Translations under genes and position numbers: made by a program
Assembly: GCA_037447605.1 (NCBI GenBank)
Contig: CM074808.1
Span: 186,001-250,000, forward strand
Direction of reading: 5' to 3'
DNA from: Zygnema circumcarinatum SAG 698-1b
Lineage: Eukaryota; Plantae; Zygnematophyceae
DNA length: 64,000 bases
The notes under the pieces: generated by a model
The model's database searches: none
Told to the model about the DNA's origin: nothing
Seen by the model: the letters and a program-made list of their open reading frames with translations, nothing else
Part shown: in pieces, positions 1-64,000 of the stretch
Layout: every line of letters starts with the position of its first letter
Position numbering within the stretch: the stretch's first letter is position 1

Positions 1-69
1 ACACAGTTTCGGGTCCCAATATGAGGGTTTAGGATTTCAGTTTTAGGGTTTAGGGTTTTGGACGCGCAG

Positions 70-3000
70 GTGATTCTGAAGATGGTGAAGCACTGCAAGG
101 AGTGCATGCCGCAGCTCGTGACGGGCCTTCTGCTCGGCCTCGACATCGGGAGCACTCTGGAAGTCACCGCCAGCTTCCCCTTCCCGGTACTGACTGCTCA
201 ACACTGGGATTTTAGGGTTAGGTCTAGGGTTTAGGGTTTGGAAATGTCCGGGATTAGCAGGGTATTGACAGTTATTAGCAGACACATTATGTTAGAGAGA
301 TTTGTATAATCCTTAAACTCCTTAAAGCTTAATGCATTCGGAAACTCTGTAAACCCTTTTGCGTACGTGGAAACCTCAACCTCTAAAACCCTCAACGCAC
401 TTAATTCCCTGAAACCTAAACCTTAGACTCCTCAACCCTAGGATCGCTATTTGAACGCCCAAGAAAAAGGGAACTCCTGAATTTTTTGTTCTCCTGAAAA
501 CCTCCTAACCCTACAATACTCTACATCCCGAAAAGAAGCTTAGTGCAAGCTTGAACCCATTAGCAATGCTTAAACCCTAAACCTCTGAAACTCTAAAAAA
601 TGTGTGTGTGCCTGCGTGTGAGCACCAGAGCCGCGGAGGAGAGGAGGAGGAGGAGGAGGCGGATGGGGCCCTTTATCAATTGGAAATGATGCGCTGTCTG
701 CGGGAGGTCAACATTGACAACAACACCGTTGGCTGGTCCGTTCAGTTTCCGTTACCGTTACTGTTACTGTTACTGTTAAATTTGCCTCTTCCGTTGATGT
801 TTCTGTCCCTGTCATGGCTCCTGTATTAAGATTCTGTTTCTGCGTTGTCTGAACCTTTTCCGCATCTCGTGTTTCCGCGTGGAAGAAGTTGAAGAAAGCA
901 TTTACGGAGTGGGTTGGGGGTGCGGGGGGAGCAGGTATCAATCGACGTATATGGGCAGTTATCAAACACTGGACCTGATCGACACTTTCTTGAATTACCA
1001 GGTACAGGCAATGGACGAGCAAGAGGGTTAGGAGGGTAATGGGGGTTCGGGTTAGGAAAGCTTAGGGTGAAGTTAGGATTAGGGCTAGGACTAAAATTAG
1101 GGTTATGGTTAGGTTTAAGACTAGAAATATGGTTAGAGTTGGGATTAGGGCCAGGGTTAGGGTCAAAGTTTAGGGCTAGAGTTAGGTTTAAGCTTAGGGG
1201 TAAAACTAGGGTCAGGCTATGGGTTAGGGAGGGGTAAGGGCTCAATTAGAGTTAGGGTTACGGTTATGGTTAGCCTTAGAACTAGGTTAAGGAGTAGGTT
1301 TAGAGCTATGGTTAGCATTATTACCGCGTTTAAGGTTACCGCTGGTGCTAGGGTTAAGGGTAGGGTTAAGGTTAGGGTTGGGTAAGGTTTGAGTTAGGGT
1401 TAGGGTTAGGGTTAGGGTTAGGGTTAGGGTTAGGGTTAGGGTTANNNNNNNNNNGTTAGGGTTAGGGTTAGGGTTAGGGTTAGGGTTAGGGTTAGGGCTA
1501 GGGTTAGGGTTAGGGCTAGGGTTAGGGTTAGGGTTAAGTTTAGGGCTAGCGTTATGGTTAAGGTTAGGGTTCGGGTTAAGACTGGGTTAGGGTTTCCGAT
1601 TGTGCATTCGTGAAGCTGTGCAGGAGAACATCAAGCGGTGCGTGTGCATCATCTACGACCCCCTCCGGTCGGGGCAGGGCACGCTCGCGCTGAGGGCGCT
1701 GCGGCTCAAAGAGGGCTTCATGGAACACTACCGCGCGAACACCTTCGTCAGCGAACAGTGCGGGCCCGCTCTCCTTGGCACTCTCTATGTCTGGTTTCAG
1801 TTCTTGTTTCAGTTTCTGGTTTCCGTTTCTGACTCTGCTTCGGTTTTAGTTTCCGGTTTGGTTTCGGTTTGTTGTCCGATTTCGACGTTGTTTGCATTCC
1901 TGTTTGCGGGTATGTCTCTGTTCTGTTTGCGTGGGAACTCTGTTTGTGTCATTGGTTCCGTGCCAGTTTCAATTTCAGCTTTGGTTTCTGTGCTCGTTTG
2001 CGTAGGGTGGAGGAGGGAGAGAGTAGGGGACGAGGGAGAAGGAAAGAAGTCGGGGAGAGAGAGGAGCTTATATGTGGGTAGTCATAGGGAAGAGGAGCGG
2101 GAGAGAGAGGAGAGCAATGAAATGGACTGTGGGAGATAATTGGGGCGGGAGTGATTGAATGCGGGAGATCGTGGGAGAGGGAGTGAAGGGACGGAGGCGC
2201 CTGACAAGGAGAGAGTGGAGAGGGAGAGAGAAGGGAGAAAGATGGGTTGCTGACAGTCTGATGGACGGGTGAATCGGAGCTTTGCAGGCTGAGGGAGAAG
2301 AAGATCACCTGGAAGGAAATTTTTGAGGAGCTGCCGGTAAGAGAGGAGGAGAGAGAGACGGAGGGAAAGATAGGAATGGCAGGCGGGGATAGGAGAGGAT
2401 TGATGGAGGGAGGGTTTTGAATATAGGGAGATGGGTTTCGGTGGGGGGGAGGGGGGACTCAAGGGCTGCACAGAGAGATGGCAAGAGGAGCGATCAGAGT
2501 GGGAGGGATTGAAGTAGCCATAGATTTGTGATGAATTGGAAGACTATGGCAATTTGCAGGTGCGGGTTTCTAATTCACTGCTGGTCAGCACGCTTTTCAC
2601 AGAGCTGGAGACAGAGGCTGCAGCCACACAGGTGTGAAGTCCCTCTCTCTCCCTCTCTCGTCTCTCTATCTCTCTTTTCTCCCGTTTGCTCATTTCCTCC
2701 TCCCTTCATCTCTCTCTCGCGCTCCCTCTCACCACAACCCTTCTCCTATTCGTCCTTCTCTTATTCTCCCTCCCTCTCCTCTCACTATCTTTCGCTTTCC
2801 CTTGTTTCTCCCTCCCCTTGCCCTCGTCCTCCTCTCTTCGTTCCTTTCTCCTTCCCAAAACGACTTCACTTCCATTCTCCCTCCACTCATTCCTTTCTCT
2901 CTCTCTCGCCTCTCACTTCTAATCCTCTCTCTCTCTCTCTCTCACTTCCTCCCCCTCCCCCCCACCATTTGAGTGCAGGCGGATGTAGACCGGCTGAGTC

Positions 3001-3493
3001 TCTCTACCAACCCCTTTTTGGAAACGAGCATGGAGTTCCTCATCGAGTGCATGGACGATCTCAACATGGAGCAGCAGAAGGTGGGGTTCAGACTTTTGTT
3101 TAGGGTTTTAGGTTGTGTGGATCTTCATGGGTTCAAGAGTTTGATGGTTGTTCGGGTTTCGTTTAGGTCCTTAGAGTACAGAAGATGCAAGCTACTGTCT
3201 CTGAGGGTTAAGTTGTTTTCCAACCTCTGCCCGGAATGATTGTGACCAAAGGGAGACAGGTAGAATAGAGAGAACAAGAGAGATAGAGAGTGGGATGGAG
3301 AGAGTGGGCAGGGGGAGCGAGGGGGAAGACAAAGGGTGAGCGACGAAGGGAGAGCGGGAGGGGAAGAGAGAGGGGCAAGGAGAAAACCGTGAGAGACAGA
3401 GGGGAAAAGAGTGAGAGGGGAGAGAAGGGAGAGAGGAGACGACAAGAGAACGGGGAGCAAGATTGGGGGGGCAAGAGAGGGAGTGCGAGTGGG

Positions 3494-3538
<45 letters not shown>

Positions 3539-4696
3539 TAACCCCGCAGCCTGCCGGTTCTCTTGCAGTTCCAATACCATTCGCGGAGCGTTGCGCGGCA
3601 GCAGGCTCAGCAGTTGGCTTGGCAGCAGAAGCGGAGGTCCGAGCCTAAACCCCGACGGCCCTAACCTGAAAAGTTCATAAACCACTTAAGACTTCTCTCA
3701 AGAGAGAAATTCTCTCAAGAAATTCAGATGACCTCAAAAACGATACTGAAGCTGCAAGATCTCCTTTTATTTGCTCTCTCTCTGTCTCTCGGCCTCCCTC
3801 CCTCCCTCCCTCGCTCTTGGTATTTCTCCCCTCCTCTCCCTGTCCCTTACCCTCTCTTTCCCACTCCCTCCCTCCTTCTTCAAATCCTTCCAATCCTCTC
3901 TCTCCCTCCCTCAAACCCACCCTCCTTTTTTCCCTCTCCCTCCCTCAATCCCACCCTCCTTCCTTCCCTCTCCCTCCCTCCCTCAATTCCATCCTCCCTC
4001 CCTCTCTCGCTCCCCACCTTTGGTAGCAGAGCGGAAAATGCTGCCCGCCGCGCTGCGGGAGAGGAGCCCCTCCCTGATGAGGACCCCTCCAACCCCATTT
4101 TCAAGCCCCTCCCTGAACCCTCGCGCCTTGACTCCTACCTCGTCACCAACCAGATCGCCAACTACTGCTCTCAGATCAACGCGTGAGTAACCCTGAACCT
4201 TAATCCGCTCAGAAAAATAGATTGTTGGTAATGGCCCTGAAACGGCCTCAAAGGATCAATGAGATCAATGCACATCATTTTCCGGAAATGAGGATAGCAA
4301 TGGCACTCAAGCATGAGAGGTGAGTAAGTAGTAAAAGGTAATAAAAATGAAAAGGAACAGGAGAAGCCATAGATTACACGTAAAGAAAGCTGCAAAGTTG
4401 TCCAAAAAAAAGAATCCACAAAGACTCGCTTGTTGGACTCCCGCCATTCCTCCCTGCCTGCCTGCCCTCCTCCCTCTTGTTCCTCTTTTTCTTTTGTCCC
4501 TCCCTCCTTCCCTCTTTCCTGTCCTCTTCCTTCCCATTCTTCCCAGTCCTTTCCCTTCCTCCCTCTCTCCCTCCCTCCCTCTTCCTAATCTCTGGATGCA
4601 CTTTCACGTCACATTGTGTGCTGCAGATTTGCGGGGCCGAGCATGGGGAAATTGTACTTAATGGACGCGCTCCATGAGGACCAATCCAAGCACTAG
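70..4696 (+). CDS. eIF3h: Eukaryotic translation initiation factor 3 subunit H (MPN domain); 5' end lies upstream of the window
   Basis: Phase-compatible GT-AG exons 70-186, 629-735, 935-1001, 1624-1757, 2288-2336, 2560-2631, 2979-3080, 3569-3636, 4030-4182, 4627-4696(TAG). They give [91 protein letters not shown], all typical of plant eIF3h. Confidence 0.95.
1026..1595 (+). repeat. Interstitial telomere-like (TTAGGG)n array in eIF3h intron 3, containing a 10-N gap (1445-1454)
   Basis: Near-perfect GGGTTA run at ~1375-1540 with degenerate hexamer flanks. Confidence 0.95.
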
Positions 4697-5435
4697 TTTT
4701 CTGTTCAGTTCAAACCAATTCCGTTCACGTCTGTTGGTTGTAACAGTTTTGAAATCTATTCAAAATAATGATATTTCTCGCCCTCAATTAGCTGTCTGTC
4801 ATCGAAGTTCTGAATCCTTCAACCACTTCTTTGAATATAAGCCCTCGAAATCATTTGTGTCCACGTTTTTGTCCTTTTTCATTAACTTTAAGTCTCATCT
4901 TTTCATTTTGCGCCCCCTTCTAAATCTACTCTGCCTCTTGTCCCAACTATTCCACGTTTCCTTTCTCAGTCTCGTCTCTCTTACTATCAGGCAAAATGTC
5001 GCGTCGCAAAACATCACAGAAGGTGGAAATGCCTTATTTTGAGTTTGTTTGTTCGATTATCTATGAGCCGCACCCAGCTACAATACTGCGCTTGCAATGG
5101 GGCCAAAACACTCCCTTATGTGAGGTAAGTACAGGAGGGCAAGTGGGCGGAAGTAAGGTTGTGGTGAACATGGGCAGTTCTACCATAGCTGCCGCGAGCG
5201 ACGTGACTTAAATATGGCAGTGTGAAAGATGCAACAGCGATTCCTTTCTTCTCACACTTTCGTTAAAACAAGCCTAGAAAATGAAAAAGAAACGCTCCAT
5301 TACTGGGAAGGCATTCACATAGTGGAGAGACCGTTATTCAACAAGAAGGCGTCCGGCTGCTCGTAATTTTTTTTTCGTTTTTATTTTTCAATATTGTTCC
5401 TCCTCCCCCCCCCTTTTCCCCTCCAGGTCAAAACG

Positions 5436-6470
5436 TCATAGGGCACGCTCCACCATTTCCGCACCCAACTGCAACAGAAAAAAATAACATGAGCAAAACA
5501 CACACACGCACACTGGCACAATCTAACCACTCTCGCTCGCTCTCTCCCTTCCCCCCCTCTTTTCCCTCTTCCTCTCTCTCACAGTCCACGGAAAACCCTT
5601 TCTCTCTTTCACCCCCATTTACGTCCCTCCCTCTCCCTCACCCTCTATGTGCGCCTCCCTTCCTCTCCACCCCCTCCCCCCTCCTTCCCTCACTCAATGC
5701 CACCCTCTCTCTACCTCCCCCACCCACCCCCCCCCCGATTACGAACATATGCTTCACCTGGTGGCTCTCCAATGACGCCCGAAAAAATGCACCGATTTTT
5801 GCAGCCGCCATTTTCCCTCTCGTCACACAAGTCAAAAAATCATCCACTGTAACAAAAACCCAAGTCACAATTTGTTAATTCCTAGTTAGAAAAAAAAACG
5901 TATTTGGGAGTGTTGTCGTTTTGTCCTTTCTTTGCATGTCTGATTGTCTTTTACTTGCATTGTTCAGGTTTCAGCAAGCTCGAGGGGTTATGAACCCTAA
6001 AAATTCGAGAACCCAAAGTCGATAGAAAAGCCCTGGAAAGGTGCTCACCTGACAGGGGCCCCCTCGTGACAGATGTCACGAGACCCTCCTCCTCCCTCTC
6101 CTCTCCCTCCTCTCTCTCTCCCTCCACTCGAACCGACAGAGGCGGACTTGGGAAGACCAACATTGCAGTTGCTTGGGACGTCTGGCAAACCCACTCCAGA
6201 GAGAGATATTGGGGGGGTGAAGAGAGAGAGAGAGAGAGAGAGAAAGGGAAGAAGAGAAGAGAAGGGAGAAGGGAGGAGTGGAGAGAGAGGGGAGGGGAGG
6301 AATGGGGATGAGACCCGTGGCGGATTACATAAAAAAAGAGAAGGAAGAAAATGGTCCAATCAGTAGGAAAAGGGAAGGAAAAGCAGAAGGGCCAGAGAAT
6401 CTCAGATCTCTATCTCACTCTCGCTCTTTCCCCAACCCCTCCACCTCTCCCTCACCTTTCCACACCACTA

Positions 6471-6532
<62 letters not shown>

Positions 6533-7220
6533 TCTGGTTTTTACCTTCTCCTCATCCCGTGTGGGGTCCATGAGGATGCTCCCTGCTGACGTCACCGCAC
6601 AGCTCAGCGACCCTGCCCCCCATGTGCCCCGTTTCAGTATGCGAAAGCTCGTTCCGTACAACATAGCGGAACGGAGTAGCGTGGAACGGAACGGACAGAC
6701 ATAGAACTTCACAGCCCTATGCTGCACGATCTGAAACATTGGGAAGCTGATGCTGATGACTGCAGTTCACAAAGTTTTCGGGTTTACAAGTTTTAAGCCT
6801 TGTCGGGTTTTAGGGTTCAGAAGTAAAAGAATTATTGTGTTTACATTGCAGGTTTTTTAAGGTTAAAAATGTTTGGGTTCGATTTGTTATTCCTAAGATT
6901 TGGGTTTTCGGGTTACTCACACAACAGTCCTCTCATAGGGATCCCGGCGTCCACCATAGCGGCACATCCGGCATTAACGGCACATGCGAGCAGCTGACCT
7001 CAAATTTTACCAAATTCGACGAATGTGAAGTTAAGGAGGAAGCGGGGAAAGGAATGCAAAACGCTAAAAGTTCCGCGGGACGGAACCGGATCAGCATGGA
7101 ACAGCTGCTTACGAGCTATTGGAAGGCGGCAATGTGACTGAAGCAAATAGAATGCAAACTTGGAAAAAACATAAATGGTGGCACGTGTGGGAGGCGGCAG
7201 GCATCGGCAGGCGGCGGTGG

Positions 7221-7275
<55 letters not shown>

Positions 7276-8829
7276 AGAGAGAGAGAGAGAGAGCAGAGAG
7301 AGAGAGAGAGAGAGAGAGAGAGCAGAGAGAGAGAGAGAGTAGGAGAGAGAGAGAGAGACAGAGAGAGAGAGAGGCAGTACGAGGGAGGGATACACTGCCG
7401 TCGTCGTGAACCACCTGCCCTTCCCCCCAAACAAAGGAGAACTCGACTGATTTCAAGATTCATAGTGAGCAGAAAGTTTGGACTTCCTGCCACACACACA
7501 GTCTCTCCCCCTTTACTCTCCCTCCTCTTCGCCCTTCTCTCCGCGGCCTCCCGCCCCACTCTCTCCCCCTCCCTTTCCGCCCTTCTTCACTGGCCCCCGT
7601 GCTCTCCTCCCCCGCTCTTTCCTACAATTTGCTTAATGAATGATTCATGATTTATGTCCCTCCTCCCCCCCTCCCGTCTCCCCTAGCCCCACTCCACCCA
7701 GCCTCCTCCTCGTCCCATTTCCCCCATGCCCCTCCCTCCCCCTCCTCCCTTCCCCCCTCTCCCTCTCCCTCGCCTTCCTCCCTCTCCCCTTCCCTCCCCC
7801 CCTCTCCCTTTCCCTCGCCTTCCACCCTCTTCCCTCCCTCCCCCCCTCTCCCCCTCCCTACCCCCCTCTCCCTCTCCCTCGCCTTCCTCCCTCTCCCCCT
7901 CCCTTCCCCCCTCTCCCTCTCCCTTGCCTTCCTCCCTCTCACCCCCCCTTCCCCCCTCTCCCTCTCTCACCTTCCTCCCTCTTCCCCTCCTTACCCCCCT
8001 CTCCCTCTCCCTCAGCTTCCTCCCTCTCCAACTCCCTCCCCCGCCCCCCCCCCACCTGCAGGATGAGAGTGATAGCCGTGCGCGGGTGCAGTGTGAGGAG
8101 GATCACTTTCTCCAAAGTCCTCCGCAGGACGCGCTCCGCCTCTCTCTCCCAGCTGCCTGACAATCAACACAAATTTTAGGGTTTGCAGGTTTTCCTCACT
8201 TCTTCGTGGTATTAACCCTAAACTTTACCCGTGCTTCATTTGATTTTCAATTCGACTTATCTCTGCAGGCGCTATCTTCGCTTCTCAAGGCTCCCTAAAA
8301 TTCTAAGGGTTAGGGTTATGGTTTGGAGAAGCAAACGAAGCCACGTGGCAGCACCTGGTTGGCCCGTTTTGGGTTTCCAGATGACCTCCAAAGTGGCCTC
8401 CTGCGCGTTCTCTCGCCTCCCTCCCGCCGCCCGCGGACCGTACACTCCCGCCAGCACCATGCTGCCATCTGTACCCCCCCTAAGATTTAGGGTTTAGGGT
8501 TTAGGGTTCAAGGTTTAGGGTTAGAGTTTAGGGTTTAGGGTTTAAGGTTTCGGATTTAGGGTTAGAGTTTAGGGTTTAAGGTTTAGGATTTAGGGTTTAG
8601 GGTTTAGAGTTTAGGGTTAGACTTTAGGGTTCAAGGTTTAGGGTTTAAAGTTTAGAGTTGAGGGATTAGGGTTTAGGGTTTTGGTTTAGGTTTTAGGGTT
8701 TAAGGCTGGGTTCAGACGCGCCCTACCCTGCTGCCACTTGGCGGACCCGTCGGCACGGCTGAGGAGGCCACGTGTACACCCGGGCGGGCGCAGCTGGCCG
8801 GCCGTACGGCCGTCTGTCCTCTTCTCCAT
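5436..8829 (-). CDS. RRP46: Exosome complex RNase PH-fold subunit Rrp46 (EXOSC5)
   Basis: Exons 8829-8727, 8468-8355, 8156-8056, 7414-7394, 6993-6921, 6612-6545, 6181-6049, 5846-5758, 5468-5436(TGA). Protein: [90 protein letters not shown]. The last exon is less certain. Confidence 0.92.
7221..7375 (+). repeat. (GGCA)n followed by (GA)n compound microsatellite, RRP46 intron
   Basis: Direct reading of the sequence. Confidence 0.95.
8484..8703 (+). repeat. Degenerate (TTTAGGG)n array in RRP46 intron 1
   Basis: About 30 heptamers such as tttaggg, tttaagg, tttagag, ttcaagg. Confidence 0.9.
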
Positions 8830-9990
8830 TACTGCGCGCTTGGCTGAAATCCCCTAATTGTAAATCCTAAATTCTATTCTTTTTTATTTATTTTTCTTTC
8901 TTAACCCCTAAAACAGAACAAAACAATCTTGAAAAAAATCTGCTGAATTTTTTTGGGCGAAAACTATTTTTCAATTTTGCTCCGGCCAGGCTTTTTTTTG
9001 ATGGAGAAACCCTGTTTTCACGAGGATGATGTCAGCAAAAACACTGCAGCCAATTAGAAACCACCGACCAAATACAACGACGATAGGGTAGTTTCAAAGG
9101 CCGACGCAGTTTGTCGTTTGGGTATCGCACGCAAATATCGCCATATTGGCCGTATCGCCTCTGACCGACAAAACTGGCCGGTGCCGCCCAGGCCCCCAAA
9201 AACCAATACCGTACGGTGGCCGCAAGACCGTACGGCCGCCGGCCGCCGGAACTGCCGGCTGCAATCGAGTTTGCCGGCGCCGGCACATTTTGTCGTTCAT
9301 AGGCTCCTAGCCAACAAAAAGGTGCCGTAAACGACAAGTGGCCGCCCTGTGCACATGATCAGTGGCTCCTGATTGGTTGACAACTTTGCTAACGCCGACA
9401 CCAACGACAAATTACTAAAGACACACGAGACTTTACCAGTGTGAACGAGATTTGACCGACCTACGATTATAATCTATGACCGACCTATTAAGCCTAGTCG
9501 CATAGGGCCTCCCCATTGCGACCTACGGCATAGTCTAGCATCTACCAATGAAGATTCGCCACATATGCAAAACAGAGTGACACGCGACGACATGAAATCG
9601 CACGATGCTCGACTACAGTTCGCAACCCAGGAAGGTACGATTCAAAATAGCTGACGTGGCACTTTGTCGGAAGCCGCTCGTGGAAGGAATATCCGCATCG
9701 GCCTTTTCTGTAACAGCGCGGGGCGTGACAGATGTCACACTGCCCGGGAGGGTGGCGTGACATGTGTCGCAGAGGGCGGACCGCGCGGAGCATATTCTGA
9801 TTGCTGGGCGAGGGGGCCGCCACGAGGAGGGGGGCAGGCGGGGCTCAAAGGGGGAAGGCGGGGAGAGTAAAGGAGAGAGAGATAGAGAGAGAGGGAGAAC
9901 GAGAGAGTGATTGGAGAGTGGCGGAGAGGAAGAGAGGGAGAGAGAGGGAGAGAGAGGGGGAGAGAGGGGAGGCAGGAGAGCGGAGGCAGA

Positions 9991-12900
9991 ATGGCTCGAG
10001 CCATGGCGGCCGCCGTCCTCGTGGCGCTGTTGGCCGCGGCCGTCGTCCCCACGGCGATGGGCGGCGCGTCGCTGACGATCCGCAAGAATGTTCAGCGCAC
10101 CACGGGGCAGAGCTTCATGGTGCGCGCACCTGCCGGGGCGGACGTGGCAGGGGATGACTTGGCACAAATATGCATGACATGGCGTGAAATTGTGCTGCAT
10201 TTATAGCGTGTGGGGAACGTTTTGACGCTTTAGATGGCAGTGCACGAGCCCAAAGGTTATCAGCCAATGGGAAGTGACGAGGGCGGAGTCGGGTGCGGCT
10301 GCTGCAGGTGGAGGTGGCCAACACGGAGGCGGCGCGGGGCGACATCATTGGCGTGTACCAGCAGTTCAGCGCCGCCGCCACGGTGGCGGAGACTCTGTCG
10401 GGGCAGACGGTCATCAAATACGTCTTCCCCGCCGCTCTTGACGCAGCCTATCTCACTAATAAGACCACCATTGTCAGGTGAGGGAGGGAGGGAGGGAGGG
10501 AGGGAGAGAGGGAGAGAGAGGGAGAGAGAGGGAGAGAGGGAGAGAGAGGGAGAGAGGGAGGGAGAGGGAGGGAGAGAGGAGGGAGGGAGGGAGAGAGGGA
10601 GAGGGAGGGAGGAGGGAGGGAGGGAGGGAGGAGGGAGGGAGGGAGGGAGGGAGGGAGGGAGGGAGAGGGAGAGAGGGAGAGAGAGGGAGAGAGAGGGAGA
10701 GAGGGAGGGAGGGAGGGAGGGAGGGAGGGAGGGAGGGAGGGAGGGAGGGAGGGAGGGAGGGAGGTGCGAGCACATTAACGTTGAAGGCCTAGCCTATTAG
10801 CACCTTTTTACTCTTATTGCTTGCTCACAGTGCGTGCCCCCCTCTCCCTGTGCCATCATCAGGTTGTACCTGCCCAATTTCCGCACCGACATTTTGGTCG
10901 TCCTCTTCAAAGCGGCGACCATCGGAGGGCGCTACGGCGGCTTCATGCTCGCGCAGTTGGCGGCCGCCAGCGCGACGATCGTGAACAGGGCGCCCAACGA
11001 ACTGGCGCAGGGCCACATCGGGTACACGGGGGTCAACGACACGCACGCGTAAGCACGCACGCGCACATGGAAGCCCTCGCTGGCTGTTCAGTTCAGATCT
11101 CAGCTCAGCTTGTGCTTGGTGCCGCTTTTGGTTCATGGGTCCGTGGTGGCATTGATTCGGGGGGTTACGGCGTCATGGGGTCATGGCTTCATGGGGTCGT
11201 GGGTCCATGGTGGCATGTCTTCATGGGGTCATCGGTTCATGGGGTCATAGGCCCATAATGTCATGTACAACATCTGACCATGCCCATGCATGCATCCATG
11301 CATGTCATCCATCCATGCATGCATCCATGCAGAAGCTACATCGTGCAGTGGACCACGCGTGACGCGCTGTCCCCGACCGTCCGTTGGGGGTACTCTCGCG
11401 GCGGCCTCGAGGCGGTCGCGGGCGAGTCCATGACGTACACGCGCGCGGAGATGTGCGGCGCGACCGCGAACGGGACCGGCTGGCGCGACCCGGGGACGCT
11501 CAACTTCGCCAAGTTCGCGGCCAAGCTGGGCCGCGCGGTCTACTACCAGTACGGATCGGGGGTAAGGGCTCAGGGTTCAGGGCTCAGGGTAGTGTACTGT
11601 AGTGGGTTTCGGGTTCAAAAAGTACGGTCGAAGGGTTCAGGGTGGGTGGGTCTGGGCATGGGCTTGCATGCGCCGGCGGTGTCACGGTCACGATTATATT
11701 CACGGTCACGTCACGGTCACGATCACGGTCACGGTCACGGTCACGCGGCAGACGGGCAGAGTGCCACGGTGCAATACGAGACCGAGGGTTTCGGGTTTAG
11801 GGTTTAGGGTTTAGGGTTTATGACACAGTTTTAGAACGTAATGAAAAGTGATATTTCTCTTGTAGCTGACGGTGTTTCGCTTGTCGCTATTGTGTCCACA
11901 GAACAAATTCAGCTCCATTTACAGAGTGTTTGCTCCGCCATCATCTACGAAGTCGGACGCTCAGGTGAACATTTTGTGGATCGCCGACTACGGAAATGTG
12001 AACCCTGACAAGTTCGACCAACCGGGAGACGGTTCCGCCTCTCTCGTATACAGAACTCCTCCTTCACCCGGTGAGGGAATTAGGGTTCTGGACCTTTTTC
12101 TGTTTCTTTCCCTCCTCTCTCCATCACCCCCCGAAAATCCACCTTTCTTCTACCACTCTTGAGACTCCTTCCCAAACTGCTCCCTCCGTCTTTCCTATCC
12201 CCTTCACCCTTCTCCCACCTTAACCTGTCTGCCTTCCTCCTCCCTCCTGTTCCCTCTCTCGTCTTCTCCCTCGCCCACCACTCCTTCCTCCCATCCATCA
12301 GTCTCCCCCTCACCTCCCACTTTCATCCCGCACCGTCTCTCTCCGCTTTCCTCCCCCCCTTTCCCCCTTTTCCCCATTCCCTCTCCCTTTCTCACCCCCC
12401 CTCCTTCTGTCTCTCCCTCGCCTCACAGGGAACGTTGCCGACCCCTCCAACTTCAACCGCTGGATAGAGCAGGACATCAATGTGATCGTCTCCGGCGCCA
12501 CTGAGCAGGGAGCCTCCGGCCTCACTGCTACCACCCTCTACCGCGAAATTACTCGCAAGAACCCTCCTCCCTACCATGCCTTCTTCATCAGCGGAGACAT
12601 CTCCTACGCCAGGTAAGGAGTGAACTCCACATTCAGGGTTTAGGTGGTCACTCGTCTCCCTCTTTCACGTTCCTATCCCTCCCTTTTCTTATCACTCTAA
12701 CTCTCCTCCTTCCCACTCTCTCCTACACTTCCCCTCGCTCCCTCCAGGGGCTATCTCGCCCAGTGGGAGCAGTTCTGGGCCCAAACTTCGAGCATTGCCA
12801 AGCGTGTCCCTATCTTGGTGGGATTGGGAAACCACGAGCGCAACACGCCGTACACGAGCGACCGCTTTGATGCCTTCCCCTCTCTGGATCTGGACGGAGG

Positions 12901-15042
12901 TAAAAAGGATTGCAAATGCGTAAAAATGAGGCAAAAGGAAAGAAGGCCGGGTTGGAAGAGAGAAAAGAATGAAATAAATCTTTAAGAAAAGGATTCAATT
13001 TTGTAACCCTTTTCTCAGCAGAGATATCCTCTGCAATGCTCTCAACCGTACCTTTCTTGGTTGACCCCCTGCAGGAGGCGAGTGCGGGATTCCTGCTCTG
13101 AAGCGGTTCCTCGGCCCTCCTCCCTTCACTCCGGAGGACCCCAAAGCCATCTCCCTTCCGGACACTCCGTGGTACTCCATCGACATCGGACCCATCCACT
13201 ACCTCCAATACTCCTCCGAGCATCCCGTCGTTTTTGGAACTCCTCAGTACTCGTAAGTACAGAGAGGGAGGGAGAAGAGTTGAGTTCAGGGATATTTCTT
13301 TGCAAGTGATTGTTTTCGGACTTGAAGGGCACGTGAACGTTCTTGGAGATGTTGCTTTTTTTTTTTCTGTCTCGACATCGTTGAAACCTGTCTCCGTCTC
13401 CCCTTCACCCTCTCATGCCTCCTCTTTTCCCCCTCACATTCTTGTTTTCTGCTTCCCCACTTTTCTCTTTTTCTATTATCCCCGTATACTCATTCACGTG
13501 ATGTCAATTCCACCTTCTATAACCTATCCATGAGCGATTGCTCCTCCCCCCCCCCTATATTCAGCCCTATTCTATCCGTCCCTTCTCTTATTTACGCTTA
13601 TGTTAGTTTCTTTTTTCCAGATTTGTGAAGAATGATTTGGAGAACGTGGACCGTTCGAAGACACCCTTTGTGGTAGTGGGAGGCCACCGACCTATGCATA
13701 TCTCTTCTCTCGACGGAATCGACCCCACTTCAAATCTCGTTGTGGGGCAAGAGACGCTCGTGGCTTGGGAAGATATCTTCTTCAAAAACGAGGTATAAAC
13801 CCTAAATAACACTCACAAATGGATTCAAATCCTAAATTGTTTGGAAAAGTTTTAACCGTGAAGGAGTGTTGGGAGGGGGATGGGATAGAGAGGGGGAGAG
13901 AGTGAGTTCTCGAACTTCAATGAAACCGTTCTTTACCTACTCTTGTCAATGTTCCTCCAGTCCTCTTCCCTACTACCTTCTCTCCATCATTTTCCTCTAT
14001 CGAATTCCCTCCCTCCCCATCCCTTTACTCCCCCTCTCGTCCCTCCCTCCCTCCCCCCTCCCTTCCCCCCTGCTCTCCTTCCCCCTTCCCTTGCATTCTG
14101 CACCTTCTCACTCCCTCCCTCCCTCCTCCCGCCTTCCCTCCACCCTTCCCCCCTCCCCCTCTCCTCCCCCTCCTCCCGCTCCCCCCGCCCTCCCCCGTCA
14201 CTCCTTCCCTCCCTAACATCTCTTCCTCAACATATCTCCCTCCCTCCCTCCCTCCCTCCCTCCCTCCCTCCCAGGTGGACCTGGTCCTGCACGGGCACCA
14301 CCACAGCTACCAGCGCACCCACCCCGTGTACAAGCGCAACATCACTGAGGGCGCGCCCGTGTACGTTGTGGCGGGAAACGCGGGCTTCCAACTCACTCTC
14401 TACGTGCAGCCCTCCCCGCCGGACTACTTCCACAACGTGCAGCTCAAGCACGGCTTCCTCAACATCACAGCCACCAAGACGAGCCTCACGTGCACCGTAA
14501 GGCGCTCTCCCTCTCCCTCTGCCTCTCCCTCACTCTCTCTTTCTCCCTGATTCTCTCTCTCTCTCTCTCTAGCTCTCTCTCTCGCTCTCTCTCTCTTCAC
14601 CATGCGTTTCTGAGTTTTTTCTAATCCTTGGTGTTTTCTTCAGTACTATTAATGGCTTTCTTAGCTTTTTTTCCTAACACGATTCCTTTGTGTCTTTTTG
14701 TGGTCTTCTTGGACTGACAGTGTATTGCAACTTCTTGTTTTGTTTCATTTCTTGTCTGTTGATATGCAGTGCTTGGGATACAAGAAGGAGGTGATCGACA
14801 CCTTCACTCTCACCAAGCCCATGAACTACCAGCCCAACCCGGCGGCCCGGCAGCAGATTATCACAGAGAAGGCGAGTCTGAGCGATCAGTACGATACAAA
14901 GCTTCTGTCCAACTTCTCGTTCGGCGACCTCGGGAGTTTCTTCGGCAAATATTTCAACACCTCGGCTATTCCGTACGCTCTGCAAGTTATGGCGGTAGGT
15001 CCACCAATCCCGTGTTCCTGCTCTCACTCCCTCCCCACCCCC

Positions 15043-15073
<31 letters not shown>

Positions 15074-15734
15074 CCACTCTTCTCTTCTCTCTTCTTTCTC
15101 CCCTTCCTCACTCTGTGTTATATGTAACGATGATATGGGAAGAGAAGCATAGGGACGACTTGAGGCGAGCGGGGAGAGGGAAGAAAGGAGGGAGGGAGGG
15201 AGGGGAAGGGGGAGGACAGTGGGCGGACCCTATTCCCTGAATCGTAATTCTATTCGTCTGCCTCCTGCCCTTCCTTCCTCTCTTCCTCCTCCCTCACCTC
15301 CCTCTCTTCCTCCCTCCCTCACCTACCCCTCCCTTCCTCCCTCCCTCACCCACCCACCCCTCCCTTCCTCGCTCACCTCCCCCCCCGCCCCCCCTTCCTC
15401 ACTCCCTCCCTCGCCTTTCCATCCATTCCTCCCTCATTTCCTCCCTTCCTCCCTTCCTCCCTCACCTCCCCCCCCGCCCTCCCTCCCTCCCTCCCTCCCT
15501 CCTTCCCTCCAGGTAACGCGACCTAACGGGGCCCAGCTGGTGAACGAAGTGCTGACTGCCTCTGTGGACGACCCCGACACGCTCGAGGACAACCTCGCCG
15601 TGTTTGACTTCTTCGTCAACTTCCTCTTCCCTCTCGGCAGCGCGAGCAACCCCCTCAAGGACTCGGACCCCAACTACGAGTTCACGTTGGGAACGCTGCA
15701 GCGGATGGTGGCGTACTTGAAAACCCTAAGCTAG
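9991..15734 (+). CDS. Secreted purple acid phosphatase (nucleotide pyrophosphatase/phosphodiesterase-like PAP)
   Basis: Signal peptide MARAMAAAVLVALLAAAVVPTAMG. Exons 9991-10119, 10308-10477, 10863-11048, 11333-11561, 11902-12070, 12429-12612, 12748-12899, 13075-13252, 13621-13792, 14275-14496, 14770-14994, 15513-15734. All five PAP metal-binding motifs are present: DYG, GDISY, GNHE, VGGH, GHHH. Also WRDPG and GGECG, typical of the NPP-type subgroup. Confidence 0.9.
10480..10762 (+). repeat. (GAGG)n/(GA)n polypurine tract filling PAP intron 2
   Basis: Contiguous G/A-only sequence. Confidence 0.95.
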
Positions 15735-16320
15735 GCATTTTCCGAAAGGCCCACAACAGGTTTTCAGTTTTCGTTGGGGTTTTGGATCAGAAAACAGGGA
15801 GCGGTGGAGTGTGTTGCAGGAGAGGATTGGTGAGAGTAGTGTAGAGGGAGGTAGAGATCTAATAAGGCTCCGGATGTCAGGGTGTGTATTGATCTTGTTC
15901 GTCCATTTTGTCAAAGGGACGGCTGTAATGATCTGCACTGCTTAAAATTTTGGACGTTCATATTTTTTGTGAGAGAGTATTCGCGGTGTGCTGAGAGGGA
16001 GAGGGAGAGGGAGAGGGAGGGGGAGGGAGTTGATATTTATTTTATGGCGTTATTTGCTTTGTATATGGTCAGAGAAAGCGAAGGAGAGGGAAAAAGGGGG
16101 GAAGGGGAGGAGGGGAATATTTTCTCCATTGCCAAGCTCCATACTCGACATAAAACTGTCCCTGTAAAAGTCCTATATTGTACAGACTATCCTGTATCAA
16201 GTGACAAAAATGCATGGGAATATGAATCTGCGAGGAAAACTGAACTGAACGGACGAAAAACCACTTCGAAACTTGTCCAAACGTCTAGCACAGACAATCT
16301 GATGATGTCCCAAAGCTAAC

Positions 16321-19300
16321 TCATTCATCCCCATCGTCCCATTGGTCGCCCTCCCCGTCATCGTCCACATCATGGTCCTTTATTTTCACATCCGCATCCT
16401 CCCCAAACTGAATGGCGTTGTCTACCATAGAGAGGACGTAGTTGATGCTGCACGGACCGAGGGGTGGAGGGTCTAGAGGTTAGGTCGTAGGATTTCAAGC
16501 TTTTGAGGGTTTATGGCTGGGTAGGAAGGATTAAAGAGTTAGGGTTTGAAATGTATACAAGGGTTCAATTGCTGAACGAATAGATGGTGCCTATCAGGGT
16601 GAGGGTGATGGTGATAGGGAAGGGTTTGAGAAGGGGAGGGAGAGACAAAGGGAGGGTGGGAGGGAGAGGGTGAGAGAGACCTGTCTTCATCTCTAATGTT
16701 GAGAGGAATGAAGTTCACCATGCTGTAATCGTCTATCTGCCGGACACGCTCAAACACACAGATGAATGAGAGAAGCCATTGATATTACATAGAGGTGAAG
16801 CGAGATGGGGAGAGAAAGTGGGATAGGGGGTAGTAACGAGAGGGAAAAAGAGTGGAACGGGGAGAGGGAGAGGGAGGAGGAAAGAAAAGGAAGGCAGAGA
16901 GGTGGTCAGAGAAAGTCGAGAGCGAGATAGAGTAGACAGAAAGGGCGGTGGAGGGGAAAGGGAGGAGATGAGGATGAGAAGAGGATAAGGGAGTGGGAGA
17001 AGGAAATGAGGGAGGAGAATGAGGGGAGACGGGAGAGAGAGCCGGAGAGTGAGGAAGTCGAAAGAATATTTTTTTTACCAAGTGCGCAATAGCGTGATTT
17101 AGTTTCCTGTAACGTGGAGGCATTCGCTCGTTCAAATCGGCCAATAGCAGGCGGACATCTGGGTCTAGAAATCTGAAAAAAGGAAAAAAAAAAGCATCAG
17201 AGAAGGATTCAAAATCAGTTAAAGATTAACTTGTACGCAACTTTGGTTATTTGAGGGTTCTTTACACTTAGGGGTTTTGAGTTTTTTCTAAGGGTTTTCT
17301 TGCAAGAAATGATCAGCTTCAGGTTTAAGTAAGAAGAGATATCTGTTCACAGCTTTCAAGGAATCTGGACTTTATTCAGTTCAAATTCGTTTGCAAATTA
17401 GAGTTGGAACAGAAGTTAGGAAGTCGACTCTCACTTCTCTATGTCCTTTTTGTTCCCCAAAAGGTCCATTTTTGTGAGCACATTCACATGAGGGAGCTCC
17501 AATTGGATCATCGCTGAGAGGGAGGAGAGACACCCACTAATGAACTTTGTGACATCCGTCACGAACTGCAAAAAATAAACAAAAACCCAAGAAACCAAGA
17601 AAAAGAAACACGAGGATCAGCAAGATTTGAAAGAATGTTCAGATGTTTCTATGTAGAGTCCCTTCACAGTTTTGGGGTTGTTTGGGGTTCAGAACTGAAC
17701 CTGCGAATCGAGCATGTAAACGGCGCAAACGTGAAAGTCCCATTGCCGAAGTTGGTCCACAAATGTTCGCATGACCGGGACATGAGAGTAGAGCTCGATT
17801 TGCCCTGAAAAGTAAATAAATAAATAAATAATTTGAAGAAAAAAATCCGAAATTTAGGCGCAGGGATTCCGCATATTCAAATTGAACGAAATCACTGCAT
17901 TCTACTTCATTCTATTTGAGTACTTCTCCACCAGCTAGCTTCTTCCCACATTTTTTCATAAGAAAAATTACAGATTTCGGGTGCTCACCGGGACAGTCAA
18001 AAACCAAGTAATCGTCATCGGTGTAGTCGTCAAGCTGCTGCTGAAACCAACTGTCCAAATTTTCCTCCAAATACCTTCCAAGTCAAGGCGCTCCACAAAC
18101 CCTAAAATCCAAAACAGTGTCTAAAAGGGGATGGAAGCTGAACCCTGCCATGCAACATCACTGACAACCCAAGGTTTCTGAAGCCTTAAAAAGCAGAATG
18201 GCACCAAAAAGTAGAAGTCTTACAAGCTGGAATAAACCTTCTCCCCTTTATTCCATGACATACCCTTCAACAGTGTTCAGTTCAATTGCTCAGATTTAGG
18301 TTCTGAGTTCACTTCAGCTCAGCTCAGCTCAGCTCAGTTCAGTTCAGTTCAGTTCAGTTTAGTTCAGTTCAGTTCAGAAGAGTTTCTAAATTCAGCTCAA
18401 CTTTAGTTCACCTCGGTCCAACGCAGTTTCCAAATCAATTCCTCAGTTCAATTCAATTCAGTTCCAGTCCCAAACTTTCGCTCAGTTCAGTTCGACGGAT
18501 ACTCCATGCAGTATATGAGTCCTCCGTTTGGCCCAAGTTTCAGCTCTTCCATCACATCCTCCAAAGCGATCAACTCTCTGATGTCTGCAAAATGTGCGGC
18601 AGAGAAAGAAGGGCTTGCCATGGCTTTCAAGCTGAGCCACATGTGCATGGGAGCAAGAGACCAAAACAGCTCAAGTTCGTGGGGGTCAATGGCACCACAC
18701 AGACTAGAGAGAGATTAAAACAAAGCTCAATTGAATTAATATCACTTCGCGAAGGTAAAAACAATCAAAGGGGAAGGATAAATGTACATGCGTAGCTATG
18801 TCTATATCTAAATATATTCCACCTACATCTCTCTATCTCTCCCTATTTCGCCCGCCTCTCTATCACCGGCTATCTCTCTCTCGCCCTCTCTACTCTCTCC
18901 GCCACTATGCCCCTCTCTGCTTCCCCTTGTCCCTCTCTCCCTCTCTTTCCCTCTCCCTCCCTCCCTCCCCTTCCCCTTGTCCCTCTCTCCCTCCCTTTCC
19001 CCCTGTCTCTCGCTCCTTCTCTTTCCCTCACCCTCCCTCCCCTTCCCCCTGTCCCTCTCTCCCTCCCTTTCCCTCTCCCTCCCTCCCCTTCCCCCTGTCC
19101 CTCTCTCCCACTCTTTCCCTCTCCCTCCCTCCCCTTCCGCCTGTCCTTTTCTCCCTCTCTCTCCCTCTCCCTCCCTCCCCATCCGCATGTCTGTGTCTGC
19201 AACGTACCGAGCGACACCGAGTACTCAAAGTGCTCCGCCGCCGGGTCCAAATTGACCATGTGCAATGTGCGCCCGAGGCTCTCGCAGTGCTGCTGCAGAG

Positions 19301-19792
19301 TGGCGCAGTACGTGGACTGCAAGAATTTCCAGAATTCCAAGTTTTTAGGGTTTCAGGGTTTAGGATTTTTCCAAAATATCCATGGTTCAAAGGTTTTAGG
19401 GTTCAAACACGTTCAGGACATAGTGTTTGAGATCTCAAAATTGCGATGAGAAACAACATGTTTCGTCGATTGAAGAGTGAATTCAGAAATTTGCAGATCA
19501 TTAGGGTTCAAAGGTTCAGGGTTCAAGGTTTAGGGTTCAAGGTTTAGGGTTCAAGGTTGAGGGTTCAAGGTAGAGGGTTCAAGGTAGAGCGTTCAAGGTT
19601 TAGGGTTCAAGGTTGAGGGTTCAAGGTTGAGGGGTTCAAGGTTGAAGGTTCAAGGTTTTGGGTTCAAGGTTGGGGGGTTCAAGGTTTAGAGTTCAAGGTT
19701 GGGGGTTTAGGGTTTAGGGTTCAGGGTTCCGGAGGAATTTCCACCTTCCCGCTCCCTGCGGGCCCGATGACGAGCTGCGCGTACCGCACCAT
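16321..19792 (-). CDS. GPN3: GPN-loop GTPase 3 (RNA polymerase II biogenesis/import)
   Basis: Exons 19792-19745, 19316-19208, 18584-18503, 18074-17989, 17804-17701, 17565-17435, 17172-17079, 16736-16681, 16447-16321. Motifs: [39 protein letters not shown] (GPN loop), [26 protein letters not shown]. Confidence 0.95.
18295..18495 (+). repeat. (CAGTT/CAGCT)n pentanucleotide array in GPN3 intron 3
   Basis: cagctcagctcagctcagttcagttcagttcag... Confidence 0.9.
19501..19725 (+). repeat. 14-bp tandem repeat (GGGTTCAAGGTTKA)n, a dimer of telomere-like heptamers, in GPN3 intron 1
   Basis: gggttcaaggttta / gggttcaaggttga units repeated more than 10 times. Confidence 0.9.
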
Positions 19793-20465
19793 GGCGGCCG
19801 AGTGCCACGTATCGCCAGCAGCGTGCACAGCAACTTCAGCCGTCCTCCTGCCACGTGGCAGTACGCGTCGGCATCCCTCCAGTTGCCACCTGGCAGGCCC
19901 TCTCCTCTCCTCACCTCTACTCTCCTCTCTCTCCCTCGACCTGTACAAGACCAGGCCCAAGGAAACATGTGCCACGTAGGCAATAAAAACTGCAACAATG
20001 ACGGTACGGGATTGGTCCACTTCACGGCGTGCAGGCGCACCCCTGGAAGTTATTTCCACACCCCAGGCCACGTCGACCAACCGCAAGCCACATTTAGCCA
20101 AAGCGGTGCTCGTAACGAAACGCCTCGTAGGGCGGGCGGGAGGGCGGACATTTTGTCGTATGCGGCCTGTGGCAACAGCAGACATATCGTATTGAGGGAT
20201 ATATTGGAAACCCATACCTGCAATATGCGTTACAATTGTCACGGTACGGTCATCAAAGTGTACGGTCAATCCGCAAAACTGCCGACTGTCCGGTTCCATG
20301 TGACAGCTAGCGTGTCCCGTGGTCTCAAATTCGCGTTCCTGACTCTCGAACATGTTTAACAGGTAGTTCTACAAGATGTAAAACTGTGTCGTTCAAATTT
20401 CAGCCAATTAGGGTCACCCTCCTCCCCGGAAATCGCGATGCTAAATTTGGCCAATGATCACGCGC

Positions 20466-20482
20466 CACGTGTCGTCTTATCC
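20466..20482 (+). promoter_or_regulatory. G-box (CACGTG) plus adjacent I-box (CTTATCC) upstream of ATPG
   Basis: gcCACGTGtcgtCTTATCC about 320 bp before the ATG, flanked by CCAAT boxes (~20403, 20451, 20549). Confidence 0.5.
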
Positions 20483-20795
20483 GAACCGCCTTTTTGCTTT
20501 GAGCCACAGGCCGAAGCTCCAAGCCTGACCGGCCACCAGGACCGACCGCCAATCAGGTGAGCCCGTCACATGTGCAATACCTCAGCACGGTCGATTACAT
20601 GTGCAACAAATCGTCTCCGTCCGTTCGCAGCCGCATCTGGGAGCGCCTGGAGCCGTTCCCACGGGCTACCTTTCCAGCCGCCATAGTTCCTTCTCTGCGA
20701 GCTTCTCTTTTCTCTAAGCGCCTTCCTCCTCCTGCTTGCAACAAGGGAAGCTGCCCTGTTTGCTTATCTCGAACGCTGCTTATTGACTGATAGCA

Positions 20796-22213
20796 ATGGC
20801 AACTATCCGTGCCGTGGCCGCCATGGCTTCCTTGAACGGTCAGGTTCAGCAGATCGGCCGGTCAGCATTCGCTGGAAAGGAGGTGGTCGCCACACAGAGG
20901 CTGCCCTGCATGGTGGCTGTGTCGAGGTCTGTCGTGGAGGCAAGGCAGGGAGAGATCCAGAGGCGGTCGGCTGAGGCCGTCAAGAGCCTGGTTGGCGAGG
21001 AGGGCGTGAGGAAGCTGCAGCAGCTCTCTTTCGTGGCGATGAACGCGATGCTGGCGATGCCTGCATTGGCCGAGGAGAAGGGAAAGATTTTTGACTTCAA
21101 CTTGACCCTCCCTATCATCGCCGCCCAGTTTTTGTTGCTTATGGTTGCTTTGGACAACATCTGGTTCAAGCCTGTGGCAAAGGTCATGGACACACGTGAC
21201 GAGGAAATCAGGAAGAAGTTGGTGGGAGTGAGGGATAACTCGTCGGAGATCAAATCTCTCCAGGCTGAGGCAGAGGCAGTCATCAGGGCTGCGCGGGCTG
21301 AGACAGGGGCTGCTCTCTCCAAAATGAAGAAGGAGGTATGTTGAGCCTACAACCCCTTCCTTCAACTCCCTCATGTTTCGGAGCTCTTGTCGGTTTTTTA
21401 ACGTGTCAGTCTTGGCTTCACTCTGTTGTTATACCCTTGGAAGGGTCTGAATGTCCGTGGTTTCGTTGTTCGGATGATCACCGTCGTCCACCTTCCTGTC
21501 TAATGGGATGCCGGTTTCTGGTCCATTTGCATTTAAGTTTTTTTTCTGCAGTCGCAGTCAGTTCAATATACCACTTATCATTTTTAAGACGAATGCATAT
21601 CGCGTTTGGCTCCTCTTTCTGTTCAACTTGATAATAGAAGTACTCGAACCCCTACTGAACCTTACTTTCTTTATCGCTACTACCGATGTGCTTGTTCAGT
21701 TCGCTGGTTGTGCTTACGACCATCACTGTTTCTGTGACGTTGTCTGATCTTTCCTTTCAGTTGATAGACATGGAGGATCTTTTACTGCATCTGGTTATGC
21801 TCTTTTACACTCAGTCATTGGTGACCTTTCGTAACTGCTCAGATCGTACAGTCATCATATCAGTCTATTCAATCATGTCATCATGACTATTTGTGCATCC
21901 TTTCGATATTTGGAGACCATCACTAGTTTTGGTATTGTGGTCCCACCTCCGCGCGTTGATCTTCTTACAGCCTTTTTTCGAGGACATCGGTCACGGCGAT
22001 CTTGACTCTTTCATTTATCTTGCTTTTGTAATGCAGACTGCTGCGGAGTTGGACGCGAAGTTGCAGGCCGTGAGGTCGCGCATTGAGAAGGAGTTGGCAG
22101 ATGCGATCAAGAACTTGGAAGAGCAGAAGGAATCCACAATGAAGAACTTGGACGCGCAGGTGCAGACCCTGAGCGAGGAGATCGTCCGCAAATTGATCCC
22201 ATTCAAGGCTTAA
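20796..22213 (+). CDS. ATPG: Chloroplast ATP synthase CF0 subunit b' (subunit II) precursor, nuclear-encoded
   Basis: Exons 20796-21335 and 22037-22213(TAA). Transit peptide followed by PALAEEKGKIFDFNLTLPIIAAQFLLLMVALDNIWFKPVAKVMDTRDEEIR and a coiled-coil C-terminus ending EEIVRKLIP. Confidence 0.95.
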
Positions 22214-23394
22214 GTATTGAAAAGAGGTAGAAAGTGTAGAGAATCCGGCTAGCCACCGTTAGGAAATTGCTCTGAATGATGTTTTGAATATTGCTGCTCT
22301 TAAGGAGCGAATGTTCCTCTGCCTACGGTAGCTGAGGTGATCTGGAGGGTGATTTTTTTTCTCCTGCAAAATTGCAGCGGGCAATCCCTCCCTGCCAATG
22401 TATACAATCAGAGCCGCTTGTTTGTCGCGTAATCACACCCTTCAGGTATACAATTAGGTAAGCAGAAATAGGAAGGGCGATTTGCAGACTGGATACGCTG
22501 TCTGCGAATGGCTGCCATTATGGCCACGCATTTCAGTATTCTGGAATGGTCTCTTCTTATGTGGAGAAATCTGGTGAGTTTTGTCAGGTCTTAAACCAAA
22601 GTTAGATCCAGCGGCCCTCGTTTCGCACCATTCTTTGCTCGGACCTTCATGGTCGACCATTGTCGTGTGATTGGGAATTGTGGTAAGGCAATGTAATCCG
22701 CTGCAGACGCCATGTCAGTGAAAAAGGGTATGGTGTGGTCCATAGCTTAACTATATGCATACGTGAAGTTTAATGCAAGCCCTTTGAAACGCAGAGCCAA
22801 CGGTAACATCACATCGATCCATCCCTTTGTGATTCGATTGGTCATTCAAGGATGGAAAAATGTTGAACTTGTGATTGTGGATTGAGGTAATCTTGATTTA
22901 CTTAGGAATGGCACAAACCCTAATAACCAAATGTGAAATTGACTCATTCTTACTGTGCAAGAGCTGCTGAAGAGCGGCATGCAGACACTCAAGCATGCCC
23001 GATAACATACTGTATCATGTGTAGAAGCAAGGCCACTACATGGCAAGGTTCGAGGAGCGAACCCGAAACTCTTTGTATCGCACATTTCTCGTGAAATTCT
23101 GTAGGCTCTTGCTCCTGGAAAACGCAATCCTTTCCAGTTCTAAGGCGTGAATAGAAGCACCGTAACTTGCGCTTGACGAGAAACCACGAGCAACTGTTGA
23201 CAACGCAAGACGCTACCTGTAATTGTTTTAGGGCTACCGAAGTAGGTTGTGAAAAAGCCATTCAATAGAACAAGAAACAGAACCAGTACTCCTCACTGAA
23301 GACCAGTGACCTGAACAGAACGGCACTATACCGATTTCGAATGTGAATTTGAAACTCGAGGACTGGAACCCGTATTGCCCGGTACCCTACCCTT

Positions 23395-23480
23395 GACACC
23401 GATACCGTTACAGTTACCGATACCAGTATCAATTCTGATACCGATACCGATACTGACACCGATACCAATACCAATACTTA
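23395..23480 (+). repeat. Degenerate (GATACC)n hexamer array
   Basis: gataccgataccgatactgacaccgataccaatacc... Confidence 0.8.
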
Positions 23481-23876
23481 AACCGATGCCATACGATATT
23501 TTTATGGCAAAATATATTCTACTTTTATTTTTCCGATAAAGCAAAGCTAGCAAAGCCCTGAACCCTAGCTAGCGACTCCTGCATCTCCCTGCTCCACCCT
23601 GAATCCTTGGAACTCTGCTAGAGAGAGAGAGCGAGAGGAAGAGAGAGAGAGCGAGATAGCGAGAAGGAGAGCGAGATAGCGAGAAGGAGAGCGAGCATGG
23701 CGTCGTCCGCGTGACCCCGCCATGGCTGCCGCGCTCAAAGACGGAGCAAGAAGGTTCCATGTGAGTGTCTGCCCGCGCAGTACAACGGAACGGCGGCCGG
23801 TTTCTTGCAGTAAACCTGCAGTTTTTTGGGCGTAAGGAAGAGGGAGGCCCCCTTGTTTGGAGACCAAGCTGCAGCC

Positions 23877-26800
23877 ATGGCGAGAAGAGGGCTCATGGAG
23901 CAGGACCTGAAGACGCTGGACGTGGCGGCGCTTCATCCTCTGTCGCCGGAAGTCATCAGTCGGCAGGCGACCATCAATATTGGTATTTATAACCTAGAAG
24001 AAGATGACTATCATCTATAACCTAAAAGGGACTGACTTAATTGAAAGTATGTGAAAGTATGTGAAGAAGAAGAATCAATTCTTTTTTACTCTGCCTATTT
24101 GAAGCGGAGGAAGATTTTTTCCTAATTTTGCAACTTTTTTTGCATGTTTCCTTGGAAGAAGTGCTCGTCGGTGGGATTTTAGGGTTCCAGCTGGCTGTTG
24201 CTTCTGAATTGCTCACAAATTTGTACTTTAAAATCATGCAGGGACAATTGGTCACGTCGCTCACGGAAAGTCAACGGTGGTCAAGGCTATTTCTGGGGTT
24301 CAGGTACTGTGCAGCCCTCAAAATGTTTTAACTCAAAGGTTTCCTTTCACGGAGGAAGTCAATTCTGAGGGTTTTGAAATTTTAGGAAAGAGGTGTTGTA
24401 GTACTTGCAGTTTTTCTGTGTGTAGTGCATGCATGCTTTGTCTGTTAACCCCGCTTTCCTCTCTCCCTTCTTTCTCTCCTCTCTCTCTTCTTTCTCCTTT
24501 GCCTCCCTCGCTTTCTCCTCTCTCCTCTCGCCTCTCTCTGCTCTCCCCCTCTCTCTCCCTCCTTACGCTCGCTGTTTTCTTTTAAAGAAGCATTGCTTCC
24601 ACGGAACGTGTTATTATTTGCATACCGTGAATTTTACTTTTAAACGGGAGCAGCACCCGATGGACCTGTGCCTTCGTCGAATGCACTGTACATAGGCGAT
24701 GTCGGCGTGTAAATTGGACATGGAACCCATTCAAAACGGAAGCAGGAACAGAAACTTCACGGAACAGTGTGTAATGGAATCTGTTTTTTCTTCGTTCCTT
24801 TCAAATGCAGACGGTGCGCTTCAAGAATGAGCTTGAACGCAACATCACTATCAAGCTTGGATACGCGAACGCAAAGATCTACACATGTGAAGATAGCAAA
24901 TGTCCTCGACCCATGTGTTACAAGTATGTGTGTTCATTTGAATGTAGTCTGGATTTGTCTTCAGCTGAATGCATTCCCACATATTTTGGTGCTGTCTAGA
25001 CCAACCAAACATATGTCCGGCATGCTCGAAAGCTGTTTGTCGCTCTCTTCTAGTGACTTCTTGCTCAAGGCTCCCTCGCTCTCTCGCTCTCTCGCTCTCT
25101 CGCTCTCCTTGCTTCTTCACAACTCTCTAAACCCCTCTCTTTCTCCCACTCGCACACACACACACACGCACCCAACACAATCACTCTTCCCTTTCCTTAT
25201 CCTTACTCCTGGCCTGTCTCTCTGTCTCTCGCTCTCCCTCCAGGGCGTACGGAAGTAGCAAGGAAGATACCCCTCTTTGTGATGTTCCGGGATTTGAGAC
25301 TGCGAGAATGAAGCTGCTCCGCCATGTGTCTTTTGTGGATTGTCCGGTGAGTATCCCGAATTTAGCATTTCCGAAAACTTTGAGTTTTATGGTCATTTGG
25401 AGGTTCGTGGCCTTCAGATTTCAAATCTACTCCTCATTCACATTCTCATTCCCTCTCCTGTAGGGCCACGATATTCTCATGGCTACTATGCTGAATGGAG
25501 CCGCCATTATGGACGGAGCTCTTCTGCTTATTGCCGGAAATGAGAGCTGCCCTCAGCCCCAAACCTCCGAGCATTTGGCGGCTGTGGAGATCATGAAGCT
25601 CAAAGACATCATCATTTTGCAGAACAAGGTTGATCTCATTCAGGAGACAGTGGCTATAAACCAACACGAGGCCATTCAGAAGTTCATCCAGGTGGGTCTA
25701 TTATGATCCATATAATCTTCTTGTCATTGTTGTTGTTGTTGTTGTTCTGTGACAGCACCGGTATTACTATTTTTGGTTGGGGAGAGAATTGAGAATTCTG
25801 TATTGTGTATTCTGTAGCTTTGTGCAGGAAACCTTTATCATCTGACAGAATGGAACATTAGACAGTCATCAATGCTGGTTTAATCTATCTTTTTGGGGCA
25901 GTCTGTGCCCTTCCATGTGCACATAACAGCTGGATTAACTAACCAATGAACTCCTGGATATGGCGTTCCATGTGGCTAAACTGGTCCCTGTTGTTGGCTG
26001 GACTGACCAACTGACGGCTTCGTTGCATATAACTGAAACTGCTCTGCTTCACATGGAACTTCCAGGGCACCATTGCAGACGGAGCTCCCGTTGTCCCTAT
26101 CTCCGCTCAATTGAAATATAACATAGATGTTGTATGCGAATACATTGTGAAGAAAATTCCAATTCCTATTCGGGACTTCAAATCGCAGCCAAATATGATT
26201 GTGATTCGCTCCTTTGACGTGAACAAGCCCGGAGCTGAAGTCGATGATGTCAAGGGGGGGGTTGCGGGAGGGAGTATTTTGCATGTGAGATGTTTCTCTG
26301 CCCTTTTCTCATTGTCATTACCTTTGTTTCTCTCTCTCCCATCGCTTTCACTCTCTCTCAGGGGTTGTTCTTCCCTCTCGCTGCTCCCCTCTCTTCCTTT
26401 CTTCTCCATCTGTCGTTTGCCACCAGCCTCTCTCTCATTGTCTTCCCCACCCACTCTCCTCTCTGTTCCCGCTTTGTAACTCTCTCTCTCTCTCTCCCTC
26501 TCTAATTTTCTCTCTCCCTCCATCCCTCGCTGATCCATTTGCTGCTTCTTCTCTTTGAATTTCAGGGAGTTCTTCGAGTCGGGCAGAAAATTGAGGTCCG
26601 ACCCGGAATCGTCTCCAAGGATACGGACGGAAGCATCAAATGCATTCCCATATTTTCTCGCATTATTTCTCTATTTGCGGAGCAGAATGAGCTTCAGTTT
26701 GCAGTCCCTGGGGGCCTCATTGGAGTCGGCACCACCATAGATCCGACTTTGACTCGCGCCGATCGGTTGGTCGGAAACGTTCTTGGAGAGGTCGGAGCTT

Positions 26801-26916
26801 TGCCAGACGTCTTCACAGAACTGGAGGTGGGACAACTTTTTCCATTTTCCCTAGAAAAAAAAACACAGCAGAGTAGTTGTCTTGTGAACTAAGGAAAGCA
26901 AACAAGATGGCCTCCT

Positions 26917-26958
<42 letters not shown>

Positions 26959-27467
26959 GGGCATTGAGAGGGGGAGGGGGAGGATAAGGAAGAGGAAGAG
27001 GGAGAGGAAAGGAAGGGGACGAGGGAGAGGAAAGGAAGAGGAAGAGGGAACCTTTAACCCTCAAATCTGTACTCCCTGAACCCCCTCCTCCTCTGAAACC
27101 CCTTAACCTAAACACGTTAAACCTAGCCTCCAAAACCCTAAACCCCCGACCTTGCCCCAATCCGCAGATCAACTTCTTTCTCCTCCGGCGGCTCTTGGGA
27201 GTTCGCACAAAGGGGACGGAGAAGCAGGGGAAGGTGGCGAAACTGACAAAAACGGAGGTCCTTATGCTTAACATCGGTTCCATGTCAACGGGAGCCCGTG
27301 TAGTTGCCGTTAAGAATGACCTCGCCAAACTGGCGCTGACGTCACCCGTGTGCACGAAGACGGGAGAGAAGGTGGCTCTAAGCAGGAGAGTGGAGAAGCA
27401 TTGGCGTCTTATTGGCTGGGGGCAGATTCAGGCGGGCATCAAGCTCAACATCCCGAAATCCGCTTAA
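23877..27467 (+). CDS. eIF2G: Eukaryotic translation initiation factor 2 subunit gamma
   Basis: Exons 23877-23982, 24242-24303, 24811-24923, 25244-25346, 25464-25691, 26066-26284, 26566-26826, 27168-27467. Motifs: [84 protein letters not shown]. Confidence 0.97.
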
Positions 27468-28273
27468 GCATGTTATGGAGGTTTAAAGTTTAGATGATAA
27501 ATGTGATGATATGAGGTTTTGTGAATTGAGGGAATGTGCGGAATTTTGTAGGGAGGGGTCGTGGCCGAGGATTAGGTAGGATGGAGGGGCGGCAGGAGGG
27601 GTGGGTTTGTTGTGGGCCAAAGGATGAGGGAGAGAGCAGGTGGGAGGCAGAGGGAGAGAGTGAAAGGGGGGGGGGGAAGAGAGTGTGGGGGGGAAGGGAG
27701 AGAGGGGAAAGAGAATGAAAGAGTCGACTGAAGTCAACTGAATAGGCTGGCAAATGGCTCCTTCGGTGTTACCTGTGTGCATTTTGATGGAAGGAAGTAC
27801 GGCTGCAGAGTGAAACGGAGGTCGAAAGGGTTCAGGTCATCTATGGTTTGTGGTTGGTAGATTTCTCGGGTTCTATGTCTTTCTGAGGTGTCTACTTCAT
27901 TTGTTTTTGTTTGTTTCGTCGGGTGCGAATGTGGAGGGAAACGGACTTCTTGTTATTGGGAAGTGTGGGAGACTTCACAACTATAACTGTAACTGTCTCG
28001 ACATGGAACCCCTCAAGCTCGGTCACATTCCTCTCACTCTTCAGCTTCATGGGAAAGAAACATCCCACCGTACCTTATTAAACCTTCCTTCCAGAGGAGA
28101 ATTAGTGATACAGTTCTTGCTCGGCTTCCCTCTCTGTCAGACAACTCGATATTTCGCAAAAAATGCCAAAATTGGGACCCCTACAAACTATAAAATAATA
28201 GGAGTTGTCCGCTACCTATCTAAACTCTCTTGGACTCTCATTCCCCCCCCCCCTCCCTCTCTCTCCCCCTTAC

Positions 28274-29974
28274 TCAGCTAGCCCTTCGTAGTGCAGACCA
28301 CAAATAGGCGACAACCGCAGCAAGCACAGCGAGCAGCAACGCTCCCACAGAGCCAAAGCTCAGAAGAGACGCACTTCGTGTACCCTCCTTCCTTCCATTT
28401 CCCTCAGAAAGACCTTTCACCTGCCCAACGTCCTTTTCTGTAGCTACCCGGAGTTCGTCCTCTGTGAAGGCCCAATTGGCGGCTTTGGGCAGAGAGGGGT
28501 CATTTTCAGGCTCCACAATTTCGCCCTCAATTTCAAGCCCTAACATGGCCTTGCAGCGCTCCTTGGCATCCTGCATACACCCTCAACATCACCTTAAAAA
28601 CCATTTTGGCACCATCTCCACATCACGTTTCCGGCTGGTACATAAATGTCCCATCTGGCATTACCTATTTTCCTAAGTCCGAGACGAAGATTTCCAATTA
28701 AGGTGCATTTTCTTTTCTTTCCGTTAAATCTCAGTACCTCCAAAGTCTCGGCCGCCATGAGGTAGTCCCCCAGCATGATGCCGTTCCCCCATTGGACCAA
28801 TATCCGGCGAGGCATCCCACATACATAGGGCTTCTCCAAACCATCCCTGCCCGGACCCATCCGTGGAAGTCAGTGCTCCCTCTCCCTCTCTCTCTCTTTC
28901 CCTCTCTCCCTCATTCTCACCTTGTCAATCTTCCTCTCGTTCCCTTTTGCCCTTCCCCACTTCCTCTCGATCCCGTTCTTCAACTTTTCCTGCCTCTCCC
29001 AGTCTTACCTTCCCCTCCTCTCCCTGTTCTCCCACTCCCTGCCCTCTATGCTCTCTGACTTGGCTTCCTCTCCCTCTCCCACACTCTCCCTCCTCTCTCC
29101 CTTGTCAAACTCACCCTGTATCTCCCCCTGATGCCAGCAAGGGGTTCACCACCTTCCTCCCTCTCTCCTCCTCCTTCTCCCCTCTCTCTCCCTCCTCCTC
29201 CTCCATAGCCTGCTCTGCTTCATCCACCAAAAGTTCCAACCGCGCTTTCAAACTCCCAATAATATCCGCCTGAAGAGACATAAAACAAAGAAAAGTGACG
29301 TTTCTTAAATTGGGCATAGAATAAATCCCCTAACGAAGGTAAAAGAGGGTGGAGGGCAGTTCAGAAATCTACAATCTCTCCAAAATGCCCTTCATTACTG
29401 TATTCAAAACCCCACAAAAAAGTTCACCTTTAGGTTACAAACCGCACTCCCAATCGTCTCCCTCTGATAGGCATAGGCCCGACTGTGAATCTCTCCTTGC
29501 AGTCGTATCATTCCAGAGGCAGAATCCGGAAAGCCAAACTGGGCTGCTTTTTCTGAAAAAACAAAGCATACAAATAAAAAAAGAATGAAAAAAAGGGATA
29601 CCCAATCACTCTCCTCTCTTTCTGTCTTCTCCACCTCAAAGGAAAAGTTCTTCTCACTCACTCGCCTCTCTTCTCGCTTCCTTCCTTTCGCCCTCCCTGC
29701 TCTTCTATTCCCGCTCGTCCTCGCTAGGCCTCTCCCTCCCTTTCACTTCAATCCCCTCGTCTCTCTCTCCCATAACTTCTGCCTCTTATCCCCTTAGCTC
29801 TCCCTCTCCATCTTCCTCTCCCTCTCCCATCCATCTTTTGCTCGCCTCCAACCCCCACCTCTTTCCTCCTATCTCTCTCTCTCTCTCGCCCTACCTCTCC
29901 TTCTCTCTCTCTTCCCCCTCTCTACCTCTCTCTCTCGCCATCTCCCTCTCTCTCTCCCTCTCTCACCCTCTCTC

Positions 29975-30020
<46 letters not shown>

Positions 30021-30169
30021 ATCTCTTCTTTTCTTTAACTTCATACCAGAGCTTTCCGAAAGCTCCCAATGTGGCGGTACGAAAAGCTCCACTTCATGAA
30101 CTGCGCTTGAAGCGGATGCCCCTCCCAATGCCTTCTCTGCCGCAGCCTGCACAGGGTTTTAGGTTTAGG

Positions 30170-30221
<52 letters not shown>

Positions 30222-31019
30222 CCCCCTCACTCCCTCCCCCATCCCCTCTCCCTCCCTCCCACCTCCAGGAGCCCATGACTTCATTGAAACAACCTCCATT
30301 GTCTTAAAGTCTCCCTTCTATCCCCTCCCTACCCTTCTCCCTCACCCCCTCTCTCGCCTTCCCATCCCAACCATCTCTCACATCTCCAACTCTCTTTCCC
30401 TCTCTCTCTCTCTCGCTCCCTCTCCCACTAGCACCAGGGAGGGAGAGCCTCTCCCACCAGCTCTCCGTCTACCAATGCCTCCGCCTCCTCCAACCGCACT
30501 CCCTCCTTAGCGATTGCTTCTTCCACACTCCTCCTCAGGTTTGCCTGAACTGTTCTTTTTACCGCTACACTGAAAAAGGACCGAACAGCGAGAGTGGGGG
30601 ACGAGGAAGAGTGGAGTAGAGAGAGGAGGGACGGAGGAAGAGGGAGATAAAGGTCAGAGAGGGAGAGTGGGAGACAGTGAAGGAGGGAGTGAGGGAGCAA
30701 GCGAGTCAAAAACGACTTCAAACTACATGTCAAGAAGATTTGGCTAATATTAATAAAATGAAGGCCTGCTGAACTGGACTGAAAATAGTTTAAACAAAGC
30801 AGTAGAAAAATGTACATATACATTTATGGAAGTCGAAAAGTGAGTGTTGAAGAAAAGGCCAAACCTGATATCCACAGTGTATGTGCAGGCAAAGCTATGG
30901 AAGTTGCCGAGAAGTTTCCCGAATTTGAGATCACAAGGGTGCAGGGAGGAAGGGGAGAAGGTGCCCACACAACTGCAAGTTCTGCATGTGAACCTGCGGG
31001 AGGGGGAGGAGGAGGGGGG

Positions 31020-31077
<58 letters not shown>

Positions 31078-33037
31078 AATGTAGCGATTAGAAAGAGTTG
31101 ATTGATCAACTACTACAATGAAAATGGTTTTTAAGTTTTGCACCTTTTTGGGCTTGAGCAGATGTGCAGAAGGAGGGGCTCAAAAGACGTCACGTCACGT
31201 GTGAGCGGACCAATAGCAGACGATTCCGCGACCGCCTTCACTGCCTGCCAAATGCGGACCCTCCCTTGAATATCTCCTCTCCCTCTCTCTCTCTCTCCCT
31301 CTTCCTCTCTCTCTTTTCCTCTATCTCTCTCTCCCTCTCTCTCACTTATGCTCTCTCTATGTCTCTCTCTCTCTCCCCCTCTCTCGCTCTTTCTCTCTTT
31401 CCCCCCTGAAAGCTCAACCCGGTGGCTTAACAACTTCAGATTACTATATGGAAATGAATCATGCAACTTGGCCAACTTTCAAAAGAAGGAAAGAAAAACA
31501 TGAGAGGTAGACGAGAAGAGAAACTGAATGGACTGTCCTCTTTTCCCTCAGACAGATTCGTTCCTTGATTGACGGTAACTTTAAGAAAAGCCTTTCATGA
31601 TTTTTGCCTAACGGGGTTCAAATGGGGGTTCATACCTGCCACAAAGTTGGAGCAGAATTTTTAAAGGTGGTTTCTGGAGAGAAGATGTACAGCCCAAGGA
31701 CTTGTATTCCCCCTAAAAGCATTCTCGAAATCTGCACAATGGCAATTCTTTTGGGTTAGGTTTTCGGTTTTTGGTTGACGGTTGTTAATGTTAGCGGTAA
31801 ATGGAGATGGAGGGAGGAGGGGGGGGGGAATGGGGGGAGAAGGGGGGGAGGAGGGGAGAGAGGGAAGGGAGGGGGTGAGAGGGGGAAGGGGGGAAGAGAG
31901 AGGGGAGAGAGGATCCTCCCTCCCCTCTCCCTCCCTCCCTCCTCTCTCCTCCCTTCCCTCCCCTCCCCTCCCTTCTCCCTCCCTCCCTCCCGCATCCCCC
32001 CTCCCCCTTCCTCCCTAGAGGTGGGGTGTGGGAGGGAGGGAGGGGAGGGGAGGGGAGGGAGGAGACGGGAGAGGGGAGGGAAGGGGAGAAGGGGGCGGGG
32101 AGGAGGGACGTAGAGGAGAGGGAGGAGGGGGGAGGGGAGAAGTGGGAGGAAGGGAGAGGGGAGAGGGGAGGGAGAGGGGAGAGAGTTGAACCCTCCTACC
32201 GATCCTACTCTAGAGACCCTAGAAACCCTAACGACACCCTACGAGCCCGAAAAACCCTTAATACCCAAAGGGTTTTAGAGCAGAGCCTGAGCCGTTGACC
32301 TGCCGCGCGTGTTCCGCGATCCAGTCCTCCTCCAACATCACTGAAAGTGATGCGTCGCCGCCCTTTGCATCACTGCCGGGCCGGCCCTTCTTCCCCTTCT
32401 TTGCTGGCGTTCCATGCGGTTCAGTTCCGTTGGTCGTTTGGAGGGGGGCGGTTCCTGTTGATGTTGGGGGGGTGGGCACGAGGGCAAGAATGTAATTTTT
32501 TGAGGAGGCTGCCGGTCTTCCGATAATCAAGCCAACCTAAAAATAAAAAGATCAGATATAAAAAAAAAAAGAAAAAAAAGGAAGCAAAGGGAGTTAGGAA
32601 AAAAGAAATTAAGGTAAAGCTGCAATCAGTTATTCGAAATAAATTCACACTGCAAGAAAAATGAACAGAAAAATTTAGGATTTTTAGGGTTTTTAAAGTT
32701 ACGTTTTATAAGGCTTAAGTAAACTTTTAGGGTTTACAGAAAAGTCTTAAAGTCTATTTTCTAATTTTTATAAACATCTTGAAACCCTAAACAAGGTGTT
32801 CAAGAAAAACCCAACTAAACTTTATACCCCCCCAAGCATTGAAAAAATCACAATCGGCTTCCTGGCGGACTAGAAATGTAAAAAAAAATCTAAGATCCAA
32901 TTCTTTTCGGCTTCCATTTTCTTATTTTTTTTCCTTTTCGGCTTCTGAAACACAACCTCCAAGGATATTTTTTTCCGAAATAATTTGTTGACGTGCTCGT
33001 CGAGAGAGGCCTCGTCTGCATGCGCAGTCCTCACCAT
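28274..33037 (-). CDS. ODR4: ODR-4-like ER membrane protein (C-terminal TM anchor)
   Basis: Exons 33037-32957, 32536-32300, 31731-31636, 31244-31144, 30993-30865, 30569-30458, 30146-30047, 29552-29428, 29269-29115, 28846-28738, 28570-28274. Motifs: VGLIIG, EEDWIAEHARQISRMLLGGIQVLGLYIF, LLHICSS, VHEVEL, ADIIGSLKARL, MPRRILV..GIMLGDY, and hydrophobic tail VGALLLAVLAAVVAYLW. Confidence 0.85.
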
Positions 33038-33383
33038 CTCTCCGCCCTCTCTTTACTTTATTTAATATTTCTTTACAAATTCTTCATATGTTTATTTATT
33101 AGATACATCCACAGCAATAACGCCAGCTGTCGCCACAAGAGGAATGTTCCTTGTAAGCAATCCCAGGGGTGTGCGTTTAACGCCTTGAGAGGTACGCGTA
33201 GGAGAACCGATTCGTTAATGTACAGTACTCAGTGCCATCGTGGTGACCTCCCATTGGTTCATTGACGCCAGCGTGGCACATTCTGCTTCCACGTCAGCAT
33301 TTCACATGTGCGAAATTGTCAAAATGTCGCTCTCCCCGACCACCTTCACATAACCGTTTTAACCCTAAAATTTCTGGAATTTT

Positions 33384-33577
33384 ACATACATACATACATA
33401 CATCCATAGATACATACATACATTCATACATATATACACAGACATATATGCATACATATATGCATAGACAGATAGCATACGGGCATACATACATACATTT
33501 TACACATGCATACGTACATCCATACATACATATATCTATGTATGTACATATACATGCATACATAGATACATAGATGC
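33384..33577 (+). repeat. (TACA)n-type microsatellite in the ODR4/oxidoreductase divergent intergenic region
   Basis: tacatacatacatacatcc... ending immediately before ATG 33578. Confidence 0.9.
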
Positions 33578-36500
33578 ATGGCAGGCAGGATCATTCGCTC
33601 TCTGGCTCGTCCCAGAACAAGCCTAAAGCTGCTCCCCTTCCTGTTCTTTGGAGCCTTCGCCGTCCTGCTCCTGCTCAAGCACATTGCTTCTCTGCGGAAG
33701 GGCATGAATCCCCTTCAAAAGCCAACGCTGGCGCTGTTGGGAGCCGGCCTGTTCGTGAAGGATCAGTATGTAGGAATCTTGAAAGAGCTTTCGGGGAGCA
33801 TTGAAGTGAAGGCGGTTTGGAGCAGGACTCAGGTGTGTTTCTCGTTAGGAAAATCTGTTTTTTTTTTTTCTTTTTCGTGTTTCTGAAACAGTTGTCATGG
33901 TTTTCCTTTCTCCTTTTCCTCTTTTGAGGCTTCTCTTCTTCTTCCCTTCCATACCTCCTTCCTAGGAAAGTTTCTAATGAACCCCATTGTGCCCTGACCC
34001 CTAAGCACCTTAACCCTAACCCTAGCCCTAATCCTAACCCTAACCCTAACCCTAATCCTAGCCCTAATCCTAACCCTAAACCTAACCCTAATCCTAGCCC
34101 TAATCCTAACCCTAACCCTAACCCTACCCTAAACTTAACTCTAACCCTGACCCTAATCTTAACTCCAACCCTGATCTAACCCTAACTCTTCTTAACCTCA
34201 ACTCTAACCCTAACCCTAGCCTGACCCTTGCCCTAACCCTAACCTTCATCCTAAATCTAACCCTAATGTGCTCTTACCACTTTTGAACTTGCCGGTGAAT
34301 TCAGACTCCTGCTACGGGGTAACGTTTTAGTGCCCTCTTCTTCCTTTGCAGAAAGCTGCAGAAGAAGTGACAGCGCTTGTAAACGAATACTCCGATGCAT
34401 CTTCTTTTTTTGGAGACGAAGGCCTTCAGACTATATTGGACGATCCTCGAATTCACGCAGTCGCTGTTGTTTTGCCTGCTCAGATTCAGGTAATGGGGGG
34501 GAGCTATGTCGGAAAGTGACTTTATTGAAAGTTCATTGGGTCTTTTGTTCCATTATGTTCCATTCATTGCAATGTAGTGCTTTCAAAATGTTTAATTGGC
34601 TCTTAGTTTAACTCGTACCTTCTTTGCATCCCAGCCGGAGGTGGTGATCCGAGCACTTCGAGCAGGAAAGCATGTCATTCAAGGTGAAGGCTGATCTGTT
34701 ATTTTCTGATATCTGTTTTAGCAGCAGAGTGAATGCATGAAACACAGAGAAACAGTAGCCAAGGAAGCCGGTCTCTGCTTCAAAGAAATAAGGGATTGTT
34801 CACTAATTATTAGAAATAGACAATCTTTACCTTATTGAAGCTCGCCTTTTCTTCTTACTGTTGATCAACTCCGGAACGAAACATATCCAAGCCATTCAAT
34901 CAATCCAACGTCTCTTCCTAAAGAAATGTCTCTTCCTAGTGCAGCTGTCAATAACTAAGAATTTCCTATGGGCTTTCGAAATCAGGAATTTATTTGTTTC
35001 CTATTCTTCTTTTTCTCCTCTCTCTTTTTCTCCCACATTCTCTCTCTCTCTCTCTCTCTGTCTCTCTGTCTCTCTCTCTCTCTCTCTGTCTCTCTGTCTC
35101 TCTCTCTCTCTCTCCCTCTCTCTCTCTCTCTCTCACTTTCGTCCGTTTGGTGTATCAGAAAAGCCCGTAGCTGCCAGTGAGTGAATATCTCCCCCCGGAA
35201 CTACAGAATCGGATTCGTAGAGGCGGAGTCCGGACATTCCGAAGTCCCTGTTTCTTTTCCTTTCTCTCCACCTTTCCGTCTCTCTCCCTCGCGCTCTCCA
35301 CCCTCTCTCGCCCTCTCCTGCCCCCTCTCACCGCTTCTCCATGGCTCCTCGCCTACCTCCATTCCTCTCTCGCTTCCCCCCTCTTTCTCTCCTCCACTCT
35401 GGTCCCCTCTCTCCCCTCCCACTCTCCCTCTTTCCCTCTCTTATTCTCTCTCTCCCCCCTCTCTCCCTCTCGCCCTCTCTCTCCCTCCCTCCCTCTCTTT
35501 CTGTCCCCCTCTCTCTCGTTTCCCTGTTCTCTCTCTCTCTCCCTCTCTCTCTCTCTCCCTCTCTCTCTCCCTCCCTCTCTCTCTCTCCCAGGCCTGCGGG
35601 AAGCTCGAGCGGTCCTCTCTGCGTACCATGACCTGTCCCAGGGCGGAGCGCCGCCCCCCATTTGGGCCGTTGCGGAAAATTACCGCTTTGAGCCGGCCCT
35701 GCAGGAGGTTTGCTCTTCACCAAATATTAAAATTTCTTTTGGATAAATATGTATGTTTGTATGTATGTATGTATACACATACATATGTGTATATAAATAT
35801 TGGCATTCTAGGTCAATGCTGTGCAGTAATCTCCCCCTCTCTGTGTTTCTCTTCCTCCCCGTTTTTTTTTTTTTCACTATTGTTTCAGGCTGCCCGGTTG
35901 GTGCCAACCATCGGGGACATCATGATCGTCCACGTGGCAGTGGAGGCGCCCATGAACGAAGGCAACCAATACTTCGCCTCCACGTGGCGCCGCGACCCGA
36001 AATTTCACGTAAAGTTTTTACCGCTCCCTCCCCCACCCCCCTATTTTTTTTTTTTAAATGACCAAAGAGAATAGGAATAACTGTAAGACTGACTGTAAAC
36101 AGTTTCTACCGCCCCTTTTTTTGTGCAGGGAGCATTTTTGATAGATGGAGGAGTACATTTTATTGCAGGACTTCGCCTGGTAAGTTGCAGCCTCTCCCTC
36201 TCTCTCGCCCCCTCTCTCACTCTCGCCCACTCTCTCTCTCGCCCCCTCTCTCTTCCTCGCCCTCTCTCTCTCTCTCGCCCTCTCTCTCTCGCCCCCTGTC
36301 TCTCTCGCCCTCTCTCTCTCTCTTGCCCCCTCTCTCTCTCTCCCCCCCCCTCTCTCTCTCGCCCTCCCCCCACCCCTCTCTGAAAATCAGCTACATCCGT
36401 TCACTGTATTGATCCCGAAATTTTGCTCCCATTTAATTCCCGCTCGGTTTCGGTCGCTTGAGTGCTGCTGACGTCAGTTCAGGTTGACTCGTGTTAATGG

Positions 36501-36691
36501 CAATAGGTTGCTGATGTCAGCATGAACCTTTCTAAGTTTGTACCTTCGCGGATGTTCAGATTGTGGGGTCGGAGGTGGCGACTGTGACAGCTGTCACGAG
36601 TCACATGGATGAAACACTCCCTCCTCCGGACAACTTGGTGGCAATCATGTTCGTGCCTCCCTGCATTTCCGCGTGCGAGAAAGAGAGGGAA

Positions 36692-36730
<39 letters not shown>

Positions 36731-38581
36731 AGAGGGAGGGAAGGGAGAAGGGGATGGGGAGGGAGAGGGGACGAGAGGAGAGGGGAGGAAGCGGGAGTGG
36801 GGGAAGGAGTGGGGGAGGGCTCCGGTAGGAGGGAAGGGGAGAGGGGGGCGGAGAGAGGTGAGGGAGAGGGGGAAGGAGAGGGGAAGGGGACCGGGGAGGG
36901 CGGGGAGAGGAGACGAGGGGGAGGTGAAGAAAGGGGAGGCTGGAGGGAGGATGGGAGGGGGAGGGGTGGGGAGTGAAAGCGTGGGAGAGTGCTCATATTG
37001 TCTTCTGAGTTAGTGCAGGCAGTTCGAGAATGGTGCCACAGGAACACTCGCAATGTCATATTCAGCCACCTCCCGGAAAGTGAGAGACTCCTCCCTCTCC
37101 ATCCCTCCCTCTCTCTCTCCCCATTTCCTCTCACTTTCCCCCTTTCTCTCTCTTGCTCACTTTCTCACCTTTCCGCCGCACTTCCTCTTGGCTGTCCCCC
37201 TATGCCTTTCTCTTCCCCCCTCCCCCCTCTCGTCCTCCTCCCTCGTTCATTCACCGCCTCTCATGCCTCTCTCTCCCTCTTCTCATCTCTCACTCTCGCG
37301 TGGTATTATGCAGTGTAATGTACTTCACTGTCACTATGTAATTATTATGTCACCCAGTTATCTATTTATGTCTGTCAATCCTCTCATGTTATGTTTCATT
37401 CTCTAGTATTCTTCTTCTTTGTCCAAAACTGTATATTGAGCGTTATGTAGCTGATGTGTTATGTCGCGGATGCATCGTTTCTATGCAGGCGAGCTGGCGG
37501 GTGGTCGGCTCTAACGGAACGGTGGAGGCAGAACGCGCCGCTGAGAACGGAAAGCACGGCTACATGGTGGGAGGGTTTCTCGGCTAACAACCCTAAAAAC
37601 CCTAAAAACTTCAGACCCCTTAAGTAGCCTAAAAAAATCTGCCCACTATAGGATACCCCGAAAACATGGAAGCATGTACCCTTTGTAAAGGCTTAGTGGC
37701 AAAGCTTTAGTTAGGGTTAGGGTTAGGGTTAAGGTTAGAGTTAGGGGTAGGGTTAGGGTTAGGGTTAGGGTTAGGGTTAGGGTTAGGGTTAGGGTTAGGN
37801 NNNNNNNNNCATGATCGTCCACGTGGCAGTGGAGGCGCCCATGAACGAAGGCAACCAATACTTCGCCTCCACGTGGCGCCGCGACCCGAAATTTCACGTA
37901 AAGTTTTTACCGCTCCCTCCCCCACCCCCCTATTTTTTTTTTTTAAATGACCAAAGAGAATAGGAATAACTGTAAGACTGACTGTAAACAGTTTCTACCG
38001 CCCCTTTTTTTGTGCAGGGAGCATTTTTGATAGATGGAGGAGTACATTTTATTGCAGGACTTCGCCTGGTAAGTTGCAGCCTCTCCCTCTCTCTCGCCCC
38101 CTCTCTCACTCTCGCCCACTCTCTCTCTCGCCCCCTCTCTCTTCCTCGCCCTCTCTCTCTCTCTCGCCCTCTCTCTCTCGCCCCCTGTCTCTCTCGCCCT
38201 CTCTCTCTCTCTTGCCCCCTCTCTCTCTCTCCCCCCCCCTCTCTCTCTCGCCCTCCCCCCACCCCTCTCTGAAAATCAGCTACATCCGTTCACTGTATTG
38301 ATCCCGAAATTTTGCTCCCATTTAATTCCCGCTCGGTTTCGGTCGCTTGAGTGCTGCTGACGTCAGTTCAGGTTGACTCGTGTTAATGGCAATAGGTTGC
38401 TGATGTCAGCATGAACCTTTCTAAGTTTGTACCTTCGCGGATGTTCAGATTGTGGGGTCGGAGGTGGCGACTGTGACAGCTGTCACGAGTCACATGGATG
38501 AAACACTCCCTCCTCCGGACAACTTGGTGGCAATCATGTTCGTGCCTCCCTGCATTTCCCGCGTGCGAGAAAGAGAGGGAA

Positions 38582-38620
<39 letters not shown>

Positions 38621-40627
38621 AGAGGGAGGGAAGGGAGAAGGGGATGGGGAGGGAGAGGGGACGAGAGGAGAGGGGAGGAAGCGGGAGTGGGGGAAGGAGT
38701 GGGGGAGGGCTCCGGTAGGAGGGAAGGGGAGAGGGGGGCGGAGAGAGGTGAGGGAGAGGGGGAAGGAGAGGGGAAGGGGACCGGGGAGGGCGGGGAGAGG
38801 AGACGAGGGGGAGGTGAAGAAAGGGGAGGCTGGAGGGAGGATGGGAGGGGGAGGGGTGGGGAGTGAAAGCGTGGGAGAGTGCTCATATTGTCTTCTGAGT
38901 TAGTGCAGGCAGTTCGAGAATGGTGCCACAGGAACACTCGCAATGTCATATTCAGCCACCTCCCGGAAAGTGAGAGACTCCTCCCTCTCCATCCCTCCCT
39001 CTCTCTCTCCCCATTTCCTCTCACTTTCCCCCTTTCTCTCTCTTGCTCACTTTCTCACCTTTCCGCCGCACTTCCTCTTGGCTGTCCCCCTATGCCTTTC
39101 TCTTCCCCCCTCCCCCCTCTCGTCCTCCTCCCTCGTTCATTCACCGCCTCTCATGCCTCTCTCTCCCTCTTCTCATCTCTCACTCTCGCGTGGTATTATG
39201 CAGTGTAATGTACTTCACTGTCACTATGTAATTATTATGTCACCCAGTTATCTATTTATGTCTGTCAATCCTCTCATGTTATGTTTCATTCTCTAGTATT
39301 CTTCTTCTTTGTCCAAAACTGTATATTGAGCGTTATGTAGCTGATGTGTTATGTCGCGGATGCATCGTTTCTATGCAGGCGAGCTGGCGGGTGGTCGGCT
39401 CTAACGGAACGGTGGAGGCAGAACGCGCCGCTGAGAACGGAAAGCACGGCTACATGGTGGGAGGGTTTCTCGGCTAACAACCCTAAAAACCCTAAAAACT
39501 TCAGACCCCTTAAGTAGCCTAAAAAAATCTGCCCACTATAGGATACCCCGAAAACATGGAAGCATGTACCCTTTGTAAAGGCTTAGTGGCAAAGCTTTAG
39601 TTAGGGTTAGGGTTAGGGTTAAGGTTAGAGTTAGGGGTAGGGTTAGGGTTAGGGTTAGGGTTAGGGTTAGGGTTAGGGTTAGGGTTAGGGTTAGGGTTAG
39701 GGTTAGGGTTAGGGTTAGGGTTAGGGTTAGGGTTAGGGTTAGGGTTAGGGTTAGGGTTAAGGTTAGGGTTAGAGTTAGGGTTACGGTTAGGGTTAGTGAC
39801 CTGCTTTTCCATAAACTCTATCATGTGTTTTTTGTTCTCAGAATGCCCTTGTTTATAGTTTTTGTTTTTATATGTTTCTTTCAAGATCTGTTGTCCTGTC
39901 TTGATAAAATTTCTCTTTTTTTCCCTCCAATTCTCTGGGCATTGTGCAGACCACTTTCTACCCCCCCAAGGGGCCCCCAACGAAGTCTTTCTTCCCCTTT
40001 GAAGGTGTTCAGAACGAGCTAAAAGCTTTCGTCAATGACGTGTCACGAGCCCGTTTCAAGGTGGGTCCCACCATCCCATTCACAGACCTCCATTCCGTAC
40101 AATTTAGGGTTTCCAGGGTTTCAGGGGTTTCCTAGGTTTCTAGTGTTTTTAGAGTCTTTCGAGTTTTTAGGGTTTGAATACTTAACCCTAAGTACCGCAG
40201 TATTTCAATTGCCCCAAAAGCCCTTTAACCGCTGTAACCCTAATGACCCCAATCACTGCAATGATCCTTCCACCACTTCTAACCCGGAAAATGCTTCTAA
40301 CCCTACATTCCTACCACTGCACTGAAGGTTTCTAGGGTTTTAGGGTTTAAGGACTTTTAGGGTTTAGGGTTTTTAGGGTTTTAGGGTTTAAGGACTTTTA
40401 GGGTTTAGGGTTTTAAGGGTTTTAGGGTTTTAGGGCTTTTAGGGTTTTTAAGGTTTCGCCCTCTCCTAACCCTAAATCGAATTTTGTGGTACATGGGGCA
40501 GGCGGAGGGGTGGAAGCCGCATTCGGGCAGCGCTTTTAGGGAGGCCATGTGCGACCTGGCAGTGGTGGAGGCCATGCTGACGTCAGCCGATAATACGGTC
40601 GCCAACCAGGCAGTGGAAACAATATAA
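33578..40627 (+). CDS. Gfo/Idh/MocA-family NAD(P)-dependent oxidoreductase; exons 6-10 duplicated across an assembly gap
   Basis: Exons 33578-33832, 34352-34489, 34635-34683, 35159-35176, 35592-35707, 35889-36008, 36129-36179, 36560-36648, 37019-37079, 37489-37566 (second copy 37810-39456), 39950-40060, 40502-40627(TAA). Motifs: LALLGAGLFVKDQY (Rossmann), GKHVIQEKP, WAVAENYRFEP, FLIDGGVHFIAGLR, DLAVVEAMLTS. Confidence 0.87.
33995..34265 (-). repeat. Telomere-like (CCCTAA)n array in oxidoreductase intron 1
   Basis: ccctaaccctagccctaatcctaaccctaa... Confidence 0.92.
37810..39689 (+). repeat. Gap-flanked tandem copy of 35921-37799 (probable assembly overlap artefact)
   Basis: The sequence after gap 37800-37809 restarts at catgatcgtcc (=35921). 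It appears identical by eye except one extra C in an intron (near 38560). Both copies end in the TTAGGG array. Confidence 0.9.
39596..39796 (+). repeat. Near-perfect (TTAGGG)n array in an oxidoreductase intron (truncated copy at 37706-37799)
   Basis: More than 25 GGGTTA units. Confidence 0.95.
40330..40455 (+). repeat. Mixed TTTAGGG/TTTTAGGG array in the last oxidoreductase intron
   Basis: ttttagggtttaaggacttttagggtttagggtttt block repeated twice, plus octamers. Confidence 0.85.
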
Positions 40628-41820
40628 ATAATTTTTGACATGGACCTCGCATTGCAACGTAGACAATTTCCTTTTTCCTTTTTTTTTTCGTTTTTTGTTT
40701 TGTAATTCCTTAGCCCTCGTAATGTAAATTCAATAGTGAGTTTTTACGTTTTTCATGTGAATGGGTGACATGGAACATATTCTCCTTTCAAGGCTTTCCC
40801 TCTCCCTCTCTCTCACATCCTTCCGCTACAAATTCCGTCGTCCTCCCGCTCTCCCACTCTCTCACCCTCTCCCTCCCACTCCCTCGTCTTCCTTCTCCCC
40901 CTCCCTCCCTCTTCACTCGTCCCTTCCATCTCCCCTCCCATCCCTCTCTCTTTCTCCTCTCTCACGTCCTCTGTCACGAACTCCCTTTCCCTCCCTCTCC
41001 CTCCTCCCACACCTTTCTCCCTCTCCCTTCCCCGCCACCTCTCCCTCTTTCGTTGTTCTCTCTCTCGTCCTACCTCCGCACAAGCTCCTCCCTTACCCTC
41101 TCCCTCTCCCTTTCTGTCCTCTCTCACGTCCTCCCACTTTCAGGAGCTCCCTCTCTTCTCTCACAAATTGCGTGCATCATGTTTTGGGATCGATGCATCT
41201 CCAAAATGAGGCCCCACAAAACAAGGCAAGCCAAGATTCCAAGATGGGATTTCACGGACCTGACAGGAAAGGGATCCGGTAACAATTAGTTCTCGGATTC
41301 TTTGCCCACAAACAAAAGCATCCCCTTATCACTAATTGCTATGTACATATTCTAGCTATCGCGCCAGCAGTTCACTAAGAGAAACCCTGTTGACCTCTTT
41401 AACTTCCGCATTAAACTTATTTGTCTTCAAAGAGAGACTAAAATGAGTTATTTCTTTTTTTATTAGCAGTTTCGACCTCCTTTTTCTCTCTCAAACTCCC
41501 TATCCCTCTCCTGATAGCACCTCGCGTGGGTTGGGAATCCATCCTACAACCTCACTACCACTCCTACGGAAACCTCCCATTCGATTCACAGATTCTAGAC
41601 CTGTCGAGGTCTTGAGAATGTGAAATTAGAGTTCACTACCTTCCCCTCTCCCCCTCTCCTTCTCTCTCCCTCCCTTCCTCCCTCCCCTTCAGCACTCCAA
41701 AGACCAGCACCACACGCCCGTCCCCTCTCCTGCCTCTCTTATAACTCCCGCCCCCTCTTCCCTTTCTCTATATTCTCATCTTTGCTCCCCGCACCTCCAC
41801 ATAACTCCCGCACTCCCCCC

Positions 41821-42725
41821 TCAGTAACTCCCCCCTCTCCCTCCCTCCTTCACTCCCACCCCCCCCCCTCCCGCGAGCTGCATCCCCCCATCCTCGTCTC
41901 CCACAGCGGCCTCCCACTTCCCCTCCAGCTGCCCGTTCATCTCCCCCCCCTCGTCCTGCGCCCCCATGTTCCCATCCTCGAGGTGGATCTGCTCCCCCAG
42001 GGAGCCCTCGTCCATAGGGCCCCCCAGCACTAAGTGTTCGACATAGTCATGCAAAACCTGGTCGTAAAGCTTCTTCAGCCTCTCCAAGGCTCGCTCTCTC
42101 TCCTTCTCGGAGGAGTTGTCGAGAGTGAAGTTGTCGTGGATGAAGCGCTGGAAACCTCCCGCCATCTCAAACTGGAGGGGGAAACCACGAAAAAAAAAAC
42201 GAATTGGAAATGAATGACGAGAATAAAATGCCGTCCCTAACATTATTCTAATTGGGCACGCTTGCCGCAGCCTCTATCACCCTCTCCTCATTTCCCTTGT
42301 CGCTCTCTCTGTGTCTCTCACCCCACCTCCCTCCCTCTCTCTCTTGTTTTATCTCTTGCAATCTGCCTCTCCCTCTTCCCTTTCTCTCGCTCCCTCCTCT
42401 CCTCCCACTCCCTTTCTCCATCCCCCTCTCCTCCTCCCTCCCCCTTTCTCCTCCCTCCCCAATCTCTTCATCTCTCCCCCTCCCCCTCCCTCTCCCCCTC
42501 GATGTTCCTTTCCTACTAGCTCTCTCACCTGCTGCCTCCCTCCTGCCTCGGCGGCGTAGCGGCACAGTAGAGGCAGATCCACCTTATGACCGACCACTTG
42601 CGGCTTGCCAGTTGGCACGGGCTTGGAGTGATCCCTTAGGAAGTCATAGATCATCTTCAGACTGTACCGGTCGTGGATCACCACAAGGGCGCGGGATCCA
42701 CTCTCTGTACAACCGAGATCCAACC
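41821..42725 (-). CDS. ARID (AT-rich interaction)-like domain plus acidic tail, two exons; probably the 3' part of the upstream 2OG-oxygenase-like gene
   Basis: Exon ~42725-42529 (donor CAG|gtgaga) splices in phase 0 to exon 42171-41821 (acceptor ccctccag|). Product: LKMIYDFLRDHSKPVPTGKPQVVGHKVDLPLLCRYAAEAGGRQQ|FEMAGGFQRFIHDNF...ALERLKKLYDQVLHDYVEHL. This follows the ARID pattern F-x(8-10)-P-x-hydrophobic-G-x-x-hydrophobic-DL-x-x-L ... GG ... LK/R-x-x-Y-x-x-x-L-x-x-Y. Confidence 0.65.
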
Positions 42726-43079
42726 CTGGGCAGATCAACCGAGGAACACAGGATCCATGGTCGCAATGTCGAGGTATCAACTCGGATCGGATTGGAGGAC
42801 TCGATGAACTGAAAGGGAGGTGGTGAGTCGGAAAAGGGAGGGGGCGAGAGAGGAGAGTAGGGAGAAAGGAGAGCGAGGGAGAAAGGGAGAAAGGGGGAAA
42901 GGAAAGGGAGAGAAGGCGAAGGGGGAAAAGGGGGCAGGGAGGGAGGGGAGAAGAGAGGCACGAGAAGAAGAATCGGATGCGGAATAAAGTAGGTAAGGTG
43001 TGAAATAGCAGGAGGGAGAGGAATGCAAAGCGACCGAAGGCAGAAGGCTTGACCTAATATGAGCGTGTTTGTGTGTGTA

Positions 43080-43119
<40 letters not shown>

Positions 43120-43140
43120 GTTGGACACTTCATCTCCTAC

Positions 43141-46100
43141 CTCTCTTGGGCGTGGTTCCCACCTCAAAAGTAGGCATCTCCCCCCCCTGTCTCTCTGTCC
43201 AGCCCGGCTCATACGCCTCAAGGAATGACTGCTTCCCACAACCGCACATCGTCACGTCACGTTATGTTGCGAGCGACACATCACATCACGTCATCATCAT
43301 CGATTCTTTTAAAAAAAAAAAAAAAAAACAAACAAACAAACAAATTTGAACCTTACTGACAGCAAATGTAGAACGCAAACGGAACGGACGTGCGGAATCC
43401 AAAGCGAACAACGGCAACTGAGACTGAAACTGAAACGGAGCATAGAACGGCTTGCCTGCTTCCCCCGGTTCGGCAAGTCGTGGGGGTGCACAAAGGGCAC
43501 TTGCGGAGGCCACCCGAGCTGCGCCCTCAAATATCCGCAGGGGGGGTCCTCCATCTGCATGTGCTGCTCCTCGCAGTCCTGCAGAGAGCAGGAAGGGGAA
43601 GCGGTGCGGGAGGGTAAAGAAATTTTAGGGAGAGAGAAAAAGGAAGAGAAGAGAAGGAGAACAGCAACGTTTTTCTACGGACCTTTAAATTGCAGAAGCG
43701 AATTTTGAGCTGCTTCATTTCTGCCAGGTCCTGGACCTTCTCCTTGAGCACCCTTTGGGCCTCCAGACGGAGTCTCTTTGAAGGCGCGAGCCCCCTCTCT
43801 CCCAGTGAGTCCTTTGATTTCCGCTTTCGGATTTTCTCTAATGTCCCGGGCACTGCATCCAGATGGAAACATGTGGCATTTAGAGATGCAGTCCTTCTTC
43901 TCTCACTCCCTCCCCCCTTTACCCCTTTCTCCCTTGCCCGCAACTCCTCTCCTTCTCCCTCTCTTATCCAATCAAATTCCCAAGTGTCAAGTCTTCTCTC
44001 TCCCACACCTCCCACCCTCGACTAAACACTTACAAACCCTTACACCCCTAACATTACCGCGACAAACCCTAGCAATTCTAACCTAATCACCCCTTCATAT
44101 CAACCCAGCAAACCCTCAAACCCTTCCCAAACCCTCAACAAAACCTAACACACCCTCCCCCCCCCCTCCCCCCTCCCCTCCCCTCTCCCCTTCCTCACCT
44201 TGCTCACAACCTAACACACCCCTCCCCTCCCCTCCCCTCCCCCCTCCCCTCCACTCTCCCCTTCCTCACCTTGCTCACCTTGCTTAGGCCCCTTGGGTGG
44301 TGCCGCTATGATCTGGTCTAGCGGCACCGCCCTCTGCATGAAGCCCTGCACGGCTATGGGCGCCTGGAAGGGCGCCGCGATCTGATGCCCCGCCGCCGCC
44401 ATGGCCGAGCAGTGGATGATGGCGGACGCGCGCGCCATGAGCTTGAACACGAGCGAGCACCGCCCGCCGCCCAGCGCCCCCCCCGCGCCCACCAGCCCCG
44501 CCTGGGCCGCCGCCAGGTCCGTCTTGTACAGCGCGGGACCCACGTACCCGCCCGTGGCCTGCCAGGTAGGGAAGTTAGGGTTAGAGTTAGGGTTAAGGTT
44601 AGGGTTAGGGTTAGGGTTAGGGTTAGGGTTAGGGTTAGGGTTAGGGTTAGGGTTAGGGTTAGGGTTTGGGGGGGGCGGGGGGGACCTGGTAGAGGGAGAG
44701 GCCGGTGAGGACGACGACGTCCCCCGGCGCGAGGTCGCTGTCGAGCAGCACCCAGCGGTTCTGGGGGTCGCGCACGTACAGGCCCGGCCGGTCGCTCTTC
44801 ACGAGCGCGAGGAGGCCCTTCTCGGCGCGCGGCTCCGCGTCCTCGGGGAGAGGGGGGGCGTCCGGGCCCTGCTCGGAGAGGCCCATGCTGCAGCGAGAGG
44901 GAGGGAGAGGGAGGGAGAGGGAGGGAGTGTGAGGGAGTGTGAGGGGGAAAAGTGGTGAGGAGAGGTGGGGGGAGGGGAGGAGGGGGAGGAGGGGGAGGGG
45001 GGAGGGGGGAGGGGGGAGGGGGAGGGGGAGGGGGGAGGGGGAGGGGGAGGGGGAGGGGAGGGGGAGGGGGAGGGGAGGGGGGGAGGGGGAGGGGGAGGGG
45101 GGGAGGGGGAGGGGGAGGGGGAGGGGGAGGGAGGGGAGGGGGAGGGAGGGGAGGGGGGGAGGGGAGGGGAGGGGGAGGGGGAGGGGGGGAGGGGAGGGGA
45201 GGGGGAGGGGAGGGGGAGGGAGGGAGGGGAGGGGGGGAGGGGGAGGGAGGGAGGGAGGGAGGGGAGGGGGAGGAGGAGGAGGGGAGGGGAGGGAGGGAGG
45301 GGAGGGGGAGGGAGGGGAGGGGAGGGGGAGGGGGAGGGGAGGGGGAGGGGAGGGGAGGGGGAGGGGGAGGGAGGGGAGGGGGAGGGGAGGGGGAGGGAGG
45401 GGAGGGGGAGGGAGAGGGGGGGAGGGGAGGGGAGGGGGAGGGAGGGAGGGGAGGGGAGGGGGAGGGGGAGGGAGGGGAGGGGGAGGGGAGGGGGAGGGGG
45501 AGGGGAGGGAGGGGAGGGGAGGGGGAGGGAGGGAGGGAGGGGAGGGGAGGGGGAGGGAGGGGAGGGGAGGGGAGGGGAGGGGAGGGGGAGGGGAGGGGAG
45601 GGGGAGGGGGAGGGGGGGAGGGGGAGGGGGAGGGGGAGGGGGAGGGGAGGGGAGGGGGGGAGGGGGAAGGGGGAGGAGAGAGGGGGAAGGGGGGAGGCCG
45701 GAGGGGGGAAAACGAACGAGAGAGAGACAAAGTGAAAAAAAGACGGAGTGGGAAAAAGATTGACAGACGGAGGGAGGGATTTTTAGGCTGCTTAAGAGGG
45801 CTGCCTGAGGGGAGTACCTCCGTCCATGGCAGCACGTCGAAAGCACCGACGATGCCACCTCGTTGTTCTTCAAAGGAATATTGTCCAAAAGGTCTGTGAA
45901 CGCGTACGACCGTAGGTCTAAGGAGCGCGCCACAGCTTCCAGAACGATCCTGGAAGTGTTGCCCAAGCAGGAAAACACTTCTGCCAGAACCGCAGAGAGG
46001 GAGAGAGAGAGAGGGAGGAACAGAGAGAGAGAGAGAGAGCACATGTTAGGATTGGAGTTCAAGAAACGCTCAGGTTGTTCGCAGAACTTAATGTTTGTAG

Positions 46101-48334
46101 GAACGTTAAAGATGTGCAGGCATCGACAAAGTAGTGCAGGAAAAAAGGTAGAAGAACGCGTAGAAAAAATTCAAAAAAAATAAGTGGAGCACTAGTGGGA
46201 GGCTAAATTGTACGGAAAAATGAAGAAAAAAAAGAAAAGGTACAAGGAAATCAGGTAGGCTTTTAGGTAACGAGACGACAGATTTTTTTTTTTAGGGTTT
46301 GCAGCACCTGGCAGGCAGGAGGGCGCGAGCGTGTCCCCGTCGTCGGGCGCGGGCAGTCTGCCCGGACGGAAGTCAAAGGTCTCCTTCCCAAAATGCGGCT
46401 CCGCAAAATATCCGCACGTGCGGTTCCACTCGCCGGTTTCCTCCATGCCTGGCAGGCACTGCAGGTCGGGCCCCGCCCGCCGCTTGTGCTGCAAACCATG
46501 CACAAAAAGGATACGTATGTGTACATGGATGAGGAGGATACGATAAATAGAGTAGTGAGGGATACGCAAAAAATAAAGGGGTCCATAGTGTCAGGGCAAG
46601 CACATAAGGTGAGTTTTGGGCTTGAAATGCGTTTGATCATGCAAATACGGTGAGGCAAAATGGTGATGTGATGTGATGTGATGTGATGTGATGTGATGTG
46701 ATGATGTGATGTGATGTGATGTGATGTGATGTGATGTGATGTGATGTGATATGATGTAGTATGTATCATGAGAGGCTGAGATGATATACTATGACAACGT
46801 GATGATGCAGCGACATGGAGATGTAGTGAATGGTGATGAAGTGTTTCCGATGACCCCCCAAGAAGCAGCAGTTGGTGGAAAAAGCCTTTCTTCGTTCCGG
46901 ACATATTCTATGTTCTATGTAGTAACGTCGAACTTGCTTTCAGTTAGACTGCGCAGGCAGAGAGAGGGGGCAGAGCGCACCTGAAAGTAAACCCTGCACG
47001 AATCGAGGGCGTATTTCATAAGAAGGTCGTCTCCCAGCGGCAGTTGAATTATAGCTGCTCGCGCCAACAGCCCCACCACAACAAATGTTTTTTTTTAAAT
47101 AACATTCAATAATGAATAAAAACAGAAAGTAAACAAAGTTGGTTTGGGGAGGGGGGAACTCAGACAATTGAATTTTTTTTCCTAAGTGTGCAAACTTTAT
47201 TGGTTCGAACTCCAAGTTTGCAATCTGTCGGAGTGATTTGGGGGATGCGGTTTTTTGTCGATTGAGGGAGATGTGCATAGCGGAAGGGACGGGAAAGGAG
47301 GAGAGGGAGAGGGGATTGGGAGACACAGAGTTGAGTGAGAGTGAGAGAGAGTGAGAGAGAGAGAGAGGGGGTGGAGAGAGAGAAAGGGGAGAGTATCGCA
47401 CACAAGCGACAGCTCTCCTCCGGGCTCTGAAACCCATCCAACCTACAGACACAAATTTCCGACCTTTTTCTCTCAGTCTCTCCCTATCTCCCTCCCTCTC
47501 CCTCTCCTTTTCTCACCTCCTCCCTCTCTCCCTCTCTCTCCCTCCCCCTTTCCCTCTCCCTCTCCCTCCCCCTCCTCTCCCTCTCCCTCCTCTCCCTCTC
47601 TCTCCCCCTCTCTCCACCTCTCCCTCTCCCTCTCCCTCTCCCTCTCCCTCCTCTCCCTCTCTCTCCCCCTCTCTCCCCCTCCCCCTCTCCCTCACCCTCA
47701 TCCACTCCCGCTCCCTCTCTCCCCCCCTCCCTCACCCTCACTCTCACCCGCTCCCTCCCCATTTCTCTCTCCCACTCCCTCTCTCACTGTCACTCTCCTC
47801 ACTCGCTCACTCTCTCTCCCTCTCCCCCTTTCCGTCTCCCGCTCCTCAGGCCTTCCATATCATTAACCTCCTCAACCTGGTTCACTCTATCTACCCTATA
47901 TACTTGCATTTCTATTTTAAAATAGAAAAGAGACCAGTAGAAATAGTAACAGTAGTAGAAACAACACCAGCGTCTGAAACTGTCAAGCTTTTTATGTTCA
48001 CTTTAACTTTAACAGAGTTTAAAGAGCTACAACAGTGCTTATACGTGTGTTTAACAGCACTTCATCAACTTCAAAAGTGTTTAAAACCAGTGTTCAGTAA
48101 TCTTATCACTGCGTTTATCAGTGTTCAGTAGCGTTCAACGGTGCGCTGAACGGCGCATGGACCCGGGCGCGTACCGGCGTTGAAGCGCGCGAGCGAGGCC
48201 CAGAGCGCGTTGACCGCCCCCTTGTACGCGTCCGCGGGGAAGCCGTCGCGCGGGGCCAAGTCCGCCAGCCGGATGCGCCCCGGCCCGCCCCCGCCAGCCC
48301 CGCCCCCCGGGGAAAACAGGTACCCCGACGCCAT
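43141..48334 (-). CDS. Uncharacterised plant 2OG-Fe(II) oxygenase-like protein (Arabidopsis At3g12940-like, from memory) with a conserved C-terminal KRLRL/Cys-His domain
   Basis: Exons 48334-48175, 47054-46981, 46488-46308, 45980-45818, 44887-44686, 44558-44279, 43852-43683, 43578-43456 (GC donor), 43228-43163 or -43141. Motifs: GRIRLADLAP, AIIQLP, LDLRSYAFTDLLDNIPL, LVKSDRPGLYVRD..WV, RCSLVFKLM, PSKRLRLEAQRVLKEKVQ, LGWPPQVPFVHPHDLPN, FLEAYEPGW. The terminal exon is ambiguous (see findings). Confidence 0.85.
44575..44667 (+). repeat. Near-perfect (TTAGGG)n array making up most of a ~125-nt intron of the 2OG-like gene
   Basis: About 15 units between exon ends 44686 and 44558. Confidence 0.95.
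44895..45705 (+). repeat. ~800-nt G/A-only, very G-rich tract (GGGGA/GGGAG) in a 2OG-like gene intron
   Basis: Almost no C or T between ~44960 and 45690. Confidence 0.95.
46663..46755 (+). repeat. (GTGAT)n pentanucleotide microsatellite
   Basis: gtgatgtgatgtgat... Confidence 0.95.
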
Positions 48335-48452
48335 CTATCCCTCTATGGCCCGCTACCTCTATCTCTCTCTCTCCCTCTCTCCCTCTCCCTCTCTCTCTCT
48401 CTCACTCTCTCTCTCTCTCTCACACTCTTCCTCTCGCCCTACTCGTCAATCT

Positions 48453-48503
<51 letters not shown>

Positions 48504-50817
48504 CTTCCTGTCTTCACACCTCACTCAGTCGGTCGGCCTCTACTTCCCATTACTTCTCACCACAGGGCCTGGCACTCCACCTCGGCCTCTATGCTACCAT
48601 CTTCGCTAGTGGTAGCTCGCTTTGTCTATCTCTCTCTCATACATGGTCTCCCTCGCCCTCTCCCTCTCGCTCCCTTCCTCTCCCTCTCCCTTTCCCTCTC
48701 CCTCCCTCTCGGAAGCTCTCTACTTCGTTGCTGGATGGCTCCTATCTATTGAAAACTCTGTTCCTCTCCCACTCTCCACCTCTCTTTTCACTTTCCCTAC
48801 CGCTCTCTATCTCTCTATATCTCCCTCTCCCTCTCCCTCTCTCTCCCTCTCTTTCTCCTTCGCTCCCGCTCTCTCCCCCTCTCTCTCCCTCTCTACTCCC
48901 TCGCTCTTCCTCACCCTCCCTCTCCCTCTCTCTCCCTTTCTCTCCCCCTCTTTCTCTCGCCCTCCGACTCCCTCACTCTCCCTCTCCCTCTCACTCCCCC
49001 TCTCTCCCCCTCTCACTCTCTCACTCCCTCTCCCTCACCCTCTCCCTCACGCTCTCCCTTACCCTCTCCCTCCCTCTCCCTCCCTCTCTCTCCCTCCCTT
49101 TCCCTCTCCCTCACTCTCCCTCTCCCTCTCTCCCTCTCTCTCTCCCTTTCCCCCCCTCTCTCCCGCCTAATCTTTTTCAAAATTTCGTACCCCTCCCCGC
49201 GCCCTCCCGTTCTTTTCCCCTTCCCGAGGGGTCCTAAGCTCCCCCCGTGACGCCTGTCACGCCCGCCGCCATGGTTTCGTTCCCTGCCCGCCCCCTCCCT
49301 GCCCGCTCGCCTCTCCAAAACCTTTCCCCTCCGTCCCCTTCAAAACCCTAAAATTTCCGGCCCACCCCTCGCCCTCCCAGGGCGCTATACCTCATTTGTA
49401 CCCGAACCGAAGAAAACTTTCAAATTTCGCTCAAAATTGTGGTCCAGTTCCGGCCCGAGATCTCCTCCACGCATTGTGATTGGCGGGGATTTTATTCAGC
49501 GAATGGGAGGGCATCACGTGGCAGATTTTTGGGCGGCAGAGGATGTGGTCAGGAGGGAAAAGCGGAATGTTTCGAACTAATTTGGGGGCAAAAAATTGAA
49601 ATTTGAATTTTGGGAATTTTGGTGTCAGAGAGACGGGCCGGATGGGCGGGTTTTTGCGCGGTCGTAATTTTTCAATTTCGGAATCTCAAAGTTTTTCTGC
49701 TATTTATTTTTCGAGTTTTTGGGAAAAAATCGATCGATTGTTTCAGGAATTTTGCGCGGATTAGCAGAAGTTTTGGACCAATGAGGATTTGCCTCGTGTA
49801 TCTTTGACAGATTTGTTCATAGAGATAACGTTACTGTTAGACTGTAACTGTGACAGCAGAACGTAGGGTCAAGAGTGCATGTACGGTATTCTGTCGTATT
49901 GTGGGGTGTTTGTCGTGACTTGTGTACGTTTCTGTACGGTAATTAATTCCGTACTGGTTTGACCTTATTTGTACGGTCGGCCCTAGAGTCGGTTCTCATT
50001 TTTGAGGATGTCCGTCCGCCAAGAGCTCCCATGAACCATGTTCTCGGCAACATTGGCCGGCGTATGTTGGAGCAACAACAACAAGAGGCATCTTGCATTC
50101 TTGGCGAACAACGATTCTATGTTGGCCTACAAAAAATCCGTCAAACGGTGTAGCATATAACTGCAGGAATGCACCCTCTGACATCCACTCGCTGCAAAAA
50201 CAAGAACTGAACACAAACAAATTCACATCATTCATTCATTCATCTCTTCAAACAAACAATTGTACATGTGACTGCCGTCGTCACGTCACGTCTGCGAACC
50301 ATCTCTCCAAATGCTCTAAGCATGCGCCTAACACGCCTCCACACACTAGGTTGTTCAACAACCCTTCGACTAGAACAACACAGCATGAAATAAGACAAAG
50401 TCTGGCTTTACAAGAATAGTTCTTCGACATGAATGCAACAAATTTTCCTAGACAACGAGCCCGATGAGTCCCGATTGTGGACATTTACACTAACACATCT
50501 ACAAGACTACTCATGCAAGTTTGGTCAACAACAACACCTACAAAGCCATAATCTTAACCTCCTCCAATTCCTCCCCCCCTTCCCTTCATCTTCCTTCGAT
50601 GCTCCACCATTTCCTCCTCAAATCGAATCCATTCCATGGCCTTAGGGTATTAAGGGTTTAGGGCTCACATTTCCTCCTCCATCTCCTCCATACACATAAC
50701 TTGGCCCATTCACAAACGCCGCCTTTGAAGCAGTGAGGCCGTTCACTGCTACAGAGCACTGATTTAGGGTTTCCATGCCATCCAAAGACGTTTCCATGGG
50801 GTTTAGGGTTTAGGGCG

Positions 50818-53354
50818 TTAGTCCCCTCCAAAAGTCCCCCAGTCGAATTCCTCGTTCTTGCCATCTCCTGAGAGGCCCTTCAACTGCGGCCATGCATCCG
50901 CCAAGTAGTTCAGCAAAGAACGCGGCCTCTCCGTTCCGTTCTCCGTTACAACGGGAAGCGACGGTGACAACGGCGACTGTTCAACAAGCCCCATCACATG
51001 CTGGAAATCCGTAAAATCCGTTGCACACGTGTCGACTAGAGGCGGAAGGCTGCCCGGAAGCAAAATTTCCGCATCCGAAAGATGAGACGGCTGAAATCTG
51101 TTCCAGTCCGAATCCCCCACAAACTGGCCGTCGATTCCGCTTCCGCCGTCCGAAAGATTCCAAGAACTGCCGCCGCTTACGTCAGACGGCTCCAAATAGC
51201 TTGGTATGAGGGCCTCCAGCGGAAGCACATAATCTAGGGCTGACGTGGACCAGGACATAGGATTCTGGATCGAATCTACCTGGAGAATCGGATTCCCTCG
51301 TTCATATCTGATTCGATTGATAAGATCCTCATGAGGATCTGAGAGATCTGAGATGTACGAACATATCTTCCCAAAGGGACCCGTCGTGGACGCCATAGAG
51401 AACGTACGGACAAGCGGAGGGAAATCATCCGAAACCACGAAAGGTTTGTTCTCCTCGTGGTTTTTTCCAAAGTACTTTTCCACATTTCCAGGTTTTTGAA
51501 GATTTTCGGGACATTCAAAACTTGGAGAATTTCCCATGGGGGGGCACCCTTTGGAGGGCGGGTCCGTACGGAGGGGCGGAGTGGGTGAGCGCATTTCCAT
51601 GCTCGCAGTAACAGTCACACTTCCAGTTCCAGTTCTAGATGGGGTTGAACGGTAGTCCGTTAATCTGAGAGCCTGCTCGGACTCCGCTGCTTCAGTGTGC
51701 TCTGCCTTGCGCTTTCCCTGAGAGAGAGGGAGAGAGGTGTCAGTGGTAGCGAGAGACAAAAATCCCCTCTCCCCCCCATTCTCCCTCCCCTCCCCCTTCC
51801 TCCCTCGCTCTCTCTCTCTCCCTCCACCCCCCCTCCCTCCACCTCCCTCCCACTCTCTCTCTCTCCCTCTCTCTCTTTCCAACCCTCTCTCTCTCCAACC
51901 CTCTCTCTCCCTCCCCCTCTATCTCCCCCTGACTCTCTCCCTTTCTCCCTCCCTCCCTCTCTTTCTCCCTCCCTCTCCCTCTCTCCCTCTCCCTCTCTCT
52001 CTCTCCCTTCCTCCTTCCCTTCCCCCTCCCTCCCTCTCTCTCTCCTTCTCTCTCCCTCTCTCTCTCTGCAGCGTGCGTACCTTCGCCGCCAGTTCCGGCA
52101 TCCGCCTCTTCAGCACGGCGTTCCAATGATTCTGCGCCACGTGTCCCCACACACCCACTCAGTTCACACCCAATCTTTCCCTTCCCTTCACATTTCAATT
52201 ACATAGACTAAAAAAACAAGTAGAAAATAAAAAATATTTTCGTTGTAAAAATAATAATTAACATATATATACATAATTTTTACCTTGATACCGTTGTCGG
52301 TGCGCCCGGGCAGGTGGGCGGCGATTGCGGCCCACCTGGGACCGAGCTCCACATGGCGCGCTATGATTTGCTGCTCCTCCTCGGCCGTGAACGCCTCCTT
52401 CCGGATCTGCCCCATTTCAAAAAAATTGCGAAAAAAAAAGTTCAACCTGCATCCATTGGAAGCTAAATTGAGTAAAAACTGAACTTGAAATCGAACGGTG
52501 ATTTGGCGATTTGGCGGCGAGGGCGGATAAAAAATCAACGGATGGGACTCGTCACACGTGTGATCGAACTATTTGAGCATGTGTAGGCCAATTGGCATTC
52601 AAGCTCTGGGGGGTTCAGCTTTCGAATTTGGAGGTTGAGTGTGGGAAATTTTGTGATGGGACCCTTCCTATGAGAAGGAGTGTGTTCAGAAACAGTTCTA
52701 CTTTTGTTATGAACATAGAAACAGTTGAGAATGCTCTCCCCCTCTTGCGGCCTCTCCCACTCTCTCCCCCACCTTTGAAATTTCCTGCCTCTCATCGAGT
52801 CCCTACCTCCTCATGCTCTTCCAATTTGACTGTCACCTTGCCCCGTCCCTCTTTCCTCCTCTCCCTCTCTCCTCCTCTCCCTCTCTCCTCCTCTCCCTCT
52901 CTCCTCCTTTCCCTCTCTCCTCCTCACCCACCCTCCCCCTCTCCCTCTCCGCCTCCTCTTCCTCTGCCCAAATTTCTACCCATCCACCTCCCATCCTCCC
53001 TCTGCTTTCTCTACTCCCCTTCTTCCTCGATCACCCTCTCCCCTTCCTCCCTCTCCCAACCCCCCTTACCCTCTCTCTCCCTCAAAATTTCCACCTTCCA
53101 CTCATACTTACCCATCCTCTACCCTCTCTCACCCTGCCCCCTCTCCCTACCTCTCCCCTCCCTCTCCCCCCCCTCCTCCGCCTCCCTCCCACCTGCGGGT
53201 CCAGCTGGTTGCACCACCGCAGGCGGCAGCTCTTCCCCGACCTCCCGCCCATCTCCCGCGCGATCGCCGCCCACTCCCTCTTTCCGTACAACGCCACGAG
53301 CCGCTGCAGCCGCTCGTCCTCTTCCCGCCGCCACGCCCCCTTCACCGCCTCCAT
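50818..53354 (-). CDS. R2R3-MYB transcription factor ([10 protein letters not shown] type, related to land-plant subgroups 21/22/23)
   Basis: Exons 53354-53193, 52406-52284, 52131-52081, 51717-50818(TAA). MYB repeats: [76 protein letters not shown]. Followed by a ~300-aa Ser/Pro/acidic C-terminus. The start codon is inferred. Confidence 0.9.
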
Positions 53355-54036
53355 CTCCCCTTCCTCTCCCCTTCCTCCCATCTTACCCTCCCTCTCCCAC
53401 TTCCTCTCCCTCTCCCTCTCCTCTCTCTCCCTCCCTCTCCCTCCCTCTCCCTCACCTCTCTCTCTCCCTCCTTCTCCCTCCCTCTCCCTCTCCTCTCTCT
53501 CCCCTCCCTCTCCCTCCCTCCCCCCCCGCCCCCCCGCGCCCTCGTCAGCCGTCACTCCCTCTCAGTGGCTCACTCTCTCATCGCCGCCGCCAAAATGGAT
53601 AACTTTCGGGCCTTTGTTCACACTTCGCAAGTGCGGGAAAAAGTAACATCCGTACCGTCGTTGTGGTGTTCACAAACCTTCCGTACGTTTCGTACGTGAA
53701 AGCGCAGTGTCATGGGTGCATGCATGCATGGGTAACACCATGAAAGTATGTACCGATAGCACATGTCCGTACACATTTTCGTACATGCAAACGAACGGCC
53801 ACGATTGGAGGAAACCAGCAAAGACTTGCGCGCCACGTGGTGACAAATTTAGTGCAAGATCAGATGTTTTTGTCGTGTATTGAAGTTGCTTGTCGTTTTG
53901 GGCCCACGTCACGACAGGCCCGTCGTATGAAGGCGCGGGCGCCATCATAAGGGGGCGCGTGCAGAGGGACCAGGGGCGGCAGAGTTTGTCGTTTTAACTA
54001 AAGACAAAAATATACCAGAATTTTGCCATAAAATTT

Positions 54037-54929
54037 GGGTAGTGATATTTCCACCCCTTTTTTGGATCCAAACACCCCTTCCCGGCCGGGCAGATTTCAA
54101 AAGGGATTAAAAACGGAAAATGCTATTTTCACACCTTTTTGGAATCGATACCCACCTTCTTCCGTCGGCTGATTTTATCTTTGCTAACCAAGGAAAATGA
54201 TACCCCGTCACCGCATTTTGAATACTGTATCCCGCCTCCCTGAATTTTTTTTTTGAGGGAAAGAAATATCTGCCTGCCCGAATCCGCTCGGAGCGGAAGA
54301 TCCGTCCGCCACGAGATCGTTCGCGGGTGTCCGTCCTTCACACGTGCGTGTCAATCGCATCTGTCGATTTCCCTCGCAGATCGCACCACTGCAGGTCACC
54401 GTTCGATCTGCTGCCGGGCTCGATCTTATCGAATGGAAACCGCCCACGAGTCCCGCCAAAGCCGGATCGCACGCGCGAGTGCGCTGCCACGTGTTAAATT
54501 TTTGACGTGAAAACTTTGATTGGTCCAAGCTCTCAATGTACGAAATATTGGGTTCCTCAAAGTTGCGACCGTACGACATTTGTACGGACAACTTTTTGAG
54601 ACGACTTTGGCGGGATACGTGGGCACCTGCCATTCGCTGTGACCGAGCCCTCCTGCAGAGCAAATAGTGATCTGCCATGTTGCGATCTGCGAGGGAATCG
54701 ACGGCTGCGATTGGCCGCACGCGTGAAAAAAAATTCAGGTAGGCGGGATATTCAAAATGGGGTGACGGGTTATTTCCTTGTTTCGCAAAAATAAAATCTG
54801 CCGATGGAGGGTGGGTATCGATTCCAAAAAGATGTGAAAAAAGCATTTTCCGTTTTTAATCCCTTTTGAAATCTGCCCGGCCGGGAAGGGGTGTTTGGAT
54901 CCAAAAAAGGGGTGGAAATATCACTACCC
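54037..54929. mobile_element. Non-autonomous foldback/MITE-like element: long imperfect inverted arms 54037-54461 and 54605-54929
   Basis: Left gggtagtgatatttccacccc...ggatccaaacaccccttcccggccgggcagatttcaaaagggattaaaaacggaaaatgc is the reverse complement of 54845-54929. Homology continues inward (tcgatttccctcgcagatcgca vs tgcgatctgcgagggaatcga; cccgccaaag vs ctttggcggg). No coding capacity and no clear TSD found. Confidence 0.6.
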
Positions 54930-54951
54930 ATTTTATATGACAATATAATTG

Positions 54952-55702
54952 GGGGGCGACTATTTACAGTGTACGGATTCTGAATGTAGTGTACGATTTC
55001 GCCGGGCAGCAAAAAAATCCTTTTTTTGGTTGCCCGGCGCTGTTTCATACTTTTTAGAATAGATACAGACCTTTTTTCGTCGGATGTACGGATAGTGATT
55101 TGAAATGTACGAAGCGCGCGCGTCTACAAGGTATAAGGGCGCAACACGTGGAGCAACATGATTGGTCGCAGCAACATATGACGTGGCAAATATGTTTGGG
55201 ACCGTGACGTGACGAAACGAGACGCGAAAAAAGTGGAGTCCGCGGACGGCAGTCGGAAATGGCGGGAATAAAAACTGACAGATTTTTCCTCAAACACGCT
55301 ACGTTATGTGCCCTATCTTNNNNNNNNNNAGAGAAAGATAGGGCACATAACGTAGCGTGTTTGAGGAAAAATCTGTCAGTTTTTATTCCCGCCATTTCCG
55401 ACTGCCGTCCGCGGACTCCACTTTTTTCGCGTCTCGTTTCGTCACGTCACGGTCCCAAACATATTTGCCACGTCATATGTTGCTGCGACCAATCATGTTG
55501 CTCCACGTGTTGCGCCCTTATACCTTGTAGACGCGCGCGCTTCGTACATTTCAAATCACTATCCGTACATCCGACGAAAAAAGGTCTGTATCTATTCTAA
55601 AAAGTATGAAACAGCGCCGGGCAACCAAAAAAAGGATTTTTTTGTTGCCCGGCGAAATCGTACACTACATTCAGAATCCGTACACTGTAAATAGTCGCCC
55701 CC
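54952..55702. repeat. Near-perfect ~368-bp palindrome centred on a 10-N gap
   Basis: 54952-55319 is the reverse complement of 55335-55702, with at least one mismatch (gggcagc vs gggcaac). Confidence 0.85.
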
Positions 55703-56874
55703 TATAATTGTAGTATTTATCAACAATTTCGATTAGATGTTGCAATGGACGGACAAGATTCGCCGACGCCTTTTTTTCAACTTCGCAGATTTATCGTTTA
55801 CTGCCTTCTCCTCTAATGTCGGTGGAAAAATCACGTCACGTCACGTCACGACAATCCCCTCGTTCCGCCGCTCCTATTGGTCTTCAAGATTCGCCGACGT
55901 GGACTCCACGTGAAGCTACTAGTCACCGCATACGACAAAAATGGAATCCCAACTTTGTCATTCATCGTAAAAAACAAACGGTTAAAAAGTGGACAGAAAA
56001 GTGACACGCTTCGGTCGCCCGATAGATTTAAAAGGTCGAGTCAGATTCCATGTCACCTTCGATCATCACAAATTGTCGGATCTGATCCATTCGTAGTCTA
56101 CCGATATCGGAGTGTAAAAGACCTACCAGAAACGACAAAACATTGTGACACAAAAAGACAATGGCTTTAACAGAAAAACGTACGGTTCTGAAGCCGCCGA
56201 CCAAGGGTCGTCCAAGACTGACACGTACGACAAAATAGAATTGTCCGTTTGCAAGTTCCGTACGGTCAAATCTTTCCGGCACACCCATTGTCTTCAACCA
56301 AATTCTGGTTAGCTATGTACGGACCGTTTGGATCCGTACAGTGCTATGAGCACCCCCCTAAACCTTAAAAGTGCGATTTCAGGGTTCAACTACGCTCAGC
56401 TTTGCTAGGTAATTTCGCACGCACAAGAGTCGTTGCATGACGGGTTGAATGAGATTGGATGAAATTGAAGGAAGTTCACTTTGTGTCCACAAACCCGTAC
56501 ATGTTTGCTAGCGTGCCTTCTATTTCACAAAATACCTTAATCGTTGTTTTCTTAGTTTCCTTCTTATGGTGTGTGTACAGAACAATTTTTCTTTTCTTTT
56601 AAATCAGTTGAGGGACCTTCACTGTTTACAAAGGCATCCTTTCGAATTCTACGCGGAACGGAAAAAATAAGAAAGGGAAGGGAAGGGACGGGGGGGCGGC
56701 CCATACGACCCAACGACCCATTTACTTTTTTCAAACACCCCTCAGGAAAGGGAGGGGAGCCGTGTGACATATGTCACGTCTTGTCACGTCATGTTATGTC
56801 ATGTCATGTCAACAATCGTCCCACGCTCCCCCACCATGTCACGTCGCTGACCGACCCAAAATTGAGATATTGAT

Positions 56875-58523
56875 TCACCCCTTGAGCTTGTCGAGCAAAA
56901 TTTTGTTCATGAGCGACGGGTTGACCCGCCCGCCCGAAACCTTCATCACCTGCGACGAAAGGGGGAGGGAGTCAGCCGGGAGGCCGCACAAACTGAATTT
57001 CCATTCAGTGAAACTGCACTGTGAAATTCTCTCCCTCTCCCTCTCCCGCTCCCTCTCCCTCTCCGCTCCCTCTCCCTCTCCCTCTCCCTCTCCCGCTCCC
57101 TCTCCCGCTCNNNNNNNNNNGGGGAGTAGAGAGGGGGAGGGATGGAGAGTGCATCCTCTCACCTGCAAAAGACCCCTTTCCTCAACAAGAGCTTTCACGC
57201 TTCCGCCCTTCTGGAGAAGCTCCGGCAAAATCTGCATAGAACTCAATTTCCGGAGGGCAATTAAATTTCCGAAAGCAGATTCTTTCATTCTGGCATTCAA
57301 AAGCAACTTCTCAAAAAACCCTCAGCACCCATTTTCCTCTCTCTCTCCCTCTCTCTCTCTATAACCTTCCCCACCCCTTCTATATATGCTCTGCCTTTGG
57401 GGGGAGAGCGCACCTCTTTTCCAATTTTTCCGCTGATGGTTTCGTCCTTTATGAGCGCGACGAGCTCTGCAAGAGTCTCGGGCGGCATTTTGATTTCTTT
57501 TATGGTCAGTTTCTCTGCATTTAAATATCCCGTGATGTCACCCATCATCCAATTTGCAGCTGCTTTGACGTCAGCGCCGGCGTCCAGCACAGCGTCAAAG
57601 TACGCTGCTACCTGCACAGGGGAAGTGAGAGAGTGAGAGAGAGAGAGGGCAGAGAGAGAGAGTAAGAGTGAGAGAGAGAGGGAGAGTGAGAGCGAAAGAG
57701 GGAAGAGAGAGAGGGAGAGTGAGAGAGGGAGAGTGAGAGAGAGGGGAGGGAGAGGGAGAGGGAGGAGGGNNNNNNNNNNGACAGGGAGAGGGAGAGGGAG
57801 AGGGAGCACACCTCACAGTCATTTGCAAGCACTATCACGTCCTGCATGCTGAGGCCCATCCCTTCATATCTCCGGCGCTTTGCATCGGGAAGTTCTGGAA
57901 GCGATTTTTGTACTTCTTCTAAGTATGATTCGCTGAGTACTACTTCCGGAAGATCGGGCTCTGGAAAATATCGGTAGTCCGCCAAACCCTCTTTTTTCCG
58001 CATGCTGATCGTACGCTGAATGGGGGGGGGAAAAGTACAGTCAGGAAAAGAAATTCAAAAATATGATTTAAAGAAAGGAGAAAACTTGAAAAACTCTTGA
58101 AGATCCTGAAATGAAGGAGTGTGAAAATTCCGAAGTTCGAGAATGTAGAAAAAACTGGAAAACTTTTTTTTTTCTCGTAATTTTTCTCTTTTTTTTTGTG
58201 CCAGACCTGCGCTGCTTCATCCCAGGACCGCGTTTCTTGAACAATTTCGTCCCCCCTGCCCGAATTTTTCAGCTCCGTTTGACGAAAAATTTCAAACTCG
58301 ATCGCTCGCTGCATCGCTGAAAACGAGTTCATGTTTTTTATTTCCACCTGTCCAAAAAACAGTCAACCGAAGTGGGGCTATGTTTGAGAAAATTAATCAA
58401 ATTCCAATGCTTCTTCAAATGGGTACCCTGTTCCTGACCTTACCCTAACACTAACACTAATTTCAGCTGCAGAAATTTACAACGCTTCAAGAAAAATTCT
58501 TCCCTCCCCCCACCGTCTCTCTC

Positions 58524-58554
<31 letters not shown>

Positions 58555-61500
58555 TTCTCTTTCTCTCTCTCTCTCTTTTTCTCTCTCTCTCCTCTCCTCT
58601 CTCTCTCTCTCTCTCTCTCCCCCCCCCCCCCCCAACCCCCCAAAAAAAAGACAAGGAAGAAATCCTCTTTAACCCCCTTAACCCGCCCTAGGCAAGGTTC
58701 GAACCCAAGACTTTGAAGTTATTTATTTCCCCCAACTTTCAGCTCACCTTTGTCCCGAACTTTTCCTGCCCCTTTGGGCGAATAGAAATGTTGACATCAC
58801 ATCTCATGGACCCCTCCGCCATATTTCCATTGCTCACACCCAAATATCGAATTAATCGCTGCAATTCCGCCGCATATTCCGCAGCCTCTACCCCTGTTCT
58901 CATATCCGGCTCCGAAACTATTTCCAAAAGTGCCACTCCCGCCCGATTTAAATCTACCTGCACCACTGTTCGACCCTCTTTCAATCCTTTCTTGATAGAT
59001 TAGGGTTTGTTTGTCTGCGCTTCTATGCAATTTTTAAGGTGTTTATATGGATTTTTATGGGGGAGAACAAAGACATGCGGCTCTTTCTAAGGTCATTTCG
59101 TAGGGTTTTCAGAGCCTTCAGAGTGTATAGAGTATTTTTTAGGGTTTGTGAGAGAGAGAGAGAGGCTCACCTGACATCCCGGAGAGCTGTCCGACCCTGA
59201 ATGGAGAAGCTTCCCGGCATCTTCCTCCATGTGGGCGCGAGTGATTCCAAACCTCCGGTGGCCCCCTCCCATCTCCACAGGAAGGTCAATGTCGACATAT
59301 CCGTCGCTTGCTATAGGGAGATCATATTGAGAAATCTGAGATAAATTAAGAAAAAAAAGGGGGGTGGGGGCGAGCAATAAGGACAACAAGATATGTGAGT
59401 TGCCGCTGCATCGTGTTTTTAGTGAGGAGAGAGAGAGAGAGAGAGAGAGAGGGAGAAGGACAAGAGGAAAGAGACGAAAAAAAACAAAGGGGAGGCAGAG
59501 AGAGCTCACCTGGTAGCCCTTGGGCAAATCCGGATAGAAGTACTGCTTCCGATCAAACTTGGATGTGGTGGCTATTTTGCAGTTGAGTGCGAGGCCCACT
59601 TTTGCGGAGTACTGAATCGCCTTCTGGTTCATTGTGGGGAGGGCTCCGGGGAGGCCCATGCAGACCNNNNNNNNNNAGAGGGAGAGGGAGAGGGAGTGGG
59701 AGAGGGAGAGGGAGAGGGAGTGGGAGAGGGAGAGGCAGAGGGAGAGGGAGAGGGACAGGGAGAGGGAGAGGGAGAGGGAGCACACCTCACAGTCATTTGC
59801 AAGCACTATCACGTCCTGCATGCTGAGGCCCATCCCTTCATATCTCCGGCGCTTTGCATCGGGAAGTTCTGGAAGCGATTTTTGTACTTCTTCTAAGTAT
59901 GATTCGCTGAGTACTACTTCCGGAAGATCGGGCTCTGGAAAATATCGGTAGTCCGCCAAACCCTCTTTTTTCCGCATGCTGATCGTACGCTGAATGGGGG
60001 GGGGAAAAGTACAGTCAGGAAAAGAAATTCAAAAATATGATTTAAAGAAAGGAGAAAACTTGAAAAACTCTTGAAGATCCTGAAATGAAGGAGTGTGAAA
60101 ATTCCGAAGTTCGAGAATGTAGAAAAACTGGAAAACTTTTTTTTTTCTCGTAATTNNNNNNNNNNCCTCTTTAACCCCCTTAACCCGCCCTAGGCAAGGT
60201 TCGAACCCAAGACTTTGAAGTTATTTATTTCCCCCAACTTTCAGCTCACCTTTGTCCCGAACTTTTCCTGCCCCTTTGGGCGAATAGAAATGTTGACATC
60301 ACATCTCATGGACCCCTCCGCCATATTTCCATTGCTCACACCCAAATATCGAATTAATCGCTGCAATTCCGCCGCATATTCCGCAGCCTCTACCCCTGTT
60401 CTCATATCCGGCTCCGAAACTATTTCCAAAAGTGCCACTCCCGCCCGATTTAAATCTACCTGCACCACTGTTCGACCCTCTTTCAATCCTTTCTTGATAG
60501 ATTAGGGTTTGTTTGTCTGCGCTTCTATGCAATTTTTAAGGTGTTTATATGGATTTTTATGGGGGAGAACAAAGACATGCGGCTCTTTCTAAGGTCATTT
60601 CGTAGGGTTTTCAGAGCCTTCAGAGTGTATAGAGTATTTTTTAGGGTTTGTGAGAGAGAGAGAGAGGCTCACCTGACATCCCGGAGAGCTGTCCGACCCT
60701 GAATGGAGAAGCTTCCCGGCATCTTCCTCCATGTGGGCGCGAGTGATTCCAAACCTCCGGTGGCCCCCTCCCATCTCCACAGGAAGGTCAATGTCGACAT
60801 ATCCGTCGCTTGCTATAGGGAGATCATATTGAGAAATCTGAGATAAATTAAGAAAAAAAAGGGGGGTGGGGGCGAGCAATAAGGACAACAAGATATGTGA
60901 GTTGCCGCTGCATCGTGTTTTTAGTGAGGAGAGAGAGAGAGAGAGAGAGAGAGGGAGAAGGACAAGAGGAAAGAGACGAAAAAAAACAAAGGGGAGGCAG
61001 AGAGAGCTCACCTGGTAGCCCTTGGGCAAATCCGGATAGAAGTACTGCTTCCGATCAAACTTGGATGTGGTGGCTATTTTGCAGTTGAGTGCGAGGCCCA
61101 CTTTTGCGGAGTACTGAATCGCCTTCTGGTTCATTGTGGGGAGGGCTCCGGGGAGGCCCATGCAGACCGGACACACGTTCGAGTTCGGCTCCGCGCCGTA
61201 CTCCGCAGCGCACGAGCAGAATGCCTGGGGGAGGGAGAGAGGGAGGGAGGGAGAGAGGGAAGGAGGGGAGAAGGGAGAGAGAGGGAGGAAAAGGGAGAAC
61301 GGGGGCTCAGAGAGTGGGAGAGGGGATCAGAGGGAGAGGGAGGGAGGGGGGGAGGGAAAGGGGCTGGGAATGAGGAAGGGAGGAGGGACTCGCAGAAGAA
61401 GGAATAGGAGGAGAGAGGGAGGAAAAGGAAGGAGTTGGGGGATGAAGGGTGATAGACAAGCAAAATGGGAGGGGAAGGGGAAAAACAGAGGGGTTAAGGA

Positions 61501-62394
61501 GCAGAGAGAGGTGGGCAGCTTGAGAGGGAGAGAGGGCAGGTAGAGAGGGGAGTGGGAGATGGGAGCGGAGAGCTGTAGGAGGGGAAAGCGAAGGGGAGAA
61601 GGCAGTGAGGAAGGAGCAAAGGAAGAGGGAAACTTGAAAATTTTCGACCTTTCTACTAGCAGACTCTAATTCATGAGTATCCAATTTATGAACCCCAATA
61701 CATGCTCACTCTGAAACATATTTCTGAACCAGAAAATGGGGGAAGGGGTGGGGAGGGCGACAGGGAGAGAGAACGACAGGGGGGGAGGGAGGGGGAGAGA
61801 GAGAGAGGGAGATATTTACCTGACAAATTTGAGTGAATCATACAGATTAAAGACCCGGAAACGTAATACATTGCTATATTCCATGATGTCACTCAAAAGC
61901 CATACTGGCAATAATACCTTGGTCTCCGTCGCCAGCTGGACGTGCGTCTCAATGCCGATGACTGCCTCATACTCCGCCTGCTGTCCACGTGGCGTCTCCA
62001 CATCACTTCCTGCCTCTGCGGTGGCGCCAGCTGGCGCAGCAACCCTAACCCTAAACCTCTCTCGTTTTGGGCGGGCTCCTCCAAGCTCAGCAGCAGTGCA
62101 GAATCCGAATTTGGGATTGGAAACCGAACGATAAATAAGAGTATGAGAAGGGTAAGAGGTAGGGAGGAGGCTGGGCTTAGGATTAGGGTTAGGGTTAGGG
62201 TTAGGGCTAGGGTTCAGGGTTCGTGGAGAGAAAGAGAAGTGCCGGGGGGAAGAGCGGAGAAAGCAGCACGCCCATTGGAAGCGGTGAGAGGGAGAGGAAG
62301 AGAGAGAGGGAGGGAGAGGGAGAGCGAGAGAGAGGGAGAGAGAGGGAGAGGGACGGGAGAGAGCCATGCCCGCCATGGCCACCGCCTTCGCCAT
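56875..62394 (-). CDS. GATB: Glutamyl-tRNA(Gln) amidotransferase subunit B, organellar; scrambled by assembly duplications, one exon probably lost in a gap
   Basis: Exons 62394-61918, 61224-61012, 60837-60673, 60459-60250 (copies at -1502), 58347-58207, 58015-57812 (copy at +1974), 57611-57414, 57231-57163, 56949-56875. Motifs: [99 protein letters not shown]. The expected ITDP..FAGQ exon is absent at gap 57111-57120. Confidence 0.95.
59677..61166. repeat. Gap-bounded duplicates inside GatB (59754-60155 = 57780-58181; 60166-61166 = 58664-59664), probable scaffolding artefact
   Basis: Constant offsets of 1974 and 1502 between matching exons and introns; every junction is a 10-N gap. Confidence 0.88.
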
Positions 62395-62573
62395 GGACTG
62401 TCGGCCGGGAATAGGCCATGGGCCTCGCGCAGGGCCCACGGCATGGCCATGCATGCATGTGGATGCATGGCTGGAGCTGGCTAAGTCATTAGTTAGTCAT
62501 AGCTGGGCCCACACCGACACATGTCTTAGTTTAAAGCCAGTTAAACTGTGACAGGGACACATATGTAGGAAAG

Positions 62574-62626
62574 GTACACTCTGGGAATCCTTTCAGGTAC
62601 TGTACGGCAATGTACAGATTCTGTAC
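62574..62626. promoter_or_regulatory. Cluster of five GTAC cores in the GatB/MCM2 bidirectional promoter
   Basis: GTAC at 62574, 62597, 62602, 62612, 62623. Confidence 0.45.
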
Positions 62627-62970
62627 GAATAATTTGTCATTTTGTGCTCCAGGTGGTCCATTTTCCCGCGCAAATTTGGAGGGCGCCAGCCAATGGGAAG
62701 CCCTCGCCACATGTGCGAAACTGCTTACCGCATTTCGATGGAAAGCCGCATAGTGAGAGCTGTCCCCCAATTTAGGGTTCCGCCAGGAGAGGGTAAAAAT
62801 TTAGATTTTTTTTTGAAATTTAAATTTGTGGGGCATTTTCCTTCCCTCTTCATTTTACTATTTCGGCGCAAGGCGTTAATTGGGTTTAAACCAGCACCTT
62901 TTTTTTTTCTTACAGTTTCCTTGAAGTTTTTTTTTTCTTAAATTGAGTCGTTTTCAGATCCGAGCTTCAA

Positions 62971-63459
62971 ATGGTAAGTAGGACCAGAGTTTCTCTTTTA
63001 AAAAAAAGAACTTGAGTTTCTCGAAGCTAACTGGGTTTTTCAGTTTTTTAAGGTTTCTGGGTCTCTGGGGTTTTTAGGGTTTACTGCTGCAGTGAATGCT
63101 TTTGTGAGGGTTTAAGAGATTTGGGGTTTAGGGTTCAAGCAGGACCCCGAGAGGGAGGTCAGCGGGGAATTCGGAGAGCCGTTGGATTCGGAAGGATCGG
63201 ACGGTCCGGAAGCTTCCCGAAGGCAAATGTCACCCGGTACGCCATTTTTTTTGATTTTTCTAATTTTCTTATTGAGTTTCTCATTCTTTCTTCATATATT
63301 TAATGAGTAGGACCTCGTTTCTATTTTTTTTTGGTTGAATATTTTCGTTCTGTCTTGTGGCGCAGAGGAGGCGGAGGAGGATGTGAACCTGTTTGAGGAG
63401 GAGGGAGAGAACGAGGAAGACGAGGAGGGCGAGGACCTGCTCGGAGATGACATGCTCAA
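62971..63459 (+). CDS. MCM2: 5' exons of a gene running off the window, probably DNA replication licensing factor MCM2
   Basis: ATG|gtaagt at 62971-62973, exon 63143-63236 (DPEREVSGEFGEPLDSEGSDGPEASRRQMSP), exon 63366-63459 (EEAEEDVNLFEEEGENEEDEEGEDLLGDDML). The acidic E-E-G-E-D-L-x-G-D-x-M resembles the MCM2 N-terminal histone-binding region. Only ~64 codons are visible. Confidence 0.6.
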
Positions 63460-63474
63460 GTGAGGGAGCGCGCC

Positions 63475-64000
63475 CTGAACCCTAATAACCTGAACTCTAC
63501 TCCGAACTCTACACCCTAAAACCTCAAGTCCTGAACCCTAATAACCTAAACTCTACTCCGAGCTCTAAACCCTAAAACCCCAAGTCCTGAACCCTGATAA
63601 CCTTAAATCTACTTCGAACTCTGAACTTTAAAACCCCAAGTCCTGAACCCTCAACCCTTGCCCTAAACTCTGATTCCAAGAGTCTACACTTCTAACCCTA
63701 ACCCTAAATCTAAACGTTAGTATTCTAAACTCTTAACCCTAGCCCTGTACTCCAAACCCTAAACTCGAAACTCTAGAACCTGACCTGACCATCACCTCTA
63801 ATTTTAAACCCTAAACCCTAAATCTAAATCCGAAACTTTAACCCTAATTCCTGAACCCTTACCCTCAGACCCAAAACCCCAAACCCTAACCTCCCTCAAC
63901 CCTCCCCACATCTCTAAAACCCTAATTTGGTTAAACCCTAAACCCTTAATCCTAATTCCTGAACCCTTACCCTCAGACCCAAAACCCCAAACCCTAACCT
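63475..64000 (-). repeat. Degenerate (CCCTAAA)n-derived array including three 56-bp higher-order units (63475, 63531, 63587)
   Basis: ctgaaccctaataacctgaactctactccgaactctacaccctaaaacctcaagtc recurs at exact 56-nt spacing. A ~49-nt block at ~63844 is repeated at ~63952. Confidence 0.85.

Follow-up and report, generated by a model that had tools for sequence, protein, structure and literature searches.

We identified a gene of 11 exons on the minus strand of a 64,000-nt stretch of Zygnema circumcarinatum SAG 698-1b contig CM074808.1 (the window) that is probably the algal member of an uncharacterised orthologous group found across streptophytes, in which a beta-helix domain, probably a pseudo-oxygenase, is fused to an ARID. 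By exon arithmetic, the 11 collinear exons (48334..41821) hold 655 codons. The predicted protein would consist of a DOXC/IPNS-type beta-helix of about 345 aa, an NLS-like basic linker, a helical Cys-His module, an ARID spread over the last two exons, and an acidic disordered tail.

Gene model

The splicing pattern of the window gene was derived from homology and canonical splice sites (Table 1). A word search with window exon 5 retrieved the homologue P0001 (669 aa; public assembly), which encodes all 11 exons as a single ORF and, as determined by tblastn against the window, stops at the same position. The exons were matched in order with E-values of 1e-9 to 1e-68 and 61–86% identity per exon. 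Collinearity of 11 of 11 exons with the single 669-aa ORF is more than chance would produce. P0001 and moss transcripts stood in for the spliced window protein in the searches and models described below. The P0001 ORF sits on a 3,092-nt contig that is probably a transcript, since the ORF is uninterrupted. The intron after exon 8 is of the GC-AG type (donor CAG/gcaagc), and exon 6 has a further in-frame GT donor 9 nt downstream. Exons 10 and 11 encode LKMIYDFLRDH..PQVVGHKVDLPLL..EAGGRQQ and FEMAGGFQRF..LKKLYDQVLHDYVEH, respectively, the latter followed by the acidic tail, whose equivalent in P0001 has a pLDDT of about 33.

Table 1 Features of the minus-strand gene in window coordinates; a slash marks a splice site, and identities, residues, and E-values refer to tblastn matches of P0001.
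Feature	Coordinates	Strand	Content and splice sites	Evidence
Exon 1	48175..48334	-	ATG at 48334; oxygenase-like domain begins; donor g/gtacgc, phase 1	P0001 residues 1–49, E 6e-14 (tblastn)
Exon 2	46981..47054	-	AIIQLPLGDDLLMKYALDSCRVYFQ; splice sites gcag/CT and CAG/gtgcgc	P0001 residues 49–74 (tblastn)
Exon 3	46308..46488	-		P0001 residues 74–136, 76% identity, E 1e-29 (tblastn)
Exon 4	45818..45980	-	Sole canonical donor AG/gtactc at 45818/45817	P0001 residues 133–190, 79% identity (tblastn)
Exon 5	44686..44887	-	Beta-helix core; P-R-A-E-K-G at H-x-D site, degenerate metal motif	79% identity (tblastn); motif alignment to 3on7 and 9ovh
Exon 6	44279..44558	-	PALYKTD (Tyr at distal His site); conserved R-C-S (2OG-binding RxS); oxygenase-like domain ends	tblastn
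Exon 7	43683..43852	-	Basic linker RKRKSK, KRLRL (NLS-like); long conserved helix	86% identity (tblastn)
Exon 8	43456..43578	-	Cys-His module C-x4-C-x3-H-x7-C; VPFVHPHDLPN	83% identity (tblastn)
Exon 9	43141..43228	-	SFLEAYEPGW...TTPKR; phase-1 donor AGA G/gtagga at 43141	84% identity (tblastn)
Intron 9	42705..43140	-	436 nt, C/T-rich; acceptors 42725 and ~42809; in-frame stop 43132–43130	
Exon 10	42529..42704	-	First ARID half; acceptor ag/AG at 42706/42705	Homology; 77% identity (tblastn)
Exon 11, first part	42019..42171	-	Second ARID half, FEMAGGFQRF...LKKLYDQVLHDYVEH; lower coordinate approximate	tblastn
Exon 11, remainder	41821..42018	-	Acidic Gly/Glu/Asp-rich disordered tail; stop TGA 41823–41821	

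A preliminary description of this DNA had placed the ARID exons in one gene with the oxygenase-like exons, as borne out by the single collinear ORF of P0001 and by moss transcripts that are fused too. Judged from sequence, the two terminal ARID exons are part of the oxygenase-like gene, and we consider this predicted gene model settled. The proposed phase-1 donor at 43141 was correct, and the junction 42529 to 42171 is exact in the sequence (cag/gtgaga ... ctccag/TTT, phase 0). The acceptor proposed for exon 10 at 42725 (cccag/GG) exists and is in frame, but homology favours 42705 with an exon start at 42704: P0001 reads ..TTPKR-E-GGSRTLVV.. where the window reads ..TTPKR-E-SGSRALVV.., which fits the acceptor tgtacag/AG at 42706/42705. 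This acceptor is located 21 nt downstream of 42725 without a change of frame, and use of 42725 would add 7 codons. The acceptor at ~42809 (tttcag/TTC), suggested earlier as a source of ARID-less ends, also exists and with the phase-1 donor would yield a protein ending in ..VHRVLQSDPS, but the second proposed end, FIESS..EDDL, is off-frame and needs a phase-0 donor. Were intron 9 simply retained, the protein would terminate at ..PKRGRR (stop 43132–43130).

The oxygenase-like domain

Residues 9–343 of the P0001 structure model superpose on thymine-7-hydroxylase (T7H, 5c3p_A) with a Z-score of 25.5 and an rmsd of 3.2 over 284 residues, and more than 20 DOXC/IPNS enzymes have Z-scores of 20–25 against the model. 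Foldseek matched the oxygenase-like part of P0001 with an E-value of 2.5e-13, and the sole PDB match of the family profile was 3on7 (2OG core, E 3.7e-5). The 2OG-oxygenase fold previously proposed for the N-terminal part is thereby confirmed at the level of the model and, over 345 residues, is of the DOXC/IPNS type including the N-terminal helical region. Pfam 2OG-FeII_Oxy (PF03171) matched no window exon and not P0001 at E-values up to 10, and it matched one of 21 family members (E 0.0032).

The canonical H-x-D...H iron triad is not conserved in the window and P0001, where it reads R-x-E...Y (R-A-E...Y) in alignments of about 15% identity; two independent HMM alignments placed R211, E213, and Y269 at the metal-ligand positions. 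Among 82 family sequences, the first His position is occupied by Q (n = 52), H (n = 11), D (n = 9), or R (n = 4) and the second by H (n = 54), Y (n = 14), or L (n = 6), while the acidic residue is always D or E. The RxS motif, which anchors the C5 carboxylate of 2OG, is R-C-S in the window and P0001, with R in 80 and S or T in 74 and 6 of the 82 sequences, respectively. Given the R-x-E...Y triad with R-x-S kept, the beta-helix domain of the algal protein is probably a pseudo-oxygenase. It would no longer act as a canonical Fe(II)/2OG oxygenase and may more likely be a ligand- or partner-binding module. Demethylase-like chemistry is unlikely because both iron-binding His are replaced. Liverwort members have H-x-E...H at the metal positions, which could still bind iron, and inactivity therefore may not hold family-wide.

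Middle module and basic linker

The KRLRL/Cys-His module noted in the preliminary description is present and shows the strongest conservation within the family. Its helix comprises the invariant columns P381–V397 (pLDDT >93), and residues C411, C416, C428, H445, H447, and D448 of the Cys-His module are invariant. A language-model search with this module returned nothing usable. Basic motifs, taken by themselves, suggest a nuclear location, and the linker may thus serve to bring the protein into the nucleus.

The ARID

With the window scored exon by exon, exon 10 alone (ORF window:42352-42780:-) matched Pfam ARID with 17.1 bits (E 0.0075) at profile positions 6–50 of 89, while exon 11 alone had no Pfam ARID match. 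P0001 covered positions 6–88 of the 89 in PF01388 with 23.3 bits, just below the gathering score of 24.1, and P0147 reached 24.5 bits. PF01388 was matched by 12 of 21 aligned family members (best E 8.6e-6), and three liverwort orthologues are already annotated with it in public data. Residues 491–594 of the full-length P0001 model superpose on the ARIDs of BAF250b (2cxy_A, Z 9.9) and KDM5A (Z 9.3). For a model of the ARID of a moss orthologue only (pLDDT 90.3), the top ten matches with VIA were all ARIDs (Z 10.2 to 4.6), with 2cxy_A as best match (Z 10.2, rmsd 2.5, 95 residues) and the next unrelated fold at Z 4.3; with Foldseek, ARIDs made up 10 of the 11 top rows (probability 0.66–1.0). The ten best family-bearing matches of a language-model search were likewise all ARID clusters. 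When the PDB was searched by sequence with P0001, with the family profile, and with each ARID exon singly, no ARID rose above background; the best ARID row, obtained with the moss ARID, was ARID4A (E 0.075). The ARID-like domain can hence be accepted as a true ARID, by its six-helix fold match and an HMM score near threshold. A generic helical bundle was rejected because ARID matches are well separated by score from all other folds. When only the ARID region served as query of a word search, an ARID of this type was seen only within the same protein family.

The predicted ARID may bind DNA, but this is weakened by its near-neutral charge (pI 5.5–8 in most members and 9.3 in one partial row; not basic) and by its acidic second half: in the window, K+R outnumber D+E by 9 to 5 in the first half, and the second half has 7 against 13. 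The ARID would tether the protein to chromatin via either DNA or a protein partner.

Orthologues and evolutionary history

The long form with ARID occurs among annotated proteins of Closterium, Mesotaenium, Spirogloea, Marchantia paleacea, Riccia, Calypogeia, Physcomitrium, and Diphasiastrum, and the architecture recurs in at least eight annotated genomes. Database entries include Riccia fluitans R1flu_002260 (UniRef 'ARID domain-containing protein'), M. paleacea Mapa_000444, Calypogeia fissa, two uncharacterised Physcomitrium patens proteins of 604 and 624 aa, Diphasiastrum O6H91_12G057900, Closterium NIES-65, Mesotaenium ME000457S07521, and Spirogloea SM000075S21915. These orthologues are 50–59% identical to P0001 and have, over their whole length, the same order of beta-helix, basic linker, Cys-His module, and ARID as the predicted window protein, and collinear tblastn matches, alignment, and tree show that the window shares the orthogroup motifs KRLRLEAQRVLK, C-x4-C-x3-H-x7-C, VPFVHPHD, and EPGW as well as the ARID motifs GKPQVVGHKVD / LKKLYDQVL. 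The window and P0001 differ by an added long acidic tail and by R-x-E...Y at the metal positions versus H-x-E...H in liverworts. Five intron-free moss transcript contigs (L001–L005) each have a single ORF of 588–646 aa, flanked by stops, that spans the protein from N-terminus to ARID inclusive. The intra-ARID intron of the window recurs in mosses, where genomic contigs L022, L023, and L028–L032 have it at an identical residue.

Seed-plant and fern proteins annotated as '2-oxoglutarate (2OG) and Fe(II)-dependent oxygenase superfamily protein' (~460–480 aa), putatively the group called At3g12940-like in the preliminary description, are orthologous over the first ~470 residues (44–49% identity, E about 1e-120). 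They keep the invariant KRLRLEAQRVLK, the Cys-His residues, and VPFVHPHD, and end without ARID 10–25 residues past EPGW, at the position of window intron 9. The family tree tracks the species tree, with one fern/seed-plant clade that is entirely ARID-less (17 rows, support 97). The earlier statement that land-plant relatives have no ARID thus holds for ferns and seed plants, but not for liverworts, mosses, and a lycophyte; of the two origins considered then, lineage-specific or ancestral, the latter is correct. On the sequences sampled, the fusion dates back to the common ancestor of zygnematophyte-type algae and land plants and is absent in ferns and seed plants, which would have retained the core and lost the two terminal ARID exons.

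No described function for long-form orthologues was found in the literature searched, and searches on At3g12940, ARID plus 2OG fusions, and PUB62/63 found nothing relevant. The fusion is already visible, unremarked, in public moss and liverwort annotation; the family is known to databases but uncharacterised, and does not represent a new kind of system.

Alternative readings

That the ARID exons are a separate downstream gene, and the fusion an artefact of joining exons in the reading, is extremely improbable. The ARID frame has no upstream ATG, its sole M lying within helix 1 (LKMIYDF), intron 9 is just 436 nt long, the splice sites are canonical and phase-compatible, single ORFs from a related alga and from moss transcripts match the exons in order, and the architecture recurs across the annotated genomes; we rejected this reading on the missing start codon and the collinearity. 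Less remote, but still unlikely, is that only some of the transcripts include the ARID exons, with an ARID-less main product like the seed-plant form (by the 42809 acceptor or retention of intron 9 or 10) and the full fusion as a minor isoform. The early in-frame stops in intron 9 would permit this, moss and a lycophyte have ARID-less paralogues, and the moss transcript-derived P0010 and P0012 (55 and 77 member sequences) end just past ..AGGRAQ and thus retain the intra-ARID intron, which is the only isoform evidence in the family. Against it, P0001 and moss L001–L005 are full-length fusions, and the ARID is 57–65% identical from algae to lycophytes, which argues that the full form is under selection.

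We consider it quite unlikely that the protein is an active 2OG/Fe(II) oxygenase targeted to chromatin by its ARID, i.e., a functional KDM5/JARID analogue built on a DOXC-type catalytic domain. The fold resembles that of active DOXC/IPNS enzymes, the R-x-S that binds 2OG hardly varies, the acidic triad position always holds D or E, liverwort H-x-E...H is as in JmjC enzymes, and the invariant H-P-H-D of the middle module could in principle be another source of ligands. Opposed to this are the R and Y at both His ligand positions in the window and P0001, the prevalence of Q at the first His position, the loss of both His in the PUB62/63 relatives as well, the missing Pfam 2OG-FeII_Oxy match, and the lack of JmjC, JmjN, and PHD domains. 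There is also a slim chance that the beta-helix domain, which has lost the iron ligands but kept the 2OG-anchoring R-x-S, senses 2OG or a similar carboxylate and so controls the attached module (the ARID on chromatin here, the U-box ubiquitin ligase in PUB62/63). The non-canonical, ARID-bearing family member remains our preferred reading.

Comparison with known systems

Like KDM5/JARID1 and JARID2, the family combines an ARID and a double-stranded beta-helix domain of the 2OG-oxygenase superfamily in one polypeptide, and the KDM5A ARID superposes on the family ARID (Z 9.3–9.5). KDM5 proteins have their ARID as an insertion that separates JmjN from JmjC. In contrast, the algal protein has a DOXC/IPNS-type domain instead of JmjC and a C-terminal ARID, lacks JmjN, PHD, and the C5HC2 zinc finger, and has lost the iron ligands. 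Pfam found only the ARID on P0001, without JmjC, JmjN, or PHD. The top 50 structural matches of the P0001 model include no JmjC demethylase catalytic domain, and the sole KDM5A row (5ceh_A, rank 50) aligns just the ARID (model residues 492–594). Membership in KDM5/JARID was rejected because JmjC and JmjN are missing; of the JARID-like architecture proposed initially only a loose parallel survives, and the likeness is convergent architecture.

The closest other family with this beta-helix domain is the N-terminal domain of the plant U-box proteins PUB62/PUB63 (Pfam PUB62-63_C; profile E 1e-50 to 1e-63). Both families have the degenerate motif set x-x-E...Y-R...R-x-S in common, which reads E-x-E...Y-R...R-x-S in PUB62/63-like relatives, but PUB62/63 carry U-box/RING-like and PUB62-63_C modules in place of the Cys-His module and ARID. 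The N-terminal domain of yeast Cdt1 (5me9, 5v8f; Z 15.2–15.9 against the P0001 model) is a 2OG-oxygenase-like fold in a chromatin/replication protein. This domain is catalytically inactive and would therefore be a precedent for a dead oxygenase domain as scaffold, although Cdt1 has no detectable sequence relation, no ARID, and another biological context.

Implications

An unstudied plant-wide family began as an ARID-bearing and probably chromatin-linked protein, whose ARID was lost in the common ancestor shared by ferns and seed plants. If the sensor reading were true, metabolite-gated regulators would form a class found across streptophytes, with the chromatin arm lost in ferns and seed plants. 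Those who study plant 2OG oxygenases would do well to mark both this clade and the N-terminal domains of PUB62/63 as likely non-catalytic. The long form is present in Marchantia and Physcomitrium and the short form in Arabidopsis, so that the contribution of the ARID is testable, which makes the family a tractable plant chromatin candidate.

Gene structure

The gene on the minus strand (48334..41821) comprises 11 exons and 10 introns, with phases that agree at every junction. Exon lengths total 1,968 nt, equivalent to 655 codons plus a stop, a figure that is arithmetic on the exon coordinates; searches used single exons or homologous proteins and loci. All introns are canonical GT-AG apart from intron 8, a GC-AG intron (donor at 43454-43455) whose exon edge is set by homology (..NRGKQ/SFLEAY..; the slash marks the splice boundary). 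No GT donor compatible with this boundary was found in the sequence and tblastn comparison.

Exons of the gene encoding the ARID-bearing protein (window coordinates)
Exon	Position	Strand	Remark
E1	48334-48175	-	start codon at 48334
E2	47054-46981	-	
E3	46488-46308	-	
E4	45980-45818	-	
E5	44887-44686	-	
E6	44558-44279	-	
E7	43852-43683	-	
E8	43578-43456	-	donor CAG/gcaagc (GC-AG)
E9	43228-43141	-	
E10	42704-42529	-	
E11	42171-41821	-	TGA stop

Several repeats lie in and around the gene. Immediately 5' of the start codon (48340-48505) and within intron 1 (47469-47845) are long arrays of (GA)n/(CT)n and (CTCTCC)n; in plant promoters, GA-rich tracts are known to be bound by GAGA-type factors. Most of intron 4 is occupied by an 800-nt low-complexity array (44895-45708), reading (GAGGG)n on the plus and (CCCTC)n on the gene strand, which leaves one frame open over exons 4 and 5 and so creates a mechanical ORF of 467 aa. 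On the non-template strand, its G-rich runs could fold into G-quadruplexes. In intron 5, the telomere-type hexamer CCCTAA/TTAGGG is repeated about 16 times (44574-44670, 94% matches). Intron 6 opens with a tandem duplication of 71 nt (44142-44278, 91% matches) that begins exactly at the exon 6 donor; the donor motif caag/gtgag is present twice, 9 nt apart, and use of the second copy, which is also in phase, would lengthen the protein by three residues.

Homologues and transcripts place the ARID exons in the oxygenase-like gene

Exon 5 alone, taken as residues 392-459 of the mechanical ORF window:44662-46062:-, retrieved a single protein in a word search: P0001, which has 669 aa, derives from a public run assembly with contigs of ≤3,092 nt and serves here as reference for residue numbers. 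In P0001, one unbroken sequence leads from the N-terminus past FLEAFEPGW, TTPKR and EGGSRTLVV to the ARID and the acidic tail. Comparison of P0001 with the window by tblastn recovered all 11 exons in order, with per-exon identities of 61–86% and E-values of 1e-9 to 1e-68, and the final exon and P0001 terminate at the same stop position. Because this alignment is collinear over all exons, the window gene is, on sequence comparison, the orthologue of P0001, and the two ARID exons belong to the oxygenase-like gene. The P0001 ORF most likely derives from mRNA, since its 2 kb are uninterrupted while the window gene of this close relative has 10 introns.

Independent transcript support for the fusion comes from five intron-free contigs (L001–L005) recovered by scanning JGI metagenome and metatranscriptome contigs. 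Each carries one moss-like (Sphagnum-type) ORF of 588–646 aa that spans P0001 residues 5–597 and has stops at both ends. In seven moss genomic contigs (L022, L023, L028–L032), the ARID is split at exactly the residue at which the window gene is split (P0001 residue 543, ..GGRxQ/F..); this identical position argues that the intron within the ARID is old.

The junction into the ARID is largely as put forward in the preliminary description. Its phase 1 donor at 43141 (AGA G/gtagga) was confirmed, and the acceptor that it proposed at 42725 exists and is in frame, but homology prefers 42706/42705. Use of the 42725 site would insert seven residues without counterpart in any homologue of the 21-member family alignment, whereas ..PKR-E-GGSRTLVV.. 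of P0001 finds its window counterpart, ..PKR-E-SGSRALVV.., solely via the acceptor tgtacag/AG at 42706/42705. We thus place the first base of exon 10 at 42704 by homology. Two ARID-less products are predicted: donor 43141 joined to an acceptor at ~42809 would yield an end in ..VHRVLQSDPS, and simple retention of intron 9 an end in ..PKRGRR.

Moss transcript pools contain both the fully spliced ARID form (L001, L004) and forms that end right after ..AGGRAQ through retention of the intra-ARID intron (P0010 and P0012, JGI transcript-derived proteins). The truncated moss form is common, as the P0010 and P0012 protein clusters hold 55 and 77 member sequences, respectively.

A divergent ARID

Sequence profiles detect the ARID near threshold. 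Exon 10 alone matched Pfam ARID with 17.1 bits (E 0.0075, profile positions 6–50 of 89) and exon 11 alone had no Pfam match, while P0001 scored 23.3 bits over profile positions 6–88 of 89 (cutoff 24.1). The domain was matched in 12 of the 21 aligned members (best E 8.6e-6), PF01388 is precomputed in three liverwort orthologues, and the UniRef name of the Riccia protein is 'ARID domain-containing protein'. In an AlphaFold model of P0001 built from an 82-sequence alignment (mean pLDDT 78, ARID region >90), residues 491–594 matched the ARIDs of BAF250b (2cxy_A, Z 9.9, rmsd 3.2 over 96 residues) and KDM5A (5ceh_A, chain residues 84–177, Z 9.3). An ARID-only model of the segment from moss transcript L001 (pLDDT 90.3) had exclusively ARIDs as its best ten of 48,161 chains (Z 10.2 down to 4.6), and the first unrelated fold followed at Z 4.3. 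With Foldseek, ARIDs filled ten of the top 11 rows for this model (probability 0.66–1.0, TM ~0.5–0.65, rmsd 2.3–6.5), with E-values of just 0.065–1. A language-model search with P0001 residues 488–600 returned ARID clusters exclusively, at a score of 0.89 that constitutes a lead and not proof. The hidden ARID suspected from the sequence is thus supported by fold and by near-cutoff Pfam scores, and we accept the predicted domain as a divergent ARID.

DNA binding by this ARID is not assured, because the domain is near-neutral (with pI values of 5.5–8 for most members and 9.3 for a single partial row) and the usual helix-turn-helix half of the window ARID is acidic (K+R 7, D+E 13).

An oxygenase-like domain and a conserved Cys-His module

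The N-terminal domain had been described as a 2OG-oxygenase fold; the fold was recovered, but Pfam 2OG-FeII_Oxy had no match in any window exon or in P0001. Thymine-7-hydroxylase (T7H) matched the P0001 model at Z 25.5 over residues 9–343, over 20 enzymes of the DOXC/IPNS type scored Z 20–25, Foldseek returned E 2.5e-13, and the family profile matched the iron/ascorbate oxidoreductase 3on7 over the beta-helix core (E 3.7e-5). The modelled fold is clearly oxygenase-like. In alignments to 3on7 and an ethylene-forming enzyme, the H-x-D of the enzymes falls on P0001 R211-A-E213 and the distal His on Y269, and the window residues at these positions are identical to P0001 (tblastn). Of the three canonical iron ligands, two are thus missing from the window gene, which keeps the 2OG anchor, in an alignment at ~15% identity. 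Among 82 family members, H-x-E...H was found in liverworts only, Marchantia among them; the Arabidopsis protein has Q-x-D...H. With two iron ligands missing at the aligned positions, we read the domain, at that level of identity, as a putative pseudo-oxygenase, or at least as non-canonical.

Residues at the aligned ligand positions among 82 family members
Position	Residues (members)
First His	Q 52, H 11, D 9, R 4
Acidic residue	D 65, E 16
Distal His	H 54, Y 14, L 6
RxS Arg	R 80
RxS Ser	S 74, T 6

Nowhere is the family better conserved than in the middle module (P0001 residues 377–470, window exons 7–9; pLDDT >93 in the P0001 model), in which KRLRLEAQRVLK, C411-x4-C416-x3-H420-x7-C428, VPFVHPHD and EPGW are invariant, as are H445, H447 and D448. 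Searches of this module gave no Pfam match and no language-model lead. Its Cys-His pattern may plausibly form a zinc site. One transcript-derived protein of 769 aa (P0147) combines the middle module with an ARID (24.5 bits) and has no beta-helix domain.

Distribution and history of the family

The fusion recurs in other streptophyte algae, where the preliminary description had suggested seeking it, and in land plants. The P0001 word search and the family alignment revealed ARID-bearing long forms in the zygnematophyte algae Closterium, Mesotaenium and Spirogloea, three liverworts, Physcomitrium and the lycophyte Diphasiastrum. Ferns and seed plants contribute about 100 proteins of 450–500 aa, which end 10–25 residues past EPGW, at the position of window intron 9. 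A tree of the shared part (34 rows; P0009 and P0020, with broken or chimeric gene models, were excluded) agrees with the species tree: the algae form one group (support 99), liverworts, mosses and lycophytes come next, and the 17 fern and seed-plant rows, all ARID-less, form one clade (support 97). ARID-less paralogues occur in Physcomitrium (P0023) and Diphasiastrum (P0017). The simplest reading would be that the fusion arose before these algae and land plants diverged, with loss of the two terminal exons at the base of the fern/seed-plant clade and on a few other occasions.

An exhaustive search of 1.84 billion cluster representatives yielded 349 relatives, of which the long, more distant ones carry Pfam PUB62-63_C; the beta-helix domain is hence common to the window family and the plant U-box proteins PUB62/PUB63. 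Five such U-box proteins (P0144, P0151, P0154, P0156, P0159) contain the oxygenase-like domain at profile E 1e-50 to 1e-63, with the pattern E-x-E...Y-R...R-x-S, in which both iron-binding histidines are gone and R-x-S is kept. The N-terminal domain of PUB62/63 thus looks like a dead 2OG oxygenase, and since these proteins show the same pattern, the histidine loss appears to be old and common to both families.

Proposed function

Our analysis shows one protein, conserved from algae to lycophytes, in which a degenerate DOXC-type domain is followed by a basic linker, a Cys-His module, an ARID and an acidic tail. The parallel to KDM5/JARID drawn earlier holds in that ARID and beta-helix share a single chain, but extends no further. 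This architecture is already in public proteomes, partly auto-annotated as ARID; no paper describing it was found in the literature searched, of which coverage was incomplete. The window gene is an added member of this database-known, uncharacterised family. The protein would be nuclear, with the ARID as a chromatin tether acting via DNA or a partner, and the dead oxygenase domain would bind a ligand or protein without oxidizing a substrate. A precedent would be the N-terminal domain of yeast Cdt1, which matches the P0001 model at Z 15.9 and which we take to be an oxygenase fold without activity within a chromatin protein.
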